Source: Thermoplasmata archaeon
GTDB taxonomy: Archaea > Thermoplasmatota > Thermoplasmata > RBG-16-68-12 > JAGMCJ01
Length of the DNA: 64,000 bases
Assembly (NCBI GenBank): GCA_023136265.1
Contig: JAGLRN010000034.1
Location: 761-64,760, forward strand
Direction: 5' to 3'
A model generated the notes under the pieces. That model was not told the origin of the DNA and made no database searches. It saw only the letters and a program-made list of their open reading frames with translations. Of this stretch, positions 1 to 64,000 are shown in pieces. The position numbers and the translations under genes were made by a program. How positions within the stretch are numbered: the stretch's first letter is position 1; the number at the start of each line of letters is the position of its first letter.

Positions 1-493
1 TGAGGGAAAGTCACTAAGAGAAATGTCAGACAATGAAAAGACTGACCATAGGGCAGGAAGGATGGGGTTCATTTTCCAAGCCTACAACCTACTGCCAGTT
101 CTGACAGCGGTCGAGAACGTCGAGTTACCCTTGCTCGTCTCCGCAGTCAATCCCAGGACGGCGAGAGAAAAGGCAATAGGCATCCTTGAGGTGGTCGGGT
201 TAGAAAAGCGCAAGAACCAGAAGCCCGCAGAACTGTCTGGAGGTGAGCAGCAGAGGGTCACGATCGCTCGCTCCTTGGTAAACAATCCCGCTATCGTATG
301 GGCCGACGAGCCCACGGGCAATCTGGATGCCGAGACCTCGGGGCAGATTATGGAGTTGCTCTGCAGAATGAACAAGGAGAACAAACAGACCTTCGTGATC
401 GTTTCGCACGATCCTGCTGTTGGAGAGATGGCGGATAGAGTGCTCAAGATGAGAGATGGCGTTTTCGAGAAGGAATACGTCCCCCTCCGGTAG
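1..493 (+). CDS. ABC transporter ATP-binding protein, C-terminal part (gene starts upstream of window)
   Basis: Reading frame is open to the window start. ABC signature LSGGEQQRV, Walker [13 protein letters not shown] and H-loop VSHD are present, but Walker A is absent, so the 5' end lies outside the window. An FtsX-type permease follows 17 nt downstream (MacB/LolD-like pair). Confidence 0.85.
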
Positions 494-510
494 ATGACGG
501 GTTAGGATAG

Positions 511-3504
511 GTGTGTGGTGATATGACAATGCCAAACCCGATTCTGGTCTCCCTTCTTGCTGTGATTCTCATTGTGATCGGAGTTCTGGCCATTCGAAGG
601 CGGGTACTATTCAAAATGGGTGTGCGGAATTTCATCAGACACAAGACACACTCGATATTGGTCGTCGCAGGCTTGTTGATCGGAACATCGATTATCTCAG
701 GTGCTCTGGTGACCGGTGACTCTATCGACCATTTCATTGTCAAGAGCTCCTACGACGGTCTGGGACTTGTAGACGTAACGGTCTCAACCGACAGAATGGA
801 CTTCTTCAATGAGTCATTCTTTTGGGAGCTGAGAAACGATACCGGAGTCGAAGAACACAGTGACGGGATATCCCCAACAATCCTGACCTTTGTGTCGGTC
901 GAGGATGACGACAGCGGACAGTTCGAACCCGTCATGACCTTTGTGGGCTTCGACCCAAGTCTCGATCGCGATTTCGGACAGTTCACAGAAGCGAACGGCA
1001 ACGAGACCTATGCGTACGACCTCGGAACGGACGAGGTCATTCTGAACGGAAGGGCAGCAGACGTTCTGAACGCCGAACAGGGCGATATGCTGAGGATAAG
1101 CTACAGACCGCTGACGCTTCAAGGTGGGGAAGTCCTCCAGAAACAGTTCGAAACGAAGTACGTCGTCAAGGATGAGGGAAAGGGACAGTATGGTCTGCAG
1201 GCGAACATCTTCGTGAGGCTGGACGTCGCCCAGGAAATGTTCAACGTATCTGGAAGGATCAATCTGATTCGAATCTCCGCCCCGGGCGATGTTGAGGCTG
1301 GTGCGGGAAACAGTGATGAGTTGGTTGCCGCGGTCCAGGACGCTCTGGACTCTTCACCAGACCAAGGATTGAGTGAGCTGAGTGTAGATGCAGTGAAAAA
1401 GGACGCTCTTGAACAAGCAGAGGAAACTGGCGAGATGTTCTCGATATTCCTGATGATCTTCGGTTCATTCAGCATCATTGCCGGTGTGATACTGATCATA
1501 AACATATTCACGATGCTCGCCGAGGAGAGAAAATCAGAACTCGGGATGGCGAGAGCTCTCGGTATGAGGAAGTCGCATCTGATGCAGATGTTCCTCTTTG
1601 AGGGTTCGAGCTACGCGTTCGTGGCCGCTCTGCTGGGAACTCTAGCCGGCCTGTTTCTGGCCGCGACCCTGATATTCGGATTGAATAGTGTATTCGCCAT
1701 CGGCGAGTTCGGAGGCATACCATTCCGCTTTGAAATCGGCAGTCTCATCGACGCTTTCTGCCTCGGGACAATAATCGCCTTCTTGACAATCCTGGTAGCC
1801 TCAGCGCGAATAACGAACATTAACATCGTTCGAGCAATCAGGGACATTGAGGAACCTGTCTTTGATAGGGCCACGATGAAGACAGCGATTCTGGGGGGAG
1901 TCACTCTGGCGCTAGGGCTTGTCGCATTCTTTCTTGGATACGAGAATCTAGTCATCAGGCTTGTTGCGCCTTGTCTGGCCCTCATGGGATTCGCCTTTGT
2001 GCTTAGGCGTTTTGCGAGTGCTTCGATAGCCTTTACAATCTCCGGAATCGCTATCATCGTGTACATACTCCACTCCATTACAACGTTCTTCGAAGGTGAG
2101 ATGGAAGAGATGGCATACCTCTTCATCGTGAGCGGTGTGCTCCTGGTCATCGCTGCAGTCATGATAGTCATATTCAACTCCTCCCTGCTGGTCAGAGGGG
2201 TCAGTGGAAGCCTGGGAAGAATCCGTTCGATGAGACCCATAGTCAAAACCGCCGTCTCTCATCCACTCAACAAGAGATTCAGAACTGGAATGACGGTATC
2301 GATGTTTGCCTTGGTGATCTACACCATCGTATTGTTGTCTGTGTTCTCCAATATCTTCAGTCTGAGCGTTTCCAGCGAGCTCATCAAACAAGGTGGCGGA
2401 TACGAGATTATCGGAACGAGCACGATACCGGTTTCCGACCTGAACAACGTGACAGTGATAGACGCTGAGGGCAATCCAGTGAGAATCGAGTCGCCCACTC
2501 TGGCCAACGATGTTCGAACATTCGAACAGATAGTCGCTACGTACCCGAATGTGACGATAGATGGTGTGCCATTAGGCGGTACGGGGGGTGGCCCGATGGG
2601 GGGTGGCCCGATGGGCTTTGGTCTCGGCAGGGTTCTTGGAGTCGATAATCAGTTCATCCAAAACAATCAATACGTGTTCGCAGAGATGCTCGAAGGTTAC
2701 ACCGACCCTCACGAAGCTTGGGACGCCATCCAGGATAATCACACGAACGTGATCGTTGACCTGAGCATCACATTTGCCGGTGGATCAGGCATGCAGGGCG
2801 GGAACGGGATCACGGTGGGAGACCACTTGACCATTGAGACGGTCAACGGTACGAAGGACTTCCAGATAGTGGGCATCCTTGATCAGATGTTGTTGAATGG
2901 GATATTCATGACGAAGGAGAACGCCCAAGCCTACTTCTCTGATTCATTCACCGTCCACGGAAACAGCGTGTTCATTTTCAGTGTGAAGGACGGAGCTGAT
3001 GCGAAGACAGTCACACTGAATCTCGAGAGGGACTTCAGGGCCATCGGAATGGATACAAGGTTTCTCAAGGAAGATATCGAGTCAATGATGGAGATGCTCA
3101 ATTCCTTCTTCCTGATATTCGAGATATTCCTTGGGTTGGGCCTGATCGTGGGGATTGCCGGTCTGGGCGTCATCACAATTAGGAGTGTTGTTGAGAGGAG
3201 GCAGGAAATCGGGGTGATGAGAGCTATCGGTTTCAGGCGGGGGATGATACTCAAATCCTTTGTGACCGAGATACTGTTCATTGCCACTCTCGGCATCGTC
3301 ATAGGAACCGCTATCGGGCTGACAGTTGCATATGAGATCTTCGCTTCGATGATGGCCGAGGAAGATGTCAGTTTCAGCATACCATGGATGCACCTGCTTA
3401 CTATCACTCTGATAACCTATGTTGCGTCGTTGGCCTGCACGATTGTACCATCGATAAAGGCATCGAGAACTTCACCAGCCGACGCGTTGAGGTATATGGG
3501 GTAG
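511..3504 (+). CDS. ABC transporter permease, FtsX/MacB-like, two FtsX 4-TM modules with large extracytoplasmic domains
   Basis: 997 aa. N-terminal TM anchor and soluble domain, then a TM cluster, then a second soluble domain containing the Gly-rich linker GGTGGGPMGGGPMGFG, then a C-terminal TM cluster with an FtsX-like end. Tightly linked to the upstream ATPase. Confidence 0.8.
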   Translation: MCGDMTMPNPILVSLLAVILIVIGVLAIRRRVLFKMGVRNFIRHKTHSILVVAGLLIGTSIISGALVTGDSIDHFIVKSSYDGLGLVDVTVSTDRMDFFNESFFWELRNDTGVEEHSDGISPTILTFVSVEDDDSGQFEPVMTFVGFDPSLDRDFGQFTEANGNETYAYDLGTDEVILNGRAADVLNAEQGDMLRISYRPLTLQGGEVLQKQFETKYVVKDEGKGQYGLQANIFVRLDVAQEMFNVSGRINLIRISAPGDVEAGAGNSDELVAAVQDALDSSPDQGLSELSVDAVKKDALEQAEETGEMFSIFLMIFGSFSIIAGVILIINIFTMLAEERKSELGMARALGMRKSHLMQMFLFEGSSYAFVAALLGTLAGLFLAATLIFGLNSVFAIGEFGGIPFRFEIGSLIDAFCLGTIIAFLTILVASARITNINIVRAIRDIEEPVFDRATMKTAILGGVTLALGLVAFFLGYENLVIRLVAPCLALMGFAFVLRRFASASIAFTISGIAIIVYILHSITTFFEGEMEEMAYLFIVSGVLLVIAAVMIVIFNSSLLVRGVSGSLGRIRSMRPIVKTAVSHPLNKRFRTGMTVSMFALVIYTIVLLSVFSNIFSLSVSSELIKQGGGYEIIGTSTIPVSDLNNVTVIDAEGNPVRIESPTLANDVRTFEQIVATYPNVTIDGVPLGGTGGGPMGGGPMGFGLGRVLGVDNQFIQNNQYVFAEMLEGYTDPHEAWDAIQDNHTNVIVDLSITFAGGSGMQGGNGITVGDHLTIETVNGTKDFQIVGILDQMLLNGIFMTKENAQAYFSDSFTVHGNSVFIFSVKDGADAKTVTLNLERDFRAIGMDTRFLKEDIESMMEMLNSFFLIFEIFLGLGLIVGIAGLGVITIRSVVERRQEIGVMRAIGFRRGMILKSFVTEILFIATLGIVIGTAIGLTVAYEIFASMMAEEDVSFSIPWMHLLTITLITYVASLACTIVPSIKASRTSPADALRYMG

Positions 3505-3658
3505 TCGACCGCCTCTAGTTACGGAGTGATGAACGCGATCTGTCGGGAAGGAAGGAAAGAGTCAAATGTCCTTTCGATATTGGTCGTTTCGGAATCGGTT
3601 GGAATTATGGCGATGTGCGCTGAGATGACGCTCGCTCTAGATTCGGCAGAGACTAGAG

Positions 3659-4696
3659 ATGAAACCAATGTCCAAGACTAGAATCTCCATGATTACGGGG
3701 CTGAGATGGGTCAAGTACGTGATGAACGTCAGTAATAGTGGAGGAATGGGCACGAATGTTCCTCAAGTCTCGCGGGAACTGAGAAAGCTGGGATACGAAG
3801 TCCTGATCAATCAGCCCGAAAGGGACTTCGACATTCTGCATATCCATAATCCTCTCTTCGCGTCATACTTCTTGGCCTGCAAGACCCGAGGCAAGAAGCC
3901 ATTGGTCATCCATGCTCGACACATACCAGAGCTCGCTAAGGGGGGGATCGTCCTTGGTGAATTCCTCTACCGTCCGTTCAAATGGTATTCCAAGTACTTC
4001 TATGGTCTTGCGGATGTCGTAGTCTGCGCCACCCCCTATGTCAAGAAGGCTCTTGTCAAGGAAGGAATAGAATCTCGTATGGAAGTCGTGCCCAATGGTG
4101 TCAATCGAAGCGTCTTTAGGAGCTCTGAAGAAAGGAGGAGGATGTTCAGGAGGAAGCATGGTTTCGCAGAAGATGATTTCGTCGTTCTCAGTGTAGGGCT
4201 AACGCTCCCGAGGAAGGGCGTCGAAACCTTCATGGCAGTGGCGAGAGCGCTCGAAAGGAAGGAGTCCATGAAATTCCTTTGGGTGGGTTCTTCGGAGCCA
4301 TTCCTTCAAAAGGTGGACCTAGGCGACATCCCCAGAAACGTGCTCTTTCTAGGTCATATCCCTTTTTCTGAGATACCTGCTGCCTACTCTGGGAGCGATG
4401 CATTCTTCTTCCCTACGTACGCTGAGAGTTATGGAAACGCCCTGTTTGAAGCTGCGAGCTGTGGCAAAGCTTTGATTATCAGAGATATCCCGATCTATGA
4501 GGGCCTATTTACGCACGGAGAAAACTGTCTGAAGGGCAAGAGTGTTGAGGATTTCTCTTCGCACGTTTCTGCCATTCATGACCACAAGGGACTGAGGAAT
4601 AATCTCGAGAAGGGCTCTCTGGAGATTGCTAGGGAACATGATATGGGAGAATGCGCAGTGGAACTGGCTCGTGTGTATGATGGTCTTGTGAGCTGA
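3659..4696 (+). CDS. GT-B fold glycosyltransferase (family 4 / group 1-like)
   Basis: 345 aa. C-terminal region ...GHIPFSEIPAAYSGSDAFFFPTYAESYGNALFEAASCGKALI... resembles the GT4 E-x7-E nucleotide-sugar binding region. Confidence 0.6.
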   Translation: MKPMSKTRISMITGLRWVKYVMNVSNSGGMGTNVPQVSRELRKLGYEVLINQPERDFDILHIHNPLFASYFLACKTRGKKPLVIHARHIPELAKGGIVLGEFLYRPFKWYSKYFYGLADVVVCATPYVKKALVKEGIESRMEVVPNGVNRSVFRSSEERRRMFRRKHGFAEDDFVVLSVGLTLPRKGVETFMAVARALERKESMKFLWVGSSEPFLQKVDLGDIPRNVLFLGHIPFSEIPAAYSGSDAFFFPTYAESYGNALFEAASCGKALIIRDIPIYEGLFTHGENCLKGKSVEDFSSHVSAIHDHKGLRNNLEKGSLEIAREHDMGECAVELARVYDGLVS

Positions 4697-4707
4697 GAGG
4701 TTGTAAA

Positions 4708-5307
4708 TTGTTTGTGGAGGGCATCTATGATTTCTTTGGACCTTTCGGTACGGTCGGAGTACTGCTGGCGCTTTTACTCGTTTTCATTATTGATGCAGTT
4801 CTATTTCCTGTTCTGCCCGAACTCTTCGCAGTGATAACTTTCGGATTGTATCCTTCGATGACCTGGGGCGCATTGGTCCTAGCGGTGGCTGTCGTTGGCG
4901 GGGTGACTGGAAATGCCATCTTGTATGCTGTTGCCAAGAAAGCAAAGCTTCCGAGATGGATAACGAATCGAATGAAGAGTTACATGTCGATGCTGATGAT
5001 AAGAGACGAGAGGATCATACTCTTGAATAGGATTGTGCCAGTTGTGCCCTACACTGGTGCCTTCATTGCTGTCTGTGATTGGGATTTCTCAAGGTCGATA
5101 TTCTACGTTGCTTTGGGAGGATTCGTGAAGTATTCCGTCCTGATACTGATATCCGACGTGTTCTTCGTCTTCTACGAAACTGGGATGGCTCGAGTCGTCA
5201 CAATAGTGCTCGTCGTTCTCTTTGTGGGGGCAAGCTTTCTGTTTTCCCATCTATACCGAGGGCGGTTGAGGGAGAAGAACTCCGTGAGCCGAAACAAAGA
5301 CGGATAG
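4708..5307 (+). CDS. DedA/SNARE-associated family integral membrane protein
   Basis: 199 aa with multiple TM segments. DedA-like motifs IDAVLFPVLPELFAVITFGLY and NRIVPVVPYTGAFIAV are present. Confidence 0.55.
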   Translation: MFVEGIYDFFGPFGTVGVLLALLLVFIIDAVLFPVLPELFAVITFGLYPSMTWGALVLAVAVVGGVTGNAILYAVAKKAKLPRWITNRMKSYMSMLMIRDERIILLNRIVPVVPYTGAFIAVCDWDFSRSIFYVALGGFVKYSVLILISDVFFVFYETGMARVVTIVLVVLFVGASFLFSHLYRGRLREKNSVSRNKDG

Positions 5308-5309
5308 GC

Positions 5310-5317
5310 TTTTTTTT
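5310..5317. terminator. oligo-T tract (archaeal-type terminator) between convergent genes
   Basis: T8 run begins 3 nt after the TAG of the 4708..5307 CDS and lies downstream of the convergent gene 5452..7641. Confidence 0.3.
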
Positions 5318-5451
5318 CGCCCTCCTGGGGATTCTCAGGGCGATTGACGAGCTCCGCTCCCTGGAAGAGGGTCCTGAGCGGGACATCGAGAAGGATGCGT
5401 TGATGAGGAAGATCGAGAACGAGAAGAGGTGGCTGAAGTACACGAAAGGGC

Positions 5452-7641
5452 TTAGAAAGCGGATCTGGGCGGATGTCCGTTCGCCGGGAAGCACCTCGCG
5501 CGCACGCCCTTCCTCTCGATATCTATCTCTCCGCCCTCGACCAACTTCTTGACGTGATAGTTAGCTAGTTGCCTGCTTATCCCCATCAGCCTCGCGAGGT
5601 CGCTTATGGACATCCCTGGGGACTCGTTCACCCGCTCGAGTATGTCCTCCTGGATCGCGTGGAGGCCGTTGTCCGGTATCTTCATCCCAACTGGATAGAA
5701 GATCTTCCTGCTCCCCTTCGGCTTGGATACTATCAGGCCCTCCCGCTCGAGGACGTCCAGGTGATAGGTCAGCGTCCCGTTGTTCAGCTGCAGGTTCCGT
5801 TTTATCGCGGTGTAGTGCTCTCCAGGATGCACCTTGATGTAACCGTAGATCTGACCGCGCAGGAAGTGGTCCAGGATGTCCTTGCGCTTGAGCTTGACGT
5901 ACAGAGGAATCAGCAGGAACTTGAAGAGGCCGAACTTGCCCATCTCAGTGTTGAGGAACCCGCCCACGAAGGCGGCCGCGAGGAGTCCGAGCCCCAGCGG
6001 GATAATGATCGGGAACTCCTGAGCGGGAGCTTTCACGGCCACGTGGATTTCGTCGCTGGCCACGTTCCCGTCGTCGTCCTCCACGTGCAGGGTGACAGTG
6101 TAGTTGCCCGCCGCCTCGAACGCGTAGATCACCATCTGACCGGGAAGCTCAACGCTCGCATCGCCCAGCTCGATGACCCACAGGAAACTGGCGGTGTCCC
6201 AGAACCTCGGATCGTTGTCCGAGCAGTTGCCGGCGTCGAGAAGGACGGATTCGCCCACATTAGCCTCCCTGAAACCTCCCGCATCCGCGACGGGTGATGT
6301 TGTGTCGCGCACCGCTATCTTCACCGTGTCCATGTCCGAATTCCCGCCCGAGTCGCTGGCGGCAAGCGTTATCCAGTACGTGCCCGGAGTGTCGAAGACG
6401 TACTCCACGGTGAGCCCTTCGAGCCTGACGGAAGAGCCCTGGTCATCGAACTCCCAGATGAATACTCCCACGTCAAAGAAGTCAGGGCTGTTGTCCGTTG
6501 ACCCGCTCGCATTCAGCGTGAACGAAACGTCCTCGTCCACATCCTCGTTCTCACCCGCGCATGCCGTGGGCGGTGTGAGATCAGTGTCGAACACCAGCTC
6601 CACCCACGCGTTCGTCTCTATCGTCCTTAGAACCTCAGTCTCGTGCTCTCCCTTGCTCGCCGTGATGAAATACGGGTTGTGACTGTTGACCTCGAATTGG
6701 CTCAGCTCCGCCTCCGTTACGACGATATCCTTCACGATTCCGGACTCGTCCGTCCAGGCGGTCTTCTTGGCGCCGAGCCCGCTAGAGAGCAGGACCTCCG
6801 CCACGTGAACGGGCGTGGAGTGGACATCCGTCACCTCGACGGTGACGAACCACTGAATGAACACGCTCGAGAGCACATCCTCGTAGGATATCTTGCCCTC
6901 GTCAATCGTCGTGTTGATCAGTCTGGGATGGGAGTCCTCCATCACGACGAGGTCGATGAACGTGCCTGACACGGTCGAGTTTGCAATGATCGGGGAGGAG
7001 CCAGAAGCGAAGATCGAAATACCATTCCAAGTGACGGAGCTTGATTCGATGAAGGCTTCCGAGTTCTCCAGGTAGATGCCCCATTCGCCAGTCTCCTCTA
7101 CCATGGAGCCCTTCATTTCCACCGAGGAGTTCACGGAATAGATCCCAGCGAACTGGTTGTTGTTGAAATGAACGCTCTCCAGGGAGACAGAGGCCTGCTC
7201 CAGCAGCAAGAGACCGCGGTGTGCGTACTCGACCCTGGCGTTCTTGATGACGTTGTCGTGCCCCGTGAGGATGATGCTCCCCCAATCCCCCGCGTGCTTG
7301 ACAGTCGCGTTCGACGTGAATGTGATGCTCTCTCCCTCGGACGCGTCCGCGAAGAGGCGGCCCTCGACATACAGGCTCGAGTTCTCGTGAAGGAGCACGT
7401 CGACCCCCGGGTCAATGATGAGAACGTCCTCCATGCCCAGGACCGCATCATCAGTCACGATGAAGGGGCTCTCGTTGGCCTCCCAGTGCATGTCCTCGAT
7501 GAGCCCGTGTATGTATGTCGGACCTGCCGAAGCCTCGGGCGAAATAAGAGCTAGGCAGGAAAGAAGCATCACTAACATCAGAGCAATTGCGGAGCCCAGT
7601 CGAGCAATGCCTCTCGCCTCTTTCCTGCCCTTTCTGTTCAA
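5452..7641 (-). CDS. membrane-anchored surface protein: signal peptide, parallel beta-helix (NosD/PbH1-like) and 2 PKD-like domains outside, single TM, cytoplasmic tandem winged-HTH domains
   Basis: 729 aa. N-terminal signal sequence ...LISPEASA. PbH1-like repeats (NATV..., NSTVSG...). Two PKD-like segments (DTPGTYWITLAASDSGGN, FEAAGNYTVTLHVEDDDGN). Hydrophobic TM IIIPLGLGLLAAAFVGGFL. C-terminal ~160 aa carries two wHTH-like segments (ILDHFLRGQIYGYIKVHPGEHYTAIKRNL...LDVLEREGLI and MSISDLARLMGISRQLANYHVKKLVEGGEI). Confidence 0.7.
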   Translation of the reverse strand: MNRKGRKEARGIARLGSAIALMLVMLLSCLALISPEASAGPTYIHGLIEDMHWEANESPFIVTDDAVLGMEDVLIIDPGVDVLLHENSSLYVEGRLFADASEGESITFTSNATVKHAGDWGSIILTGHDNVIKNARVEYAHRGLLLLEQASVSLESVHFNNNQFAGIYSVNSSVEMKGSMVEETGEWGIYLENSEAFIESSSVTWNGISIFASGSSPIIANSTVSGTFIDLVVMEDSHPRLINTTIDEGKISYEDVLSSVFIQWFVTVEVTDVHSTPVHVAEVLLSSGLGAKKTAWTDESGIVKDIVVTEAELSQFEVNSHNPYFITASKGEHETEVLRTIETNAWVELVFDTDLTPPTACAGENEDVDEDVSFTLNASGSTDNSPDFFDVGVFIWEFDDQGSSVRLEGLTVEYVFDTPGTYWITLAASDSGGNSDMDTVKIAVRDTTSPVADAGGFREANVGESVLLDAGNCSDNDPRFWDTASFLWVIELGDASVELPGQMVIYAFEAAGNYTVTLHVEDDDGNVASDEIHVAVKAPAQEFPIIIPLGLGLLAAAFVGGFLNTEMGKFGLFKFLLIPLYVKLKRKDILDHFLRGQIYGYIKVHPGEHYTAIKRNLQLNNGTLTYHLDVLEREGLIVSKPKGSRKIFYPVGMKIPDNGLHAIQEDILERVNESPGMSISDLARLMGISRQLANYHVKKLVEGGEIDIERKGVRARCFPANGHPPRSAF

Positions 7642-7660
7642 TCGTCTCCGTCCTATGGTA

Positions 7661-10324
7661 TCAAAGCACGTAGCGTCTAATAAGGCTGATGGCCGCTATT
7701 ATGAGCGGTATCCCGACGGCCATGGGCAACATCACGTCCCTGATCGGCGGCCAGGGCGGCGCGATCATGCCTCCCTCGTTGTCGACGACCACGTCGACGC
7801 TGACCACGTCGGAATACAGCTCGCCATCATAGGCGCGTGCGTGCACCGTATGGTTTCCATTGCCGTACTCGGTCGTGTCCCAGAGATACGCCCACGTGGA
7901 CCAGCTTCCGTCGCCGGATGTGTCCGTGGCGTTCTGCCACTCACCGTCGTCTATCTTCACCTGGACGAGGTCAACCTCGTCCCCCGGGTCAGGATCGCTG
8001 GCGTACCCGTACACGAGGTACTCCCCGTCCACGGTCTCGTTCTCGACCGGATGGACGACTTCCAACTCGGGTGCGCTGTTGAGGTTGTCAACGCCCACCT
8101 CCACGCAGTCAAGCTCGGAGTGGTGCTCTCCGTCATAAGCGCGGGCGCAAACCGTGTGGTTGCCGTTCTCGTACTCGCCAGTGTTCCACTCGTAGGCCCA
8201 GTGCGACCAGCTTCCGTCGCCCGAGACGTCCACGGCATCCTCCCACTCGTCCTCGTCTATCCTGACCTGAACAAGCTCCACGCCCCCGTCGTCCTCAGCG
8301 ATCCCGTTGACCAGAACGATGCCGCTGAGTAGCGCACCATCATTCGGATAGAGGATCTCGACCTCCGGCGGGTCGTTCACATTGTCCGTGCACGCGATCA
8401 CGGTCGCATTGTCGGACCATAGCTCGCCGTCGTAGGACCTTGCGAGGATCGCGTAGCAGTCGTCATCCCACTCAGGGGTGATCCACTCGTACGCCCACTG
8501 GTACCAGCTGTCGTCCGGCGAGACGTCCTTTGCCATGTGCCACTCGCCGTCGCCGATCTTCACCTGGACCTTGGTTATGCGGTCTCCCTCATCGTTGTCC
8601 CACGCCTTCCCGTGGATGAGATAGAATCCGCTCACTTCCTCGTTGTACTCGGGATGAATGATCGAAACCTCGGGCTTGCTGTTATCGTTCTCTATGATGA
8701 CCTCTCGGACGTCCACTTCGGACCAGCCGCACTCGGAACCGGCCTTTGCCTTAACCCAATGCTCCCCGTTCTCGTAGTCACGGGTGTTCCAGTGGAATGC
8801 CCATGTCCTGTAGTCGGGGCCCCAAGACGTATCGGTCGCCTCGTGCCAATCGCCCTCATCGATCCTCACCAGGACGTGAGAGACGCCGTACCCGGGGTTC
8901 GGGTCATTGGCCGTTCCGTGGATGAGCACTATCCCGCTGAGAACGTCCCCGTTCTCGGGATGCACTATCTCGACGGTCGGGGCATCGCAACCTCCGTTCT
9001 CGACTATGACCTTCACCCAGTCGACATCGGACCAGTACTCACCGTCCCAGCCCTTGGCGTGGATGTAGTGGATGCCATCCTCCCACTGGGTGGTGTCCCA
9101 CTCCCATTTCCAGTACTCGAAGCCTTCCTCCATTCCCATCCAGGTAGCCTCGTGCCAGTCGCCGGTCTCGTCGATCTTCACGAGGACCTCGAGCAGCTCG
9201 TTGTCATCAAAACACTTGATCCAGACGTCCACCCAACCGCTGACGATTTCCTCCCAATCGGGCTCGACTATCTCGCACGTCGGCGGGTCGTTGACGTTGT
9301 CCACGTAGACGTGTATGTCCACGTACTCAGAGTAGTCCTCACCGTCGAAGGCTCTGGCGACGACCGCATGCCATCCGTCCTCGAACTCCGTCGTGTCCCA
9401 CTCGTACTCCCATGTGTGCCAATCACCGTCGGGCGAGACATCCGTGGCGTTGAACCACTCCTCTGTCCCGTCGAACGCAACCTGCACGAGCTCGACCTGG
9501 TCGCCCTCATCAGAGTCCCCAGAGTGGCCCCATACGGTCACAGTCCCGCTGACCTCGGACCAGTCAGGCGGGTGCTCGATGTTCACCCAAGGCGGCGTGT
9601 TCCCCGGCTCCTCGTTGATGACGTAGACGTGAATATCAACAATCTCCGAGTGCTCCTCGCCGTCAAAGGCCCTGACCACGAAGTAGTGCCAGCCGTTCTC
9701 GACCTCGGTCGTGTCCCAGATGTACTCCCAGTTCCACCAGTCGCCGTTCTCCGACGTGTCCGTGCAGTTGAGCCAATGCTCCGTGTTGTCGAAAGCGACC
9801 TCTACCAGCTCGACCTGGTCGCCCTCGTCCGGATCGGACGCGTGACCCCAGATTTCGACTATCCCCCAGACCTCGCTGTAGTCCGCCGGATGCTCCACCC
9901 AGACCTCGGGAGCTGTGTTGTCCTCGTTCAGCACTATGATGCCGAGGTCGTACAGCTCCGAGTGGAACTCCCCGTCGAAAGCTCTCGCGACCATGAAGTG
10001 CTCTCCGTTGAGAACGAGGGTGGTGTCCCACTCGTACGACCAGTGATGCCAGTCTCCCGTGACGTCGTTGGCGGTCTGCCAGTCATCTATGCTGTCTATG
10101 GAGATCTCCACTGTCACGACCTCGACGTCGTCCTCGGACAAACCCTCGATGGTCACGACCCCGTCCACAGTCTGACCGGGGTCGGGGTAGTTAATCACCA
10201 CCACTGGCGGCTCGTTCGCCAGACCAGTGGTGAGTGCACCCATCCCTATGACAAGCGCAAAAACCAGTACAATAGCGGTCCTGAGAAATTGCCCATTACT
10301 TCCTCCAAACCCTTTTGAGTCCAT
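7661..10324 (-). CDS. secreted/cell-surface protein with ~9 tandem Ig-like ~93-aa repeats, N-terminal signal peptide and C-terminal TM anchor
   Basis: 887 aa. Signal peptide ...ALTTGLA. Repeats follow the consensus P.V.I.HP.....VSG.V.I.G.A.D.D.GD.V.LVQV.ID.GEW..A.D.S.DGSW..W.Y.WDT.EYENG.H.V.ARA.DGE..S....V.V.VDN. C-terminal hydrophobic segment MLPMAVGIPLIIAAISLIRRYVL. Its stop lies 20 nt upstream of the next surface-protein gene, so the two likely form an operon. Confidence 0.7.
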   Translation of the reverse strand: MDSKGFGGSNGQFLRTAIVLVFALVIGMGALTTGLANEPPVVVINYPDPGQTVDGVVTIEGLSEDDVEVVTVEISIDSIDDWQTANDVTGDWHHWSYEWDTTLVLNGEHFMVARAFDGEFHSELYDLGIIVLNEDNTAPEVWVEHPADYSEVWGIVEIWGHASDPDEGDQVELVEVAFDNTEHWLNCTDTSENGDWWNWEYIWDTTEVENGWHYFVVRAFDGEEHSEIVDIHVYVINEEPGNTPPWVNIEHPPDWSEVSGTVTVWGHSGDSDEGDQVELVQVAFDGTEEWFNATDVSPDGDWHTWEYEWDTTEFEDGWHAVVARAFDGEDYSEYVDIHVYVDNVNDPPTCEIVEPDWEEIVSGWVDVWIKCFDDNELLEVLVKIDETGDWHEATWMGMEEGFEYWKWEWDTTQWEDGIHYIHAKGWDGEYWSDVDWVKVIVENGGCDAPTVEIVHPENGDVLSGIVLIHGTANDPNPGYGVSHVLVRIDEGDWHEATDTSWGPDYRTWAFHWNTRDYENGEHWVKAKAGSECGWSEVDVREVIIENDNSKPEVSIIHPEYNEEVSGFYLIHGKAWDNDEGDRITKVQVKIGDGEWHMAKDVSPDDSWYQWAYEWITPEWDDDCYAILARSYDGELWSDNATVIACTDNVNDPPEVEILYPNDGALLSGIVLVNGIAEDDGGVELVQVRIDEDEWEDAVDVSGDGSWSHWAYEWNTGEYENGNHTVCARAYDGEHHSELDCVEVGVDNLNSAPELEVVHPVENETVDGEYLVYGYASDPDPGDEVDLVQVKIDDGEWQNATDTSGDGSWSTWAYLWDTTEYGNGNHTVHARAYDGELYSDVVSVDVVVDNEGGMIAPPWPPIRDVMLPMAVGIPLIIAAISLIRRYVL
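7774..10213 (-). repeat. intragenic tandem repeats (~279 bp / ~93 aa period, ~9 copies) encoding Ig-like domains
   Basis: Recurrent D.D.GD.V.LVQV...W.Y.WDT.E.ENG.H motifs appear at regular ~93-aa spacing across the 7661..10324 CDS. Confidence 0.5.
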
Positions 10325-10354
10325 TCTAACTCACCAGGATTTCAAACGTGAGGA

Positions 10355-10368
10355 GGATATAAGTTAAG
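10355..10368 (-). promoter_or_regulatory. putative TATA box for surface-protein operon
   Basis: Minus-strand AACTTATATCC lies ~40-45 nt upstream of the ATG at 10324. Confidence 0.3.
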
Positions 10369-10403
10369 ATTTGAACGACTTTTTCCTCGTATTAAAGGAT
10401 TGC

Positions 10404-10862
10404 TCACCGCCCGCGGTACGCCTTTTCCATCCATTCCGGTTCTCTGACGTCCTTCGCGCTGTCGTGATGTTTGGTGTATGGCTTGATGTCCAGCACTGGA
10501 GAACCGTCAAGGGCGTCCAGGCCTTTCACCCTGAGGACGTTGCCCTCTCTGCTGAGGATCTCCACCGTCTCGAGGCCTATCGGGTTCGGTCTCCTGGGGG
10601 AGCGGGTGGCGAACACGCCGACTAAGGGAAGCGAAGCGTCGCCCATCGGGCGGACCTTGAGGACCTTCCTGTCCTCCTCTGATATCCTGTTGAGCCAGTA
10701 GACGATAATGGCGTGGGAGTGGTGCTCGATCCCGTCAAGACAGTTCTGGAGATTCTCCTTGACAACGATTTCGGAGACGATGTCCCTGTACGCTCCCCCG
10801 GAGACCTTCTCCTTCATCTCGTTCCTCACGAGGCCGACGGGGCGGAGCGTGATGTCGCTCAT
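10404..10862 (-). CDS. trmO: TsaA/TrmO-family tRNA methyltransferase (YaeB-like)
   Basis: 152 aa. Family-typical motifs RPNPIGL, LRVKGLDALDGSPVLDIKPY and HSHAIIVYW. Shares a 4-nt overlap with the downstream ABC-2 permease gene. Confidence 0.7.
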   Translation of the reverse strand: MSDITLRPVGLVRNEMKEKVSGGAYRDIVSEIVVKENLQNCLDGIEHHSHAIIVYWLNRISEEDRKVLKVRPMGDASLPLVGVFATRSPRRPNPIGLETVEILSREGNVLRVKGLDALDGSPVLDIKPYTKHHDSAKDVREPEWMEKAYRGR

Positions 10863-11692
10863 CCGACCATTTCCCTTCGGTTGAATCTGAGGATGGCCAG
10901 CGTCAGGCAGACGATTAGATACCCGAGCATGACAGCTATGCTTACCCAGACGTCAGGATAGAACTCATAGATCGTCATCGTCTGGCCACCACCCACAGTC
11001 ATCTCAAAGGAGCCATCCTGTGGATATGGGACGTTCATGATGTACGAGATTGTCCCTCCCGCGAAAGTGATGAAGAACCACGGCTTCACACCGACGAAGG
11101 AGAGGATGCCCTCTATCATCGGCAGGATGAGCAGAAAGAGGAAGAACGTCAGTACGGTGGAGCCCATAGTGCCCTTCATCACCGAACTTATGAGATATGC
11201 GACGCCCATCGCAGACGAGAGATAGAGGAGAGCTAGGAGGAACGAGTATGCGAACTCCGCATCGATTGCTTTGTAGATTCCACCGACAAAGAGGGCGATG
11301 AGACCGTAGTAGATGCATATCACCAAGATCGAGGCAATCATGCTCGCGCTGAACTTGCCCAAAGCGATTGTCGACCTCTTGACCGGGTTGGGGAATATCA
11401 CGAATCCGGTCTTGTGCTGGAATTCCGACACGAGAGCATCGCTTCCGAAGAATGTCGCGCACAACAGGACGAGGATCCCCGTGAAGCCGAGGTATACCTG
11501 GGAGTACATCCCGAACTCGGGCGGGTAGTCGACACCGTACGCGGGAGGGACGAGAAGGATTAGGAAGAATATTATGAACACAATAGCGAGTATCGCCCAG
11601 AGCCTCCTCCTCCTGAGATGGCTGAAGATCTCATACCTCACGACGGTGACGAGCTGCTCGAAGTCCGTTGGTGCCATGGTCTTATGGTCCAC
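10859..11692 (-). CDS. ABC-2 type transporter permease
   Basis: 277 aa polytopic membrane protein lying immediately downstream (1-nt gap) of an ABC ATPase gene. Confidence 0.65.
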   Translation of the reverse strand: MDHKTMAPTDFEQLVTVVRYEIFSHLRRRRLWAILAIVFIIFFLILLVPPAYGVDYPPEFGMYSQVYLGFTGILVLLCATFFGSDALVSEFQHKTGFVIFPNPVKRSTIALGKFSASMIASILVICIYYGLIALFVGGIYKAIDAEFAYSFLLALLYLSSAMGVAYLISSVMKGTMGSTVLTFFLFLLILPMIEGILSFVGVKPWFFITFAGGTISYIMNVPYPQDGSFEMTVGGGQTMTIYEFYPDVWVSIAVMLGYLIVCLTLAILRFNRREMVG

Positions 11693-11693
11693 G

Positions 11694-12638
11694 CTATCGC
11701 CCTCCCTCTATCATGCTCATGTAGAGGTCTTCGAGCTCCATTCCTGAGGACTTGAACGAAACAACTCCAACGCCTTCGCCCACCAGCTTCGCCAGCACCT
11801 CCGCCCTGTCCTCGTTGCTTCCGTCGAATCGCAGAAGAACGACCTTTGGCTGGACAGCCTCAGCCTCGGCAACGCCTTCGGACGCTCTCAACGTGTCAAG
11901 CTGGCTTTCCGTGAGGTCCTCGACAGTCTGCAGCTCAATCTTCTTCGGGCCCATGAGCTTGCCTATGTTCTCGACTTCGTCGAAGTAGATGAGCCTCCCC
12001 TTATCCACCATGGCGACCCAGTCGCAGACCTCCTGTGCCTCGTACAGAAGATGAGAACTCATGAAAATCGTTCGCTTCTCCTTCTTGAGATCCTTGATTA
12101 TTTCTCGGACCTCGATCATTCCACGCGGGTCGAGCCCGCTTGTTGGCTCGTCCAGTATCAGGACCGTAGGCTCGTGAAGCAAAGCCTGGGCAATTCCGAG
12201 CCTCTGCTTCATGCCCTTGGAGAACTTCCCTATCCTTGTCGTCGCCCACTCTTCCATATGGACCTGTTCCAGGACGCGTTTCGAACGATCTCTGATGTAC
12301 TCCTTATCCATCCCACGAAGTCTTCCGAGGTAGTCCAGCGTCTCGATCGGTGTGAGATAGGGATAGAACTCTGGGATCTCTACAACGGAACCGACGTTCA
12401 TGAGTGCCGCCTTCGGGTTCTCTCGGATGTCAATCCCCTCCACGTAAGCCTTCCCGGCGGTTGATCTTATCAGGTTCGTGAGTATCTTTATCGTGGTCGT
12501 CTTCCCCGCGCCGTTGGGACCTATGAAGCCCACGCACACATCTGGCCCTATCGTCAGAGTCAGCTCGTCCAAGGCGGGGAACCCGTTGTACTTCTTCGTC
12601 AGGCCGACGGTCTTGATGACCTCTCGCATCGCCCACAC
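11694..12638 (-). CDS. ABC transporter ATP-binding protein (ABC-2 exporter type)
   Basis: Walker A GPNGAGKTTTIK, signature FSKGMKQRLGIAQAL, Walker B LILDEPTSGLD and an H-loop are all present. Confidence 0.85.
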   Translation of the reverse strand: MWAMREVIKTVGLTKKYNGFPALDELTLTIGPDVCVGFIGPNGAGKTTTIKILTNLIRSTAGKAYVEGIDIRENPKAALMNVGSVVEIPEFYPYLTPIETLDYLGRLRGMDKEYIRDRSKRVLEQVHMEEWATTRIGKFSKGMKQRLGIAQALLHEPTVLILDEPTSGLDPRGMIEVREIIKDLKKEKRTIFMSSHLLYEAQEVCDWVAMVDKGRLIYFDEVENIGKLMGPKKIELQTVEDLTESQLDTLRASEGVAEAEAVQPKVVLLRFDGSNEDRAEVLAKLVGEGVGVVSFKSSGMELEDLYMSMIEGGR

Positions 12639-12726
12639 AAAAGCGGGGACAGTATTTTAAGCTTGATTTCGCGATCTTCTCGAAAACGTTAAGTCTCGCG
12701 GGGGTTTTCCAGCAAAGGGAGATACG

Positions 12727-13494
12727 ATGGAGGACGACATAAGATTCCATGAGTACAAGAAGTGGGACTTCTCCAATTCCTTGGTACTGACGAGTTTCCC
12801 CACGATCGGGCTCGTCAGCACGATATCCGGGAGTTTTCTCGTGAGAACGCTCAAGATGGAGCTCATGGGCGCGATAGTCTCGAGCAGGCTGCCCCCCGTC
12901 GCGCTAATTCACGAGGGGAAGGTGTCCCCGGCCTTTAGGATATACTCCACGACGCAGAAGTGCGGGCCGGACAACGAGTGCGACCAGCTGACGGTGTTGC
13001 TCTCGGAGTTCATGCCCAGGGCCGGTATCATAGAGCCTCTCGCGGTCAAGGTCCTGAACTGGGCGGTGGAGAAGGACGTGGGCCTTTTCGTTTCGCTGGA
13101 GGGCGTGAACTCGCCCGTCCCCCTCACCGGGGACCCGAAGGTCTTCGGCGTCGGAAGCACGGCCCGGACGCAAGAGCTGGTCAAGGAGTACGGGCTGGAA
13201 CCGCTCAAGGAGGGGATGGTCAGCGGGTTCCCAGGCGTGCTGCTCTATCAGGCGGCGATGAAGGACCAGGATGTTCTGACGCTCCTGTCGGAGACCAGAC
13301 CCGACTTCCCGGACGCGAGGGCGGCCGCGCGGATGCTCGAGGTGCTCGGGAAGATGCTGCCCAACCTGAAGATCGATCCGGAACCCCTGCTGAAGGAAGC
13401 GGAGCTCATCGAGCAGCAGATACTCGAGTCGATAGAGAACGCTAAGCCATCGTCACCGGCGGTTCCCGAGATGCCGTCAACCATGTACGGATAG
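12727..13494 (+). CDS. PAC2-family protein (archaeal proteasome assembly chaperone-like)
   Basis: 255 aa. The N-terminal region LVLTSFPTIGLVSTISGSFLV... matches the PAC2 Gly-rich start (FPGVGLVG-like). Confidence 0.5.
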   Translation: MEDDIRFHEYKKWDFSNSLVLTSFPTIGLVSTISGSFLVRTLKMELMGAIVSSRLPPVALIHEGKVSPAFRIYSTTQKCGPDNECDQLTVLLSEFMPRAGIIEPLAVKVLNWAVEKDVGLFVSLEGVNSPVPLTGDPKVFGVGSTARTQELVKEYGLEPLKEGMVSGFPGVLLYQAAMKDQDVLTLLSETRPDFPDARAAARMLEVLGKMLPNLKIDPEPLLKEAELIEQQILESIENAKPSSPAVPEMPSTMYG

Positions 13495-13519
13495 ACCTGT
13501 CAAGGGTCCGAAGCCAGTC

Positions 13520-13540
13520 CGCAAAGTTATTTATATCGTC
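13520..13540 (+). promoter_or_regulatory. TATA box (TTATTTATAT) with purine-rich BRE-like upstream element, promoter of S3Ae gene
   Basis: gcaaagTTATTTATATcg lies ~35-45 nt upstream of the ATG at 13571. This spacing fits the archaeal TATA-to-TSS distance with a short leader. Confidence 0.45.
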
Positions 13541-13570
13541 CCAATTATGAGTGCGTCCCGGAGAATCTGA

Positions 13571-14449
13571 ATGGCAAAGAAGTCCCGAGCAGCTGCACGG
13601 AAAGTCAAGGACAAATGGAAGTCCAAGACGTGGTACAACATAATTGCGCCCGAGATGTTCGACAGCCGCATCCTCGGCGAGACGCCAGCGGACTCGCCCG
13701 AGAAGCTGATTAATCGCGTGACAGAGGTGACAGTGCAGGACATCACAGGGGACTTCAGCAAGATGCACATCAAGCTCAGGTTCAAGGTCCACGACGTGAG
13801 GGGCGGCGATGCCTACACGTACTTCATCGGTCACGACATGACGAGCGACTACATCCGAAGGCTCACTCGCAGGAAGAAATCGAGAACGGACGGGACGTTC
13901 GACGTGATGACCAAGGATGACAATCTCGTCAGGATCAAGCCCATGGCGATTGCGGAGAGGAGGATCCAGTCCTCGAAGCAGTCAGCCATCAGGAAGAAGA
14001 TGGGGAACATAGTGAAGTCCGAAGCCTCCGGGAAGATCCTCAGCGAGCTGGTCCGGTCGATGATCATGGGAGAGATGTCCAAGAAGATCGCCGTGGCGTG
14101 CAGGAGCATCCAGCCGTTGCAGAGGGTCGAGATCCGCAAGTCCGAACTGATGAGGATATCCAAGCTTCCCGACATCCCGGAGAAGACGCCGGAGGAGGAG
14201 CCTGAGGAGCCTGAGACCCCAGAGGAGACGCCCGAAGGGGCCCCAGAAGAGACTCCGGAAGAACCACCCGAGGAGCCTGAGGCCGCGGAAGAGGCTCCGG
14301 AGACCGCCCCCGAGGAATCCGAGGCAGCGGAAGAGACGCCAGAAGAGGCTCCGGAGGAGCCCGACGTGACGGAAGAGCCGGCGGAAGCCTCCGAGGAAAC
14401 GGTCGAGCCCGCGGAAGAGGTCGAGGAAGAGGAACCCGCCGAGTCCTAG
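13571..14449 (+). CDS. rps3ae: 30S ribosomal protein S3Ae (eS1) with unusual ~85-aa acidic Pro/Glu-rich C-terminal extension
   Basis: N-terminus MAKKSRAAARKVKDKWKSKTWYNIIAPEMF and the core are S3Ae-like. The C-terminus is KTPEEEPEEPETPEETPEGAPEETPEEPPEEPEAAEEAPETAPEESEAAEETPEEAPEEPD... low-complexity. Confidence 0.85.
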   Translation: MAKKSRAAARKVKDKWKSKTWYNIIAPEMFDSRILGETPADSPEKLINRVTEVTVQDITGDFSKMHIKLRFKVHDVRGGDAYTYFIGHDMTSDYIRRLTRRKKSRTDGTFDVMTKDDNLVRIKPMAIAERRIQSSKQSAIRKKMGNIVKSEASGKILSELVRSMIMGEMSKKIAVACRSIQPLQRVEIRKSELMRISKLPDIPEKTPEEEPEEPETPEETPEGAPEETPEEPPEEPEAAEEAPETAPEESEAAEETPEEAPEEPDVTEEPAEASEETVEPAEEVEEEEPAES

Positions 14450-14450
14450 T

Positions 14451-14554
14451 GTCGGGGTGGCTCAGCCTGGTGGAGCGCCAGACTCATAGGGTTCGTTCGA
14501 AGAGCGCTCCTTGGAAATCTGGAGGTCGCGGGTTCAAAGCCCGCCCCCGACACC
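14451..14554 (+). tRNA. tRNA-Met (anticodon CAT), elongator-type, with ~30-nt intron just 3' of the anticodon
   Basis: Acceptor GTCGGGG/CCCCGAC with discriminator A. D arm GCTC..GAGC. Anticodon stem CCAGA/TCTGG with loop CTCATAG. An insertion GGTTCGTTCGAAGAGCGCTCCTTGGAAA sits between the anticodon loop and the 3' stem strand. T arm GCGGG-TTCAAAG-CCCGC. The gene starts 1 nt after the S3Ae stop codon. No CCA is encoded. Confidence 0.8.
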
Positions 14555-14633
14555 TATTCTGAGAAAAGACAGTGGCCGCGCTCTCGTAACTGACTAGATG
14601 CGTTCTCCCGCGTATAGCTCATGCGCCAGACAA

Positions 14634-14915
14634 TCAGTCCTCGACGACCTTGTACACGAAGTCGTTGGGACGGACCCTTTCGGCGACCTTGATGCCCACC
14701 GACTGACCAGTATTGGCCTCCTGGATCGGGTTCCCATCGATCTCCATGGACTCCACGGTCAGAGTGAGGTCGGTCGTCGCACCCTGTATGGCTATCTTGT
14801 CCCCAACCTTCAGGGCGCCCTCCTCGATCTGAATGGCGGCAACCATGGGCTTTGCGAAGTACTTGAACACCCTCCCGACTTTTATCTTCTCCATGTAACC
14901 ATCCGAGAACAACAT
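14634..14915 (-). CDS. small beta-barrel protein resembling EF-Tu/IF2 domain 2 (translation-factor-like)
   Basis: 93 aa. KVGDKIAIQGATTDLTLTVESMEIDGNPIQEANTGQSVGIKV resembles the translation-protein beta-barrel. Function unknown. Confidence 0.4.
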   Translation of the reverse strand: MLFSDGYMEKIKVGRVFKYFAKPMVAAIQIEEGALKVGDKIAIQGATTDLTLTVESMEIDGNPIQEANTGQSVGIKVAERVRPNDFVYKVVED

Positions 14916-14943
14916 CGGTTTGAAAGATAAAAAGCCATCGTTC

Positions 14944-15297
14944 CTAGAGGAGGGACGTGAGCGTCAGGAGGCCCGCCGAGAGCGAGAAGAGACCGCCGAA
15001 GAAGCTTCCCATATCGCCGACCCAGATGAGCACGAACCCCAGCACGATGGCCGAGAGGCCCAGGATGCGCGGGTGCTTATCGAGAAAGACGAGGAACGTC
15101 ATGACGAGGGCGCCGACGAGGTTCATCGCGTAGATGCCGACATCGTAGGGCGTGTTCTTGCACCCGATTATCTCCGCGAAGTAGGTGTCCACGCACATGT
15201 CGCGCAGCCACATCATGAGGACTCCCAGTATGATGCAGAGGACAGCGCCGATCAGAAGGGTTCTCTGGACCAGGTTGAAACGCCTTCGAATGGGCAT
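14944..15297 (-). CDS. hypothetical small integral membrane protein (3-4 TM)
   Basis: 117 aa with hydrophobic segments. No recognisable motif. Confidence 0.4.
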   Translation of the reverse strand: MPIRRRFNLVQRTLLIGAVLCIILGVLMMWLRDMCVDTYFAEIIGCKNTPYDVGIYAMNLVGALVMTFLVFLDKHPRILGLSAIVLGFVLIWVGDMGSFFGGLFSLSAGLLTLTSLL

Positions 15298-15501
15298 TCA
15301 AGGGGCGAATTGCCTCGGACTTCTTAATACTACTCGTGGCACGGAATCGGATGTCTTCGGCTATACAGGTAACCGAAATGACGAGTCGCCCGCACCATGA
15401 GGAGATTGGGTCCCCTCTAAGGGATCTTGTGGATGGTTCAGACGAAGGTCATTCTCGTATGCACCTGAGAGCCTCGGTCAGCAAGACATTTGCGGGGCAA
15501 A

Positions 15502-15510
15502 TCTTTAAAT
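15502..15510 (+). promoter_or_regulatory. putative TATA box (TCTTTAAAT) for Sm-like protein gene
   Basis: Lies ~37 nt upstream of the ATG at 15547. It is too close to the earlier in-frame ATGs, which argues for the 72-aa start. Confidence 0.35.
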
Positions 15511-15546
15511 CGGCGGGCTCATTACATGGCTGGGAAGGGGATTGTC

Positions 15547-15762
15547 ATGGTTTTACCCGTGAAGATACTGGAGAATGCGCTCAACAGGGAGATACTTCTG
15601 GTTTTGAAGGACAGCAGGGTTCTCGAAGGAAAGCTCGTTGGCTTCGACGAGTACATGAACCTCGTGCTGGAGGATACTGAGGAGACGAAGGAGGAGCAGG
15701 TCCGAAGGCTCGGGACAGTCGTTCTCCGTGGGAACAACGTCGTCACGATAAGCCCCAAATGA
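15547..15762 (+). CDS. Sm-like archaeal protein (SmAP/LSm)
   Basis: 72 aa from MVLPVKILENALNREILLVLKDSRVLEGKLVGFDEYMNLVLEDTEE...VVLRGNNVVTISPK. Sm1 and Sm2 motifs are present. The longer 90-aa ORF version is probably not used. Confidence 0.85.
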   Translation: MVLPVKILENALNREILLVLKDSRVLEGKLVGFDEYMNLVLEDTEETKEEQVRRLGTVVLRGNNVVTISPK

Positions 15763-15799
15763 ACAAAGGTTGATAAATCCCGAGAACCTTGTCCGGGCG

Positions 15800-16822
15800 A
15801 TGCAGGCGGTCCTTCTTGTCGGCGGTCTTGGAACGAGGCTCAGGCCTCTGACGTATTCCAGACCGAAGCCTCTCTTGCCTTTGCTGAACCGGCCCATGAT
15901 CTCCTACCTCTTGGACCTGCTTCCCGATTCCGTCGACGAGGTGATTGTGCCGGTGAGCTACATGTCGCGGCGGATGCGGGACTACTTCAATTCCCTCCAC
16001 GACGGCAGGAACTACGTCGTCGTTCACGAGGTCGAGCCCCTCGGGACAGGAGGGGCGTTGGGAAATGTGCGCGATCACCTGACGGATGACTTCCTCGTGT
16101 TCAACGGTGACATCGTCTGCTCGATCGACATCAAGTCCCTCATCGACTTCCACAGGGAGAAAGGAGGGGTCGGGACCATCTCGCTCTGGGAGGTCGAGAA
16201 CCCAGAGGCCTTCGGGATCGTGCAGCTGGACGATGATGACAGGATAACGTTGTTCAAGGAGAAGCCCAGAGGGGACGAGATAGTCTCGCACATGGCGAAC
16301 GCGGGCATCTATATTCTCAATGAGAGCGTCCTGGACGACATACTGTCAGAGAAGGTCGTCTCCATTGAGCGGGATGTGTTCCCGGTGCAGGTCAGGAGGG
16401 GTCTTTACGGTTTCGGCTTCGAGGGATACTGGGTCGACTGCGGGACCACGAAGAACTTCCTGACCGCCAGCGGCACGCTCATGGACTACTTCGGTACGAA
16501 CGTGTCAAAGGAGGCCAGTATTGGCAAGAGCGTCAAGGAGGAGCACCCCCTCGTCATCGGACAAGGGTCGAAGGTCTCTGGCGGGCACATCGGACCGCGA
16601 GTCTGTCTGGGCAAGGACGTGGATGTGAGGGCAGCATCGATATCAGAGAGCGTGATAATGGACTCGACGACGATTGGCAGAGGCGTAAGGGTAGTCTCGT
16701 CCATAATCGGAGAGAACTGCGTGATCCCCGACAAGTGCATCGTCGAGAGGTCCGTGATCGCCGACGACTGCGAGCTGGAGAAGGGCGACGAGATCATAGA
16801 CCAGAAGGTCGGAATGAGATGA
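15800..16822 (+). CDS. sugar-1-phosphate nucleotidyltransferase (GlmU/RmlA-like N-terminal NTP-transferase and C-terminal left-handed beta-helix)
   Basis: MQAVLLVGGLGTRLRPLTYSRPKPLLPL is the nucleotidyltransferase G-x-G-T-R motif. The C-terminal region has hexapeptide repeats (IGRGVRVVSSIIGENCVIPDKCIVERSVIADDCELEKGD). ATGA start/stop overlap with the next gene. Confidence 0.75.
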   Translation: MQAVLLVGGLGTRLRPLTYSRPKPLLPLLNRPMISYLLDLLPDSVDEVIVPVSYMSRRMRDYFNSLHDGRNYVVVHEVEPLGTGGALGNVRDHLTDDFLVFNGDIVCSIDIKSLIDFHREKGGVGTISLWEVENPEAFGIVQLDDDDRITLFKEKPRGDEIVSHMANAGIYILNESVLDDILSEKVVSIERDVFPVQVRRGLYGFGFEGYWVDCGTTKNFLTASGTLMDYFGTNVSKEASIGKSVKEEHPLVIGQGSKVSGGHIGPRVCLGKDVDVRAASISESVIMDSTTIGRGVRVVSSIIGENCVIPDKCIVERSVIADDCELEKGDEIIDQKVGMR

Positions 16823-18189
16823 CCAGGCTCTTCGGGACGAACGGGGTCAGGGGCGTCGTGAACGAGACGATGACCATCGACCTCGCGACCGACCTGAGCA
16901 GGGCCATCGGGACGTTTTTCGGCGGGGGCAAGGTCGCCATCGGCTGCGACACGAGGACGTCAGGGGACATGCTCAAGTCCGCGTCCGTGTCCGGCCTCCT
17001 CTCGGTTGGTTGCTGCGCGGTGGACCTCTCCACGGTGCCATCCCCGACGCTGCAGCTGGAGGTGAAGAACGGCGACTACTCCGGCGGGATCATAATCACC
17101 GCTTCGCATAATCCCCCCGAGTTCAACGGGATGAAGTGCGTCGACTCCGAAGGTATGGAGATGGACAAGGCGGGCGAGGAGGCCATCGAGGCCATCTACT
17201 TCTCGAAGCACTTTCACGAGGTCGGATGGGAGGCCTACAGGAATCATGAGAAGAAGGTCGACGCCGTTGACAACTACATCTCATCCATACTCAAGAACGT
17301 GGACGCGAAATCCGTCAAGCGGGCGGGACTGAAGGTCGTCCTCGACTGCGCGAACGGCGCGGCATGCTTTTCCTCTCCTCGACTGCTCGAACGCTTGGGA
17401 TGCGAGATGGTGCTGCTGAACGAGGTCCCGGACGGCACGTTCCCTGGTCACAATTCGGAGCCGATCCCAGAGAACCTCACCGAGCTGATGGAAGTCGTTA
17501 CGGGTTCGGATGCGGTCCTCGGGATCGCGCACGATGGCGACGCGGACAGGTCCATATTCGTCGACGAGAAGGGCAACTACGTCCCCGGGGACAAGAGCAT
17601 GGCTCTGGTCGCGAAGAGGATAGTGGAGGAGAGGTCTGGCGGGCTCGTCGTCACGCCTGTGAGCTCCTCGAGCTGCGTCGAAGAGGCCGTGACGGGGTCC
17701 GGCGGGGAGATCAGGTACACGGCCGTGGGCTCTCCGATAGTCGCGAGGGTGATGAAGGCGACCGACGCTGTCTTTGGCGGGGAGGAGAACGGCGGGCTGA
17801 TCTTTCCAGAGCACCAGTACTGCAGGGACGGAGGCATGGCCGCGGCGAAGGTCGTTGAGCTTCTCGCCCTGTCCGGAGAGCAGTTATCGAGCCTTCTGCA
17901 GGAGGTGCCCGTTTATCACAACGTGAAGAACAAGGTCCACTGCCCCAACGAGATCAAGTCCGGAGTTCTCGAAAGGCTCTCCCGCGAGCTCGAAGGAAAG
18001 GAGGTCGACACGACCGACGGCCTGAAGGTCCTGTACACGGACGGCTGGGTTCTCTTCAGAGCGTCAGGCACCGAACCGCTCTTCAGGGTGTTCGCGGAAT
18101 CGAAATCGCAGGGAAGGGCGAAGGAACTCGCGGACGAGGGAGTGAGAATCATCGCCGATCTGATCGAGTCTAGAAAGAAAGGCTCATGA
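16819..18189 (+). CDS. glmM: phosphohexomutase (phosphoglucosamine mutase / phosphomannomutase family)
   Basis: MTRLFGTNGVRGVVNE at the N-terminus. Active-site serine loop TASHNPPEFNGMK. Sugar-binding loop GEENGG is also present. Confidence 0.8.
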   Translation: MTRLFGTNGVRGVVNETMTIDLATDLSRAIGTFFGGGKVAIGCDTRTSGDMLKSASVSGLLSVGCCAVDLSTVPSPTLQLEVKNGDYSGGIIITASHNPPEFNGMKCVDSEGMEMDKAGEEAIEAIYFSKHFHEVGWEAYRNHEKKVDAVDNYISSILKNVDAKSVKRAGLKVVLDCANGAACFSSPRLLERLGCEMVLLNEVPDGTFPGHNSEPIPENLTELMEVVTGSDAVLGIAHDGDADRSIFVDEKGNYVPGDKSMALVAKRIVEERSGGLVVTPVSSSSCVEEAVTGSGGEIRYTAVGSPIVARVMKATDAVFGGEENGGLIFPEHQYCRDGGMAAAKVVELLALSGEQLSSLLQEVPVYHNVKNKVHCPNEIKSGVLERLSRELEGKEVDTTDGLKVLYTDGWVLFRASGTEPLFRVFAESKSQGRAKELADEGVRIIADLIESRKKGS

Positions 18190-18976
18190 GCCAGTCGAAG
18201 AAGTTGGAGTGCAGCACGAACCAAGCCAGAACGGCTCCGACGGACACCGTTAGGAGATTGTTGGTCTTCTTCGTGAGCCAGCCTCTCATCTCCAGCGTCG
18301 CCCCGAACACGCTGTCGATCTGACATCCGACAAAACCGATGACAAGCGGGATGATTATCACGAGCGGGTTCATGGGCATCGTGGGCGTGAGGAAGGCAAG
18401 GAAAGCCCAGCCTATTACTGCTGTGTACGCTGACGCCGCCAGCGCGGAGAGATTCCCGAGCCATGATACGCCTCCGTTCGTCCCCGGCGGGACCCTCTTC
18501 AGCGATGTGATGAGATACGTCCTGTCGCTCAGGACGCCGATCTCGCTCGCGAGGGTGTCCGCGGCGGCTACCGCTATGGCCGACACGAAGATGAGGCCAG
18601 TGTGCTCCAGAGGAAAGGGCTCGACCTCCATGCTCTGGGCTATGAACGGCAGAAAGGCGATCGCCGCCGGGATGAGCCCGTTGGCAACGACATTCGCCCC
18701 TCCCCGTTCGCCTCTCACGCCCTCCTGGACGCCCTTCTTCTCCTTCAGCGCGAACTTGTAGCGCGTTGCCGCGAAGCTGGTCAGCAGGAATATCAGAAGG
18801 AGAATGAGCCACGCGGGGTCCCCGAAGACGCCTATGACAAAGCCCACTCCGAAGGCCGTTGCGGCGCCCTCCTTGTTGAGCACGTCCTTGTGGTAGGCAA
18901 GGAAGCTCAGCACCCCGCAGACGATAGTGACCGTAGGAACGACGACTTCGATTGGCCAGTCCAACACGAGTGGCAA
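18170..18976 (-). CDS. DUF92/TMEM19-family integral membrane protein
   Basis: 268 aa polytopic membrane protein with an apparent TTG start. Gly-rich conserved segments (GERGGANVVANG, GTNGGVSWLGNL) are typical of DUF92. Confidence 0.55.
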   Translation of the reverse strand: MPLVLDWPIEVVVPTVTIVCGVLSFLAYHKDVLNKEGAATAFGVGFVIGVFGDPAWLILLLIFLLTSFAATRYKFALKEKKGVQEGVRGERGGANVVANGLIPAAIAFLPFIAQSMEVEPFPLEHTGLIFVSAIAVAAADTLASEIGVLSDRTYLITSLKRVPPGTNGGVSWLGNLSALAASAYTAVIGWAFLAFLTPTMPMNPLVIIIPLVIGFVGCQIDSVFGATLEMRGWLTKKTNNLLTVSVGAVLAWFVLHSNFFDWLMSLSF

Positions 18977-19150
18977 TGAATTTCCGGTGATATAAAAAGA
19001 ATGCGGTCGCCCGGAGCGTGCCTGTTAGGGAGACAGAGCAAAGACCCCATCTCCCATTCACGTGCCCATGGGAGTCAAGCACGTGGAGATCGGGGGAAGC
19101 GCGGTGACGGTCCTGAACGCCGATTTGGAGATTCCCGCGTGGGGACTGTC

Positions 19151-20161
19151 TCAGAACCACTGGTCGAGGCTCTTTTGCCTCATCAACGACCTGCCCTCTC
19201 CCATCTTGCGGAGGGCCTTTCTCACCCGCTCCTCGGAGAAGTCGAACCCGTCCCTGAGATACGCGACCGTCCCGTCCTCGTCCGGCTCCGACCGCTCCAG
19301 GGAGTAGTCCACAGAGACGAGCGGCTCGAGGAAGATATCCCTTACGCGTTGCACGTTCTCAACATCGAACCCCTCCTTCTCGCACACGGTCTCGATGTCC
19401 CCGTGCTTCTTGATCATCTGAAGGGCCCTCTTCGGGCCGATGCCTCGGACGCCCTCGTTGAAATCCGTCCCCACGAGCATCGCCATGTCCACGAGCTGCT
19501 CCCTCGTGACCTCGAGCGCCTCCAAAGCGGAGTCGAGCAGGACAAGCTCGGGTATGGCGGGACCGCCCCCCCGACCCCTTCTACGCCCAGATATGGTGAG
19601 ATTGCGAACCAGTCTGTCTGCGCCGAAGAGGAGCGAGTCAAAGTCCTGGGAGGCCGCCGCCCAGACATCCCTCTTCCTCGTCATGTTGCTCGCCTGGGCC
19701 TCACCCTCACCGGGTGCCTGGATGCACGGGATTCCGAGGAGGCTCAGGAGCTCCTTGGACTGATCCACCATCTCCTTGTTCAATCGGGAGGATTGAGAGG
19801 CCTTTATCCTGGCCTTTTCCAGGTCCCCCGCCGCAAGGGCCTTCTTCCACTCCTTCTCAGCCTCTCTCCTGACGGCACTTCTTGCGGCAATCGTCTCCGA
19901 CTTCAGCTTGGGTGGTTCACCGTCGAAAACGTACACCGGCTTGATGCCCATCTGCAGCAGATTGGCGTTCCTGTACATGAGCCCTGAAAGATGGGACGTC
20001 GTTCTTCCCTTGGAGTCCCTCAAAGGAGTGCCGTCCGGTTGGCGGATTATCGCGAGGAACTGGTATATGGCATTGAAGGCGTCGATGGCGATAGTCCTGC
20101 CCTTGAGCTCCTCCAGTTTGATCTGCTTCGCCGGGACGATGTCCGCTATGTCGACTCCCAT
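19151..20161 (-). CDS. fen: flap endonuclease 1
   Basis: MGVDIADIV...IAIDAFNAIYQFL...KPVYVFDGEPPKLK: XPG N and I domains plus a C-terminal PIP-like region (QKSLDQWF). Confidence 0.9.
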   Translation of the reverse strand: MGVDIADIVPAKQIKLEELKGRTIAIDAFNAIYQFLAIIRQPDGTPLRDSKGRTTSHLSGLMYRNANLLQMGIKPVYVFDGEPPKLKSETIAARSAVRREAEKEWKKALAAGDLEKARIKASQSSRLNKEMVDQSKELLSLLGIPCIQAPGEGEAQASNMTRKRDVWAAASQDFDSLLFGADRLVRNLTISGRRRGRGGGPAIPELVLLDSALEALEVTREQLVDMAMLVGTDFNEGVRGIGPKRALQMIKKHGDIETVCEKEGFDVENVQRVRDIFLEPLVSVDYSLERSEPDEDGTVAYLRDGFDFSEERVRKALRKMGEGRSLMRQKSLDQWF

Positions 20162-20199
20162 CGCTTCCGAATAGGTCGACCGCCTAAAAACACCTAGGG

Positions 20200-20424
20200 T
20201 TAATCCCTCAGCAGAGTCTCTATCCGGCCCAGCTGCTTAGTGTTCTTCGTGGCCAGGTCTCTGTGGATCTTGTGTATCTTGAGCATCTCCTTGGAAAGAC
20301 TGTTCTGGGCCTTCAGGTTGTCCTTGAGGAACCCGATCTCCCTCTCCATCGCTCTCTGATTCTCGACGAGTTGGAGAATCATCTCGCTTAATTCCTTCAG
20401 TTCCAAATCCTTCTTCGAGTGCAT
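20200..20424 (-). CDS. small coiled-coil hypothetical protein
   Basis: 74 aa, charged, helical. Has its own upstream TATA-like element (TTTTTATC ~35 nt upstream). Confidence 0.4.
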   Translation of the reverse strand: MHSKKDLELKELSEMILQLVENQRAMEREIGFLKDNLKAQNSLSKEMLKIHKIHRDLATKNTKQLGRIETLLRD

Positions 20425-20472
20425 CTCATCACCCGCCAGGAAATGGTCTTCGCAGATAAAAACCTTGTCGGT

Positions 20473-20931
20473 TCAGGTTATGGCGTCCACGATGTTCTCG
20501 AGCTCCCTCTCGCAGTAGACGCATCTCAGCCGGACCGGGTTCTTGGAGACGACGGTGAACTCCGTCTCCACGGGCTCCTTGAGATTCGTGATGCAGTTCG
20601 GGTTCCCGCATTTCAGGATACCCTTCGCGACCTCGGGGAGCTCCACCTTGTACTTCTGCTTCACGTTGAAGTTCTGGATGATGTTGATCGTCGCACTAGG
20701 TGCAACAAGGGCAATCTTGTCGACCTCCTTTTCCAGGAGCTCTCTGTCCTCCACCTTGACGATGTCCTTGAGCGTGCTCTTCTTGCTCGTCACGCGCATC
20801 GCCACACTGACGGTCGAGTCGGAGCTCTCATCCGTTATCCCGAGTATCTTGAGGACCTTGAGCGCCATTCCGGCGGGAATGTGGTCGATCACGGTGCCGT
20901 TCTTGATGGGCGTGACCCTCAGCTCCCTCAT
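20473..20931 (-). CDS. pyrI: aspartate carbamoyltransferase regulatory subunit
   Basis: [27 protein letters not shown] and a C-terminal Zn site (CGNPNCITN...CVYCE). Confidence 0.9.
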
Positions 20932-21863
20932 TCGACCGCCCCCAGTATGAGCGCGAGAAGCGCCATCCTCACAGGAACGCCGTTGAACGCCTGCTCGAAG
21001 TACTTGGCGTGGTGCGTGCCGTCGACCGAGGGGTGTATCTCATTGACCCTCGGCAGAGGATGCATCACGATCATATCCTTCTTCGCCTCCTCGAGCAGTC
21101 CAAGGTCCACCTCGTACAGACCGGCCACTCTCTGGTATTCCTGCGGGTCAGGGAACCTCTCCTTCTGGATCCGCGTAACGTAGAGGACGTCGACCTTTCC
21201 GATCACGTCCTTCAGATCGCTCGTCAGCTTGGGCCGGACCCTGCCCACCTTCGCATCATCCACCACTTCCTTGGGCATCTGTAGGGTCGGCGGTGCGACG
21301 AAGTACAGCTTCGCCCCGAAGAGGGAGAGCGCGTAGGAGAGCGAGTGCGCCGTCCTTCCGTACTTGAGGTCGCCGACCAGAGCGACCTTCTGCCCCTCTA
21401 TCTTGCCCTTCTCAGTCCATATCGTGAACAGGTCAAGCATCGTCTGCGTCGGGTGCTGGCCGGCACCGTCCCCGCCGTTTATGATGGGCTTCGCGGAGAA
21501 TTTCGCAGCGAGCCTGGCGGCTCCCATGTGGTGGTGTCTCAGGACAGTCACATCCGCGTAGGACTCGGCCATCTTTATCGTGTCCGCTAGGGTCTCGCCC
21601 TTCTTCAGAGAGCTAACCTCCGGGTCTGCCATGCCGATGGCCCTGCCACCCAGCCTGCTCATGGCGCTCTCAAAAGAGAGGCGGGTCCGAGTGCTTGGTT
21701 CGAAGAAGATTGTGGCGAGGACCTTGCCCCTCAGGGACTCGTTCCTCTTCTTGCCCTTTGCCGCGGGGACCATCTTCTTCGCGACCTTCAGTATGTGCAT
21801 GGTTTCCTGCTTGGAAAAGTCCTTGATGGATAGTATGTCCCTGCCCTTGAACTGCATGCTCAT
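20928..21863 (-). CDS. pyrB: aspartate carbamoyltransferase catalytic subunit
   Basis: STRTRLSFE carbamoyl-phosphate binding motif, HPLP and TLDLF-like motifs. 4-nt overlap with pyrI. Confidence 0.9.
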
Positions 21864-21911
21864 CCTTGTTCAGAATGAATCGATGAATAATAAAGCTACC
21901 GAGGGTTGAGA

Positions 21912-22103
21912 TCACTTCTTCCCGAGAAAAGCGTAGGTCATCCACTCCTTCTTGTCCTTCATGCTCAACCACGCTCTTGTCAGATCGGGGACCTGCTTCG
22001 CTCTCTCCACGGCCAGGGATGCTATCGTCCTGGCCGCTATCGCGTCCACGTCCACTCCTAGGACGCTCTTGAGCAGGTATTTAACCCTTTCCCTCTTGTC
22101 CAT
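21912..22103 (-). CDS. hypothetical small protein
   Basis: 63 aa ORF preceded by an A/T-rich TATA-like element (TTTTTTTAAATA ~20-35 nt upstream). No recognisable domain. Confidence 0.3.
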   Translation of the reverse strand: MDKRERVKYLLKSVLGVDVDAIAARTIASLAVERAKQVPDLTRAWLSMKDKKEWMTYAFLGKK

Positions 22104-22255
22104 TCCAATAATAATATGCCCCGTTCAGGTATTTAAAAAAAGGGGGAAGGCCCAGGTCCTTTCGGGCCCGGTCCTTGTGGAGGAGGGGGTGAGCGCAAAT
22201 AAAGGGGTAGGCAATTCCGGTTTCCCAGAACTGCCCGTGGGTTGTGGAGGAGGGG

Positions 22256-22603
22256 TTATCTTGATAGGACGTCGACGGCTTTCCAGTCGCCTCCGAAGTC
22301 CTTGGTGACGCCTGAGGCCAGCTGGAACCTGACTCGAAGCCTACCATTCTCGAAGAATATGTAGGCGTTCTTGAGTTGGGAAAGATAGAGGCTGATCCGC
22401 TTTCCTCTCTGCGTGAGGGCCCTTTCTACACACGTTATCAGTCCGGCTCTCTCCAGCATGTGGATTCTTCGGTATGTCGCAGCGATCGGTATCCCGTACT
22501 CCCTGCTGAGTTCAATCGCGCTCTTGGGTTTCTTGAACGTAGCAACAAGGATCCTTGCTGCGTATTCGTCGGTAATCAGTCGTGATGCTTCCAAAGGATC
22601 CAT
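22256..22603 (-). CDS. small winged-HTH (ArsR/TrmB-like) regulator, paralog 1 of a four-member family in this window
   Basis: 115 aa. HTH core ELSREYGIPIAATYRRIHMLERAGLITCVE. Conserved C-terminal beta segment LKNAYIFFENGRLRVRFQL. ~70% identical to the 30662..31006 product. Confidence 0.6.
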   Translation of the reverse strand: MDPLEASRLITDEYAARILVATFKKPKSAIELSREYGIPIAATYRRIHMLERAGLITCVERALTQRGKRISLYLSQLKNAYIFFENGRLRVRFQLASGVTKDFGGDWKAVDVLSR

Positions 22604-22696
22604 CTTCTTTCCTCCTGACCTCTATATTCCAATCCTTCGCGACCATATATATAACGCAACGGGACGAGTATCATGGCTGATTCTCAAATGTAATAA

Positions 22697-23266
22697 TCAA
22701 TCGCCTATGACATCCGCGTTCCTCTCCAGAAGGGCCAGTTCCTTCGGTTCAAAAGCCCGCGGGTCTATCGAGACGAGGAACAGAGCCTTCTTCTGCATCA
22801 CGATCTCGTTCACGTACTCTATGAACTTCAAGACCCTCGGGAAGTCGTTGTTAATCATCAGGTACTCGAGCCCATCGAGGAGAATGGCTGCCTTGCTCCC
22901 CTTGTCCATGAAGCTGCCTATGAGGTTCGTGAGGCTCCCGAGGTTGTGGGGATCGACATAGTCCCTGCCGAGCGTGGTGGAGAGCCAGATCACCTTCATC
23001 CCGTCCCGCCCGCGCTTCCTAGGTATGTGATCTGGATGCCTCCTTGTGATGTAAAGGCCCGCGTAGCCATCATCCATCAGCTCGGTGAGGTACTCGAGGG
23101 CCCTCTCGTGCCTCTTCTCACGGAGGAAGTAGGAGTGCCCCTCTTTGAGAACATCCTTCCCTCTGCCCAGAAACAGGTCTCGGAAGAGCTCGTCCGTCGT
23201 GTTGTCTATGCTCAACATTAGTAGGGGCAGCATTCCCAACCAATCCTCGTTTGGATTACCTCTCAC
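22697..23266 (-). CDS. DUF835-like protein (degenerate RecA/KaiC-fold, no P-loop)
   Basis: 189 aa. ...DGYAGLYITRRHPDHI occupies the place of a Walker A; ...AAILLDGLEYL...ALFLVSIDP layout. Upstream of wHTH paralog 1 on the same strand. Confidence 0.5.
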   Translation of the reverse strand: MRGNPNEDWLGMLPLLMLSIDNTTDELFRDLFLGRGKDVLKEGHSYFLREKRHERALEYLTELMDDGYAGLYITRRHPDHIPRKRGRDGMKVIWLSTTLGRDYVDPHNLGSLTNLIGSFMDKGSKAAILLDGLEYLMINNDFPRVLKFIEYVNEIVMQKKALFLVSIDPRAFEPKELALLERNADVIGD

Positions 23267-23377
23267 AGGTTCTTATACATTCTGCAATCAATATCAGGAA
23301 TGATACTCTGGTCACATCCTGGACCTGGGCCGTGAGCATGCGAAAACGCTAAATCAAAGCCGACTGATACATCCTCA

Positions 23378-24715
23378 ATGATGCTCACCGCCTTGGAGAA
23401 GCCGACGGGCACCTTGAGGATCCTCGCGTACGTCTATCAGAACGATCGCGGAACGATCTCGGATTTCTACAGGAAGATCGGGATAAACCAGGAATCCGCC
23501 TATTCCTCTCTCAGGAATCTCCTGCAGCTCGGCCTAATCTACGAGAAGGAGGAGGGCAAGTTCCCCTTCAGGAAGTTTTACTTGCTCACAACCACGGGGG
23601 ACCAGATCGCGAAGAAGCTGTCGTCCATAGAGGAAACGCTGAACGACACCGTATATGGCTACTATCGCAAGCTCGAGGAGCTGGAGACAGCGCCCGAGGC
23701 CCCGGAGAACCTCGCTGCCCGGCTCGAGATGATGCTCAAGATACAGGATGTCTGCTTCGCGACCGGTGAGTGGGATTCCTGCATGGAGTACTGCGGGAGG
23801 TCACTGGACCTAGCTCGGAGATTGGACGACAAGCCCGCCCAGCTCAAGGTCTTCAGGGACACCGGATGGATTCACGAGAGGAGAAGTGACTGGGACGAGG
23901 CCAGGAAGAACTTCGAGAGCGCTCTTGAAATGGCGAAGGAGACGGGCGATATGTCCGCCAAGGCTAGCATATTCTATGACCTGGGAGCCATCCACGAGAG
24001 GAATGGGGAGTACCGCCGAGCATTGGAGTTCTTCGACAAGTCGAGGCAAGCCTCCCATGACGCCAAGAATGACTGGAATCTGGCAAGAGCTCTGTACGCC
24101 TTCGGGCGGGTGGAGGCCCAGAGGGGTAACTACAAGAAGTCCATCGGGTACATGGAGAAGTCCATCGGGATGCTCGAGGAGATCGGGGACCTGAGCGAGC
24201 TTGCCAAGGTCTGCACCGGAATGGGGGCCACATGGTTCTATCTGGACGACATGGACAAGACCATCGAGTGTCACGAGAAGTGCATACGGACTGCCGAGAA
24301 GCTGGGGGATGCGACGGGAATCGGATACGGTCTGTCCAACGCGGCCGAAGCCTACGCGCTGAAAGGCGACACGAAGACGGCGCTCATATACCTCGAGAGG
24401 GCGCTCCGTATCTTCGAGAAGCTCAACGAGAGGATGATGATATCCTCCGTGTACTCCCACTACGGTCAGACCCACCGACTCAGAAAGGAATGGAAGAAGT
24501 CGGAGGAGTACTTCGGCAAGAGCATTGCCATCCTGGAAGAGCTCAACCTGCCGTACAACATGGCCGATGCCCACCACAAGTTCGGTGTCATGTACAAGGA
24601 GAAGGGTGAGCGGGACAACGCCCTTGATCACCTCTCCACGGCGTACGAGATATTCGAGAAGATTGGAAGCAAGAGCATGATGGAGAAGGTCGCCGATCTG
24701 CGAAAGGACCTCTAG
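23378..24715 (+). CDS. winged-HTH + TPR-repeat protein (putative regulator/scaffold)
   Basis: 445 aa. N-terminal ~90 aa is wHTH-like (ISDFYRKIGINQESAYSSLRNLLQLGLI). Then at least 6 TPR-like repeats (e.g. ASIFYDLGAIHERNGEYRRALEFFDKS, ARALYAFGRVEAQRGNYKKSIGYMEKS). Confidence 0.6.
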   Translation: MMLTALEKPTGTLRILAYVYQNDRGTISDFYRKIGINQESAYSSLRNLLQLGLIYEKEEGKFPFRKFYLLTTTGDQIAKKLSSIEETLNDTVYGYYRKLEELETAPEAPENLAARLEMMLKIQDVCFATGEWDSCMEYCGRSLDLARRLDDKPAQLKVFRDTGWIHERRSDWDEARKNFESALEMAKETGDMSAKASIFYDLGAIHERNGEYRRALEFFDKSRQASHDAKNDWNLARALYAFGRVEAQRGNYKKSIGYMEKSIGMLEEIGDLSELAKVCTGMGATWFYLDDMDKTIECHEKCIRTAEKLGDATGIGYGLSNAAEAYALKGDTKTALIYLERALRIFEKLNERMMISSVYSHYGQTHRLRKEWKKSEEYFGKSIAILEELNLPYNMADAHHKFGVMYKEKGERDNALDHLSTAYEIFEKIGSKSMMEKVADLRKDL

Positions 24716-25195
24716 CTAGACCAGCTCCGCCTGGAGCCAGGCCTGGGGCCAATCCTGGAAGTCCAGCGGCACTATGGTCTGCCCGTACTGAGGCCAATCT
24801 TGATCGCTCAGCTCGATGATGAGATCGTCCCAGTCCTGAGGCCAGTCCTGATGGAGGACGAGAACATAGTCGTCATCTCCCTGCCACGCGTCATGGACCA
24901 AGGGCATCAGAACCTCCAATTCTTGCGATGCCTTTCGCAGCAGGCCTTTAGCGGCCCTGGTTCCGTCTGGCAACTCAAAGACGGGGATGTGTATGACATT
25001 CGGATCCGACGTCGATAAACCGATAGTGACGTAGTCCTCGTGAACTTCCTGGACCACTATCCCGGCGTTTCCGTTCTCGAAGTGGCCAACGGGGGCAGCC
25101 GTCCAGATCCCGCCGGAAGCCGTGGGCTGAAACGCTAGAACAAGCGATAGGATAACGAAAGCAGTTGCTAGCTCCCTCTTCCTTGCCCACATCAT
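24716..25195 (-). CDS. small secreted protein with four QDWPQ-type repeats
   Basis: 159 aa. Signal peptide MMWARKRELATAFVILSLVLAFQPTASG. C-terminal repeats ...HQDWPQDWDD...DQDWPQYGQ...FQDWPQAWLQ. Confidence 0.45.
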   Translation of the reverse strand: MMWARKRELATAFVILSLVLAFQPTASGGIWTAAPVGHFENGNAGIVVQEVHEDYVTIGLSTSDPNVIHIPVFELPDGTRAAKGLLRKASQELEVLMPLVHDAWQGDDDYVLVLHQDWPQDWDDLIIELSDQDWPQYGQTIVPLDFQDWPQAWLQAELV

Positions 25196-25798
25196 CTCTT
25201 TCTATGTTTGAGGCGGTATTTATAAATATCGAGGCATGGACATGAGTTCCCCTGCTCTGACGCACCATCCTGCTTGTCAGAGTGGCCCAACTTCGGTCGC
25301 GCGAGAGGATCACAAGGGGGACTGGACACATGTCGTATCCTACCGTTTTCCTTCCCTGCTAATATTCCGTATACTGAAAAACGATAACCTTTTATAATGG
25401 GCGCCAGATTCATGGATGTTGCGGCTTCACGGGAGGTTTAGGTCTTCAGGAAGAAGTCGCAAGATATGAGAGGGGTCCAGTTGATACCTCGCACGATGAG
25501 AACACGGCCAATAAGCTTGCAATCCTCGGGAGAGTCGGTGACGACTCCTTCGATCGCTCCCGCGAAAACACCCGCTTTTTTGGACGCAGAGGGTCGAAGA
25601 CCCTACCAATTTGGTGGGAGTGGATCGGATTTGGGCGCCTTTACCCTCCAATCTGTGTGTTTGATCCCCGCCCTGACTGGTGATTGCATCCCCAGGATGG
25701 CCGACTAGATCTCACCCAAACTGGACCCCTCAGTTCTTTGTTTCCTTCGGGACGTGTCTAGCAAACGTTTATTTCTCGCGAGAGTTTAACCTCGCACG

Positions 25799-26521
25799 AT
25801 GACGGCCCGTCTGGGGATTATCACGGGTTCTGAGATGGAGATTTCCCGGATACTCGAAGGGACTAGGGAGGAAAGGGTCGGCACGCCCTTTGGCGATCCA
25901 TCTTCAGCCGTTCAGATGGGTCTGATCGAGGGGAAGGAGGTCGTTTTTCTATACCGACACGGAGAAGGGCACAGGCATCCCCCGCATAAAGTGAACCATC
26001 GTGCGAACATACAGGCCCTCTCGGACGCGGGCGTCACGAGGGTCATCGGGGCTTCTTCAGTCGGCAGCCTGAGGCAGGACATTCGACCCATGGATTTCGT
26101 CATCCCTTCGGACTTCGTGAGCTTTTGGAACATACCCACATTCCACGACGAGGAAGTCGTTCACGTCACTCCCGTTCTCGATCCAGAGCTCAGGAGGGAT
26201 CTCGTCACGTGCATAGGGGATTTGGGCTACACCGTCCATGACGGCGGCGTCTACGTCCAAACGACGGGGCCCAGGCTCGAGACGAAGGCGGAAGTCAACA
26301 TCTTCAAGGAGTTGGGAGACCTGGTGGGCATGACGATGGCGTCCGAGGCCACCCTGGCGGTAGAGAAGGGAATCGCCTACGCGAGCATATGCTGCGTTGA
26401 CAACTACTGCCATGGTTTGGCGGACGAGGTTTTCTCCTACGACGTTATCCTTGGGAATCAGAGGAGAAACGCCGAGAGGTTGTTCAACATCATCACGAGG
26501 GTCATTGAGGTGCTTGCTTGA
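25799..26521 (+). CDS. mtnP: 5'-methylthioadenosine / purine nucleoside phosphorylase (PNP/MTAP family)
   Basis: HGEGHRHPPHKVNHRANIQAL is the MTAP-type phosphate-binding motif. 240 aa. 4-nt overlap with the next gene. Confidence 0.8.
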   Translation: MTARLGIITGSEMEISRILEGTREERVGTPFGDPSSAVQMGLIEGKEVVFLYRHGEGHRHPPHKVNHRANIQALSDAGVTRVIGASSVGSLRQDIRPMDFVIPSDFVSFWNIPTFHDEEVVHVTPVLDPELRRDLVTCIGDLGYTVHDGGVYVQTTGPRLETKAEVNIFKELGDLVGMTMASEATLAVEKGIAYASICCVDNYCHGLADEVFSYDVILGNQRRNAERLFNIITRVIEVLA

Positions 26522-27774
26522 GCATTCTCATCAAGGACGCCCTTCTCGATGGCGAGTGCAGGAACATACGCGTGGAAGGAAACAGAATCGCCTCCATCGA
26601 TTCGAAGGAGGGTGCGGACACGGTAGTCGACGGGAAGGGAAAGGCCGCCATCCCCGGGCTGGTGAACACCCACACGCACGCGGCCATGAGCCTTTTTCGC
26701 GGATACGCCGATGACATGCTCCTCCAGGACTGGCTGAACAACAGAATCTGGCCCCTCGAACGGAACCTGAAACCTGAGCACATATACTGGGGAACCAAGC
26801 TCGCATGCCTTGAGATGATTAAGTCTGGCACGACGTGCTTCAATGACATGTACTTCTTCATGCAGGAGACCGCCAGGGCCGCTGAGGAGATGGGCATCAG
26901 GGCCGTCCTGAGCGAAGGGTTCACGGACCTGTTGAATCCCGACGTGGGAAAGGAGAAGTTCCAAAGCTCCATCTCCCTCGTTGAATCGATCCGGTCGATG
27001 AAGAACGATAGGATTGTCCCCGCCCTTGGACCTCACGCGATATACACGGTGTCTCCTGAGAGCCTTCAGATGATCTCTGAATACGCGGAGAAGGAGGACC
27101 TTCTGGTCCACTTTCACCTGTCCGAGACGGAGGATGAGGTGAGCGCGTGTGTCGAGAGGCATGGCAAGAGGCCAGTTGAATTCCTTGAGGAAATCGGATT
27201 CCTGAACCCCCGTCTGGTTGCCGCCCACTGCATCTGGCTGAACAAGAAGGAGATCGAGCTCCTCAGGAAGCACGATGTCAAGGTGTCCCACAATCCCGTT
27301 TCGAACATGAAGCTCGCGGTTGGGAAAGCCATACCATACAGGGAGATGAAGGAAGCGGGGCTTCTCCTCTCTCTGGGGACCGACGGCTGCGCGTCGAACA
27401 ACACGCTGGACATGCTCGAGACGGTGAAGTTCGCGGCGCTCTATCAGAAGGCGTACACGGGCGACCCGACAGTCCTCCCCGCCGAAGAGGCGGTTGCCCT
27501 GGCGACGGAGAACGGTGCCAGAGCGCTTGGCATCGACGCAGGGGAGATAGCTCCTGGAAAGCTGGCGGACATCGTCCTGATTGACTTGAGGGCGCCACAG
27601 CTCCATCCTGGCCACAACCTGGTGTCGGACCTGGCGTACGCTGCGAACGGATCGTGTGTTGACACGGTGATCTGCGATGGGAAGATACTGATGCAGGACA
27701 GGAAGGTCGAGGGAGAGGATGAGATACTCGAAAGGGCCAGCGAGGCGGCTCTGGACCTGGTTGGGAATGAATAG
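26518..27774 (+). CDS. mtaD: amidohydrolase, 5-methylthioadenosine/S-adenosylhomocysteine deaminase-like
   Basis: Metal-binding HTHAAM near the N-terminus, HLSE and the DGCASNN motif of the MtaD/guanine-deaminase subfamily. Confidence 0.8.
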   Translation: MSILIKDALLDGECRNIRVEGNRIASIDSKEGADTVVDGKGKAAIPGLVNTHTHAAMSLFRGYADDMLLQDWLNNRIWPLERNLKPEHIYWGTKLACLEMIKSGTTCFNDMYFFMQETARAAEEMGIRAVLSEGFTDLLNPDVGKEKFQSSISLVESIRSMKNDRIVPALGPHAIYTVSPESLQMISEYAEKEDLLVHFHLSETEDEVSACVERHGKRPVEFLEEIGFLNPRLVAAHCIWLNKKEIELLRKHDVKVSHNPVSNMKLAVGKAIPYREMKEAGLLLSLGTDGCASNNTLDMLETVKFAALYQKAYTGDPTVLPAEEAVALATENGARALGIDAGEIAPGKLADIVLIDLRAPQLHPGHNLVSDLAYAANGSCVDTVICDGKILMQDRKVEGEDEILERASEAALDLVGNE

Positions 27775-27785
27775 GAAGAGATCGC

Positions 27786-28346
27786 ATGCTGGAGAAGCTG
27801 AAGAAATCCATGGACGAGTGCCCGGTCGTGAAGTTCGGTGACTACGAGTACTTCGTACACCCCATTACGGATGGCATTCCGCTCGGGGACCCTGAGGTCC
27901 TGGAAGAGGTGACGGAGGCCATAATCAGCGTGGCGGACCTCGACTGCGACAAGATAATCACTGCGGAATCGATGGGTTTCCCCTTGGCAGCATCGCTCTC
28001 TCTGGCCACGGGCATCCCCTACGTCTTCATCAGGAAGAGGGAATATGGGCTCCCAGGTGAGACTTCAGTGAAGCAGCTCACTGGATACTCGGGCTCGGAC
28101 ATGTTCATCAACTCCATTGACGAAGGAGACAGGGTCGTCTTCGTCGACGACGTCCTGAGCACGGGCGGGACCATAAGGGCGATATTCCAGGCGTTGAGAA
28201 CTCTCAAGGCGGTTCTGGTCGACGTTGTGATTGTGTTCAACAAGAACCCGAACAAGGAGAAACTGGAGAAGGAACTGGGTACGAGAATCCAAACACTTCT
28301 CGACGTTCGTGTTGTGGACGGAAAGGTCGTGTGTACTCAGGGCTAA
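27786..28346 (+). CDS. type I phosphoribosyltransferase, hypoxanthine/guanine PRTase-like (purine salvage)
   Basis: PRPP-binding motif VVFVDDVLSTGGT. 186 aa, the archaeal HGPRT size. Lies in an operon with the MTAP and MtaD genes. Confidence 0.6.
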   Translation: MLEKLKKSMDECPVVKFGDYEYFVHPITDGIPLGDPEVLEEVTEAIISVADLDCDKIITAESMGFPLAASLSLATGIPYVFIRKREYGLPGETSVKQLTGYSGSDMFINSIDEGDRVVFVDDVLSTGGTIRAIFQALRTLKAVLVDVVIVFNKNPNKEKLEKELGTRIQTLLDVRVVDGKVVCTQG

Positions 28347-28396
28347 GATTCCCCCCTGGAAATGCCTTTCTGTGCATTTGCCAGTTCGCGCTGAGC

Positions 28397-28436
28397 TTAT
28401 CAGTTGTGATAATCAGTGCGAAATCCACTTAATAGT
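28397..28436 (+). promoter_or_regulatory. perfect inverted repeat TTATCA-N4-TGATAA followed by TATA-like ACTTAATAGT upstream of the DUF835-like/KaiC-like operon
   Basis: The inverted repeat occupies 28397-28412 and the TATA-like box 28427-28436. The likely start ATG is at 28470. Confidence 0.3.
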
Positions 28437-28469
28437 GGGGCTCAATTCTTTTCACTAGGCTGGGTCCTA

Positions 28470-29165
28470 ATGGTATACGAAACTGAAGTAATCGCCATGA
28501 GGGACGTGATATCCCAAATGATGAAGACCTCGCAGAATAGGCTCTTAGTGAACACTGACAGGGTCTACTTGGCGAAAACCAACCTCATCACGCTCAAGTC
28601 CCTTCTCGAGGAGGTGGGGCCCAGAGGGATCTTCTTGTCTATCAACCGACCCTACCACTACATGGCCCATCTGCTGAGGATCCACAAGGTCGACTACGAA
28701 GAGATGCTCTTCATCGACGCCATCTCCAAGATATCGGGGGAGAGGAAGATGGAGTGGAAGCAGACCACGTTCTTGGACAGCCCATTCCAGATTCCCAAGA
28801 TATTCGAGGACCTGCAGCTGATTGGTAAGACCTTGGACGGCTCCACAGCCATCATCAAGATCATCGAGGGCGACTTCGTTATGATAGACGACATCTCGGC
28901 GATCTTCCACTATAACGAGCTGGGAACCGGAAAGCGCTTCCTGAAGGAGTTCCTCGATGCTGTCGCCTCCAACCCGAAGTCATTCACTGCGTTCGCGATT
29001 GACCGGGAGACCCAGAGGGATACTTACGAGTTCCTGGCCGACCACTCCGACAGGTTGGTGGACATGGGCAACGCAGCCTTCATGGAGGTTCCCAAGGAGT
29101 TCCAGGAAGGGCACACCCCCATGCTACCGCCGTCAGAGGGCAAGAGAGGGATGGTCCATGAATGA
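28470..29165 (+). CDS. DUF835-like degenerate RecA/KaiC-fold protein (no Walker A)
   Basis: Start chosen at MVYETEV... (28470) on promoter spacing. ...PRGIFLSINRPYHYMAHLL... replaces the P-loop. 8-nt overlap with the downstream KaiC-like gene. Confidence 0.5.
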   Translation: MVYETEVIAMRDVISQMMKTSQNRLLVNTDRVYLAKTNLITLKSLLEEVGPRGIFLSINRPYHYMAHLLRIHKVDYEEMLFIDAISKISGERKMEWKQTTFLDSPFQIPKIFEDLQLIGKTLDGSTAIIKIIEGDFVMIDDISAIFHYNELGTGKRFLKEFLDAVASNPKSFTAFAIDRETQRDTYEFLADHSDRLVDMGNAAFMEVPKEFQEGHTPMLPPSEGKRGMVHE

Positions 29166-29841
29166 TGCGATCATAAGGCGGTCCAGCGGAACGCCCGGCC
29201 TGGATGAGATGATATCTGGAGGTTTCCCCTTCCCCTCGGTTCTCCTCGTTGCTGGGAGTGCCGGGACGGGAAAGACGACCTTCGCTCAGAAGTTCCTTTT
29301 CGAGGGTGCCAAGAACGGAGAGCAGTGCATATTCTTCACGACGCTCAGCGAGCCCACCCAGTGGATGTTGAGGTTCTCCTCCCAGTTCGAGTTCGTCGAT
29401 CCAGAGTACTTCGGCAGGGAGATAGTATACATCGACATAGGACACGACATAAGGGAGAGGGGCTCCCATGAGATCCTCGACGTCCTGGATGAGAAGATCG
29501 CCGAGATCATGCCACAGAGGATAGTCATCGATCCGATTACCATCGTTTGCGACTTCATAGAGGACAACTACAGGACATTCTTGTTCGATCTAGTCACTAG
29601 GCTGAAGAACTGGGATTGCGTGACGGTCCTGACGGGCGAGGTCGCTCCCGGTCAGCTTTATCCGCCGGAGATCGCCCACGCCGTGGACGGGATAGTCCTG
29701 CTCATGTACTCGCACGAAGGTGACGAGAGACGCAAGTACATCGAGGTCCTCAAGATGAGGGGAACGAACCATGTCACCGGAAAGCAGTCAATAGACATCA
29801 CAACCGAAGAGGGCATAGTCGTTCTCAAATCGAAGTTCTAG
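29158..29841 (+). CDS. KaiC-like single-domain RecA-superfamily ATPase
   Basis: Walker A AGSAGTGKTTFAQKFL. Walker B-like ...RIVIDPITI. 227 aa, the KaiC/RadA-paralog size. Confidence 0.75.
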   Translation: MNDAIIRRSSGTPGLDEMISGGFPFPSVLLVAGSAGTGKTTFAQKFLFEGAKNGEQCIFFTTLSEPTQWMLRFSSQFEFVDPEYFGREIVYIDIGHDIRERGSHEILDVLDEKIAEIMPQRIVIDPITIVCDFIEDNYRTFLFDLVTRLKNWDCVTVLTGEVAPGQLYPPEIAHAVDGIVLLMYSHEGDERRKYIEVLKMRGTNHVTGKQSIDITTEEGIVVLKSKF

Positions 29842-30008
29842 TAGGCCCGGAGAGCGGGCCAGAGCGTCATTATCGCACGTGATAATGGGAAAACAAGATG
29901 CTTATACTCTGCGCCTGCTGTTTCAAAGAGCCAACAGATAACGATGACCCCTCCTCCGAGGAAGGACGAGGCCCCATTTTCTTGGGATCTTTGCTTTCCT
30001 CACCCCCC

Positions 30009-30017
30009 TTTTTTTAT
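30009..30017 (+). terminator. oligo-T tract downstream of KaiC-like operon
   Basis: CCCCCCTTTTTTTATT lies ~170 nt after the stop at 29841. Confidence 0.25.
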
Positions 30018-30250
30018 TCGTGTAATGGGTGAGGATGGGCTAGGGAACTATTCGAGATCCTTCTTCCTCGTGTCCTTGAAAACGATGACGTTGAGGCTTA
30101 TGACCTCTTTTTCTTCGTCCTCCTCCTTTGGAAAAATCACGCTTTTGCCGTTGGGAAGGATTTTGTGGAATCTTAGCTTCATCTTATCAGTAAATCGTAG
30201 AGAGCCGGTTTATTTAAACTCAGTCTCACGGTTATCGAGAGTGATTCTCA

Positions 30251-30589
30251 TTACAGAATCTCAATCGTCTCCCAATCCTGCGTCACTGCCTGCTCATCCA
30301 GTGTGAGGACGAACCTCAGCCGGATGTCGTTGTCCTCAATGTGAATGTGCCCCTTGTTGAGATTGGCCTCGAAGAGCCTCACTACTCTTCCTCGCCGTGT
30401 GACGATTCTCTTCCTCACCGACAGAAGTCCTGCCCTCATGAGCAGGTTCAGCTTCCTGTAGCACGAGGCGATTGGAATCGAGTACTTCCCGCAGAGCTCG
30501 TACGCGGATTTCGGTGAGAGAAACGTCGCAACAAGGATGTGCTTCACATCATCATCGCGCAACAGTTTCAGCTTCTGATGGATGTTCAT
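30251..30589 (-). CDS. small winged-HTH regulator, paralog 2 (most divergent)
   Basis: Start set at MNIHQKLKLLRDDDVKHILVATF. This aligns residue for residue with the N-termini of paralogs 1 and 3. HTH YELCGKYSIPIASCYRKLNLLMRAGLL. C-terminal RLRF motif. Has its own TATA-like element (TTGATAAAAAG) in the 72-nt spacer. Confidence 0.5.
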   Translation of the reverse strand: MNIHQKLKLLRDDDVKHILVATFLSPKSAYELCGKYSIPIASCYRKLNLLMRAGLLSVRKRIVTRRGRVVRLFEANLNKGHIHIEDNDIRLRFVLTLDEQAVTQDWETIEIL

Positions 30590-30661
30590 CAGAGAACGTA
30601 TTAGTGTGACAAATAATGGCACTTTCGACCTTTTTATCAAAAGAGAGTATCAGAAGAGATA

Positions 30662-31006
30662 CTACTCCTTGGAATCGACGCCCGTCCAGTCCCCGCCGAA
30701 GTCCTTGATCACACCGGTGGTCAAGTGGAAGCGGACCCTGAGCCTTCCGCCTTCAAAGAAAACGTAAGCGTTCTTGAGCCTCGAGGTGTAGAGGTTCTTC
30801 CTCTTCCCCTTCTGCGTCAAAATGCGCTCTACGCACTCCACGAGCCCTATCTCCTCAAGGGCCCTGATCTTTCGATAGCAAGCAGCAATCGGTATCCCGT
30901 ACTTCCTGCTTATCTCTTGGGCGCTCAGTCTTCTCTTGAAAGTTGCCAAGAGGATCTTCGCCGTGTATTCATCCGTCAGCAGTTGAGAGGCTTCTAGCGG
31001 TGTCAT
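30662..31006 (-). CDS. small winged-HTH regulator, paralog 3
   Basis: 114 aa. MTPLEASQLLTDEYTAKILLATF...YGIPIAACYRKIRALEEIGLVECVE...GRLRVRFHL. ~70% identical to paralog 1. Confidence 0.6.
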   Translation of the reverse strand: MTPLEASQLLTDEYTAKILLATFKRRLSAQEISRKYGIPIAACYRKIRALEEIGLVECVERILTQKGKRKNLYTSRLKNAYVFFEGGRLRVRFHLTTGVIKDFGGDWTGVDSKE

Positions 31007-31134
31007 TCTAAACCCTCCCTGATACCCCCATGACGAGAAGTTCTCAGGTTATGGTTGTAGTTCGTATCACTTTCTGTATTTAAAGGCTTCCCTTAAGCTA
31101 TCAGCAAGGAGAACACAATTATCAGGATTGATAG

Positions 31135-31488
31135 CTACCTGGTTGGGATGGGGATCTTGATCCACGTGTTGTTGATGTCCTCGTCGTGGTTGAACTCAAG
31201 TCTGATTCTGAAATGCCCTTCCTGGAACATGATGCAGGCGCTCTTGAGCTGTGACTTGTAGAGCTTCATGTTCTTTCCCTTGGAGGTCGTGACGATCTTC
31301 TCGACCTCGATCAATCCAGCGTCCTCGAGGTCATGCATCTTGCGGTAGCAAGCGGCTATGGGGATATCGTACTTGTCGCTGATTTCCTGAACTGACCGCG
31401 GGTAGAAGTACGTCGCAACAAGAATCCTCTCTGCGTAGTCATTAGTCAGTAGTCTAGAGATTGCCTTCTCCCGCATTGCGATACTCAT
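31135..31488 (-). CDS. small winged-HTH regulator, paralog 4
   Basis: 117 aa. ...YAERILVATY...YDIPIAACYRKMHDLEDAGLIEVE...FRIRLEF. Directly downstream of the two-domain KaiC-like gene. Confidence 0.55.
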   Translation of the reverse strand: MSIAMREKAISRLLTNDYAERILVATYFYPRSVQEISDKYDIPIAACYRKMHDLEDAGLIEVEKIVTTSKGKNMKLYKSQLKSACIMFQEGHFRIRLEFNHDEDINNTWIKIPIPTR

Positions 31489-31557
31489 TCTCTACTTGAT
31501 TTAAGCACATTTCTATGCAATTATCAACGATGATACCCATACACCCGTTTCAGGCGG

Positions 31558-33072
31558 CTAGATTATCGGTGTGAGCATGGCCTTTGGACAGCCACTCGAG
31601 TGATCGAAGGAAATGGCATGGAGCTCGGTGTAGGGCTTCTCGCCGAAGAGAACAACGGAACCGTCTATGTTCTCGATCTTCAGATGGGTGTGGGCAAGAT
31701 TCGCGAGCGGTGCGGTGGAAGAAGTCGTTGACGTAACAATCCCTATGAAGATGTCCTTCGCCTTCCTGATCGACGACATGTGACCGGCCATATCCTCTAT
31801 CACTTGGTGACCGAAGACCGCCTCCAGGGTATCGAATCCCATCAGGGACAGGATCGGACGCTCCGCCTGCGAGAGATGATACTCGATGTTGCTCAATTTC
31901 AGCTCGTTGTCGATATCAGAACCCTCCATAGGGAGTGCTATCTTGGAATCCTCGACAGACGTTGTGGCGGACGGCTCGAACACGCGCATGCATCTCTCGA
32001 GCGCCTCCTGGCCGACAAAAGGCATGATTTCGTCCCTAACGATCTCCGAGGAGGCTTTCTTCTCGGGGACGAACGCAACTCCCCTGCCGAGTGAGATGAA
32101 ATTCGATAGGAGCGCGGTCTTGATGAGGTCGGTGTACAGCGTGTCGACATTCCCGCCTACCTCCAGAGCGACTATCGTACCCTTCTTGAATCCGCCTATC
32201 AGAGCGTCGAGTTGCTCGCTTCCCGTCGAGATCCAGTTCTCCGATATGTCCGGTATGGGTACCCAACTCGACTTCTCTTCCGGTATCTCAATCTTCTCGA
32301 AGCCGAAGGTCTTGATCCTCCCCCCGTCCAGAGTGTAGGCGCACTTGTGCTGCCTGATCTCGGTGCCGCGAAGCTTCTCGATCTTCATAATCCTCAAGCG
32401 TCTGCCCTCGTGTTCCTCGCTCGTGAACGTGATGACCCCGTCCCCAAGATAATCGAGCCGCGTCTCCCCAGGGCTCTCCAGCACATACAGGACATCGGAC
32501 GAGGAAGTCTCGACCAGGTCCTTCTGGAGTGTGTTCATTAGCTTCGAGGGGTGGATCCCGTATCTCTCCGCCAGCGCGTTGATGCTGTCTATCAGTATGA
32601 GGCTCTTCTCCGGGAGCGTGTCCTCGACCACATCATATGCCCTGTCGATCTCGGGGAGGTCCGATCCAAGGTCCAGGATGAGGCTGGTCTCCGTGACCTC
32701 GCCCTCGCTTATCTTGTCGTAAATGCTGCTCTCGTCCTCCTCGCCCATCTCTATCCTGCCCTCGAGCTTCTTGAGCTCCGTTCTGTCGACCTTGCCTTCC
32801 TCCTCCTCAGGCCTTTGGTCGAACCTTGTCGGGGCGATCCGCTTCTTGAACTCGACCCTGTCCTTGAGCCAAGGGAACTGGTTGTACAGGGAATGGTCGC
32901 TTACCCTGATCGACATGTAGTAGGAGTTCTCGACACTCCCCAGTTCCTCTGTCAGTTGCAGGGCGAACGTCGTCTTGCCCGTTCCCGCACTGCCCTTGAC
33001 TATCAGGGAATGTCCACCTGGCCCTTTGAAGAAATCCAGCAGCGCATTGGGAATACCCTTCTCTTCCTTCAT
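31558..33072 (-). CDS. two-domain KaiC-like RecA-superfamily ATPase (active N-domain, degenerate C-domain)
   Basis: 504 aa. Walker A GSAGTGKTTFALQ in domain 1, followed by a charged insert. Domain 2 (GGFKKGTIVALEVGGNVDTLYTDL) lacks a P-loop. Confidence 0.75.
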   Translation of the reverse strand: MKEEKGIPNALLDFFKGPGGHSLIVKGSAGTGKTTFALQLTEELGSVENSYYMSIRVSDHSLYNQFPWLKDRVEFKKRIAPTRFDQRPEEEEGKVDRTELKKLEGRIEMGEEDESSIYDKISEGEVTETSLILDLGSDLPEIDRAYDVVEDTLPEKSLILIDSINALAERYGIHPSKLMNTLQKDLVETSSSDVLYVLESPGETRLDYLGDGVITFTSEEHEGRRLRIMKIEKLRGTEIRQHKCAYTLDGGRIKTFGFEKIEIPEEKSSWVPIPDISENWISTGSEQLDALIGGFKKGTIVALEVGGNVDTLYTDLIKTALLSNFISLGRGVAFVPEKKASSEIVRDEIMPFVGQEALERCMRVFEPSATTSVEDSKIALPMEGSDIDNELKLSNIEYHLSQAERPILSLMGFDTLEAVFGHQVIEDMAGHMSSIRKAKDIFIGIVTSTTSSTAPLANLAHTHLKIENIDGSVVLFGEKPYTELHAISFDHSSGCPKAMLTPII

Positions 33073-33205
33073 TTGACACCCTACGTCAGTAAGGGCAACT
33101 CCCTTTTAGATGTTTTTCTCCTCGTTATCAGGAGTGAGAACGTCCGGCTGACGGAGATGATCGGTTACGGAGGCCTCTCTTGGGCACGCCGCCCGCCGAA
33201 AATGC

Positions 33206-34201
33206 TCACTTCCCGATGGCCTTGAAAGCCTCCCGCGCAACGTTCACGTCGTTCTGATGGAAGAGGAGACCCACTGCCTCGGCCTCCGTGCACCACTTGT
33301 ACTTATCGAACCTGGATTCGGGCTCTGGTTTTCCCTCGGGAGCACGCGCGAGGAAGTAGGTGACCTTCTTCCGGTAGTTGACGTCGTCCTGGGGCCAGTA
33401 ATAGGAGTACTCGACCTCACATAGCTCCCGCTCGATTTTTGTCGACCCGAGCCCCGTCTCCTCCTCCATCTCTCTCATGGCAGCGCGTTCCGGGGTCTCG
33501 CCCATCTCGATGTGACCTTTCGGAAGGCACCAGAGTTTCTCGCTCCTTTTGCGGATGAGAAGGATCCTTCCCCTCCTGTGGATGACGCCTCCAGCGGTCT
33601 TGACGGAGATATCTCTATTCCCCTTCCTGGCGGGCCTGCTGATAATCCTCACCTCCTCGGATTCTGCAAACTCCTTCGCCCTTTTCAGGTCTGACGTCAG
33701 GTGCTTCAGCAGCCGTCTGTTGTAGAGGACCGCCGCGGGGTGGTAGGTCGAGATTAGTGGCCTTCCCTCGTATTCCCTGGTTTCGAGCCGAGCCTCGGAC
33801 ACCTTCACGGACTTGCCGGCTAGGACGCTGTGCGCGAACGATCCTAGCGCCACGACTGCATAGGGGTCCACCGCATCGATGTACGCTTCCAGATGGGGTC
33901 GGCATTTCTCTATCTCGTCCTTTCTGGGGTTCCGATTCCCCGGCGGACGGCACCGAAGCACGCTCGTGATGAAAACGCCATCCCGCATCAGACCCGCCTT
34001 CTTGAGCGATTCGTTCAGGATCTTTCCCGCCGCTCCGACGAAGGGGCGACCTTGCTTGTCCTCCTCCCTTCCAGGGGCCTCCCCTACAAGGAATATGCGC
34101 GCGTTCCTGTCTCCCTCACCTGGAACCGCCCTCTCGCGTGTCTTCCACAGCCTGCACCTCCTGCATCGCCTTACCCGCCTCGCGAGTTCTTCCAGACTCA
34201 T
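33206..34201 (-). CDS. fusion protein: family-4 uracil-DNA glycosylase (4Fe-4S type) + NUDIX hydrolase
   Basis: N-terminal half has C-x2-C...GEAPG..E...G.PFVG.AG...R.DGVFITSVLRCRPPGNRNP...C and the HPAAVLY motif of UDG family 4. C-terminal half carries the NUDIX box GHIEMGETPERAAMREMEEETG. Confidence 0.75.
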   Translation of the reverse strand: MSLEELARRVRRCRRCRLWKTRERAVPGEGDRNARIFLVGEAPGREEDKQGRPFVGAAGKILNESLKKAGLMRDGVFITSVLRCRPPGNRNPRKDEIEKCRPHLEAYIDAVDPYAVVALGSFAHSVLAGKSVKVSEARLETREYEGRPLISTYHPAAVLYNRRLLKHLTSDLKRAKEFAESEEVRIISRPARKGNRDISVKTAGGVIHRRGRILLIRKRSEKLWCLPKGHIEMGETPERAAMREMEEETGLGSTKIERELCEVEYSYYWPQDDVNYRKKVTYFLARAPEGKPEPESRFDKYKWCTEAEAVGLLFHQNDVNVAREAFKAIGK

Positions 34202-34210
34202 CCCAGGCCT

Positions 34211-34675
34211 CTAGATCTCCACGTCCCTGACAACTTCCTTCTTGAGAACGATGTCAAGCACGCCGTTTCGCAGAGTCCATTTCATGTCGCTCCCATGGAC
34301 GGTCGTGGGCAGGTCCACTTCCGCGTAGTACTTCCTCTCTCCTCCCACTCGGACTATCAGCTTGGATCCCTTCGCCTCGACCTCCACATCATCTTCCGAA
34401 GCTCCCGGAAGTTCCATCGTGACGAAGATCTCGCCCTTTCCCTGAATCACGTCCGTGAGCGGCTGCCTCTCTCCCAGGCCCTTTCCCTCTTCGAGATACC
34501 TGGTGTTGCCGAAATCCGAGATCTTTGTCTTGCCGTCGGGACCTGTTCGCAAGGAGAACCCATACATGAAGGACTCGTCCCTCAGCGAATCGATCTGAGA
34601 TAGCGAGAGCTGCCTGAACATCCTTCGCATGAGACGACGCATCATCGCGAATTCGTCTTCTGGCTCCTCGTCCAT
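34211..34675 (-). CDS. small heat-shock protein (Hsp20/alpha-crystallin family)
   Basis: Alpha-crystallin domain GEIFVTMELPGASEDDVEVEAKGSKLIVRVG...GVLDIVLKK. 154 aa. Confidence 0.75.
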   Translation of the reverse strand: MDEEPEDEFAMMRRLMRRMFRQLSLSQIDSLRDESFMYGFSLRTGPDGKTKISDFGNTRYLEEGKGLGERQPLTDVIQGKGEIFVTMELPGASEDDVEVEAKGSKLIVRVGGERKYYAEVDLPTTVHGSDMKWTLRNGVLDIVLKKEVVRDVEI

Positions 34676-34676
34676 T

Positions 34677-34880
34677 CTATCTTTCTACCAGGAACGAGAC
34701 CTTCACATTCGCCCTGAACTCAACGATTTCGTCGTCCCTTACTTTGGCGGAGAACTTGACCACATCGATGCCGCTGATGCCTCTCGTGGTCTTCTTCGCA
34801 TCGCTGAAGGCGTTGAGGATAGCGTCCTCGAAGCTCTTGTTTGAGCAGCCAACAAGCTCGACTACTTTTGCAGTTGTCAT
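34677..34880 (-). CDS. dodecin-family flavin-binding protein
   Basis: 67 aa. VVELVGCSNKSFEDA...ISGIDVVKFSAKVRDDEIVEFRANVKVSF matches the dodecin beta-alpha-beta-beta pattern. Confidence 0.65.
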   Translation of the reverse strand: MTTAKVVELVGCSNKSFEDAILNAFSDAKKTTRGISGIDVVKFSAKVRDDEIVEFRANVKVSFLVER

Positions 34881-34921
34881 TTAACCTCCCCAGTTCAGAA
34901 TCGCGTCGTGGTATAAGGTTC

Positions 34922-36655
34922 TTAGGTCTTGAACCACGCCAGGAGTTCTTTGGCGGGCAGGGTGTTCAGAACGTCCTCTGGCTCAAGCCAGGCTCGCCTG
35001 GCGGTGCCGACACCGAACTTCATGAAGTCCATTTGCCCCAACGTGTGCGCGTCCGTCCCGAGAACGAGCTTGACTCCCCGCTCCTTTGCCAATCTCGCGT
35101 CCCTGTCGTTCAGATCGAGCCTGTCGATCCACGAGTTGATCTCGAGAGCCGTGCTCGTCTCCAGGGCAGCATCCAGTATTTTGTCTATGTCCAGTTCGTA
35201 GGGCTCCCTTTTGCCGATGAGCCTCCCAGTGGGATGCGAGATGAAATCGACGTGCTCGTTCTCCATGGCCGTCACTATCCTCTCTGTCATCCTCTCCTTT
35301 TCCATCTTGAACTGGGAGTGCACCGCGCCGATCACTATGTCCAGCTCCTTGAGTATCTCGTCATCGTAGTCCAGTTCCCCGCTCACCTTGATGTTCACCT
35401 CGTTGCTCGAGAATATCCTGAAGCTCTTCTCCCTCCCGTTCAGTTCCTTGATCATGTCGACCTGCTCGAGCAGGACATCATCATCGAGTCCGCCGGCGAT
35501 CTTTATTCCCCTTGAGTGATCGGCAATGCCGACGTAGGAGTAGCCAAGCGTCTTGGACTCCTCCACCATCCTCTCGATGGATTCCGTTCCGTCGCTCCAC
35601 TCGGTGTGGACGTGGAGGTCTCCTTTGACGTCGTCGAGTCGTATCAACTTGGGCAAACAGTCCGACTGGGCAGCTTCGATTTCCCCTCTATCCTCTCTCA
35701 GCTCGGGTGCGATAAAGTCCATCCCCAGTGCTTCATAGACGCCCTCCTCAGTCTCTCCCGCAATCCGCTTCTCTCCCTCGAAGAGACCGTACTCGTTCAG
35801 CTTCCAGTCCTTGGTCTGGGCGATTCTCCTCAGACGGATATTGTGGTCCTTGGACCCGGTGAAGTACTGCAGCGCGGAACCGAAGCCCTGGGCGTCAACG
35901 ACACGGAGGTCCGTTTGCAGTCTTACGGTCGTCTGAAGCTCAACATTCCTTCTCTCCACAATCACGCTCGTCTTCGTGGGCCCGCTCACGATGACCTCTT
36001 CAACACCCGGGAGTGCGGTAAACGCTTTCATCACTTCCTCTGGCTCGTCCGATGCCACCAGAATGTCGAGGTCACCCACCGTTTCCCGCATCCTCCGAGC
36101 CGAGCCCGCCACGGATATCCTGCCGATGTGGCACTTTGTCTTCAGCACTTCGATCAGCTCTTCAGCAAGCGGGAGACCCAATCCCAGGAGTACCCTCTTC
36201 CCCGCTCCGGAGAAGGTGCGGAGACTGTTGAGTATGTTCTCCTCGCTCTTTTCGCTAAACCCTCTGAGCTTCCTGATTCTACCCTTCCTGGCGGCCTGCT
36301 CAAGTTCCTCGATGCTCGTCACTCCGAGTTGCTGGTACAAGGTCTTCACAGTTTTCGGGCCAACGCCAGGGATGTCAAGGAGCTCCAGAAGACCTGGCGG
36401 GAATTCGGCCTTGAGCCTCTCCAGGTAAGTTATCTTCCCGGTCTTGACATATTCCTCTATCTTCTTGGCTAGGGCCTTCCCGATTCCCGGGAGCTCTAGT
36501 AGCTCCCCCCTATCAGCGATTCCCGCAATGTCCTCCTTGAGCCCTTCCACGACTCTCGCGGCCCGCTGGTACGCCCGGGCCTTGAAAGGCTGGTCCTTCA
36601 CATCCTCGAGGTCGCCAATCTGGACGAGGATTGCCGCGAGCTCCTTGTTCTTCAC
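34922..36655 (-). CDS. polX: DNA polymerase X family protein with C-terminal PHP phosphoesterase domain
   Basis: N-terminal HhH/8-kDa region (AYQRAARVVEGLKEDIAGI), Pol-beta-like NT fold (GSARRMRETVGDLDILV), and a PHP domain with HVHTEWSDG...HSRG...H motifs. Confidence 0.85.
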   Translation of the reverse strand: MKNKELAAILVQIGDLEDVKDQPFKARAYQRAARVVEGLKEDIAGIADRGELLELPGIGKALAKKIEEYVKTGKITYLERLKAEFPPGLLELLDIPGVGPKTVKTLYQQLGVTSIEELEQAARKGRIRKLRGFSEKSEENILNSLRTFSGAGKRVLLGLGLPLAEELIEVLKTKCHIGRISVAGSARRMRETVGDLDILVASDEPEEVMKAFTALPGVEEVIVSGPTKTSVIVERRNVELQTTVRLQTDLRVVDAQGFGSALQYFTGSKDHNIRLRRIAQTKDWKLNEYGLFEGEKRIAGETEEGVYEALGMDFIAPELREDRGEIEAAQSDCLPKLIRLDDVKGDLHVHTEWSDGTESIERMVEESKTLGYSYVGIADHSRGIKIAGGLDDDVLLEQVDMIKELNGREKSFRIFSSNEVNIKVSGELDYDDEILKELDIVIGAVHSQFKMEKERMTERIVTAMENEHVDFISHPTGRLIGKREPYELDIDKILDAALETSTALEINSWIDRLDLNDRDARLAKERGVKLVLGTDAHTLGQMDFMKFGVGTARRAWLEPEDVLNTLPAKELLAWFKT

Positions 36656-36744
36656 ACGAATCTCAAATGAAACGGGTCATAAAAACCTTCTCGCGATTCA
36701 TCCATCTGCCCCGAAGAAGGGCCCAGGAACCAACCGAGCGCGAT

Positions 36745-36945
36745 CTATTCCTCGAAACCGAAGCCCATTTCCGGCTCACGGCATATGAGGAGGGATCTCG
36801 GCAGGTCATCGAAATCCTTGAATCGGAGAGTCAGAATCTCGTACTTCCCATCAGGAGTCATTCTTGTTGTCTTCATCTTGCTCCCTTTGCCTCGAACTTT
36901 TTCGATTCGTTTTCCAGGGTTTAAATGTTGCGTCCAGCCTATCAT
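36745..36945 (-). CDS. hypothetical small protein (possibly a shorter 43-aa product from the internal Met)
   Basis: ORF in the 400-nt gap between polX and the DUF47 gene. A TTTAAA element lies ~50 nt upstream of the internal MKTTR start. No homology recognised. Confidence 0.2.
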   Translation of the reverse strand: MIGWTQHLNPGKRIEKVRGKGSKMKTTRMTPDGKYEILTLRFKDFDDLPRSLLICREPEMGFGFEE

Positions 36946-37055
36946 GACTGATTCTCTGGCAGGTGATTGTGCACTCAGGTATTCGTCCGGCTCAAGTGAG
37001 CAAAAGCCTGGGCTGGGACCGGGGATACGAAGACCCGTCCGATGTCGAATTTCGG

Positions 37056-37727
37056 CTATACTCCGGACACGACCATTATGAAGAGCATCTCGGCCGCTGC
37101 CGCGCAGGAATCCGAGGCGTTCTCCAGCGCTGTGAGGAAGTCGTTCAGCACGACCACGGCCTTCGGGTCGTCGACCGCTCTGAGCATCTCCTTCTTGAGG
37201 TCATAGTAGAGTACATCCACTTGCCTCTCGAACCGGTCGATCTCCTTACGTCCCCTGAGAACACGCGCGTCGCTCACCCCTAGGGCTTCCAAGCTCTGCC
37301 TGAGAACTCTCCCGCTATCGACGTTGAGCTTGGTCACTTCCTTGAACCTCATCCACAGGATGGGTTTGATGCGAGCCCTGGTCTCTATGAGGATCTCCAG
37401 GTTTCGCGAACCTGCCTTAGCCCAGTCCGCGGCCGAATCCACTCTTCTTATCAGCCGCATCAGGTCTCCTCTCGCGGAAGGGTCCATGTCCCCTTTCGAG
37501 ATCTCCTCGAAGATATCGTCCTCTATGCTGTCCGCTGCCGTCTCGTTTATGTCCAGACGTTTGATGGCCTCCATGGCCTGGGGTTTCTTGCCTGCCATCA
37601 TTCCAGCAATGGCATTGTCCAGCTCAACGAGCGCATCTTCGACCTTCTTCGCATGCTCCCGGGTCTGTTGCATCGCTCTGGATCCTCTTCTCTTTCGGAA
37701 CCAGCCGAGCATTCCGCTTTCACTCAA
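37056..37727 (-). CDS. DUF47 / PhoU-like family protein (putative transport regulator)
   Basis: 223 aa all-helical protein with the DUF47 layout (TIGR00153-like). 8-nt overlap with the upstream ABC ATPase gene. Confidence 0.6.
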   Translation of the reverse strand: MSESGMLGWFRKRRGSRAMQQTREHAKKVEDALVELDNAIAGMMAGKKPQAMEAIKRLDINETAADSIEDDIFEEISKGDMDPSARGDLMRLIRRVDSAADWAKAGSRNLEILIETRARIKPILWMRFKEVTKLNVDSGRVLRQSLEALGVSDARVLRGRKEIDRFERQVDVLYYDLKKEMLRAVDDPKAVVVLNDFLTALENASDSCAAAAEMLFIMVVSGV

Positions 37728-38820
37728 GTTTTATCACCTCCGAAAGGCCCTCCCTCGGTGCCGGGAAGGTAAGGATGTTCGTCTCATCGAAAGAGACGGC
37801 CACCTGCTCACCCTCCTTGAACTCCTCTCCCGTGAAGCTGTCCACGAAGACGTGGTCATCGCTTGCGAGGAGCACTTCGTACCTCAGGTAGGACCCCATG
37901 AACCTAATGCTCTCGATTCTTCCGGGGATCGCATTTCCAAGTCTTGTTCCCCTCAACTCCTCAACTCTCAGATTCTCCGGCCTCATCGCCAGGATTATCG
38001 CGGCACCCATCCGGAAGTCGCGATTGCTCAGCGTCAAGTACTCCTGATTCCTCAGCTCTATGATCGCCCAGTAGTCTCTGAGCTTGTTAATCGCTCCCTG
38101 GAGGAAGTTCATCTCGCCCACGAAATTCGCCGTGAAGATGCTCTTCGGGTTGTTGTAGAGGTTCTCCGGGGAGTCGATTTCCACTATCCTCCCCGCCCTC
38201 ATCACAACTATTCTGTCGGAGACGGAGCTCGCTTCCTCCTGATCGTGCGTGACGTGGACCGCTGTCAGGCCGAGGTCCTTGACGAGTCTTCTGAGCTCGT
38301 ATCTGAGGTCGACTCTGACCCTGGCATCCAACGCTGACATTGGCTCGTCCAGAATCAACAGCTTCGCCTGCGATGCCAACGCCCTCGCAAGGCCAGCCTT
38401 CTGTTGTGTGCCCGTGCTCAGCTCTCCTGGAAAGAACTTCTTGCGGTCCAGCAGGTCGACGAGGTCCAGAACCTCCTGGGCGATCTTGTCCCTCTCCTCG
38501 ACCGGGAAGTCCTTCACGATTGGTGCATATGTTGCGTTCGAGAGGACCGTCATATGGGGAAAGAGGGCGATGTTCTGGAACACGTAGCCTAGGTCCCTGT
38601 CCTCCACGGGGACCTCGTTCATTCTCTTCCCGTCTATGAGAATCTCTCCCTCCGTCGGCTCCCAGATCCCTGAGATGATTTTGACGAGCGTCGTCTTTCC
38701 GCAACCGCTGGGTCCGAGGAGGGTGACGTATTCCTTGTCCTCGATCGTGAGGTTCACGTCCTTCACGGCAACGATCTCGCCGAACCGCTTCGTAATCCCC
38801 TTGAGCTCGATCCGAGGCAC
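37720..38820 (-). CDS. ABC importer ATP-binding protein A with C-terminal TOBE-like domain
   Basis: Walker A GPSGCGKTT, Q-loop, signature LSTGTQQKAGLARAL, Walker B LILDEPMSALD. Probable GTG start at 38820 preceded by GGAGGTGGAG, overlapping the TAG of the upstream gene. The ORF track extends to 38877. Confidence 0.8.
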   Translation of the reverse strand: MPRIELKGITKRFGEIVAVKDVNLTIEDKEYVTLLGPSGCGKTTLVKIISGIWEPTEGEILIDGKRMNEVPVEDRDLGYVFQNIALFPHMTVLSNATYAPIVKDFPVEERDKIAQEVLDLVDLLDRKKFFPGELSTGTQQKAGLARALASQAKLLILDEPMSALDARVRVDLRYELRRLVKDLGLTAVHVTHDQEEASSVSDRIVVMRAGRIVEIDSPENLYNNPKSIFTANFVGEMNFLQGAINKLRDYWAIIELRNQEYLTLSNRDFRMGAAIILAMRPENLRVEELRGTRLGNAIPGRIESIRFMGSYLRYEVLLASDDHVFVDSFTGEEFKEGEQVAVSFDETNILTFPAPREGLSEVIKLE

Positions 38821-39929
38821 TACTCCACCTCCAGTTCTTCCTTCAAACCCTTCTCGGGTATGGGAAAGATGATGCACTTCGATGGTTCCAGGTGTGCCGT
38901 TACCTCCATGCCCTTGCGGAATTTGACGCCGATGGACGATGGCATCTTGACATGAAGCATCTTTCCACCGTCCGTCTCAATCACTATGCTCACCAGCCTG
39001 CCGAGGAAGAGCCTCCTCACGACTTTGGCGGGAATGTGGTTCTGCCCCTCCACGACCCCGTCGAGCAGCCTGACATTCTCCGTCTTTATTCCAACACAAG
39101 CCTCCGAGCCCCGTGGCAGGTCCGTCGGGCGGGCACGGAGGACGTATTCCTCCCCCTCGAGCTCACTGTGGTCCTCGCTCACAGAGTGCACAGTGCCCTC
39201 GAAGAAGTTGGCCTCGCCGACGAAATGGCAGATGAAAGGTCTCGCGGGATTATCATATATCTCCTCAGGTCTATCCAGTTGCTCTATCCTTCCCTTTCTC
39301 AGCACGGCAACCTTGTCCGCCATCGTCATCGCGATTTCCTGGTCATGGGTGACGTGCAGGGCGGTGATACCGAGGTCGGAGGTCAAACGCGCGAGCTCGT
39401 ACCTGAGCTCGATCCTCAGGCGGGCGTCGAGGGCCCGCAGTGGCTCATCCAACAGCAGGATTTTGACGTCGGTCGCCAGCGCCCGGGCGAGCGCATTCCT
39501 CTGCTTCATCCCGCCGCTTAGCTCGTCGGGGCGGGCGGTTCTCCTGTCGTAGAGCCTGACGAGGTTCAGCATCTCCCGGGCGAGCATATCGCATTTCGAC
39601 TCATCCCAGTCCTTGACTGTGGGGCCGAACTTCGTGTTATCCCAGACCGTCATGTGGCGGAACAGTGCATATGTCTGAGATAGGTAGACCATTCCCCTGT
39701 CCTCTGGCGGGAGGTTGTCCACCCGCTCGCCGTCCACGAATATCTTCCCGCTGTCAGGAGGCGTTAGGCCGGCAATCATCTTCAGGAGCGTCGTCTTTCC
39801 GGCTCCCGTCGGTCCGAGGATTACGATGTACTCTCCGTCCTTGACTTCGAGACTGATGTCATCCGCAGCGACTATGCCGTCGAACCTCTTGCTGAGACCT
39901 TCGAGCCTTATCGAGGGAATTCTAGGCAC
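38820..39929 (-). CDS. ABC importer ATP-binding protein B with C-terminal TOBE-like domain
   Basis: Walker A GPTGAGKTT, signature LSGGMKQRNALARAL, Walker B LLLDEPLRALD. Paralogous to ATPase A. Confidence 0.8.
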   Translation of the reverse strand: MPRIPSIRLEGLSKRFDGIVAADDISLEVKDGEYIVILGPTGAGKTTLLKMIAGLTPPDSGKIFVDGERVDNLPPEDRGMVYLSQTYALFRHMTVWDNTKFGPTVKDWDESKCDMLAREMLNLVRLYDRRTARPDELSGGMKQRNALARALATDVKILLLDEPLRALDARLRIELRYELARLTSDLGITALHVTHDQEIAMTMADKVAVLRKGRIEQLDRPEEIYDNPARPFICHFVGEANFFEGTVHSVSEDHSELEGEEYVLRARPTDLPRGSEACVGIKTENVRLLDGVVEGQNHIPAKVVRRLFLGRLVSIVIETDGGKMLHVKMPSSIGVKFRKGMEVTAHLEPSKCIIFPIPEKGLKEELEVE

Positions 39930-42216
39930 CTCCTCTCGTTGTCAACCTTCTCATGACGAGGACGATTATGAACGAGACCATTATCAATAGAATGCTGGCA
40001 AGCCCCGCCTGGTAGTAGCTTCCCGTCCTGATGAGTTCCACGATGTAGACCGGGGCGGTGATCGCTTTGGGGGATACCGCCAGCGTCGCACCTGTCTCTC
40101 CCAAGCTCCTGGTGAAGGTCATTATCGCACCAGCTAGGACTGAGGCCTTCATCATGGGGAACATCACCCGCTTGAAGACTTGCAGGGGTTTCGCACCGAG
40201 CGTTCTCGCGGTATCTTCGTATGTCGTGTCCAAACTCTCAAGGGCTCCGACCACATTTCTGACCACAAAGGGATAGGTGAAGGCCACATGGGCCATTATG
40301 ATGAGAAAGACGTCAGCAGTGACCGGCAGGAAGGGCTGGGTCGTCCAGAAGAGTCCAAGGGAGAAACCCAACGCGGCGGTCGGAACGATGAACGGTATGT
40401 TCACCAGAACATCGAGGATGCCCGCCGCCTTTTTCTTGCGTGAGCGTGCGATGAGAATCCCCATCGGGATCCCGAGAAGAAGGACTATCGTGGTCACCAC
40501 GCCCGCGATCGCGAACGAGAGGCCAAGGCTGCTCCAGAACGCTCCCCAATCTGCCGTCTGAGAGGGCTCTGCGGTCGCCACGAAGCCGAAGATGAAGAAC
40601 GCCGGGATCAGGACCACGAACGTGAGGAAGAAGAAGGCCCCTGCGTCCTTCAGTTTGGGGAAGGCCCCCTTGCTCAGTTTCTTCTCCAGATTCGTCCAGA
40701 CCTTTCTCATCGGCAGCTTGACCCTCGTGACGATTATCTTGACGATGATGAGCAGGATAATCGAGAGGACGATGAGCACAATGCTCACGAAGGCGAGGGC
40801 GGGAACGAGAGCGTCATTGAAGAGCGAGGCCGACTTCATCGTTCCGATCAGAGCCGTGGCATTGTATTCCCTGCTTTGGATCGTCGATAGTGCCGCCATG
40901 ACACCGCCCGTTTCGCTCAGCGTCTTCGCCAGGCAGAGTATGGCGCCTGTCACGATGCCGGACCTGAAGAGGGGCAAAGTGACGGTCCTCGCGGCAGTCA
41001 GTCTGCTCGCACCGCAGGCCCTCGCTGCCACCTCGTAGTTGATGTCGATCTCCTCGAGTATGGCCGCAAGGGACCGGACCATGTACGGGAAGGAGAATAC
41101 GATCTGTAGGAGGAGGAGCAGGACGAAGGCGGAGTTTGTGAAGCTTATCGCACCCCAGGGCTTGTCTATTCCCGGCGTTATCCCCCAGAAGAGGGCAGCC
41201 GAGAATCCCATGGCAGCCGTCGGGATTGCGAGCGGCATGTCAATCAGAGTGTTAACGTACGACTTCCCCCTGAACTCCTTCCTCACGAGGACCCAGGCGA
41301 TCGGGAGACCCACAGCGAGATCGATGAGGGTCGCGATTATGGCAACGACGAAGGACAGCGTCAGCGCCCCGGTGATCTGGGAGAGCACCTCCCTTGAGAA
41401 CGATCTCGTGAGGACCATTGGTGCTGGCGACGAATCGTCCACGGGGTCATCCACTCCGACGCCGATCCCTTTGAGATTGGAGCCCGTCCACAGGCCAGAG
41501 TCCTCGACAACCCTGACCCTGAAGTAGTGCACCTCATTGAGAGCGACGGTGACGACGGTGGAGTTCTCGGTATGGTTTGTTATCGTGTCCACGAGCGTGG
41601 CGCTTCCAGGAACGAATTGCGAATCATTGGACGCGTACACTTCGTAGCTGTCGAAGTCGTCGTCCTCGGAGACGGTCCAATTGACCGTGACGTTGTCCCC
41701 CTGAACCCAGAGCGAGAGGAGCTCGACAGGCTCCGGGGATGTGTACTGGGCGTCCATGTTGTCCGAGAGCTGGTTCGAGTCCGTCCACAGCCCGCTCGAG
41801 TCGACAACGCGTATCCTGGCATAGTACCGGTCACCGGCCGGTATCCCCGAGACCATGGTGAAGGTGCTCGACCTTGCCTTCTCGAGGCTGACATCTCCTC
41901 CCTTGGTGTCTATGGTCAGAACGAGCGTTGAGCTGTTGGGAGCGAATCCGCTTGTCGTTGAGAAGTGCACCTCGTATCCGACAAAGTCCTGATCGTTGTT
42001 CTTCTCCCAGTAGAGGTTCGTGGTCTTCTTGTTCCCGAACACTTGGGTCTGGATATCGTCCCATCCCGTGAAGGCGTAGGACATGACGTAGAGCGTGGGC
42101 AGTAGAACGATCAAGAGAAAGAAGAGAATGATGAAGGCGTACCAGGCCTTGGAGACTGACCGCCCTGAAACGAAGTTCAGTGCTCTCCTCCCCAAGTTCA
42201 TAGTTCCAACCTTCAC
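39922..42216 (-). CDS. fused two-domain ABC importer permease with N-terminal extracytoplasmic tandem FN3-like domains
   Basis: 764 aa. TM1 is followed by two ~100-aa beta-sandwich segments (YEVHFSTTSGF...YARIRVVDSSGLW; YEVYASNDSQF...YFRVRVVEDSGLW). Then two permease modules, each with an EAA loop (ILEEIDINYEVAARACGAS...; ALESLDTTYEDTARTLGAK...). Confidence 0.75.
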   Translation of the reverse strand: MKVGTMNLGRRALNFVSGRSVSKAWYAFIILFFLLIVLLPTLYVMSYAFTGWDDIQTQVFGNKKTTNLYWEKNNDQDFVGYEVHFSTTSGFAPNSSTLVLTIDTKGGDVSLEKARSSTFTMVSGIPAGDRYYARIRVVDSSGLWTDSNQLSDNMDAQYTSPEPVELLSLWVQGDNVTVNWTVSEDDDFDSYEVYASNDSQFVPGSATLVDTITNHTENSTVVTVALNEVHYFRVRVVEDSGLWTGSNLKGIGVGVDDPVDDSSPAPMVLTRSFSREVLSQITGALTLSFVVAIIATLIDLAVGLPIAWVLVRKEFRGKSYVNTLIDMPLAIPTAAMGFSAALFWGITPGIDKPWGAISFTNSAFVLLLLLQIVFSFPYMVRSLAAILEEIDINYEVAARACGASRLTAARTVTLPLFRSGIVTGAILCLAKTLSETGGVMAALSTIQSREYNATALIGTMKSASLFNDALVPALAFVSIVLIVLSIILLIIVKIIVTRVKLPMRKVWTNLEKKLSKGAFPKLKDAGAFFFLTFVVLIPAFFIFGFVATAEPSQTADWGAFWSSLGLSFAIAGVVTTIVLLLGIPMGILIARSRKKKAAGILDVLVNIPFIVPTAALGFSLGLFWTTQPFLPVTADVFLIIMAHVAFTYPFVVRNVVGALESLDTTYEDTARTLGAKPLQVFKRVMFPMMKASVLAGAIMTFTRSLGETGATLAVSPKAITAPVYIVELIRTGSYYQAGLASILLIMVSFIIVLVMRRLTTRGGA

Positions 42217-42302
42217 AAGTTGGCCTAAGCCTTTGGGGGATATTCTCCTTCGATAGTTATACTTTCACCCTCTCGGAACCGTCGCCCCGGCGATCTGAGA
42301 AA

Positions 42303-42314
42303 GTCAATATATAC
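42303..42314 (+). promoter_or_regulatory. TATA box (AATATATAC) for oxidoreductase operon
   Basis: Lies ~39 nt upstream of ATG 42353, which is preceded by the strong SD GAGGAGGAGG. Confidence 0.4.
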
Positions 42315-42352
42315 GATGTCACATCACCCTCTTGCTTGAGGAGGAGGATGAA

Positions 42353-44017
42353 ATGGTTCAGGATCTTCTAACAGTGATTGTGGGTGGGGAAGCAGGTCAC
42401 GGCGTCAAGAAGAGCGGCAATGTGATATCCATACTGATGAATGAACTCGGCAGGTACGTCTTCGAGATGGACGACTATCCATCCCTGATTAGGGGAGGTC
42501 ACAACTTCTCGGTTGTCTCCTCTTCGACATCTCCGGTGTACAGCCACTATATGTCAGCCGACATCATCGTCTGCTTGGACGAGAGGAGCGTCGACATGCA
42601 CAAGGATAGGCTGAAGGACGGAGGCTCTCTCGTCTACAATGCGGACACCGTCACATTGGATTCCGGAAGTGGCCTTCCGATGAAGACGTGGATCAAGGAC
42701 ATCAAGGGCATTCCTCTAATGGCGGGAACAATCGGGGTCGCGGCCGTGTCCGCCCTTTGCGGCGTCGAGTTCTCCTTCCTTGAGAGGATTTTCAGGGCAA
42801 ACTATCCGCGCGGTCTGGAAGCCAACGTCGAGCTGGCAAGGATTGTCTACGAGCGGATGAAGGACGACGAGGGCAAGTTCGAGCTGACTACGGCGGAAAC
42901 CCCGCCGGGTCATCTGCTGGCGGGGAACGAGGCGATTGCGCTTGGTGCCGCAGCGGCGGGTCTAGATGTCTACATCGCATATCCCATGACACCCGCTTCG
43001 ACCGTCCTTCACTATCTGGCTGCTTTTAGCAAGAAGCTGGGGATGGCCGTCGTTCATCCCGAGACCGAGATCGCGGTCATCAACATGGCGTTGGGATCCG
43101 CGTATGCAGGGGCTAGGACGGCGGTCGGGTCGAGCGGGGGAGGCTTTGCCCTGATGCACGAGGCCTTCAGCTTAGCGGGGATGAGCGAGACACCTCTCAT
43201 GGTCATCCTAGCGTCACGTCCGGGGCCGTCGACGGGTGTGCCGACCTACACTGGTCAGGGGGATCTGGACTTCGCGCTCAATGTGGGTCACGGTGAGTTC
43301 CCGAGAATCGTCCTGTCGCCATCAGGAACGAACCAGGCTTTCGAGAAGGCCGCCGAGCTGCTCAACCTCGTCTGGAAGTTCCAGGTTCCTGGGATACTGC
43401 TCACCGAGAAGCATCTGGGAGAGAGCTGGATGACGACAAGCATCGACCCGGAGAGCGTGGAGATCACAGAACCGAGCCTCTACGGTGGCCCGCTCGAGCA
43501 ATACGGGCGGTACGAGAAGACCGATTCGGGCATCTCTCCGATGCTCTTCCCGCCCGCGAAGGGGACCGTTGTCAAGGCAAGCAGCTACGAGCATGACCAG
43601 AAGGGCATCACCACCGAAGAGGCTGAGAAGATCATGGAGATGCAGGAGAAGCGGTACGTGAAGGAGAAGGCGATCAGAGAGGAGATGCGAAACCTCCTGA
43701 CAGTTGCCACGCACGGCGAAGGAAGCAAGTCCCTGGTAACGTACGGTTCAACGACATTGTCCGCTCTGGAGGCGGTGAAGAACGTGGACGACGTGAGAGT
43801 CGTTCAGGTAATCTTTCTCAGGCCGTTCCCGGACTGGGCGCTTCAGGAGGCGCTCTCAGGTTCCGACGTCATCGTCGCGGAGCTCAGCATTTCCGGTCAG
43901 TTCGAGAACCTCCTCCGCTCAAAAGGCTTCGACGTTTCAGCTCATATAAGGCAGTATGACGGGCGGGCATTCGACCCGCCTGAACTCGCAGCGCGCGTAC
44001 GGGAGGTAACTCAATGA
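42353..44017 (+). CDS. 2-oxoacid:ferredoxin oxidoreductase alpha subunit (fused gamma-alpha type, two-subunit OFOR)
   Basis: The N-terminal gamma-like domain (VGGEAGHGVKKSGN) is followed by an alpha domain (pyruvate flavodoxin/ferredoxin oxidoreductase-like). The ATG at 42353 is preferred over the TTG at 42332. Confidence 0.8.
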   Translation: MVQDLLTVIVGGEAGHGVKKSGNVISILMNELGRYVFEMDDYPSLIRGGHNFSVVSSSTSPVYSHYMSADIIVCLDERSVDMHKDRLKDGGSLVYNADTVTLDSGSGLPMKTWIKDIKGIPLMAGTIGVAAVSALCGVEFSFLERIFRANYPRGLEANVELARIVYERMKDDEGKFELTTAETPPGHLLAGNEAIALGAAAAGLDVYIAYPMTPASTVLHYLAAFSKKLGMAVVHPETEIAVINMALGSAYAGARTAVGSSGGGFALMHEAFSLAGMSETPLMVILASRPGPSTGVPTYTGQGDLDFALNVGHGEFPRIVLSPSGTNQAFEKAAELLNLVWKFQVPGILLTEKHLGESWMTTSIDPESVEITEPSLYGGPLEQYGRYEKTDSGISPMLFPPAKGTVVKASSYEHDQKGITTEEAEKIMEMQEKRYVKEKAIREEMRNLLTVATHGEGSKSLVTYGSTTLSALEAVKNVDDVRVVQVIFLRPFPDWALQEALSGSDVIVAELSISGQFENLLRSKGFDVSAHIRQYDGRAFDPPELAARVREVTQ

Positions 44018-44856
44018 ACCTGGAAACCTACGCCGAGAACACTTGGTGCAAGGGGTGCGGGAACTTCGGCCTTCTGAACTCCTTCAAGGACGCAGTCAAC
44101 GAACTCGTCGAGGAGGGAGCGCTCAAGGCGGAGAACATGGTCATCAGCTCAGGAATCGGGTGTCATGGTAAGACTGTGGACTACCTCAACCTCAACAGCT
44201 TCTATTCCCTCCACGGAAGGGCGATCTCGTGCGTTTCCGGAATGAAGATCGCCAATCCGAATCTAACCGTGGTCGCGTTCCAAGGGGACGGCGACGCGTT
44301 CGGAGAGGGGATAGCTCACGTGGTCTTCTCCGCCAAGAGGAACATAGACGCCATGCTTCTCGTCCACGACAACATGGTCTATGGGCTGACGACGGGCCAG
44401 TTCACACCCACCAGCGACAAAGGCTTCAAGGGGAAGAGCACTCCCAGAGGAAGCATAGAGGAGCCGATGAACCCGCTCGCGCTTATACTGGCCTCGGGCG
44501 GGACGTTCGTGGCGAGGGGCTTCGTCGGGAAGAGGAAGCACTTGGTGGGACTGTTCAAGAAGGCGCTCCTCCACAAGGGGTTCTCTTTTGTGAACGTGCT
44601 TCAGCCATGCGTGACATTCAACAACACGTATTCGCACTTCAGGGAGAACACGTACATCCTTGAGGATGAGGGTCACGACCCGGCGGATTTCCAGGCGGCT
44701 TGGGAAAAGGCCCTGGAGACCAAAAGGATCCCAATAGGCCTCTTCTACCAGGTCGAGAAGCCCACCTTCACGGACCTGCTCCTTGAAGATCTCGTCCCGG
44801 CTGAGCGAAGAAAACCCCCTTCGACCGCCATATCGGAGATTATCAGTGAGAGATAG
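44014..44856 (+). CDS. 2-oxoacid:ferredoxin oxidoreductase beta subunit (TPP-binding)
   Basis: N-terminal CKGCGNFG and the TPP motif GDGDAFGEGIAH. ATGA overlap with the alpha gene. Confidence 0.8.
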   Translation: MNLETYAENTWCKGCGNFGLLNSFKDAVNELVEEGALKAENMVISSGIGCHGKTVDYLNLNSFYSLHGRAISCVSGMKIANPNLTVVAFQGDGDAFGEGIAHVVFSAKRNIDAMLLVHDNMVYGLTTGQFTPTSDKGFKGKSTPRGSIEEPMNPLALILASGGTFVARGFVGKRKHLVGLFKKALLHKGFSFVNVLQPCVTFNNTYSHFRENTYILEDEGHDPADFQAAWEKALETKRIPIGLFYQVEKPTFTDLLLEDLVPAERRKPPSTAISEIISER

Positions 44857-44868
44857 GCCGAGACCCGC

Positions 44869-45351
44869 TCACCCGATCTCTGCCAAGGCTCTATGGATCT
44901 CCTCGTAGTCAGGTTCGACACCCTGGTCGTCCGTGACCCATTTGTAGCGCACGGTTCCTTGCTCGTCCACGATGAAGATGGACCTCTTGGCAGCCGTGTA
45001 CCCGCTCATTCCCGCGAAGTCCTCCAAAGAAACGCCGTAAGTTTCGGTGGCCTCCCTCTTGTAATCGCTCAGTAGCGGGAAGTTGATTGCGTTCCTCTCC
45101 GCGAAGCCCGCGTTCGTGAAGGGGTCGTTGACGCTGATCCCCACGACTCCCGAGTCCAGTTCCTCCAGTCTCGTGATGGAGTCCCTGAACGCGCACATCT
45201 CCTTCGTGCAGACGGATGTGAACGCGCCCGGATAGAAGGCAACCACCAGATTCTTGCCGAGGAACTCGTCAAGTGTGCGAGCTTTCCTTTCCGTGTCGAA
45301 CAAGGAGAAGCCGGGGGCCTTGTCTCCAACTTCTGGTCCGTTCATGGTCAT
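44869..45351 (-). CDS. bcp: peroxiredoxin, Bcp/AhpC-TSA family
   Basis: VGDKAPGFSL...VVAFYPGAFTSVCTKEMCAF contains the peroxidatic Cys in T-x-x-C. Start set at MTMNGPEV rather than the longer ORF. Confidence 0.75.
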   Translation of the reverse strand: MTMNGPEVGDKAPGFSLFDTERKARTLDEFLGKNLVVAFYPGAFTSVCTKEMCAFRDSITRLEELDSGVVGISVNDPFTNAGFAERNAINFPLLSDYKREATETYGVSLEDFAGMSGYTAAKRSIFIVDEQGTVRYKWVTDDQGVEPDYEEIHRALAEIG

Positions 45352-45511
45352 CAGCGGGAGAAAGCAGGTCCCGTATTTGCGCCTTTCGTGGGCCACTCCA
45401 CCAATCTATAAATATCGTTAGCTGGTTCGTTTTCACGAGGCCCTTGAATGCCGAGTCTGGACGTCTCAGAGAACGCCGTGGTCATACTGAGAAGGCGGTG
45501 ATGTCACGAGA

Positions 45512-46324
45512 ATGCTGATAGTCACATCGGAGATCGACAAGGCCTCGATGAACATCCTTGAGCATCTTCTCAAGATCGGCAGGTGGCGCAAGTTCGGTGA
45601 GTTCGAAGGCAATCCCGCTAGGGAGTATGGAAACAGGCGGCTGGTCACGATCCACGATGAGTTCCTTTTTCGGGACGGCCTCGATGAAGAGATACGGGAG
45701 AGCTTGGGAATCGACTTCGATGTGATGGTGTTCGCGTCCCGCCACAAGAGCGAGAGCGGTCTCAAGTCGCTCACGGTCCATCCCCTGGGCAACTACGACA
45801 AGGCGGAGTTCGGCGGGCATCCCAGGACGCTCGTTTCGACGTCCCCAGACATAATGACGATGGCTCTGAGACTACTCAAGAACAGGAGCGCGGGCCTTGA
45901 CACCCCCGTTTCTTTCGAGGTGACGCATCACGGTCCGCACGTGAACACGCCCGCGTTCAACATCGAGATCGGGAGCGAAGAGAGAGCGTGGGTCGAGGAA
46001 GCGCCTGCCGAGGCGATAGCGTCGGTTATTATGTCCGTGGAGGAGCAGAGGCTTCCTGTGGCAGTCGGGATTGGCGGCGGACACTATGCGCCTAGGATCA
46101 CGGACGTCGCGCTTGAGAAGAACGTCTCCTTCGGCCACATGGTTCCGACGTACGCCCTGGACCATCTCGATGGGACCATGCTCAAGCAGGTCATCGAACT
46201 GAGTCCCGATGCCAGGTACGTCTACTTCCACAGGAAGGCAATGAGCAAGCCCAGAGCGAGAGAGTTGTCTCAGCTCTGCGAGCGGAGCGGTCTCAGAACG
46301 GTCAGAACCAGGGATCTGGACTGA
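45512..46324 (+). CDS. dtdA: D-aminoacyl-tRNA deacylase, archaeal type (DTD2)
   Basis: MLIVTSEIDKASMNIL..., FASRHKSESG, EVTHHGPH, GIGGGHYAP and SFGHMVPTYAL match the archaeal DtdA family along its full length. Confidence 0.8.
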   Translation: MLIVTSEIDKASMNILEHLLKIGRWRKFGEFEGNPAREYGNRRLVTIHDEFLFRDGLDEEIRESLGIDFDVMVFASRHKSESGLKSLTVHPLGNYDKAEFGGHPRTLVSTSPDIMTMALRLLKNRSAGLDTPVSFEVTHHGPHVNTPAFNIEIGSEERAWVEEAPAEAIASVIMSVEEQRLPVAVGIGGGHYAPRITDVALEKNVSFGHMVPTYALDHLDGTMLKQVIELSPDARYVYFHRKAMSKPRARELSQLCERSGLRTVRTRDLD

Positions 46325-46419
46325 CTCTCACGGTCTTCCTTGCACGGCCTCCTGACGAACGACCTAACAGAGCAAAAACTATAATCCCCTGAGCACATAC
46401 ACGGGTAGAGGGGAGACGT

Positions 46420-47094
46420 TTGCTTAAAGAGTGCAGATCTCATGGTTTCTTCCGCGGGGAAATCTGCCCCAACTGTGGTGACAAATCGAAATTCCTGCTC
46501 GACGACAGGGAGCTGGAGCTGCTGGGAAGAACGATGGCGGGCATCCTGAGACACTTCCCGGAGCGCTACGGCCTGGATATGGACGAACAAGGTTGGGTCG
46601 ACCTCAGGGACTTCGTGACCGCCGTTCAGATCAGGCACAAGAAGTTCAGGTTCCTCAAACCGCATCACGTGCTCGGAATCATCGATACGGACCCCAAGGG
46701 GAGATATCAGTTCCTGGAGGGAAAGATAAGGGCCACATACGCCCACTCGTGTGACGTGGATCTGGATCTGCCGACGGATGACATCCCGGAGATACTGTAC
46801 TTCCCGACGACGGAGGAGGAGTGCAGTATACTCCTTGAGATCGGGCTGAAACCCTCGGACAGGAAGATGGTTCATTTGAGCGGGACTCTTCCCTCGGCGA
46901 TGGAGGCTGGTCGGGTGAGGGTCAATGACCCGGTGATCCTCGAGGTGGATGCGGAGAAGGCCACGGACGAAGGAGTGGAAATAGGCAAGGCCGGAAAGAC
47001 GGTCTACACGACCAAGGACGTCCCGCCAGATTACCTGAGAAGGCTCTCCCCGGAAGAGATCGAAGAAGGGATGGAGCTGGAAGTCAACGAATGA
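46420..47094 (+). CDS. kptA: RNA 2'-phosphotransferase (Tpt1/KptA family) with N-terminal Cys-rich extension
   Basis: LLGRTMAGILRHFPERYGLDMDEQGWVDLRDFV matches the Tpt1 motif L..LRH.P...GL..D..GWV. N-terminal CPNC... Confidence 0.7.
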   Translation: MLKECRSHGFFRGEICPNCGDKSKFLLDDRELELLGRTMAGILRHFPERYGLDMDEQGWVDLRDFVTAVQIRHKKFRFLKPHHVLGIIDTDPKGRYQFLEGKIRATYAHSCDVDLDLPTDDIPEILYFPTTEEECSILLEIGLKPSDRKMVHLSGTLPSAMEAGRVRVNDPVILEVDAEKATDEGVEIGKAGKTVYTTKDVPPDYLRRLSPEEIEEGMELEVNE

Positions 47095-47171
47095 GACTGT
47101 CCCCGTTGCTGATAATCCGTTCCAAAGGTTTTATTGCCTACATTCTTATTACACTCTAACTCAGTAGGCAG

Positions 47172-47858
47172 GTGATTAGGATGGGTACCACTGGTTTTAA
47201 TCAGCTTGGGAACAAGGCTTTGCAGGAGCATTGGCTGAGGAGATTCGTTGCTATCATAATAGACAACATCATCGTATGGATACCTCTTTTCATACTCAGC
47301 TTCTTTCCGTTCTTTTGGTTCTTCGGAATCTGGGGATGGGGATTGCTGGGCCAGTCCGTCTTCTTCTTCCTTTACTGCGTTGTCCTCGAGATCGCTATGG
47401 GCGCAACGATCGGGAAGAAACTCATGAGCCTGCATGTCGTCGGCATACAGGAGCAGCGGACGCCGATGATGGTCATCGTGAGGAACGTCTCAAAGATATT
47501 CGGCGTACTGCTGTTCATCGATTGGCTCGTCGGCATGCTCACGCCTGGAGATCCGAGGCAGAAGTACACCGACAGGATGATTGGCTGCACCGTTGCGAGG
47601 ACGGATGAAAAGGCCTACATGGAGGAGCAGTTCAGGGTGGCTCAGTATTACCGACCACCTCCCGCCCACGGATACCAGCCTTACCAGCAGCAACCCCAAC
47701 AGCAACCATATCAGCAGCCGCCCGCGGCAGGCGGGGGCTGGGGTGAGCAGCCGGAACAAACCGGACCACAGCCCAAATACTGTCAGAGCTGCGGCGGTCC
47801 GCTGAATGTCAGGCCCGACGGCAGATTGCAGTGCCCCAGTTGCGGCGCGATGTACTAG
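47172..47858 (+). CDS. RDD-family membrane protein with Pro/Gln-rich linker and C-terminal zinc ribbon
   Basis: RDD-like TM core (RRFVAIIIDNIIVWIP...). Low-complexity YQPYQQQPQQQPYQQPPAAGGG stretch. Terminal CQSCGG...CPSCG. Confidence 0.55.
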   Translation: MIRMGTTGFNQLGNKALQEHWLRRFVAIIIDNIIVWIPLFILSFFPFFWFFGIWGWGLLGQSVFFFLYCVVLEIAMGATIGKKLMSLHVVGIQEQRTPMMVIVRNVSKIFGVLLFIDWLVGMLTPGDPRQKYTDRMIGCTVARTDEKAYMEEQFRVAQYYRPPPAHGYQPYQQQPQQQPYQQPPAAGGGWGEQPEQTGPQPKYCQSCGGPLNVRPDGRLQCPSCGAMY

Positions 47859-49015
47859 GTGATTATCTTCTCGAGGTCATCGGTCTCGAGGGCTCTTCTG
47901 ATTTCCATCGCTACCCTACGACCAGTGCTAACTCTCGACCGCCAAAGCGTGTTTCCGTAGGGGTGGCCCACCGACATGTGGACATTCGTCCCGCCGCCGA
48001 TCCTTGGCGAGACGTCGTATATGAAGAAGTTCATGTCCTTGTCCACGCACGTCTGCAGTGTGAACGGGCCTATCATCCCTGGTGGGGAGTACTCCTGCGT
48101 CCCCTTCACGTAGATCTCTGCCAGCGGGAAGATTTTCCTGAGAAGCGATTCGCGCAGCGTGGCCGAGTTGTGCCCGCAGACTGTGTATTCCGGCGTTTTC
48201 TGTTCCTCGAGGAGGGACATCTGCTGTGCGGCAGGCAAGCGGACGTGCCCGTCGAGGGACGACTCGAATCTCCAGTCGATGCCGAGCAGCTCGATCGGCT
48301 CCTCGTCTTTTTCCAGGGGTGAGTAAAAGAAGTCGAAGTTGAAGACAGGTCCGATGATGTACTTCTCTATCCTGGCGTTCTGCAGGTCCTCCTGCGTGAT
48401 AACGTCGTTCTTGAGAAGCTCCTCCGACTTCTCCTGGTACTCCGCGTAGCTCGCGGCTGTGAAGAAGCCCCTCTCCAGTCTCTTGACCTTGTGCTTCAAC
48501 TTGATGAGTGCGAGGGAATCGATCTCCTCCGGCGATTCGATCTTCTCCGGAGCGGGAAGGCTGACCTTCTCAAGGAGCCAGTAGTAGTCCTCCTCCACGT
48601 CACCTCTCTCCTCTGACCTGAGGAGATTGCGACTCCCCATCATCGGGATGGCGAAATCGTCCTCCACCGCGTCCATGCCAGCATAGGAGAAGAACGAGCG
48701 GTTCGGGATGAATATGACGTTGTTCTTGGCCAGCCACTCCATGCGCTCGGGCCTGACGGCGTCCTTGAACTTGTCGAGAACGAGGGCCTCGTCCACCACG
48801 CCTCTGATCACGTTCCCGTTGGCATCTCGCTTCGACTTGAAGTAGCGGGTGTACGGTTCCTCTCTGCCCTTCTCGCAGACAGCCACGGTCGGAAAACCTT
48901 CCTCGATCGCGCCATCGTAAACGTCCAGGCCCGAATGCGAGGCGATGCATCCGATCTTTATCTTGCTCTTGTCATAACCTCTGAGAACTTCGAAAACCTT
49001 CTCCCTTTCTATCAA
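47855..49015 (-). CDS. purP: 5-formaminoimidazole-4-carboxamide-1-(beta)-D-ribofuranosyl 5'-monophosphate synthetase (archaeal purine biosynthesis)
   Basis: IKIGCIASHSGLDVYDGAIEEGFPTVAVCEKGRE, ...PPGMIGPF... and ...SPRIGGGTN... match PurP (ATP-grasp) throughout. Confidence 0.85.
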   Translation of the reverse strand: MIEREKVFEVLRGYDKSKIKIGCIASHSGLDVYDGAIEEGFPTVAVCEKGREEPYTRYFKSKRDANGNVIRGVVDEALVLDKFKDAVRPERMEWLAKNNVIFIPNRSFFSYAGMDAVEDDFAIPMMGSRNLLRSEERGDVEEDYYWLLEKVSLPAPEKIESPEEIDSLALIKLKHKVKRLERGFFTAASYAEYQEKSEELLKNDVITQEDLQNARIEKYIIGPVFNFDFFYSPLEKDEEPIELLGIDWRFESSLDGHVRLPAAQQMSLLEEQKTPEYTVCGHNSATLRESLLRKIFPLAEIYVKGTQEYSPPGMIGPFTLQTCVDKDMNFFIYDVSPRIGGGTNVHMSVGHPYGNTLWRSRVSTGRRVAMEIRRALETDDLEKIIT

Positions 49016-49084
49016 CTCCCCACCTCTTTGGCGGCAAGGGTGTTAGCGTATTTAGAGCTATTTATGGGCAGGAATCGTAAAGTA

Positions 49085-49104
49085 TATTAGTATATTCGAA
49101 TATG
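49085..49104. promoter_or_regulatory. A/T-rich divergent promoter region with perfect palindrome TATTCGAATA
   Basis: Lies between divergent purP (start 49015, minus strand) and the DsrE-like gene (ATG 49123). Palindrome at 49093-49102. Confidence 0.25.
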
Positions 49105-49122
49105 CGTATAGAGAGTGATATC

Positions 49123-49539
49123 ATGGCGAACAAGATGACCCTGATAGTATTCTCCGGCACCGTCGACAAGCTCATGCCTGTCGGGATACTCGCAAGCGGT
49201 GCTGTGGCAATGGGGATGGAGGTGGAGATCTATCTGACCTTCTGGGGACTTCAGGCCTTCAGGCAGGGTGCTCCCCAGCAAGTGACGAAGATGAGCGCGG
49301 AATACGAGGACATGGCTCCCATGATGATGCAGCTCATGAAGGAGAAGAACATGCCTTCCTGGTACGACACCCTCAAGCAGGCAAAGGAGCTCGGGACCAT
49401 CAGGATACACGCATGCGCGGCCACCATGGACCTGATGGGAATGACGAAGGAGGACCTCGACCCGATGGTTGACGACATCGTCGGCGTGGCGGAGTACGTC
49501 GAGTTCGCGAGGGAGTCCGAGATAACGCTGTTCATGTAG
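49123..49539 (+). CDS. DsrE/DsrF-like sulfur-relay family protein
   Basis: 138 aa from MANKMTLIVFSGTVDKLMPVGILASGAVAMGMEVEIYLTFWGL... resembles DsrE/peroxiredoxin-like (COG2210-type) proteins. A conserved Cys lies in IHACAAT. Confidence 0.55.
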   Translation: MANKMTLIVFSGTVDKLMPVGILASGAVAMGMEVEIYLTFWGLQAFRQGAPQQVTKMSAEYEDMAPMMMQLMKEKNMPSWYDTLKQAKELGTIRIHACAATMDLMGMTKEDLDPMVDDIVGVAEYVEFARESEITLFM

Positions 49540-49553
49540 CTGGAGGGTTAGGT

Positions 49554-49787
49554 CTGTACGAAATCGACAGGACGGTTGACGCGAGGGACACTTTCTGCCC
49601 GGGACCCTTGATGGAACTGATACGAGCGGTGAAAGAGGGAGAGGTCGGAGAGGTCATCGCCGTGTGGTCCAAGGACGCCGGCTCGCAAAGAGACATTCCT
49701 CTGTGGATTGAGAAGGCAGGTCACGAGCTTCTTGCAGTCAACGAGAAGGAAGAGTACAACGAGTTCGTGATCAAGAAGCTCAGATAG
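49554..49787 (+). CDS. TusA-like sulfurtransferase (start codon unresolved: no in-frame ATG/GTG/TTG upstream of the conserved Cys motif)
   Basis: Translation LYEIDRTVDARDTFCPGPLMELIRAVKEGEVGEVIAVWSKDAGSQRDIPLWIEKAGHELLAVNEKEEYNEFVIKKLR carries the TusA CPxP motif and the DIP..W...GH pattern. Not in the ORF track because its first canonical start is internal. Confidence 0.45.
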   Translation: MYEIDRTVDARDTFCPGPLMELIRAVKEGEVGEVIAVWSKDAGSQRDIPLWIEKAGHELLAVNEKEEYNEFVIKKLR

Positions 49788-49812
49788 ACCCGCGGATACC
49801 GAGGCGGAAAAA

Positions 49813-50943
49813 ATGAAGAACGTTGTCGTTCTTGGTGGCGGAGTCGGAGGAAGCGTCGTCGCCAATCACCTTGCTAAGAAGGCTAAGCGCGGGGACTGCA
49901 AGATCACCGTTGTAGATGAAGACGGCAAGCACGTGTACCAGCCGGGGTTCCTCTACGTCACCCTCGGGAAGCAGAACCCCGCCAAGCTCGTGAGAGACGA
50001 GAGAACGCTTCTCAAGAGAAGCGTGGACCTGGTCACGTCGAGGGCCGAGAGGATCGACCCCGGGGAAAGAACGGTCCATCTTGCAGGCGGCAAGAAGCTC
50101 GACTATGATTACCTTGTGATCGCGACAGGCTCGACTCTGCATCCTGAGCAGGTCCCTGGCTTCGAAGGTGCCCACCACTTCTACAGCCTGGAGGGCTCGA
50201 TAGACCTCAGGAACGCCCTGATGAAGTTCAACGGCGGGGATGTCGTAATCGCCGTTGGAGGCGTTCCTTACAAGTGCCCTCCCGCCCCTGCGGAGTCCGC
50301 GTGCCTCTTGGACTACTACTTCACAAAGAGGAGGATGAGGGAGAAGGTCAACCTGAAGTTCCTGTCTCCTCTCGGGCGCGTCTTTCCCCTGGAGTCCTTG
50401 GATCCCTTGGTCACTGAGGTCTTCAAGCAGAAGAACGTCGAGGCCACGATCTTCTTCAATATCGAGTCGATAGATCCGAAGTCCAAGAAGGTGGAATCGC
50501 TCGAGGGCGAGACGGTCAACTACGACCTCCTGATAGCCATCCCACCTCACAGCGGGGCGGATGTGGTGATCGACTCTGGATTAGGAGACAGAGGCGGATG
50601 GATTCCAACCGACAGGCACTCGCTTCTCGCGAAGGGGCACGGCGACATCTACGCGGTCGGTGACGCAACCGACATACCCATCTCAAAGGCAGGCGCGACC
50701 GCTCACTACGAGGGCTTGGTCGTCGGCGACAACATCGCCGCCAGGCTGAACGGACAATCACCGCCAGACAACTACGATGGCAAGGTCACGTGCTTCTGTG
50801 ATGCAGGCTTCCACAGAGGGATAATGATGACCTTCGATTACGAGAACCCGCCAGTGCCTCCCCCGCTGAATCGAAGACACTACCTCGGAAAGATGATGAT
50901 AAATAGGCTCTACTGGATGCTCATCCCGAAGGCGAGGGTCTAG
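49813..50943 (+). CDS. FAD-dependent pyridine nucleotide-disulfide oxidoreductase, sulfide:quinone oxidoreductase-like
   Basis: N-terminal FAD fold VVVLGGGVGG. Cys in VPYKCPPAPAE (SQR-type KCxGAP-like). Second Cys pair near CFCDAGF. Confidence 0.6.
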   Translation: MKNVVVLGGGVGGSVVANHLAKKAKRGDCKITVVDEDGKHVYQPGFLYVTLGKQNPAKLVRDERTLLKRSVDLVTSRAERIDPGERTVHLAGGKKLDYDYLVIATGSTLHPEQVPGFEGAHHFYSLEGSIDLRNALMKFNGGDVVIAVGGVPYKCPPAPAESACLLDYYFTKRRMREKVNLKFLSPLGRVFPLESLDPLVTEVFKQKNVEATIFFNIESIDPKSKKVESLEGETVNYDLLIAIPPHSGADVVIDSGLGDRGGWIPTDRHSLLAKGHGDIYAVGDATDIPISKAGATAHYEGLVVGDNIAARLNGQSPPDNYDGKVTCFCDAGFHRGIMMTFDYENPPVPPPLNRRHYLGKMMINRLYWMLIPKARV

Positions 50944-51270
50944 ATGCCGCTCAACGATGAGAGGATTTACACACTACAGGCAAGTCTATGCAAGGCTCTC
51001 TCGAATCCGGTGAGGCTGATGATAATCGACATTCTCAAGGAAGGCGAGACGAGCGTCAGCGACCTCCAAGAGAAACTGGGAAGGCAGCAGTCCAACCTGT
51101 CGCAGCATCTGGCGGTTCTTCGAGGGAATGGGATCGTTAAGAATCGCAGAGAAGGCACGACGATGCTGTACTCTCTGACAAGCCCGAAGATAGTCGAAGC
51201 CTGCTCTCTGGTCAGACAGATTCTAAGGGAGCAGAGCGAAGAGTTCGGGAAGCTGATGAAGGGTCCGTAG
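50944..51270 (+). CDS. ArsR/SmtB-family transcriptional regulator
   Basis: LCKALSNPVRLMIIDILKEGETSVSDLQEKLGRQQSNLSQHLAVLRGNGIV is the ArsR-type HTH. The start ATG directly abuts the stop of the preceding gene. Confidence 0.7.
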   Translation: MPLNDERIYTLQASLCKALSNPVRLMIIDILKEGETSVSDLQEKLGRQQSNLSQHLAVLRGNGIVKNRREGTTMLYSLTSPKIVEACSLVRQILREQSEEFGKLMKGP

Positions 51271-51322
51271 TCCATCCGCGCTCAATCACGGCACGCGCAG
51301 TGACGCCATAAGGGGAAGTGCA

Positions 51323-51424
51323 TAGCCCCGGGCAGATTCGAACTGCCGTCAAGAGGTCCAGAACCTCTTATGATTTGCCGGCTGAGGCATCGAGCCTGGC
51401 CTTTGACCGCTACACTACGGGGCT
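51323..51424 (-). tRNA. tRNA-Gln (anticodon CTG) with ~33-nt non-canonical intron in the D-loop region
   Basis: Acceptor AGCCCCG/CGGGGCT (A1:U72) with discriminator A. Anticodon arm AGAGG-TTCTGGA-CCTCT. T arm GGCAG-TTCGAAT-CTGCC. Relative to the intronless copy at 53283..53353, ~33 nt (TCAAAGGCCAGGCTCGATGCCTCAGCCGGCAAAT) are inserted after D-loop AGCGG. TATA-like AAATATAC lies ~40 nt upstream. Confidence 0.6.
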
Positions 51425-51512
51425 GCAGTAGGCACTTCTCAAAAGGGCACTCCCCTGCACAAATATACTTCGCAGATGAGAGACCGAGGGAAGCATATGG
51501 CCGTGCGGTCGA

Positions 51513-53198
51513 TCACTTCGCCTGCTGTCGCTTCTGGATCTTGGCCCAAGTATCCCGCAATTGCACGGTCCGGTTGAGGACCAGCTTCTGTTTGGTAGAG
51601 TCAGGGTCGACGCAGAAATAGCCCAGGCGCTCGAACTGGAACAGGTCGAAAGGTTCGAGATTCCCCACGGCGGGCTCCACCTTGCACGAGCGGAGCACCT
51701 CTAACGAGTCGGGGTTCACGAAAGTCTTGAAGTCGGTGTCCTTCTGGCCCAGAGGGTCTGGCACGGTGAACGGTCGGTCGTACAGGCGGACCTCCGCGTC
51801 GATGGCGTGCACAGCTGACACCCAGTGTAGCGTGGACCTCACTTTCCGCCCGTCCGGGGCATCACCACCGCAGGTTTCCGGGTCCACGGTGCACCTCAGC
51901 TCCACGACCTCGCCGTTCTCCTTGACGGGCTCTTTGCACGTGACCAAGTAGGCGTTCCTGAACCGGACCTCCCTGCCCGGAGCCAGTCGGTAGAACTTCT
52001 TCGGCGGATTCTCCATGAAGTCGTCCCGTTCGATGTACGCGACCCGGGAGAACGGCACCTTCCTCGTGCCCGCTTCGGGCTCCTCCGGGTTCCTCATGAG
52101 CTCCATCTCCTCCACCTTGTCCTCGGGATAGTTCTCGAGCACGACCTTGAGCGGGCGAAGGACGCCCATGAACCGAGGAGCGGTCATGTTCAGGTCCTCT
52201 CGGATGCAATGCTCTAGGAACTCGAAATCCACGGTGCTGTGGACCTTGGCAACACCTATGCGCTTGCAGAAGCTCCTTATGGCGGCCGGGGGATAGCCAC
52301 GCCTCCTCATCCCGCTTATTGTGGGGAGCCGGGGGTCGTCCCATCCGTTCACGTATCCGTCCTCCACAAGCTCGAGCAGCTTCCGCTTGCTCATGACCGT
52401 GTGGGTGAGGTTCAGGCGGGCGAACTCGATCTGTTGCGGGTGATACGCGCCAAGCTCGTCTAGGTACCAGTCGTAGAGCGGGCGATGGTCTTCGAACTCA
52501 AGGGTGCAGATTGAGTGCGTGATGCCCTCGATGGAATCCTCAAGGCCGTGCGCCCAGTCGTACGTGGGGTAGATGCACCACTTGTCGCCAGTGTTGTGAT
52601 GGGTCGCGTGCAGTATCCTGTACATGACAGGGTCCCTCATGTTCATGTTCCGGTGGGACATGTCAATCCTGGCCCGGAGCACCTTCTCGCCATCCGCGAA
52701 CTCGCCTGCCTTCATGCGCTCCAGCAAGTCGAGGTTCTCCTCCGCGGATTTGTCTCTGTGGGGGCTCTCCTTGCCCGGGGTGGTGAGCGTGCCTCGATAC
52801 TCGCTGATCTTCTCCGCCGACAGGTCGTCCACGTACGCCTTCCCATCCTTCACAAGCTGCACCGCGTACTCGTACATCTGGTCGAAGTAGTCCGAGGCGA
52901 AGTACAGCCGGTCCCCCCAGTCGAACCCGAGCCACTTGACATCCTCGATGATGGCTTTCACGTACTTGTCCTCCTCCTTCATCGGGTTCGTGTCATCGAA
53001 CCGCAGATTGCACAATCCCCCGTACTCCTCGGCGATGCCGAAGTTGAGGCAGATGGACTTCGCGTGTCCGATGTGCAAGTAGCCGTTGGGTTCAGGCGGG
53101 AAGCGAGTATGCACTCTACCTTCATGCTTGCCGGTTCTGTTGTCCTCGTCGATCATCTGGCGGATGAAGTCGCGAGCGGGAGGCTCACCGGAACCCAT
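51513..53198 (-). CDS. glnS: glutaminyl-tRNA synthetase, bacterial/eukaryotic type
   Basis: HIGH region [46 protein letters not shown]-type VMSKRK, and C-terminal ...[12 protein letters not shown]. Collinear with, and highly similar to, E. coli GlnRS as I recall it. 561 aa. Confidence 0.85.
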
Positions 53199-53282
53199 GA
53201 TTCATCACCTTTGCTGTCCCCGTCGTGGGAACTCCTTAATCGGGAGTGGTGTAGTTATATGTATTGGGATTGGAGCGGGAGA

Positions 53283-53353
53283 TAGCCCCGACCGGATTTG
53301 AACCGGTGCCAAGAGGTCCAGAGCCTCTTATGCTGCCGCTACACCACGGGGCT
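53283..53353 (-). tRNA. tRNA-Gln (anticodon CTG), intronless
   Basis: Acceptor AGCCCCG/CGGGGCT, D stem GUGU/GCAU, anticodon arm AGAGG-CTCTGGA-CCTCT, T arm ACCGG-TTCAAAT-CCGGT, discriminator A. 71 nt, no encoded CCA. Confidence 0.75.
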
Positions 53354-53380
53354 AGTGCGCAGAAATAAGCCACGATTGGC

Positions 53381-53388
53381 TATAAATC
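53381..53388 (-). promoter_or_regulatory. TATA box for tRNA-Gln
   Basis: Minus-strand GATTTATAG lies 28-35 nt upstream of the tRNA 5' end, the classic archaeal spacing. Confidence 0.4.
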
Positions 53389-53426
53389 GTTTCCCTCGTG
53401 TCTCCCGGAAACGTTTTGGCGGTTCT

Positions 53427-55079
53427 CTACAGCGAGGAGACCTCTTCGAGCCGCCCGAGGACGAAGTCCCTGTCCAAAACGGAGAGGAACGGAGCCGCTC
53501 TGGGCCCCCTCTCCTTCCCTAGGAAGACAAGGTACAGGGACACGAAGAACCTCCTCGTCTTCACGGGAAGCTCACCGCTCTTCGTCAAGCGCGTCATCGC
53601 ATTCTTCAGCTCCTCCTCGGTCCAGTGAATGTCGGAGAGTGATTCGCGGAACTTCCCGAGGGCCTCTCTGTCCGTGCGTTCGAGCTTGTCCTCTATCGAG
53701 CGGATGTCTTTCAAGACGTCGATTCTAAGATCCTCTGGGGCGTGTGTCTTTGTCCAATTCTTCGAGAGCATCAGCCTTTTGGCCACCTGCTTCCTCTCAT
53801 CGTCGCTCAGCTCGGTTGCGAGGACGCCGGTGTCCCGAAGTCTTTTGATGGCCCAATCGACCGGTTCCTCGGTAGGCCCTGTCTGGGCTAGGAGGGAGGC
53901 ATGTCTGTATGGGATTCGGAATGGCACGGACGAGGGAGCCTCTTCAAGTCGTGAAAGCCCGTAGGCTCTTGCCCCGTCGTCGTCTTCGTCCTCGAAGAAC
54001 ATCCTCTCCGCCTCATCGTATCGATCGTGATAGCTGTCCACCTTGGACAGGTCCAGGACGATCCTCTTTGACGTACTGTTGAACAGGAAGACGTATCTCA
54101 GGACCTCTGGCTCCCCAACCTCGAGCCATTCCTTCGGAGTGAACCCGAGGAATCCTGAGCTGCTCATGTCGCCCAAGTCCTTGCCCTGGCTCTGCATCCC
54201 CACCCACTCGTAGGGTATCCCATACGGAGGGAGCATATCCATGACCTCACGGGCGATCTCCTTGCAGCTGTCCCTCGAACCCCCCGGAGTGGCGTGGTCC
54301 TTCCCGAAGGCCTCGATGTCGACTTCCAGGAGCCTCCACAGGGCGGGCCACTCGAGCCGCCAGTTCAGCTTCCCTTCCTCCAGTCTGGACACACCGTCGT
54401 GGCCTTCCCTGCATCTGTAGTGAACGTCTCCATCCTCTGTCATTCTCGTGGTCTCGGCCGTCCCGATCGTGTTGCACTCCGTGCAGAACGCATCGAAGGG
54501 TATCCAGCCCTCGGGGTACTTCCTCTCCCCCCTGTACTTGTTTATCAGCGGCCTCACGTCTTCGCTCTTCCTAACCAGTTCGAGGACGATTTCGCGCATC
54601 TCCTCCTTGCCGTAGACATCTCCGGTCCTCTCCAGTTCCACACCGGGTGCGAACTCTTCCATGCTGCCGCCAAAATCCTCCCAGTAGTGCTCGACCCATG
54701 AGGAGTGACATCCGGAAGGGTCAGGGACATCCTTCAGCCGCCAGCTGACGTAGTCCCTTCCCTCGTCTCCAGGGAACTGAGAGAGCTGCCCCTCCGTTCC
54801 TTTCCACGGGTCCTGCGTGTAGAGCACGAGGTACTGCGTGACGTCCTTGCCCGCCGCCCTCAGCTCTCTCGATACCGAGTTCGTGAGGACCACTTCGCCC
54901 CTGAGCCTGCCGACGTGCTGGAGCCCACTCACGGAGAGACCCGCTGAGCTATGAACGACATCCTTTCCTCGAAGGAACTCTTCGATCTGGGGGAGAAGAA
55001 CATCAAGCCAGTGCATGATTTCACGCAATCGTGCGAGCCCTGACCAGCGCCCTGAGAGGGACTCCGAGGATCTCGTCAT
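53427..55079 (-). CDS. lysK: lysyl-tRNA synthetase, class I (archaeal type)
   Basis: MHWLDVLL..., SGLQHVGRLRGEV (HIGH-like), DPSGCHSSWVEHY, KDHATPGGS, and C-terminal FLGKERGPRAAPFLSVLDRDFV all match LysK. Confidence 0.85.
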   Translation of the reverse strand: MTRSSESLSGRWSGLARLREIMHWLDVLLPQIEEFLRGKDVVHSSAGLSVSGLQHVGRLRGEVVLTNSVSRELRAAGKDVTQYLVLYTQDPWKGTEGQLSQFPGDEGRDYVSWRLKDVPDPSGCHSSWVEHYWEDFGGSMEEFAPGVELERTGDVYGKEEMREIVLELVRKSEDVRPLINKYRGERKYPEGWIPFDAFCTECNTIGTAETTRMTEDGDVHYRCREGHDGVSRLEEGKLNWRLEWPALWRLLEVDIEAFGKDHATPGGSRDSCKEIAREVMDMLPPYGIPYEWVGMQSQGKDLGDMSSSGFLGFTPKEWLEVGEPEVLRYVFLFNSTSKRIVLDLSKVDSYHDRYDEAERMFFEDEDDDGARAYGLSRLEEAPSSVPFRIPYRHASLLAQTGPTEEPVDWAIKRLRDTGVLATELSDDERKQVAKRLMLSKNWTKTHAPEDLRIDVLKDIRSIEDKLERTDREALGKFRESLSDIHWTEEELKNAMTRLTKSGELPVKTRRFFVSLYLVFLGKERGPRAAPFLSVLDRDFVLGRLEEVSSL

Positions 55080-55617
55080 TGGCTGTCTTGTTCACGAAGA
55101 CCACGGACAGGACCGGCGTTCCGCCAGCATCCTGTATGTCGTCTATGGTGCACCTTATGGTGTCGCCAGAGCTCAAGACATCGTCAACTATCACGACCTT
55201 CTTCCCGCTCGGGTCTGCGTAGTTCGAACTGAAGGCCCCGCCGCCTCGTTCCCTCTCCTGACTGGGCCTGTAGACTATGAGCTCCCGCTCAAGGTCCTCC
55301 GATATAATCGTGGCGTAGGGAATGCCGTTGATCGCAATGCCCGCAACGGAATCGAAGTCCCCATCGCTTTTCTCCATCTCCTCGAGGATGATATCAGCCA
55401 TGGCCGCGGACACGAAACCGAGCCTGCCGGCGTAAACACCAACGGATCTCCATCCGATCTTAACGTCCTTGGGGGGCTCTCCTCCCTTCATCCCTCTCGT
55501 CAGAAGCCACGTCACGGTGTTGACAGAAAGGTGGAGCTCGTCCCCAATCTCCTTCTCATTGAAGCCCTTTTTCTTGTACTCAAGGGCTTTCTTCACTAGG
55601 TCATCCAGGCTCTTCAT
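55021..55617 (-). CDS. PRTase-domain protein with N-terminal HTH (PyrE-like / GfcR-like putative regulator)
   Basis: N-terminal HTH (GFNEKEIGDELHLSVNTVTWLL) plus the PRPP motif KVVIVDDVLSSGDT. 198 aa. Overlaps the lysK start by ~59 nt. Confidence 0.6.
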   Translation of the reverse strand: MKSLDDLVKKALEYKKKGFNEKEIGDELHLSVNTVTWLLTRGMKGGEPPKDVKIGWRSVGVYAGRLGFVSAAMADIILEEMEKSDGDFDSVAGIAINGIPYATIISEDLERELIVYRPSQERERGGGAFSSNYADPSGKKVVIVDDVLSSGDTIRCTIDDIQDAGGTPVLSVVFVNKTANDEILGVPLRALVRARTIA

Positions 55618-55670
55618 GACTCTCCCTCACTCTTTGAACCTGAATTTGATACTCGGTAATAAAGATACGC

Positions 55671-57305
55671 TCAAAGCCCCAATTCCTTCAGTTGCCTGTC
55701 GAACTCCATCCGAAGGAACTTGACTGGAATGCTTCCCGCGTAGAGGATCGTGTCGTGAAAGAATTTCTCCGAGTATTCCGTGCCCATTCTCTCCTTGATT
55801 TCATCCCTCAGCTCCAAGATCAGGTGCTTGCCCAGGAGATAGCACAGTTGGTAACCTTGGTGTTGTGTGTATCTCTTCACCTCTGCCAGTGCGAAAGGCT
55901 CCTCCATTCCGACCTCGTCCATCAAGAACTTCACAGCCTCATCGAAACTCATCTTGCCTGTGCTGAGATCGATATCCACGATGATCCTAGCGGCCCGCCA
56001 GATGAGATCGATGGACTGCATGAATCTGGCCTCTGGACTGTCCTGATAGCCGTGCTCCTTCATCATCTCCTCGCAGTAGTGGGCCCACCCTTCAACTGTC
56101 TCAGTTGCTCCAATGATCGTTCTCACGATTGAGGGGTTGGCGTTTGCGCAGACGAGCTGAAGGTGATGGCCCGGATACGCTTCGTGGACCGACGTGTTCC
56201 CGATCACCGCGTAGTTGTGTTCTTTGAGCATCTCGGTTCTCTCCTCGACCGGCGTAACGAGATAGACGCCCTGTTGCTCCCGTTCGAACTTCCCGGGTGA
56301 TGAATACGCCGCGTTTGGGATCAGGTGCCTCAGGAAAGCTGGCGTTTCGATGACCTTGAGAGTTTCGGAGCTCGGCATCGTCGCTATGTTCCTGTCCACG
56401 ACAAATTTCCTCACCTGCTCGATCGACTCCCTGTAGAGCCCCATGGCCTCCTCGAAGTCCTTCGGGTGGTCTGCCTTGACGAGTTCCTTCACCTCGTCGA
56501 GGGTCGCGTCGGGTCTGATCTCCTTCGCTATCTCCTCGACCTTCCGCTTTTCCTCTTCGAGGTATCTCTTGCCGAGGGAGTATATTTCCTCGACAGGCAT
56601 CTCAATGCTTGACATTTCCAGGAGCCTCTGGAACTTCTCCGAACCGATGGCGAAGTTCTCTCTCGCGTCCGGAAGGAGCTCCTTCATCCAGGAAGCGTAG
56701 CCCTGCACCGATTCCACGGTGGTCGCAATGGCCTCCTTCAGCGCCCCAAGGTTGTTCTTGTCCAGCACCTCCTCTCCCGTTGAGGAAATGAGACTGAAGA
56801 ACCCGGGGAGGCGCTCTGCCGATTCAATCTCGTTCTCCGTCCATATTCTCACCGGATCGAGTATGCGGCTCTTGCATTGCTCCAGGTATCTGGGGGCTGC
56901 CTTGAGTCTGTTCGTGATATTCTTGAGCCGGACTGCAATCGGCGCGAAATCACGCATATAAAGGACCATGACGTGGCTCCCGATCTCGCCGGCTCCCGAA
57001 GGCGAGGACTCCCAGAACCTGAGCTCATCCAGCTGGAAGATGCCAAGGTCGAAGTTCGCCAACGCCATGAGCCTGTCCGTCCTGAAGACCTCGGAAAGCG
57101 CGCCCTCATCGAGCGACTGGAGGGCCTCCCTGAACTCCTTCAACTTCTTGATATGCCCGAGCATCGTCTCCCGCCGCCCGTCAGGCATGAGACTGTCGTA
57201 CTCGTGGAGACCGAGACTCGTTCCCCATGATGGATACATATCAAGCAAATGATCGATGACCTGTTGCACGATAACCTCCTGCTCCCTATCTGCATCTGAT
57301 TTCAC
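55671..57305 (-). CDS. DUF885-family protein (putative metallopeptidase-like, HExxPGHH motif)
   Basis: 544 aa. VHEAYPGHHLQ motif. Helical N-terminal half. 4-nt overlap with the upstream pyrK gene. Confidence 0.6.
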   Translation of the reverse strand: MKSDADREQEVIVQQVIDHLLDMYPSWGTSLGLHEYDSLMPDGRRETMLGHIKKLKEFREALQSLDEGALSEVFRTDRLMALANFDLGIFQLDELRFWESSPSGAGEIGSHVMVLYMRDFAPIAVRLKNITNRLKAAPRYLEQCKSRILDPVRIWTENEIESAERLPGFFSLISSTGEEVLDKNNLGALKEAIATTVESVQGYASWMKELLPDARENFAIGSEKFQRLLEMSSIEMPVEEIYSLGKRYLEEEKRKVEEIAKEIRPDATLDEVKELVKADHPKDFEEAMGLYRESIEQVRKFVVDRNIATMPSSETLKVIETPAFLRHLIPNAAYSSPGKFEREQQGVYLVTPVEERTEMLKEHNYAVIGNTSVHEAYPGHHLQLVCANANPSIVRTIIGATETVEGWAHYCEEMMKEHGYQDSPEARFMQSIDLIWRAARIIVDIDLSTGKMSFDEAVKFLMDEVGMEEPFALAEVKRYTQHQGYQLCYLLGKHLILELRDEIKERMGTEYSEKFFHDTILYAGSIPVKFLRMEFDRQLKELGL

Positions 57306-58084
57306 GAAATCACCTCCTTGCTTCCGTCTGCTGACCGCCTGAAAACTCCGAAATCCTCAATCTCGATGACGTCCTTGCCGTCGAACACGGGACCATCCAC
57401 GCAGACGTGCAGTCCCCCAAATGAACAGGAATCACATATTCCCATTCCACACCTCATGAACCTCTCCAGCGAGACTTGAACGGGAATCCCCTTCTCCAGG
57501 CAGGCGGTCACTATGGTCTTCATCATTCTCTCGGGCCCACAGGTGAGGACCCTATCGAAGGAACCGTCCTGGAGGACCTGCAACGCGAGGTCGGACGCGA
57601 ATCCCTTGTATTCCTTGCTCCCGTCATCCGTCGATATCCTCACGTCCGCGCCAAGACTTATCGCCCTGTCCACAAAGATCAGCTCTGACGCGGTCTTTGC
57701 CCCGATTACGATTGTTGATCTGGTCTTGTTCTCCACCGCGACCTCAAGTGCTGGCATGAGAGATGCAGCTCCAGTTCCGCCCGATACAAAGAGGATGCTT
57801 TCGCCCTCGATTCTGTAGTCCCTGCCGAAGGGTCCTCGAATACCGAGCTTGTCGCCTATCCTTGCATCATGAAGGGCCGCAGTGGCCTCACCCACGTTGT
57901 GAACGGTCACGCCCTTCAGATCCCCGATGTATGAGAAGCTCATCGGAACCTCGTCCAACCCAGGTATCCAGACCATCACGAACTGTCCGGGTCTCGCCAA
58001 GCTCTCGTCCTGGAAGCGGATGGTCACAGTGTGGGAGCACTCCACATCCGTTCTGTCGACCCTCACGATCCTAGTTCCCGTCAT
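57302..58084 (-). CDS. pyrK: dihydroorotate dehydrogenase electron-transfer subunit
   Basis: FAD/NAD-binding ferredoxin-reductase fold (RPGQFVMVWIPG, ILFVSGGTGAASL) and a C-terminal 2Fe-2S Cys cluster (CGMGICDSCS). Confidence 0.85.
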   Translation of the reverse strand: MTGTRIVRVDRTDVECSHTVTIRFQDESLARPGQFVMVWIPGLDEVPMSFSYIGDLKGVTVHNVGEATAALHDARIGDKLGIRGPFGRDYRIEGESILFVSGGTGAASLMPALEVAVENKTRSTIVIGAKTASELIFVDRAISLGADVRISTDDGSKEYKGFASDLALQVLQDGSFDRVLTCGPERMMKTIVTACLEKGIPVQVSLERFMRCGMGICDSCSFGGLHVCVDGPVFDGKDVIEIEDFGVFRRSADGSKEVIS

Positions 58085-58985
58085 GAGCTATCCCAACAAC
58101 ATCTCCAACCGATTCGTACCCGTACTCGTCCAAGAACTGCCCAATCTCCTCCACGACTCTCCCGAAGGCCTCGATCCCTCGGTAGTACGCGGCGCTTCCT
58201 ATCTGAACTGCCGTGGCACCCGCCATGAGGTATTCGAGCGCATCCTTCCCCGTGAGAATCCCGCCGACGCCTATGATGGGGATGTCGACGTTCTCATAGA
58301 GCTCGTAGACGCATCTCACGCCTATTGGCTTTATCGCAGGGCCGCTAAGGCCTCCAAATCTGTTCGAAAGGAAGGGTCTGCCAGTTTCTGGGCAAATGGC
58401 CATTGCCTTCACAGTGTTGATCGCGACTATTCCATCCCCGCGCGAGTTCGCCACCGCCAGGGCGGCATCCACGATGTCCGTGACGTTCGGAGTGATTTTG
58501 GCGAAAACTGGTACATGGACGGACTTCTTCACCGCGGAGACCACGGATCCCACGGTCTCAGGGTCCTTTCCCAGCTCCGCCCCGACGTTGCGGGCATGGG
58601 GGCAGCTGAGGTTGAGCTCTATCGCCGACACTCCCGCCTCCTCCATGAGACTGGCGATCTCGCTCATCTCCCCCTCGCTCTTTCCGAAAACGCTTCCGAT
58701 CACGGGCACTTCCGCCTGTGCTGTCACCTTGAGCTCGTCCACGTAGGCTGCGATGCCAGGGTTTGCCAGCCCCACCGCATTGATGATCCCCGCCTCCAGT
58801 TCCACGACTGTCGGATTGGGATAACCTTCCCTTGGCTCTGCGCCTATCGATTTGGTGACGACGGCACCAGCTCCTGCCTCGGCGACTCGGACGAGTGAGC
58901 TCCCCGTTTCCCCGAGAATACCAGAAGCGAGCATGACCGGATTCCTCAGTCTCAGGCCCGCGATTTCCACGCTCAGCTCGGCCAT
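58071..58985 (-). CDS. pyrD: dihydroorotate dehydrogenase catalytic subunit (class 1B)
   Basis: LRNPVMLASGILG, NAVGLANPG and the FMN-binding GGI..G.DA motif. Overlaps pyrK. Confidence 0.85.
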   Translation of the reverse strand: MAELSVEIAGLRLRNPVMLASGILGETGSSLVRVAEAGAGAVVTKSIGAEPREGYPNPTVVELEAGIINAVGLANPGIAAYVDELKVTAQAEVPVIGSVFGKSEGEMSEIASLMEEAGVSAIELNLSCPHARNVGAELGKDPETVGSVVSAVKKSVHVPVFAKITPNVTDIVDAALAVANSRGDGIVAINTVKAMAICPETGRPFLSNRFGGLSGPAIKPIGVRCVYELYENVDIPIIGVGGILTGKDALEYLMAGATAVQIGSAAYYRGIEAFGRVVEEIGQFLDEYGYESVGDVVGIAHDGN

Positions 58986-59107
58986 CGAACGGGCATAACC
59001 CCTATCAGCGTTAAAAGGCTTTTCCGAGTGCGCTCAGCAAATCTCTCTGGACACAAATGGTATAGTCATTTGGTAGATGGTACATAATCGGGTGATTTTC
59101 CGGCAAC

Positions 59108-59117
59108 GCTTAAATAC
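59108..59117 (+). promoter_or_regulatory. putative TATA box (TTAAATAC) for giant surface-protein gene
   Basis: Lies ~60 nt upstream of the first in-frame ATG (59177). The frame is opened by the TAA at 59111. Confidence 0.3.
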
Positions 59118-59176
59118 CCAGTAGGTCAATTGAAAGCAAAGACTCCAGCATACCGTCCAGAGTGAAACCTGTAAGA

Positions 59177-62100
59177 ATGCGGTTTTTCTTCGGAAGGGGG
59201 GAAGGAGTACAAAACGACGCAGAGGAGTGGGTCAATTTGACGAAATGGACTGCTATTCTACAGCAGACAAAGAGAGCCAGGTCTATATCGATAGTTGTTG
59301 TTCTTATTCTTGGCACTCTGGTAATGGCTGCACAACCGCAAGAGGAAGGTCAGGGCGAGTTGCCTACATGGCCGAATGAGACCGATTGGGTGAACTACAC
59401 CTTTGATGGAGAGAGGATCCGTGATTGGGAGGACAAACCCTACGAGACAGATCCCACACATGGTCCCGCTGATGTCAATCCAGACGCGGTGGATATTGCA
59501 TCTGGTGTTGACGCTACCGGCGGGGGTCCCGAGAACAACCCAGGTGATTACACGTCTGTCCAGTACTACTACTATGATGAGTATGGTGACAGCGATAACT
59601 TCACAAACATCGAAGACGACTGGATGTTTCTCAGGATGCGAGTCGCTGGTGATCCCAAGCACGGTGGGAAATACGCCTATAAGGCCTACCACTGGGACAT
59701 CCTCTTCGAGTTCGACTATGACGAGTGGAAGGAGCTTGTCGTCGACCTCAACGGAGGTAACGGATACTATAAGTTCGGCACAGTAGGAACCTATTACAAC
59801 AATTCGCTCACGCACCGTTATGATCCAGACAACGATTGGATATGGCGAGCGGAGGCCAGTGGGAACTTGAACAATTACACCCGAGTCACGGACATCAATT
59901 ATAGCAACGGAGATCCAGATGATGATCAATGGTGGATCGAGTACATGATACCGGTCACAGCCTTCAAGGCCGACAACGATACCCAGCTTCTAGGGAAGGA
60001 TACGTACTTCCTCCTGTTCTTCAGCACCTCTGCGTCGCTGACGAATCCTCTGCAGAAGGACTGGATGGGAGAGTTCGTGTTCGGGGAGCCGGCAAACCTG
60101 ACGGTTGCGAAGGTCGCTCAGGAGGAGATAGTCTCCCCGGGTGACACGATCCACTATACTATGTATTATAACAACACGGGAGACTTCCTATCGAAGTACG
60201 TCTGGGTGAACGACACGATTCCTGGGGGAACGACGTACGAGAGCGCCTATCCTGCTCCGGCTTCAATCGATGGGAGCGTTGTCAGATGGTTCTTCGAGGA
60301 TGTTCTTCCTGGGAACTACTCCATCCTGTTGAACGTGACGGTCGGTGCTGACATAGGTGACGGCACGATACTCACGAACTACGTCTATCTCAACTTCACG
60401 GACTCGACCGGTGGATACGTGGGCGAGGTCTGGGACAGCGTGGATGTCCTCGTAACGGGACCCACAATGGAATTCTCAAAGGCCGTCAGCATTGAGTATG
60501 CGGATCCTGGTGATACAATAACCTACACGCTCACATATTCGAACACTGGAGCGGGGACCGCCACAGACGTCACGATAGTAGACACGATCCCGCCAGAGAC
60601 CACATTCGTGGACTCAACTCCAATGTACGATGAAGTGGACGGAGACACGTACACGTGGTACATCGGGACTGTTCCGGGATATACTACTGGATATGTCTAC
60701 ATCGATGTCACAGTGGACGCCTACACTGAGAACGGAACGCTCCTCGTCAACTACGCCACCATGGACTTCGATGACGTGAACGGCAATCCGCAGGATCAGC
60801 TAGACGACTACGCAAACGTCACCGTGACCGCTCCACTCATGACTGTATCGAAGGTCGCTGATGTGGAGTATGCTGACCCAGGCGACACGATTGTTTACAC
60901 GATAACGTATGAGAACACACTGACTGGAACCGCTACGGACGTTGTCGTCGAGGATATCATACCGAGCTACACCACGCTCGTTGAGACCAATCCGATGTAC
61001 GACGACTTCGATGGAACCACAATCACGTGGCTGCTCGGAGAAGTCCCTGGAGTCTCAGGCGGAACGATTACTGTGACGGTGACAGTCGACGCCTTCACGC
61101 CAGATGAGACCGTTCTTACCAACCTTGTGATGCTCAACTACGATGACGCTAATGGCAACCCCTATCCGATGGAGAGCGACACGGCAACGGTCGTCGTGAC
61201 GGCGCCAATCATGTCGTTTTCGAAGGAAGCCGACGCAGATTACGCGGATCCGGGGGACACAATCACCTATTGGCTCAACTACTCGAACTATGGAACGGGG
61301 CTTGCGACGGATGTTACAGTCGTGGATGTGATACCCTCAGACACGACGTTCATCTCGTCCGATCCTTCGTACACATCGCATGATGGTGACACGTACACAT
61401 GGTTAGTGGGAGACGTCTCCTCCGGAGGTTCAGGCACGATAACCGTCGTGGTTCAAGTGGACGCCGGAACAGCAGACGGCACCGAACTCACCAACTACGC
61501 AACCCTGGACTACGACGACGCGAACGGGAACTCGCAGCCTCAGCTGGACGATAGTACGACTACCTTCGTCACCGCCCCAGTCATGACCGTGACCAAGACG
61601 GCCAATGTCGACTTCGCTGATCCGGGAGACCAGATAGTCTATTGGGTTTTCTATGAGAACACCGGGACCGGATGGGCGACGAATGTGGTGATACAGGACA
61701 CCATTCCCGAGCATGTAACATTCATCAGTTCCGACCCAGCGTATACGAGTGTCGATGGCAGGACCTACACGTGGGAGATTGGCGATGTTGGTCCAGGTTC
61801 CAGTGACACCATCACCATCACCGTCGAGGTCGACGCGGGAACGTCTGATGAGATCGTACTCACGAACTACGTGCTCCTCCAGTACCAGGACAACAATGGA
61901 AACGATATGCCCGATGAGGAGGACAGCGAAACGGTCACCGTGACCGCCCCTGTGATGACGTTCAGCAAGACCGCCGACGTCGACTACGCAGACCCAAGTG
62001 ACGAGATTACATACACTTTGAGCTATCAGAATGTCGGGACTGGCGTGGCAACGGATGTCGTCGTCACGGATACAATCCCAGAGCATACGTCCTATGTGAG

Positions 62101-64000
62101 CTCCAGTCCGACCTATGACCAGGTGAGTGATCGCACCTACACCTGGAACGTCGGGACCGTTCAGCCCGGTGCGGGAGGTTCGATAACCCTTGTCGTCGAG
62201 GTCGATGCTGGAACTGCTGACGAAACAGTGCTCACGAACGCGGGCACACTGGACTACGACGATGCGAATGGGAACCCCCTGCCTCAACTAACCGATACCG
62301 CCGAAACCACAGTCACCTCGCCGATAATGTCACTCTCCAAGGAGGCTGACGTGGAGTACGCCGACCCAGGGGACAGCATTGTCTACACGATATCCTACTA
62401 CAACCATGGCACCGGTGTCGCCACCGATGTGACAATCGTGGATACGATTCCATCCGATACCACCTTCCAGAGCGCATCCCCTTCACCGGACAACGAGAAC
62501 GGCGATGTTCTGACTTGGTATGTGGGAATCGTGGATGCCGACTCAGGCGGAACGATAACAGTCACAGTGACTGTTGATGCGTTCACACCCGATGAGACAG
62601 TTCTCAACAACACCGTTACACTTGACTATGACGACGCAAACGGGAATCCCTACGACCAGCTCTCAGACTACGCGGTGACGTTCACAACGGCCCCAATCAT
62701 GACCGTGACTAAGGTGGCCGACGTGGAATACGCCGATCCTAGCGATACCATCATGTACACTATCACGTACACGAACTCCGGGACCGGATCTGCCACCAAC
62801 GTCGTCATCGAGGACACGATACCGCCAGAGACCACGTTCCAGAATTCCAATCCCACTTACACATCCAAGAGCGGAGACACATACACGTGGGATATCGGGA
62901 CAGTCGGTCCAGGCGTTACCGGACATGTCTACATCAACGTGACAGTGGATGCTGGAACCCCAGATCAGACCGTGATGACCAACTTCGTCGTTCTGAACTA
63001 TGACGACAACAACAGCAATGAGCAGCCGGAAGAGGACGACAGTGTGGACGTGACAGTCACTGCACCCGTCATGACCATAAGCAAGGTGGCGGATGTGGCC
63101 ACGGCGGATCCCGGTGATTACATAGAGTACACAATTACGTATGAGAACACAGGGACAGGCGATGCCACCGACGTGACGATAGTGGACACGATTCCGGCGG
63201 AGACCACCTTCATCGATTCGGATCCCGACTACACGTCTCAGAACGGGGACACCTACACATGGGAGGTCGGCGATGTCGGAGCTGGTGATAGCGGGACCAT
63301 TTCGGTCACCGTTCAGGTCGATGTCGGAACAGCTGACGGCACGGTCTTGACCAACACGGTCGTTATGAACTATGACGATGCCAATGGAAACCCGATTCCG
63401 GAGGAGTCTGATAGCGTAGACGTCACCGTCACGGCTCCGATAATGACAATCAGCAAGTGTGCGGATGTCAGTACCGCCGACCCAGGCGATTCCATTACGT
63501 ACACGATAAAGTACAAGAACACTGGAAGCGGACAGGCCACAGGTGTTGTAGTCACAGACACAATACCTGCTGATACCACATTCAGCAGCTCAAATCCAAC
63601 CTACGACGAGGTGAGTGGAGACACATACACCTGGAACATCGGCGTTGTTGGCGCGTACAGCAGCGGAACGATAACTGTCGTTGTCACCGTCGATATCGGA
63701 ACTCCTGATGGTACTGTCCTCACGAACAGCGTGACGTTGGACTACGACGATGCCAATGGGAACCCATACCCGCAGGAAAGCGACTCCGTGGATGTTACTG
63801 TAACGGCTCCGATAGTGTCGTTCAGTAAGTCCGTCGACAAGAGCCAGGCGAATCCTGATGACACGCTCGTCTACACGCTCTCATATGAGAACACCGGAAC
63901 TGGCTGGACAACCGGCATTGTCGTGAATGACACGATACCGGCCGACACGACTTTCGTTAGTTCCGACCCGAACTTCGACTTCAACAGCGGGGACTTCTAC
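59177..64000 (+). CDS. giant cell-surface protein with at least 11 tandem DUF11 (conserved repeat) domains; 3' end beyond window
   Basis: Frame is open from 59114 to the window end. Signal-anchor ...KRARSISIVVVLILGTLVMAA (alternative TTG start at 59237). Repeats of ~123 aa follow the consensus APIMT.SK.ADVEYADPGDTI.YT.TY.NTGTG.ATDV.IVDTIP..TTF..S.P.Y......DTYTW.IG.V.PG.SGTITV.V.VDAGT.D.TVLTN...LDYDDANGNP. Confidence 0.75.
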   Translation, partial: MRFFFGRGEGVQNDAEEWVNLTKWTAILQQTKRARSISIVVVLILGTLVMAAQPQEEGQGELPTWPNETDWVNYTFDGERIRDWEDKPYETDPTHGPADVNPDAVDIASGVDATGGGPENNPGDYTSVQYYYYDEYGDSDNFTNIEDDWMFLRMRVAGDPKHGGKYAYKAYHWDILFEFDYDEWKELVVDLNGGNGYYKFGTVGTYYNNSLTHRYDPDNDWIWRAEASGNLNNYTRVTDINYSNGDPDDDQWWIEYMIPVTAFKADNDTQLLGKDTYFLLFFSTSASLTNPLQKDWMGEFVFGEPANLTVAKVAQEEIVSPGDTIHYTMYYNNTGDFLSKYVWVNDTIPGGTTYESAYPAPASIDGSVVRWFFEDVLPGNYSILLNVTVGADIGDGTILTNYVYLNFTDSTGGYVGEVWDSVDVLVTGPTMEFSKAVSIEYADPGDTITYTLTYSNTGAGTATDVTIVDTIPPETTFVDSTPMYDEVDGDTYTWYIGTVPGYTTGYVYIDVTVDAYTENGTLLVNYATMDFDDVNGNPQDQLDDYANVTVTAPLMTVSKVADVEYADPGDTIVYTITYENTLTGTATDVVVEDIIPSYTTLVETNPMYDDFDGTTITWLLGEVPGVSGGTITVTVTVDAFTPDETVLTNLVMLNYDDANGNPYPMESDTATVVVTAPIMSFSKEADADYADPGDTITYWLNYSNYGTGLATDVTVVDVIPSDTTFISSDPSYTSHDGDTYTWLVGDVSSGGSGTITVVVQVDAGTADGTELTNYATLDYDDANGNSQPQLDDSTTTFVTAPVMTVTKTANVDFADPGDQIVYWVFYENTGTGWATNVVIQDTIPEHVTFISSDPAYTSVDGRTYTWEIGDVGPGSSDTITITVEVDAGTSDEIVLTNYVLLQYQDNNGNDMPDEEDSETVTVTAPVMTFSKTADVDYADPSDEITYTLSYQNVGTGVATDVVVTDTIPEHTSYVSSSPTYDQVSDRTYTWNVGTVQPGAGGSITLVVEVDAGTADETVLTNAGTLDYDDANGNPLPQLTDTAETTVTSPIMSLSKEADVEYADPGDSIVYTISYYNHGTGVATDVTIVDTIPSDTTFQSASPSPDNENGDVLTWYVGIVDADSGGTITVTVTVDAFTPDETVLNNTVTLDYDDANGNPYDQLSDYAVTFTTAPIMTVTKVADVEYADPSDTIMYTITYTNSGTGSATNVVIEDTIPPETTFQNSNPTYTSKSGDTYTWDIGTVGPGVTGHVYINVTVDAGTPDQTVMTNFVVLNYDDNNSNEQPEEDDSVDVTVTAPVMTISKVADVATADPGDYIEYTITYENTGTGDATDVTIVDTIPAETTFIDSDPDYTSQNGDTYTWEVGDVGAGDSGTISVTVQVDVGTADGTVLTNTVVMNYDDANGNPIPEESDSVDVTVTAPIMTISKCADVSTADPGDSITYTIKYKNTGSGQATGVVVTDTIPADTTFSSSNPTYDEVSGDTYTWNIGVVGAYSSGTITVVVTVDIGTPDGTVLTNSVTLDYDDANGNPYPQESDSVDVTVTAPIVSFSKSVDKSQANPDDTLVYTLSYENTGTGWTTGIVVNDTIPADTTFVSSDPNFDFNSGDFY
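60093..64000 (+). repeat. in-frame tandem repeat array, ~370-bp period, >=11 copies (DUF11 domain repeats)
   Basis: ADPGD[TS]I.YT motifs recur near 60130, 60500, 60870, 61240, 61620, 61990, 62360, 62730, 63100, 63470 and 63840. Confidence 0.6.

Follow-up and report, generated by a model that had tools for sequence, protein, structure and literature searches.

A bacterial-type glutaminyl-tRNA synthetase gene between two archaeal tRNA-Gln genes in a Thermoplasmata archaeon

The window, a stretch of 64,000 nt analysed here as a whole, carries a gene for an apparent bacterial-type glutaminyl-tRNA synthetase (GlnRS) set between two tRNA-Gln(CUG) genes. Reviews up to 2022 and a survey of 2,588 genomes state that no archaeon encodes GlnRS, and explain this by an archaeal tRNA-Gln (A1:U72, A73) that bacterial and eukaryotic GlnRS are unable to use (PMC9499178, PMC8762117, PMC5388404, PMC3439900). 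The locus raises the question of whether the gene is a GlnRS in truly archaeal DNA and, if so, how it came to be there and which tRNAs it would serve. A sequence-only reading had proposed a horizontally acquired, self-contained module for direct glutaminylation.

The synthetase gene and its surroundings

The 561-aa product is a full-length bacterial-type GlnRS and not an archaeal GluRS. It scores 729.7 bits with the glnS model TIGR00440, well beyond the curated equivalog threshold of 425.8, and falls under the cut-offs of both the archaeal GluRS model TIGR00463 (359.2 bits, cut-off 401.75) and the bacterial GluRS model TIGR00464 (75 bits, cut-off 290). As the sequence-only reading had claimed, it is collinear over its full length with the class Ib GlnRS of E. 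coli (PDB 1GSG/1QTQ; 711 bits) and P. aeruginosa (PDB 5BNZ; 721 bits) at approximately 58% identity; the alignment with M. thermautotrophicus GluRS reaches 181 bits. All four segments quoted in support of that claim lie in the ORF and are identical or near-identical in E. coli GlnRS; VMSKRK and the other quoted segments are identical, and NRTVgLRDTWAK is one residue off. Rather than a GluRS-like anticodon-binding domain alone, which was to count against the assignment, Pfam identifies tRNA-synt_1c and both beta-barrel anticodon domains. The likeness to the E. coli and P. aeruginosa enzymes extends from the domains to the HIGH (residues 42-45) and VMSK (268-271) motifs and the glutamine-binding residues: the equivalents of E. 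coli R30, Y211, C229 and Q255 are R32, Y213, C231 and Q256 and are invariant in 34 of 34 archaeal sequences. The G36-recognition loop (392-407) is present, and equivalents of the anticodon-contact residues R341, R402 and Q517 and of the Leu136 unpairing loop are kept, the latter aligning with E. coli YRGTLTQPGK and being shortened in human GlnRS. Both loops are features of bacterial GlnRS that eukaryotic GlnRS and archaeal GluRS lack or do not conserve (PMC2978374). The product has neither the eukaryotic N-terminal domain nor a YqeY tail. Its best-scoring NCBIfam model is that of the GlnRS-YqeY protein known from Deinococcus radiodurans (PRK14703, 856 bits; PDB 2HZ7), with a match confined to model positions 12-563 of 769; the 561-aa archaeal proteins thus lack the tRNA-binding YqeY tail, and the name that NCBI gives them, 'GlnRS/YqeY domain fusion protein', is misleading.

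The surroundings of the gene are otherwise archaeal, as the sequence-only reading held, with S3Ae, PAC2, FEN1, DTD2, PurP, class I LysRS and intron-bearing tRNAs all within the window. The class I LysRS gene adjoins glnS on the same strand, directly upstream, as had been noticed (Table 1). It probably starts at Met22 (55016), a position that removes the overlap with the gene upstream of it.

Table 1. Positions of the features at the glnS locus, numbered along the window
Feature	Position	Strand	Basis or remark
lysS, class I (archaeal-type) lysyl-tRNA synthetase	53427..55079	-	TIGR00467, 308 bits (cut-off 147.55); PF01921
TTTATA, TATA-box-like hexamer (putative archaeal promoter)	53381..53386	-	~30 nt upstream of the first base of the upstream tRNA-Gln
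Upstream tRNA-Gln(CUG), intron-less, 71 nt	53283..53353	-	Rfam RF00005, 62.2 bits; ARAGORN
ACATATAA, putative TATA-like element	53255..53262	-	57-64 nt upstream of the glnS ATG; read from sequence
AGGTGAT, putative Shine-Dalgarno-like element	53204-53210	-	6-12 nt upstream of the glnS ATG
glnS, bacterial-type glutaminyl-tRNA synthetase, 561 aa	51513..53198	-	TIGR00440; Pfam; full-length GlnRS alignments
GTATATTT, putative TATA-like element	51461..51468	-	~40 nt upstream of the interrupted tRNA-Gln
Downstream interrupted tRNA-Gln(CUG), 102 nt	51323..51424	-	starts 88 nt downstream of the glnS stop
Downstream tRNA-Gln, exon 1	51403-51424	-	
Downstream tRNA-Gln, intron	51374-51402	-	
Downstream tRNA-Gln, exon 2	51323-51373	-	

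The flanking tRNA-Gln genes

In the window ARAGORN calls two tRNA-Gln(CTG) genes and no more, both on the glnS strand. They bracket glnS with identical acceptor stems (AGCCCCG/CGGGGCU, discriminator A73), in agreement with what had been read from the sequence. The upstream tRNA, 84 nt from the glnS ATG, carries A1:U72, G2:C71, C3:G70, G10 and A73. The downstream gene, with A1:U72 and A73, is missed entirely by Rfam at the gathering threshold, and its ARAGORN boundaries (51323-51397) were rejected, since the true 5' acceptor strand, AGCCCCG, begins at 51424, 27 nt upstream of the ARAGORN start. The D-loop is interrupted by a 29-nt insert, the boundary of which is ambiguous by one nucleotide either way within an A-run; with the insert removed a canonical 73-nt tRNA-Gln(CUG) cloverleaf is obtained, and the junction matches the intron-less homologues (GGTCAATCAT) of loci L081 and L126. 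L173, L001 and L172 carry the same interrupted gene; they vary mostly in the intron hairpin loop, and a double substitution turns an A:U pair of the anticodon stem into G:C. When four homologues are folded to a consensus, three nucleotides (21-23) bulge out, three base pairs form a helix (18-20:46-48) that leaves G17 and A49 unpaired, and the 3' side has an A-rich stretch (49-52), along with the intron hairpin. A standard archaeal bulge-helix-bulge (BHB) at the exon-intron junctions has a 4-bp helix between two 3-nt bulges, one on each strand; by comparison the motif seen here is BHB-like but relaxed, and the interrupted tRNA would presumably be spliced. The promoters at glnS and at the tRNA-Gln genes are likewise putative.

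Both tRNAs show 68-97% identity to other archaeal tRNA-Gln, against only 51-60% to the bacterial ones, and they share the A1:U72 first pair and A73 discriminator that are the archaeal norm (Marck & Grosjean, cited in PMC9499178). Given that they are archaeal in sequence, acceptor stem and intron, the tRNAs were not transferred together with glnS and are resident archaeal genes. The E. coli GlnRS identity set comprises G73, U1-A72, G2-C71, G3-C70, G10, C/U34, U35, G36 and U38 (PMC1865053), of which the window tRNAs have only G2-C71, G10, C34, U35 and G36. Five of about ten elements are present, with A73, A1:U72, C3:G70, G37 and A38 differing. By this comparison they are not bacterial-type substrates, yet they are the sole plausible substrates of the window GlnRS. 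Codon usage adds that CAA, which a CUG anticodon is unable to read, makes up 18% of the glutamine codons in the window. No tRNA-Gln(UUG) lies within the window, while in relatives it adjoins glnS; the module is incomplete here. Two tRNA-Gln sequence variants coexist beside glnS in the window and in L001, L172, L126 and L083. A division of these tRNAs into a 'type I' and a 'type II' was rejected, as the identity matrix shows only a D-arm variant (GGTCAATCAT) and no two clean lineages.

Origin and spread of the gene

In neighbour-joining trees rooted on human GlnRS, the archaeal sequences form one clade in 98 of 100 bootstraps, and by this distance method the clade is nested within bacterial GlnRS, 13 nodes deep, in 99 of 100. 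The protein thus falls where the sequence-only reading expected it and not with archaeal GluRS. Archaeal GlnRS is 61-72% identical to the enzymes of Planctomycetota, Chloroflexota and Sumerlaeota, as opposed to 58% for that of E. coli. Well over 150 distinct clusters at 90% identity make up archaeal GlnRS; most of the homologues carry no source name, and those that do (approximately a quarter) are all assigned to Thermoplasmata/Thermoplasmatota save one labelled Petrotogales (P0099). Synonymous divergence (dS) is saturated between subclades, and dN/dS of 0.07-0.13 indicates purifying selection on glnS. Linkage between glnS and tRNA-Gln is seen in 16 of 17 archaeal loci, which came from exact-protein look-ups, compared with 3 of ~150 bacterial loci, the metagenome contig scan having yielded almost only bacterial loci among the matches listed. 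The order lysS, tRNA-Gln(CUG), glnS is retained even in the basal locus L085. The transfer from bacteria is old and clade-wide, not local, and the same arrangement recurs throughout a clade of sediment Thermoplasmata. The GC and GC3 of glnS are inside the range of the neighbouring genes; the gene is compositionally ameliorated, so that the comparison of composition suggested earlier speaks against a recent module. Of the module originally proposed, horizontal transfer from bacteria is upheld and self-containment is not: the tRNAs are archaeal, the transfer is old and the UUG isoacceptor is not local.

It could still be argued that the locus is a recent mobile 'glutaminylation cassette' in which a bacterial glnS arrived with its own tRNAs, given that tRNA-Gln genes tightly bracket glnS and that tRNA genes are common integration sites. 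This is very unlikely, since the tRNAs are archaeal down to an archaeal-style intron, the lysS, tRNA, glnS order extends across a deep clade, dS between subclades is saturated, the composition is ameliorated and no integrase or repeats were noticed near glnS in the window. An assembly or binning artefact, in which a bacterial gene was chimerically joined to archaeal DNA, might be suspected because all of the archaeal glnS sequences are metagenome-derived and one close homologue bears the Petrotogales label. Furthermore, three glnS-bearing NCBI 'chromosomes' (CP070739, CP070767, CP070798) are contigs concatenated with 100-N linkers and were rejected as closed genomes. An artefact is nevertheless scarcely conceivable: the identical protein occurs beside the same archaeal genes on 10 independent contigs from different samples and assemblers, archaeal tRNAs lie less than 90 nt from glnS on either side in uninterrupted sequence, and the linkage is found across archaeal loci. 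The contig is archaeal. The fold and Pfam domains are common to GlnRS and to archaeal and eukaryotic GluRS, which leaves room for a misannotated GluRS-family paralogue, either an archaeal GluRS or a GluRS2-like enzyme putting glutamate on tRNA-Gln. That is extremely improbable for a protein that is below the archaeal GluRS cut-off and far over that for glnS, that aligns with E. coli GlnRS at 711 bits against 181 for M. thermautotrophicus GluRS, and that has the GlnRS-specific unpairing loop, the G36 loop and the glutamine-selecting R30, Y211 and Q255 (PMC2978374).

Direct glutaminylation and the indirect pathway

The explanation we favour, with a probability of approximately 0.8, is that an ancestor of a large Thermoplasmatota clade acquired a bacterial glnS in a single ancient transfer, and that the gene encodes an active, discriminating GlnRS that charges the native archaeal tRNA-Gln. 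The gene would have been fixed beside the resident tRNA-Gln gene or genes, downstream of class I lysS, and its product would put glutamine directly on the host's own tRNA-Gln. The anticodon (C/U34-U35-G36) would be read by the conserved beta-barrel residues, with G10 and G2:C71 also recognised, and the weak 1:72 pair would be opened by the Leu136 loop. One of the two CUG isoacceptors of the window would first have to be spliced by the archaeal tRNA endonuclease, and the UUG isoacceptor for CAA codons would be located elsewhere in the genome. Formation of Gln-tRNA-Gln by the window enzyme is indirectly supported by the purifying selection and the tRNA-Gln linkage. Its activity on these tRNAs is presumed, as is efficient charging, given that about half of the E. 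coli identity elements differ. The enzyme thus resembles bacterial GlnRS and differs in its archaeal host, in its physical linkage to tRNA genes, rare in bacteria, and in its presumed substrates (A1:U72, C3:G70 and A73 or G73, in place of U1:A72, G3:C70 and G73 in E. coli).

How the supposed incompatibility was overcome may be reflected in base 73 of the tRNA and residue 235 of the enzyme (E. coli numbering; D237 in the window protein). G73 replaces A73 in L003, L083, L084, L085, L126 and L166-168. G73 is accompanied by N235 in seven loci and A73 by D235 in seven, an association that amounts to essentially one branch of the tree; the window subclade combines A73 tRNAs with an Asp235 enzyme and most lineages combine G73 with Asn235. 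The exceptions are L085 (D235 with G73) and L081 (N235, with only an A73 tRNA on a 3.8-kb contig). In E. coli GlnRS, D235 serves in minor-groove reading of pairs 2:71 and 3:70, and D235N/G mutants are reported to have relaxed specificity (Perona, Rould, Steitz and Söll, 1989). In most lineages the incompatibility would have been overcome on the tRNA side, through a glnS-linked tRNA-Gln pair with G73 on an archaeal body, and in the window subclade A73 tRNAs go with Asp in place of Asn at this acceptor-stem-reading position. A scan of the alignment found no archaeal-clade-specific substitutions at positions conserved in bacterial GlnRS, and so gives no positive evidence that the enzyme adapted. 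G73 is an identity element for E. coli GlnRS (PMC1865053) and archaeal tRNA-Gln normally has A73 (PMC9499178); with both base 73 and residue 235 differing among lineages, the old incompatibility hypothesis becomes directly testable.

The non-discriminating GluRS (ND-GluRS) and GatDE of archaea (PDB 3AII, 2D6F) also end in Gln-tRNA-Gln, on tRNAs that keep A1:U72 (PMC2330236), whereas the window enzyme, which falls short of the archaeal GluRS model, is predicted to charge in one step. It is quite possible, at a little short of even odds, that GlnRS is redundant or accessory and that ND-GluRS and GatDE have been kept alongside it, perhaps with the G73 or compact D-loop tRNA copies serving GlnRS and the A73 variants with the GGTCAATCAT D-arm serving GatDE. 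The GatDE determinant A1:U72 is kept in almost all linked tRNAs, the coexisting variants beside glnS would suit such a division and GlnRS-bearing bacteria often retain an amidotransferase (PMC4206432). However, the retained A1:U72 is not diagnostic, because bacterial GlnRS too prefers a weak 1:72 pair (PMC2978374), and the variant classes do not form clean phylogenetic groups. In L003 both isoacceptors have G1:U72 and in L083 the A73 variant is degenerate, hinting at a relaxed GatDE constraint in some lineages. A tblastn search with M. thermautotrophicus GatE, verified against PDB 2D6F, turned up nothing resembling GatE, either in the window or across the 170+ loci compared. An accessory role is compatible with the old transfer favoured here and differs from it only on whether the indirect pathway has been replaced. 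More tentative is the proposal that this major, globally sampled clade gave up GatDE, otherwise universal in archaea, for direct glutaminylation and got past the proposed 'orthogonality barrier' by adjusting residue 235 together with its tRNA-Gln (A73 to G73 and, in a single lineage, A1 to G1), the direction of the 73 and 235 changes being one that we infer. Some genomes might then be in transition, with two tRNA-Gln variants, one of them degenerating or intron-bearing, for the two pathways now or once. If true, this would be a natural experiment in which tRNA identity was rewired after the inter-domain transfer of a synthetase.

The locus and its 150+ relatives suggest that at least one crossing of the barrier to GlnRS in archaea has taken place and that selection has long maintained the gene since, which bears on GatDE as an 'archaeal signature' and on annotation, the implied YqeY fusion being absent. 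They could also be a source of naturally orthogonal GlnRS/tRNA pairs for engineering the genetic code. The transfer of AsnRS into archaea is likewise the lateral gain of an amide-amino-acid synthetase, one that made the indirect pathway dispensable (PMC9499178). In that case G73 and GUU, the bacterial identity elements, were already present in the archaeal tRNA, whereas tRNA-Gln was thought incompatible and its discriminator base varies among the glnS lineages. Another archaeal GlnRS, in Heimdallarchaeia, is reported in passing beside cox operons (bioRxiv 10.1101/2024.07.04.601786); it belongs to another phylum and another gene context, and no tRNA linkage is described there. A Pyrodictiaceae 'GlnRS' in a 2026 paper was rejected as a mislabel, its EC number being that of an amidotransferase and its KO that of CysRS.

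The glnS gene and its archaeal host

The product of the window glnS scores 729.7 bits against the NCBI curated glnS equivalog, above its cut-off of 425.8, and falls short of that for archaeal GluRS (359 bits, cut-off 401.75). Its alignment with GlnRS of solved structure runs end to end, at 721 bits for P. aeruginosa and 711 bits for E. coli, as against 415-480 bits for eukaryotic GlnRS and 181 bits for M. thermautotrophicus GluRS, so that the bacterial-type identity proposed in a sequence-only reading holds; the four peptide segments quoted there are all present. The catalytic and both beta-barrel anticodon-binding domains are found, and HIGH, VMSK, R30, D66, Y211, H215, S227, C229, F233, Q255, R260, R341, R402, R410, Q517 and R520 (E. 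coli numbering) are kept. Both GlnRS-specific insertions described as tRNA-discrimination modules (PMC2978374), the Leu136 'unpairing loop' and the G36-recognition loop, occur in the window enzyme; the former, YRGTLTQPGK in E. coli, has a counterpart here, whereas the human loop is shortened. Within the GlnRS alignment, no archaeal-specific replacements at bacterially conserved residues were found. Given that the PRK14703 match ends at model position 563 of 769, the enzyme lacks a YqeY tail. Strong purifying selection is indicated by a dN/dS of 0.07-0.13 against four relatives with unsaturated dS, and as an enzyme it is an ordinary bacterial GlnRS. The NCBI pipeline name 'glutamine--tRNA ligase/YqeY domain fusion protein' is carried by 560-aa archaeal proteins without a YqeY domain (matches P0008-P0061, P0126, P0141 and others).

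The contig host is archaeal and the glnS junction is real. The window encodes ribosomal protein S3Ae, PAC2, FEN1, the archaeal D-aminoacyl-tRNA deacylase and PurP, together with a GvpD/KaiC-like ATPase and HVO-type HTH regulators, and class I LysRS is, as had been noted, the next gene upstream on the glnS strand. Ten contigs, assembled independently from different samples and by different pipelines, encode exactly this GlnRS protein among unchanged neighbours. With a GC of 0.60 and a GC3 of 0.84 (window mean 0.76, sd 0.05) glnS is not compositionally foreign, although its codon usage is somewhat more biased than in adjacent genes of comparable length. The intron-bearing CAU tRNA directly after the S3Ae gene is missed by default ARAGORN and mislabelled tRNA-Ser(cga) in intron mode.

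Features of the window and homologous introns
Feature	Position	Strand	Basis or remark
tRNA, anticodon CAU (Met or Ile2 type)	14451-14552	+	Rfam 54 bits; 30-nt intron at canonical 37/38
tRNA-Gln(CUG), interrupted, 3' of glnS	51323-51424 (102 nt)	minus	sequence reading
D-loop tRNA intron, window	51374-51402	minus	29 nt; one of four homologues
D-loop tRNA intron, L173	4797-4825		homologue
D-loop tRNA intron, L001	7799-7827		homologue
D-loop tRNA intron, L172	4795-4823		homologue
glnS, GlnRS	51513-53198	minus	561-codon ORF
tRNA-Gln(CUG), 5' of glnS	53283-53353	minus	Rfam 62 bits; ARAGORN 53281-53354
lysS, longest ORF	53427-55079	minus	59-nt overlap with upstream GfcR/PRTase-like gene 55021-55617 (minus)

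Origin of the enzyme and linkage to tRNA-Gln

The homologues found fall into well over 150 distinct clusters at the 90% level, with identities of 72-98%; about a quarter carry a source name and, with one exception, these are Thermoplasmata, Thermoplasmatota or Methanomassiliicoccales MAGs. The exception (P0099, 78% identical) carries a Petrotogales label, probably through mis-binning. Among bacteria the closest enzymes, from Pirellulales, Phycisphaerae, Anaerolineae, Sumerlaeota and other groups, share 61-72% identity, and that of E. coli 58%. In a neighbour-joining tree of 187 GlnRS sequences, rooted on human GlnRS (sequence checked against PDB 4YE6), all 34 archaeal sequences group together, 13 nodes deep among bacterial ones, in a single clade that is monophyletic in 98 and nested in bacteria in 99 of 100 bootstraps; the immediate sisters are an Anaerolineaceae MAG and a metagenome contig, a placement that is not robust. 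Given this single nested clade and the saturation of synonymous sites between archaeal subclades, archaea acquired glnS once, in an ancient transfer from bacteria, and have inherited it vertically since. The horizontal acquisition proposed earlier therefore stands as a transfer from bacteria and not as a recent local event.

Seventeen archaeal loci were compared, the window and 16 fetched ones (L001-003, L081-085, L126, L164-168, L172, L173), and in 16 of the 17 a tRNA-Gln lies within ~1 kb of glnS. Among the bacterial matches listed, only 3 of ~150 glnS loci have a tRNA-Gln in the vicinity. The order is CUG-glnS-UUG in L003, L082, L083, L126, L164 and L165 and CUG-UUG-glnS in L166-168, and the set is usually directly 3' of lysS, the basal L085 included. 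The archaeal tRNA-Gln are 68-97% identical among themselves and 51-60% identical to bacterial tRNA-Gln. They were therefore not imported together with the enzyme, contrary to their inclusion in an acquired module. Nor is the module self-contained: CAA accounts for 53 of the 291 Gln codons counted across 35 window genes, the window holds no tRNA-Gln(UUG), and the organism must therefore encode one elsewhere.

Reviews and surveys in the searchable literature describe archaea as lacking GlnRS and offer tRNA incompatibility as the reason (PMC9499178, PMC8762117, PMC5388404, PMC3439900); the only contrary mention there is a passing remark that Heimdallarchaeia have GlnRS genes adjacent to cox operons (bioRxiv 10.1101/2024.07.04.601786). 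Public pipelines label the Thermoplasmata proteins glutamine--tRNA ligase, so the gene is 'known' to databases, apparently without discussion. New here are the occurrence in Archaea, the conserved physical association of glnS with native tRNA-Gln genes and the pattern of G73/A73 with N/D235.

Between the interrupted tRNA-Gln and purP, the window carries a DsrE-like gene, an SQR/FCSD-like flavoprotein and an ArsR regulator (49102-51270). This sulfur-gene insertion, with TusA, is common to L001, L172 and L173, purP directly follows the tRNA in L082, L164 and L165, and the insertion and the downstream tRNA swap delimit one and the same sub-lineage.

An interrupted tRNA-Gln and the discriminator base

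ARAGORN reports two tRNA-Gln(CTG) genes, both on the glnS strand. There is no Rfam match at the downstream gene, although the upstream one is found, and the ARAGORN call for it (51323-51397) was rejected, as 27 nt further upstream, at 51424, there is a perfect 5' acceptor strand (AGCCCCG). Removal of the D-loop insert yields a canonical 73-nt tRNA-Gln(CUG) cloverleaf whose exon junction (GGTCAA joined to TCAT) agrees with intron-less homologues in L081 and L126. The two window genes do share the acceptor stem (A1:U72) and CUG anticodon, as first read, and also A73.

In the window, L173, L001 and L172 (GlnRS 85-93% identical) this intron-bearing second CUG gene replaces the downstream UUG gene. 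Exons and intron flanks are constant across the four lineages and the hairpin loop is variable; one stem pair changes from C:G to U:G and one anticodon-stem pair from A:U to G:C, a pattern that points to a gene being maintained. At the junctions the fold is a relaxed bulge-helix-bulge-like motif, its central helix 3 rather than 4 bp long, and splicing is predicted. Introns at such non-canonical (D-loop) sites are known chiefly from Crenarchaeota and DPANN; their presence in a Thermoplasmatota lineage raises the question of the splicing-endonuclease type there.

GlnRS D235 reportedly reads the acceptor-stem minor groove, with D235N and D235G said to relax specificity (Rould, Perona, Steitz and Söll, 1989). 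The enzymes of the A73 subclade (window, L173, L001, L172, L082, L164, L165) are told apart from those of the G73 lineages by just two columns of the alignment. E. coli position 235 is one of them: Asp accompanies A73 in seven loci and Asn G73 in seven. The exceptions are L085 (Asp with G73) and L081 (Asn; its 3.8-kb contig carries no tRNA-Gln other than an A73 one). The tRNA-Gln discriminator is normally A73 in archaea and G73 in bacteria (PMC9499178), and E. coli GlnRS has G73 as one of its identity elements (PMC1865053). The glnS-linked tRNAs of L003 (additionally G1:U72), L083, L084, L085, L126 and L166-168 combine G73 with a tRNA body that is otherwise archaeal, and the G73 lineages take in the two branches nearest the base of the archaeal GlnRS clade. 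Since the association has these exceptions and maps to roughly one tree branch, it is offered as a lead to tRNA-enzyme co-adaptation, not as a statistic.

L083 also holds, between glnS and an intact G73 tRNA-Gln(UUG), a degenerate UUG-like copy (11740-11812, plus strand; Rfam 30.5 bits) with acceptor-stem mismatches, A73 and the D-arm GGCCAATCAT, whose intact counterpart is at L126 4742-4815; it may be a decaying older tRNA-Gln.

Proposed glutaminylation and neighbouring genes

TATA-like elements at plausible distances would serve glnS and each of the two tRNA-Gln genes, and a Shine-Dalgarno-like site appears to precede the glnS start. Once the interrupted tRNA had been spliced, GlnRS would bind tRNA-Gln through the anticodon and G10, the Leu136 loop would open the weak A1:U72 pair and glutamine would be attached directly. 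Only about half of the E. coli identity elements are present in the window tRNAs, so the enzyme would have to tolerate A73 and C3:G70; its long retention under selection makes this plausible. In the indirect route, A1-U72 and the D-loop are what GatDE recognises (PMC2330236). Almost all glnS-linked archaeal tRNA-Gln retain A1:U72, and given that a weak first pair suits GlnRS too, this retention is uninformative on GatDE. The G1:U72 of L003 and the degenerate A73 copy of L083 hint at relaxed constraint, and a verified GatE probe had no match in the loci searched, the window and every fetched locus.

As lysS homology begins at residue 22 and relatives are 531-535 aa long, its true start is probably Met22 (55016). 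In L167 (671-2299), L168 (334-1899) and L085 (7-1152) the class I LysRS encoded 5' of glnS shares only 29-31% identity with that of the window, with GlnRS at 73-81% and the neighbouring PRTase-like gene at 55-57%, which could reflect either very fast evolution or replacement by a divergent class I paralogue. The 1.9-3.2 Mb 'chromosome' records CP070739.1 (L081), CP070767.1 (L082) and CP070798.1 (L083) are MAG contigs concatenated by exact 100-N spacers (for instance L081 9155-9254, 13097-13196) and are therefore unfit as closed genomes or for long-range synteny. At 5452-10324 (minus strand) the window encodes two large secreted or surface-type proteins with PKD, beta-helix and Big_7 repeats, in one of which the extracellular repeats are oddly fused to C-terminal HVO_0163/MarR-type HTH domains.

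Follow-up and report, generated by a model that had tools for sequence, protein, structure and literature searches.

The window, a stretch of 64,000 nucleotides from a Thermoplasmata archaeon, very probably carries, to judge from its sequence, a functional archaeal tRNA-Gln(CUG) gene with a 29-nt intron that is removed by protein enzymes and lies between standard positions 21 and 22 of the D-loop. The intron is of a known kind in an unexpected host lineage, the Thermoplasmata. The parts of the gene are given below.

51323-51424, minus strand: interrupted tRNA-Gln(CUG) gene, precursor body of 102 nt, delimited from the sequence and recognized only in part by ARAGORN and Rfam
51403-51424, minus strand: exon 1, with the acceptor 5' strand, the D-stem 5' strand and the D-loop AGCGGUCAA to standard position 21
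51374-51402, minus strand: intron of 29 nt, AGGCCAGGCUCGAUGCCUCAGCCGGCAAA, between standard positions 21 and 22
51323-51373, minus strand: exon 2, with the D-stem 3' strand UCAU, anticodon arm, variable loop, T arm, acceptor 3' strand and discriminator A73
51359-51361, minus strand: anticodon CUG, called by ARAGORN, also on the spliced form
51461-51473, minus strand: A/T-rich box GCGAAGTATATTT, about 40 nt upstream of the interrupted tRNA-Gln

The reverse complement of 51323-51424 begins with AGCCCCG and ends with CGGGGCTA, and the coordinates are exact; the full minus-strand sequence is AGCCCCGUAGUGUAGCGGUCAAAGGCCAGGCUCGAUGCCUCAGCCGGCAAAUCAUAAGAGGUUCUGGACCUCUUGACGGCAGUUCGAAUCUGCCCGGGGCUA. The acceptor stem, the anticodon arm (CUG) and the T arm are all complete, and the additional bases lie within the D-loop. 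The hallmarks of archaeal tRNA-Gln have been reported as a first pair A1:U72, the discriminator A73 and a Gln anticodon YUG (PMC9499178). The gene has A1:U72, A73 and the anticodon CUG, with ends AGCCCCG…CGGGGCU-A. ARAGORN called only 51323-51397, taking intron bases as a false acceptor arm, and the Rfam tRNA model gave 22.7 bits, under its threshold of 29. The ARAGORN call was rejected because its acceptor consists of intron bases and the acceptor pairs in the 22.7-bit Rfam match are mismatched. Because the gene is miscalled or missed by standard finders, the tRNA sets of such genomes will look incomplete or wrong. That the extra bases are an artefact of assembly or a chimera, or the scar of an integrated element with duplication of an att site in a tRNA gene, is very improbable and largely refuted. 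The 102-nt sequence is identical in three independent assemblies and is therefore not an assembly artefact, and orthologues occur in four more contigs.

The intron boundaries were taken from intronless relatives bearing GTGTAGCGGTCAATCAT and from a syntenic orthologue in contig L174. A metagenome scan with the T arm and acceptor end as query recovered numerous archaeal tRNA-Gln genes that have this T arm and no intron, and their D arm, GUGU-AGCGGUCAA-UCAU, is also that of the spliced product. In L174, an intronless tRNA-Gln (Rfam 56.7 bits) lies directly downstream of a GlnRS gene 79% identical to that of the window, in the same position as the interrupted gene. These relatives set the exons at …AGCGGUCAA (51403-51424) and UCAU… (51323-51373), with an ambiguity of at most 2 nt from the run of A at both junctions. 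Excision in silico yields a 73-nt tRNA-Gln(CUG) with a normal cloverleaf (ARAGORN), identical to the L174 tRNA at 70 of 73 positions; of the three positions that differ, two compensate each other as a pair of the anticodon stem. An earlier note on this DNA had proposed an intron-bearing tRNA-Gln interrupted in the D-loop and not at the canonical 37/38 site, and this proposal is supported by the match of the excised form to the intronless syntenic orthologue, by conserved exons, with a compensatory change, around an intron that varies but keeps its fold, and by introns with covarying helices at the same site in other archaeal contigs. In a test for mobility, a stretch of 19 nt across intron and exon, GCCTCAGCCGGCAAATCAT, had no second match in the window, and among all fetched loci the 14-nt intron core CCTCAGCCGGCAAA matched only four orthologues. 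That the intron has no further copy, either in the window or, outside the orthologues, among the fetched loci, argues against an integrated element.

The same note had also placed an intronless paralogue about 2 kb away, and such a gene was found at a distance of 1.9 kb.

53283-53353, minus strand: intronless tRNA-Gln(CUG) paralogue with a 7-nt D-loop and the T stem ACCGG/CCGGU (Rfam tRNA 62 bits)

The net extra length of the interrupted copy over this paralogue is 31 nt (102 vs 71), and the true insert is 29 nt since the mature D-loop of the interrupted copy is 2 nt longer. The note's figure of about 33 extra nucleotides after the D-loop AGCGG came from alignment to the paralogue with its shorter D-loop and has to be replaced by 29 nt at 21/22, after AGCGGUCAA; an intron start after AGCGG was rejected because the intronless relatives place the boundary after AGCGGUCAA. 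The two copies, described in the note as identical in the acceptor, D-stem and anticodon-arm sequences, do agree in the acceptor stem, in the 5' strand of the D stem and in the anticodon stem, but they differ at positions 9 (A in the interrupted copy, G in the intronless one), 22 (U/G) and 32 (U/C) and in the variable loop. The reported difference between the T arms extends over the whole T stem, which is GGCAG/CUGCC in the interrupted copy.

Orthologues of the interrupted gene were found in four contigs (L001, L081, L082, L083), each directly downstream of a GlnRS gene whose product is about 85-98% identical to that of the window. The insert has the same length in the window gene and in all four. 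In the comparison of the five sequences, 6 of 73 exon columns vary vs 10 of 29 intron columns (Fisher p = 0.002), and the anticodon stem of L083 shows a compensatory change from A-U to G-C. The upstream spacer is barely alignable among the orthologues, the A/T-rich box excepted. A similar box lies at an equal distance in L081, L082, L001, L083 and L174 while the spacer around it diverges, and GCGAAGTATATTT is possibly a BRE/TATA promoter.

The precursor was folded by minimum free energy (MFE), and the predicted splicing elements are as follows.

51405-51407, minus strand: exon strand of central helix H, G19-U20-C20a, with a G18.A mismatch at the fourth place (MFE folds)
51377-51379, minus strand: intron strand of central helix H, GGC
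51402-51404, minus strand: 3-nt bulge AAA; the predicted 5' splice site follows its second base (MFE fold)
51380-51401, minus strand: intron hairpin h' (MFE fold)
51373-51376, minus strand: internal loop A-A-A-U with the predicted 3' splice site, no exon-exon helix abutting H

In the canonical bulge-helix-bulge motif, the intron's 3' end is paired with the exon bases that immediately precede the cut, and each bulge is cut after its second base. The strict form, hBHBh', has two 3-nt bulges on opposite strands with a 4-bp helix between them and flanking helices h and h'. The relaxed form, HBh', has been defined by a single 3-nt bulge that holds a splice site and separates the central helix H from the intron helix h' (PMC6379350, PMC5829648). 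The MFE fold of the precursor, and that of the D-arm region alone, contains a D stem (10-12:53-55), helix H (G18-U19-C20:G46-G47-C48), the 3-nt bulge A21-A23 and the intron hairpin with helices 24-26:43-45 and 28-31:37-40, all in precursor numbering. The D stem, a 3-bp H, a 3-nt bulge and a hairpin follow in this order in the MFE folds of all five orthologues; the third base of the bulge is A or U. When all splice-site pairs of the interrupted tRNA-Gln were enumerated, no strict hBHBh' motif was found at any plausible site. The AAA bulge lies between H and h' in the MFE fold of all five orthologues, and the predicted fold is the relaxed HBh' form and not the strict one. The bulge-helix-bulge motif suggested in the earlier note thus holds in its relaxed form only. 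H is not adjoined by an exon-exon helix, and this leaves the 3' splice site in an internal loop. The modelled central helix has three pairs (G:C, U.G, C:G) and a G.A mismatch vs the 4 bp of the definition; the fourth pair is present at the same-site introns of L100 (G:C) and L116 (G.U). A central helix of only three pairs, one of them G.U, together with the mismatch and the absence of a strict motif in these models, counts against the proposal.

If each strand is cut after the second base past H, the joined ends read exactly GGUCAA|UCAU. When the intron was shuffled, the helix-bulge-helix geometry appeared in only 0.27% of 200,000 trials. The D-arm fold does not exceed those of shuffled sequence in stability (z = -0.15), and the argument therefore rests on geometry and comparison and not on energy. 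A second register with four pairs, C16-U19:G43-G46, was rejected since its product would be a tRNA of 75 nt whose D-loop of 11 nt matches no intronless relative. This register is further disfavoured by the C16A change in L081, which breaks it, and by its competition with the conserved hairpin.

Cleavage by EndA followed by ligation with an RtcB-type ligase is the established route of archaeal tRNA splicing. In the interrupted tRNA-Gln, the intron 3' end (GGC) would pair with D-loop G19-U20-C20a to give a short central helix. The AAA bulge and the intron hairpin that follows it would present the 5' splice site, with the 3' site in the internal loop toward the D stem. EndA would presumably cut after the second base past the central helix on each strand and leave 2',3'-cyclic phosphate and 5'-OH ends, and an RtcB-type ligase would then join …GGUCAA to UCAU…, with the junction …GUAGCGGUCAA + UCAUAAGAGG…. 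Splicing would release G18 and G19 for the contact between D-loop and T-loop, and the product would be a tRNA of 73 nt.

The insert could also be retained as part of an expanded D arm that serves another function, or be processed otherwise, for example by a single cut that leaves stable halves, but this has only a small probability. A proper bulge is predicted at the 5' site only, and the alpha'2 and Methanopyrus kandleri enzymes have been reported to cut HBh' substrates in vitro mostly at the bulge (PMC5829648), which would suit a retained insert or a single cut. The 3' 15 nt of the intron, GCCUCAGCCGGCAAA (51374-51388, minus strand), are invariant across the five orthologues, as a retained insert might lead one to expect, while the 5' strand and the loop of the hairpin vary; the conservation of GCCUCAGCCGGCAAA seems to exceed what pairing alone requires. 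Against retention, the tRNA elbow would be blocked while the intron is present, since G19, U20 and C20a are held in H and G18 lies unpaired opposite A; yet the T loop, the acceptor and the anticodon arm are conserved. Such strong conservation of the rest of a tRNA with a blocked elbow argues for removal of the intron, and the intronless orthologues indicate that the uninterrupted form is the functional state.

The main rival to a spliced, functional gene is a redundant paralogue in decay, a pseudo-tRNA that keeps its insert while the intronless copy does the decoding. This is unlikely, though less so than retention of the insert with a role of its own. The copy with the same anticodon lies 1.9 kb off, so the interrupted one could in principle be dispensable. 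The relaxed motif with its weak central helix, a fold stability no better than that of shuffles, and the expectation of an alpha'2 EndA that handles such introns poorly (PMC5829648) would all suit decay. The exons are nevertheless almost invariant among orthologues whose spacers barely align, with one compensatory change; the length and fold of the intron are kept; and the excised form is a widespread intronless tRNA-Gln. The disrupted cloverleaf that the note had named as a sign of a pseudo-tRNA was not seen: the cloverleaf is intact once the intron is excised, and the exons stay near-invariant while the flanks diverge.

The two tRNA-Gln genes stand on either side of a synthetase gene, and a third tRNA gene lies elsewhere in the window.

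51513-53198, minus strand: bacterial-type glutaminyl-tRNA synthetase (GlnRS) gene between the two tRNA-Gln genes (TIGR00440 glnS)
14451-14552, plus strand: tRNA-Met(CAT) with an intron of about 28 nt at the canonical 37/38 site (Rfam 54 bits; missed by ARAGORN)

The window is archaeal chromosome, with genes for ribosomal protein S3Ae, FEN1, PyrBI, PurP and class I LysRS and the tRNA-Met with a canonical intron. In the tRNA-Met(CAT) intron, the central helix has 3 of 4 pairs and a C.U mismatch. Two of the three tRNA genes in the window bear introns. The GlnRS of 561 aa scores 730 bits with TIGR00440 glnS vs 359 bits with the archaeal GluRS model, the latter below the cut-off of that model. Its homologues include proteins named Thermoplasmata archaeon, and its nearest non-archaeal relatives are bacterial, with about 70% identity. 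Reviews up to 2022 have described GlnRS as lacking in archaea (PMC9499178, PMC5388404). A GlnRS gene flanked by tRNA-Gln is an arrangement common to many related archaeal contigs, and the locus is one of the few where an archaeal GlnRS gene adjoins the tRNA-Gln genes of the same archaeon. Among the 27 closest bacterial GlnRS loci, none has a tRNA-Gln beside the synthetase gene, and co-transfer of tRNA-Gln with GlnRS from bacteria was rejected on this ground. Two tRNA-Gln genes around a horizontally acquired GlnRS do recall integration at a tRNA gene. Against the scar of such an event, both tRNA genes are full length and their T arms differ throughout, so they are not repeats of att half-sites, and the closest bacterial GlnRS loci are without tRNA-Gln. 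In comparison with relatives that have no GlnRS, the stretch with GlnRS and the intronless tRNA-Gln gives the appearance of an insertion between LysRS and a resident tRNA-Gln. The intron-bearing copy is on this synteny probably the native one, the original resident beside LysRS, which speaks against a decaying duplicate. Two more distant archaeal contigs with GlnRS, L084 and L003, carry an intronless pair of tRNA-Gln genes, CUG and UUG, that flank the synthetase gene. The pair in L084 (1358-1428 and 3237-3307) differs at the anticodon only. Both tRNA-Gln of L003 (2888-2961 and 4787-4860) have G1.U72 and G73, a bacterial-type discriminator, vs the archaeal A73.

Introns at the same site were also found in other contigs. 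In a family of soil contigs without GlnRS, represented by L100, the order DUF885, class I LysRS, tRNA-Gln and PurP is syntenic with the window. The three proteins have 47%, 52% and 62% identity, respectively, to those of the window, and close relatives of the LysRS are named Thermoplasmata archaeon. The tRNA-Gln(CUG) of this family has a 28-nt D-loop intron at the same site but with a sequence unrelated to that of the window, and the pairing read from its sequence comprises a central helix GGCC:GGCC free of mismatches, a bulge AAU and a hairpin of 9 bp. A second intron in the same gene is of the strict canonical form at 37/38. The two-intron tRNA-Gln(CUG), with an HBh' D-loop intron and the strict canonical one, was found beside class I LysRS in Thermoplasmata-like contigs that have no GlnRS (L100, L101, L123, L133, L137, L152, L171, L175, L185, L192 and L197). 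The tRNA-Gln of the sister contigs L099, L131 and L161 has the canonical intron only. D-loop introns of unrelated sequence occur in the same register, and with unchanged geometry, in L116, L128 and L147, and in L142 and L148 the register is offset by one base. In an alignment of eight same-site introns, which was trimmed by hand and built around the proposed structure so that the result is descriptive, 81.7% of the cells pair, whereas shuffles give 67% and sliding of the partners 33-51%. Across the same-site introns, four of the five h' pairs next to the bulge change on both sides, and the middle pair of H (U20) is U.G in the window, C:G in the L100 family and U:A in L128. Inserts at further non-canonical sites were seen in archaeal tRNA-Gln genes that share the T arm of the interrupted gene, on metagenome contigs L086, L090, L092, L110, L118, L166, L168, L169, L170 and L173; the sites include places near position 9/10, in the D-loop before GG, or after GGUC, and some genes have up to three inserts. 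In contig L091, a full, bacterial-looking tRNA and a copy of its 3' part (95-119 and 10104-10128) lie about 10 kb apart, the arrangement that integration of an element at a tRNA gene leaves behind.

Among known systems, the D-loop HBh' intron of tRNA-Glu in Methanopyrus kandleri comes closest. The pre-tRNA-Glu(UUC) of this organism has been reported to carry an HBh' intron at 20b/21 in addition to a canonical intron at 37/38 and to be processed in vivo (PMC5829648). Both cases have a euryarchaeal host, D-loop sites within one or two bases of each other and an HBh' motif with a bulge at the 5' site only, and the tRNA-Gln of the L100 family likewise combines a D-loop intron with a canonical one. 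The cases differ in the tRNA (Gln vs Glu), in the Thermoplasmata host and in the M. kandleri enzyme, which is (alpha-beta)2; the M. kandleri splicing is backed by RNA-seq, whereas the window intron is known from DNA sequence. D-loop introns have been reported as common in Crenarchaeota (PMC3241643, PMC4090602), and that of the Aeropyrum pernix pre-tRNA-Thr is cut by an (alpha-beta)2 EndA with a Crenarchaea-specific loop (PMC3241643, PMC6379350). The window intron shares with these the non-canonical D-loop position, the relaxed motif and presumably the same EndA/RtcB chemistry. Unlike the window lineage, the crenarchaeal hosts are rich in introns and have an enzyme of demonstrated broad specificity, while the window lineage falls in a euryarchaeal group reported with alpha'2 enzymes only. 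In ARMAN-2 (Micrarchaeum), relaxed introns are cut by an epsilon2 endonuclease (PMC3239211, PMC12397907). That case is similar in its relaxed motif, its non-canonical site and a lineage outside the TACK group, but has an hBH motif at 59/60 and a known dedicated enzyme, in contrast to HBh' at 21/22 here. The canonical intron of the tRNA-Met(CAT) in the window itself resembles the tRNA-Gln intron in its length of about 28-29 nt, its 3-nt bulges and the pairing of exon bases with the 3' end of the intron. It lies in the anticodon loop and not in the D-loop, and the tRNA-Gln has no exon-exon helix h by the 3' site, so that its second bulge becomes an internal loop.

Non-canonical tRNA introns are a read-out of the co-evolution of tRNA genes and splicing endonucleases, and an HBh' D-loop intron conserved in at least two Thermoplasmata lineages offers a concrete test case. 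Reviews have stated that euryarchaea with alpha4 or alpha'2 enzymes carry canonical bulge-helix-bulge introns only (PMC4090602, PMC4033280), and the euryarchaeal cluster that includes Thermoplasma has been reported with alpha'2 enzymes only (PMC5829648). The Thermoplasma alpha'2 EndA has been described as narrow in specificity (PMC6379350, PMC5829648), and the alpha'2 EndA of A. fulgidus was inefficient in vitro on the M. kandleri HBh' D-loop intron (PMC5829648). A tblastn search of the window and loci L001-L205 for EndA gave no hit; the queries were the catalytic domains of five enzymes, from M. jannaschii, A. fulgidus, M. kandleri, ARMAN-2 and S. tokodaii. Either these archaea have an unnoticed enzyme of broad specificity, or introns of this sort are handled in vivo by an alpha'2 enzyme. 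It is conceivable, though doubtful, that a branch of the Thermoplasmata splices relaxed non-canonical introns routinely, the two-intron tRNA-Gln included, and that the intronless isodecoder came with the bacterial GlnRS inserted beside the native copy. Routine splicing of this kind would imply an EndA with unrecognised broadened specificity or a new architecture, and an isodecoder that came with GlnRS would mean that the cell may run two Gln-tRNA routes with distinct tRNAs.

A homologue of the RNA 2'-phosphotransferase Tpt1/KptA is encoded at 46420-47094 (plus strand), some 4 kb away from the interrupted tRNA-Gln. The fungal enzyme completes tRNA splicing. For the archaeal enzymes, the known link is with 2'-phosphouridine in tRNA (PMC9095486).
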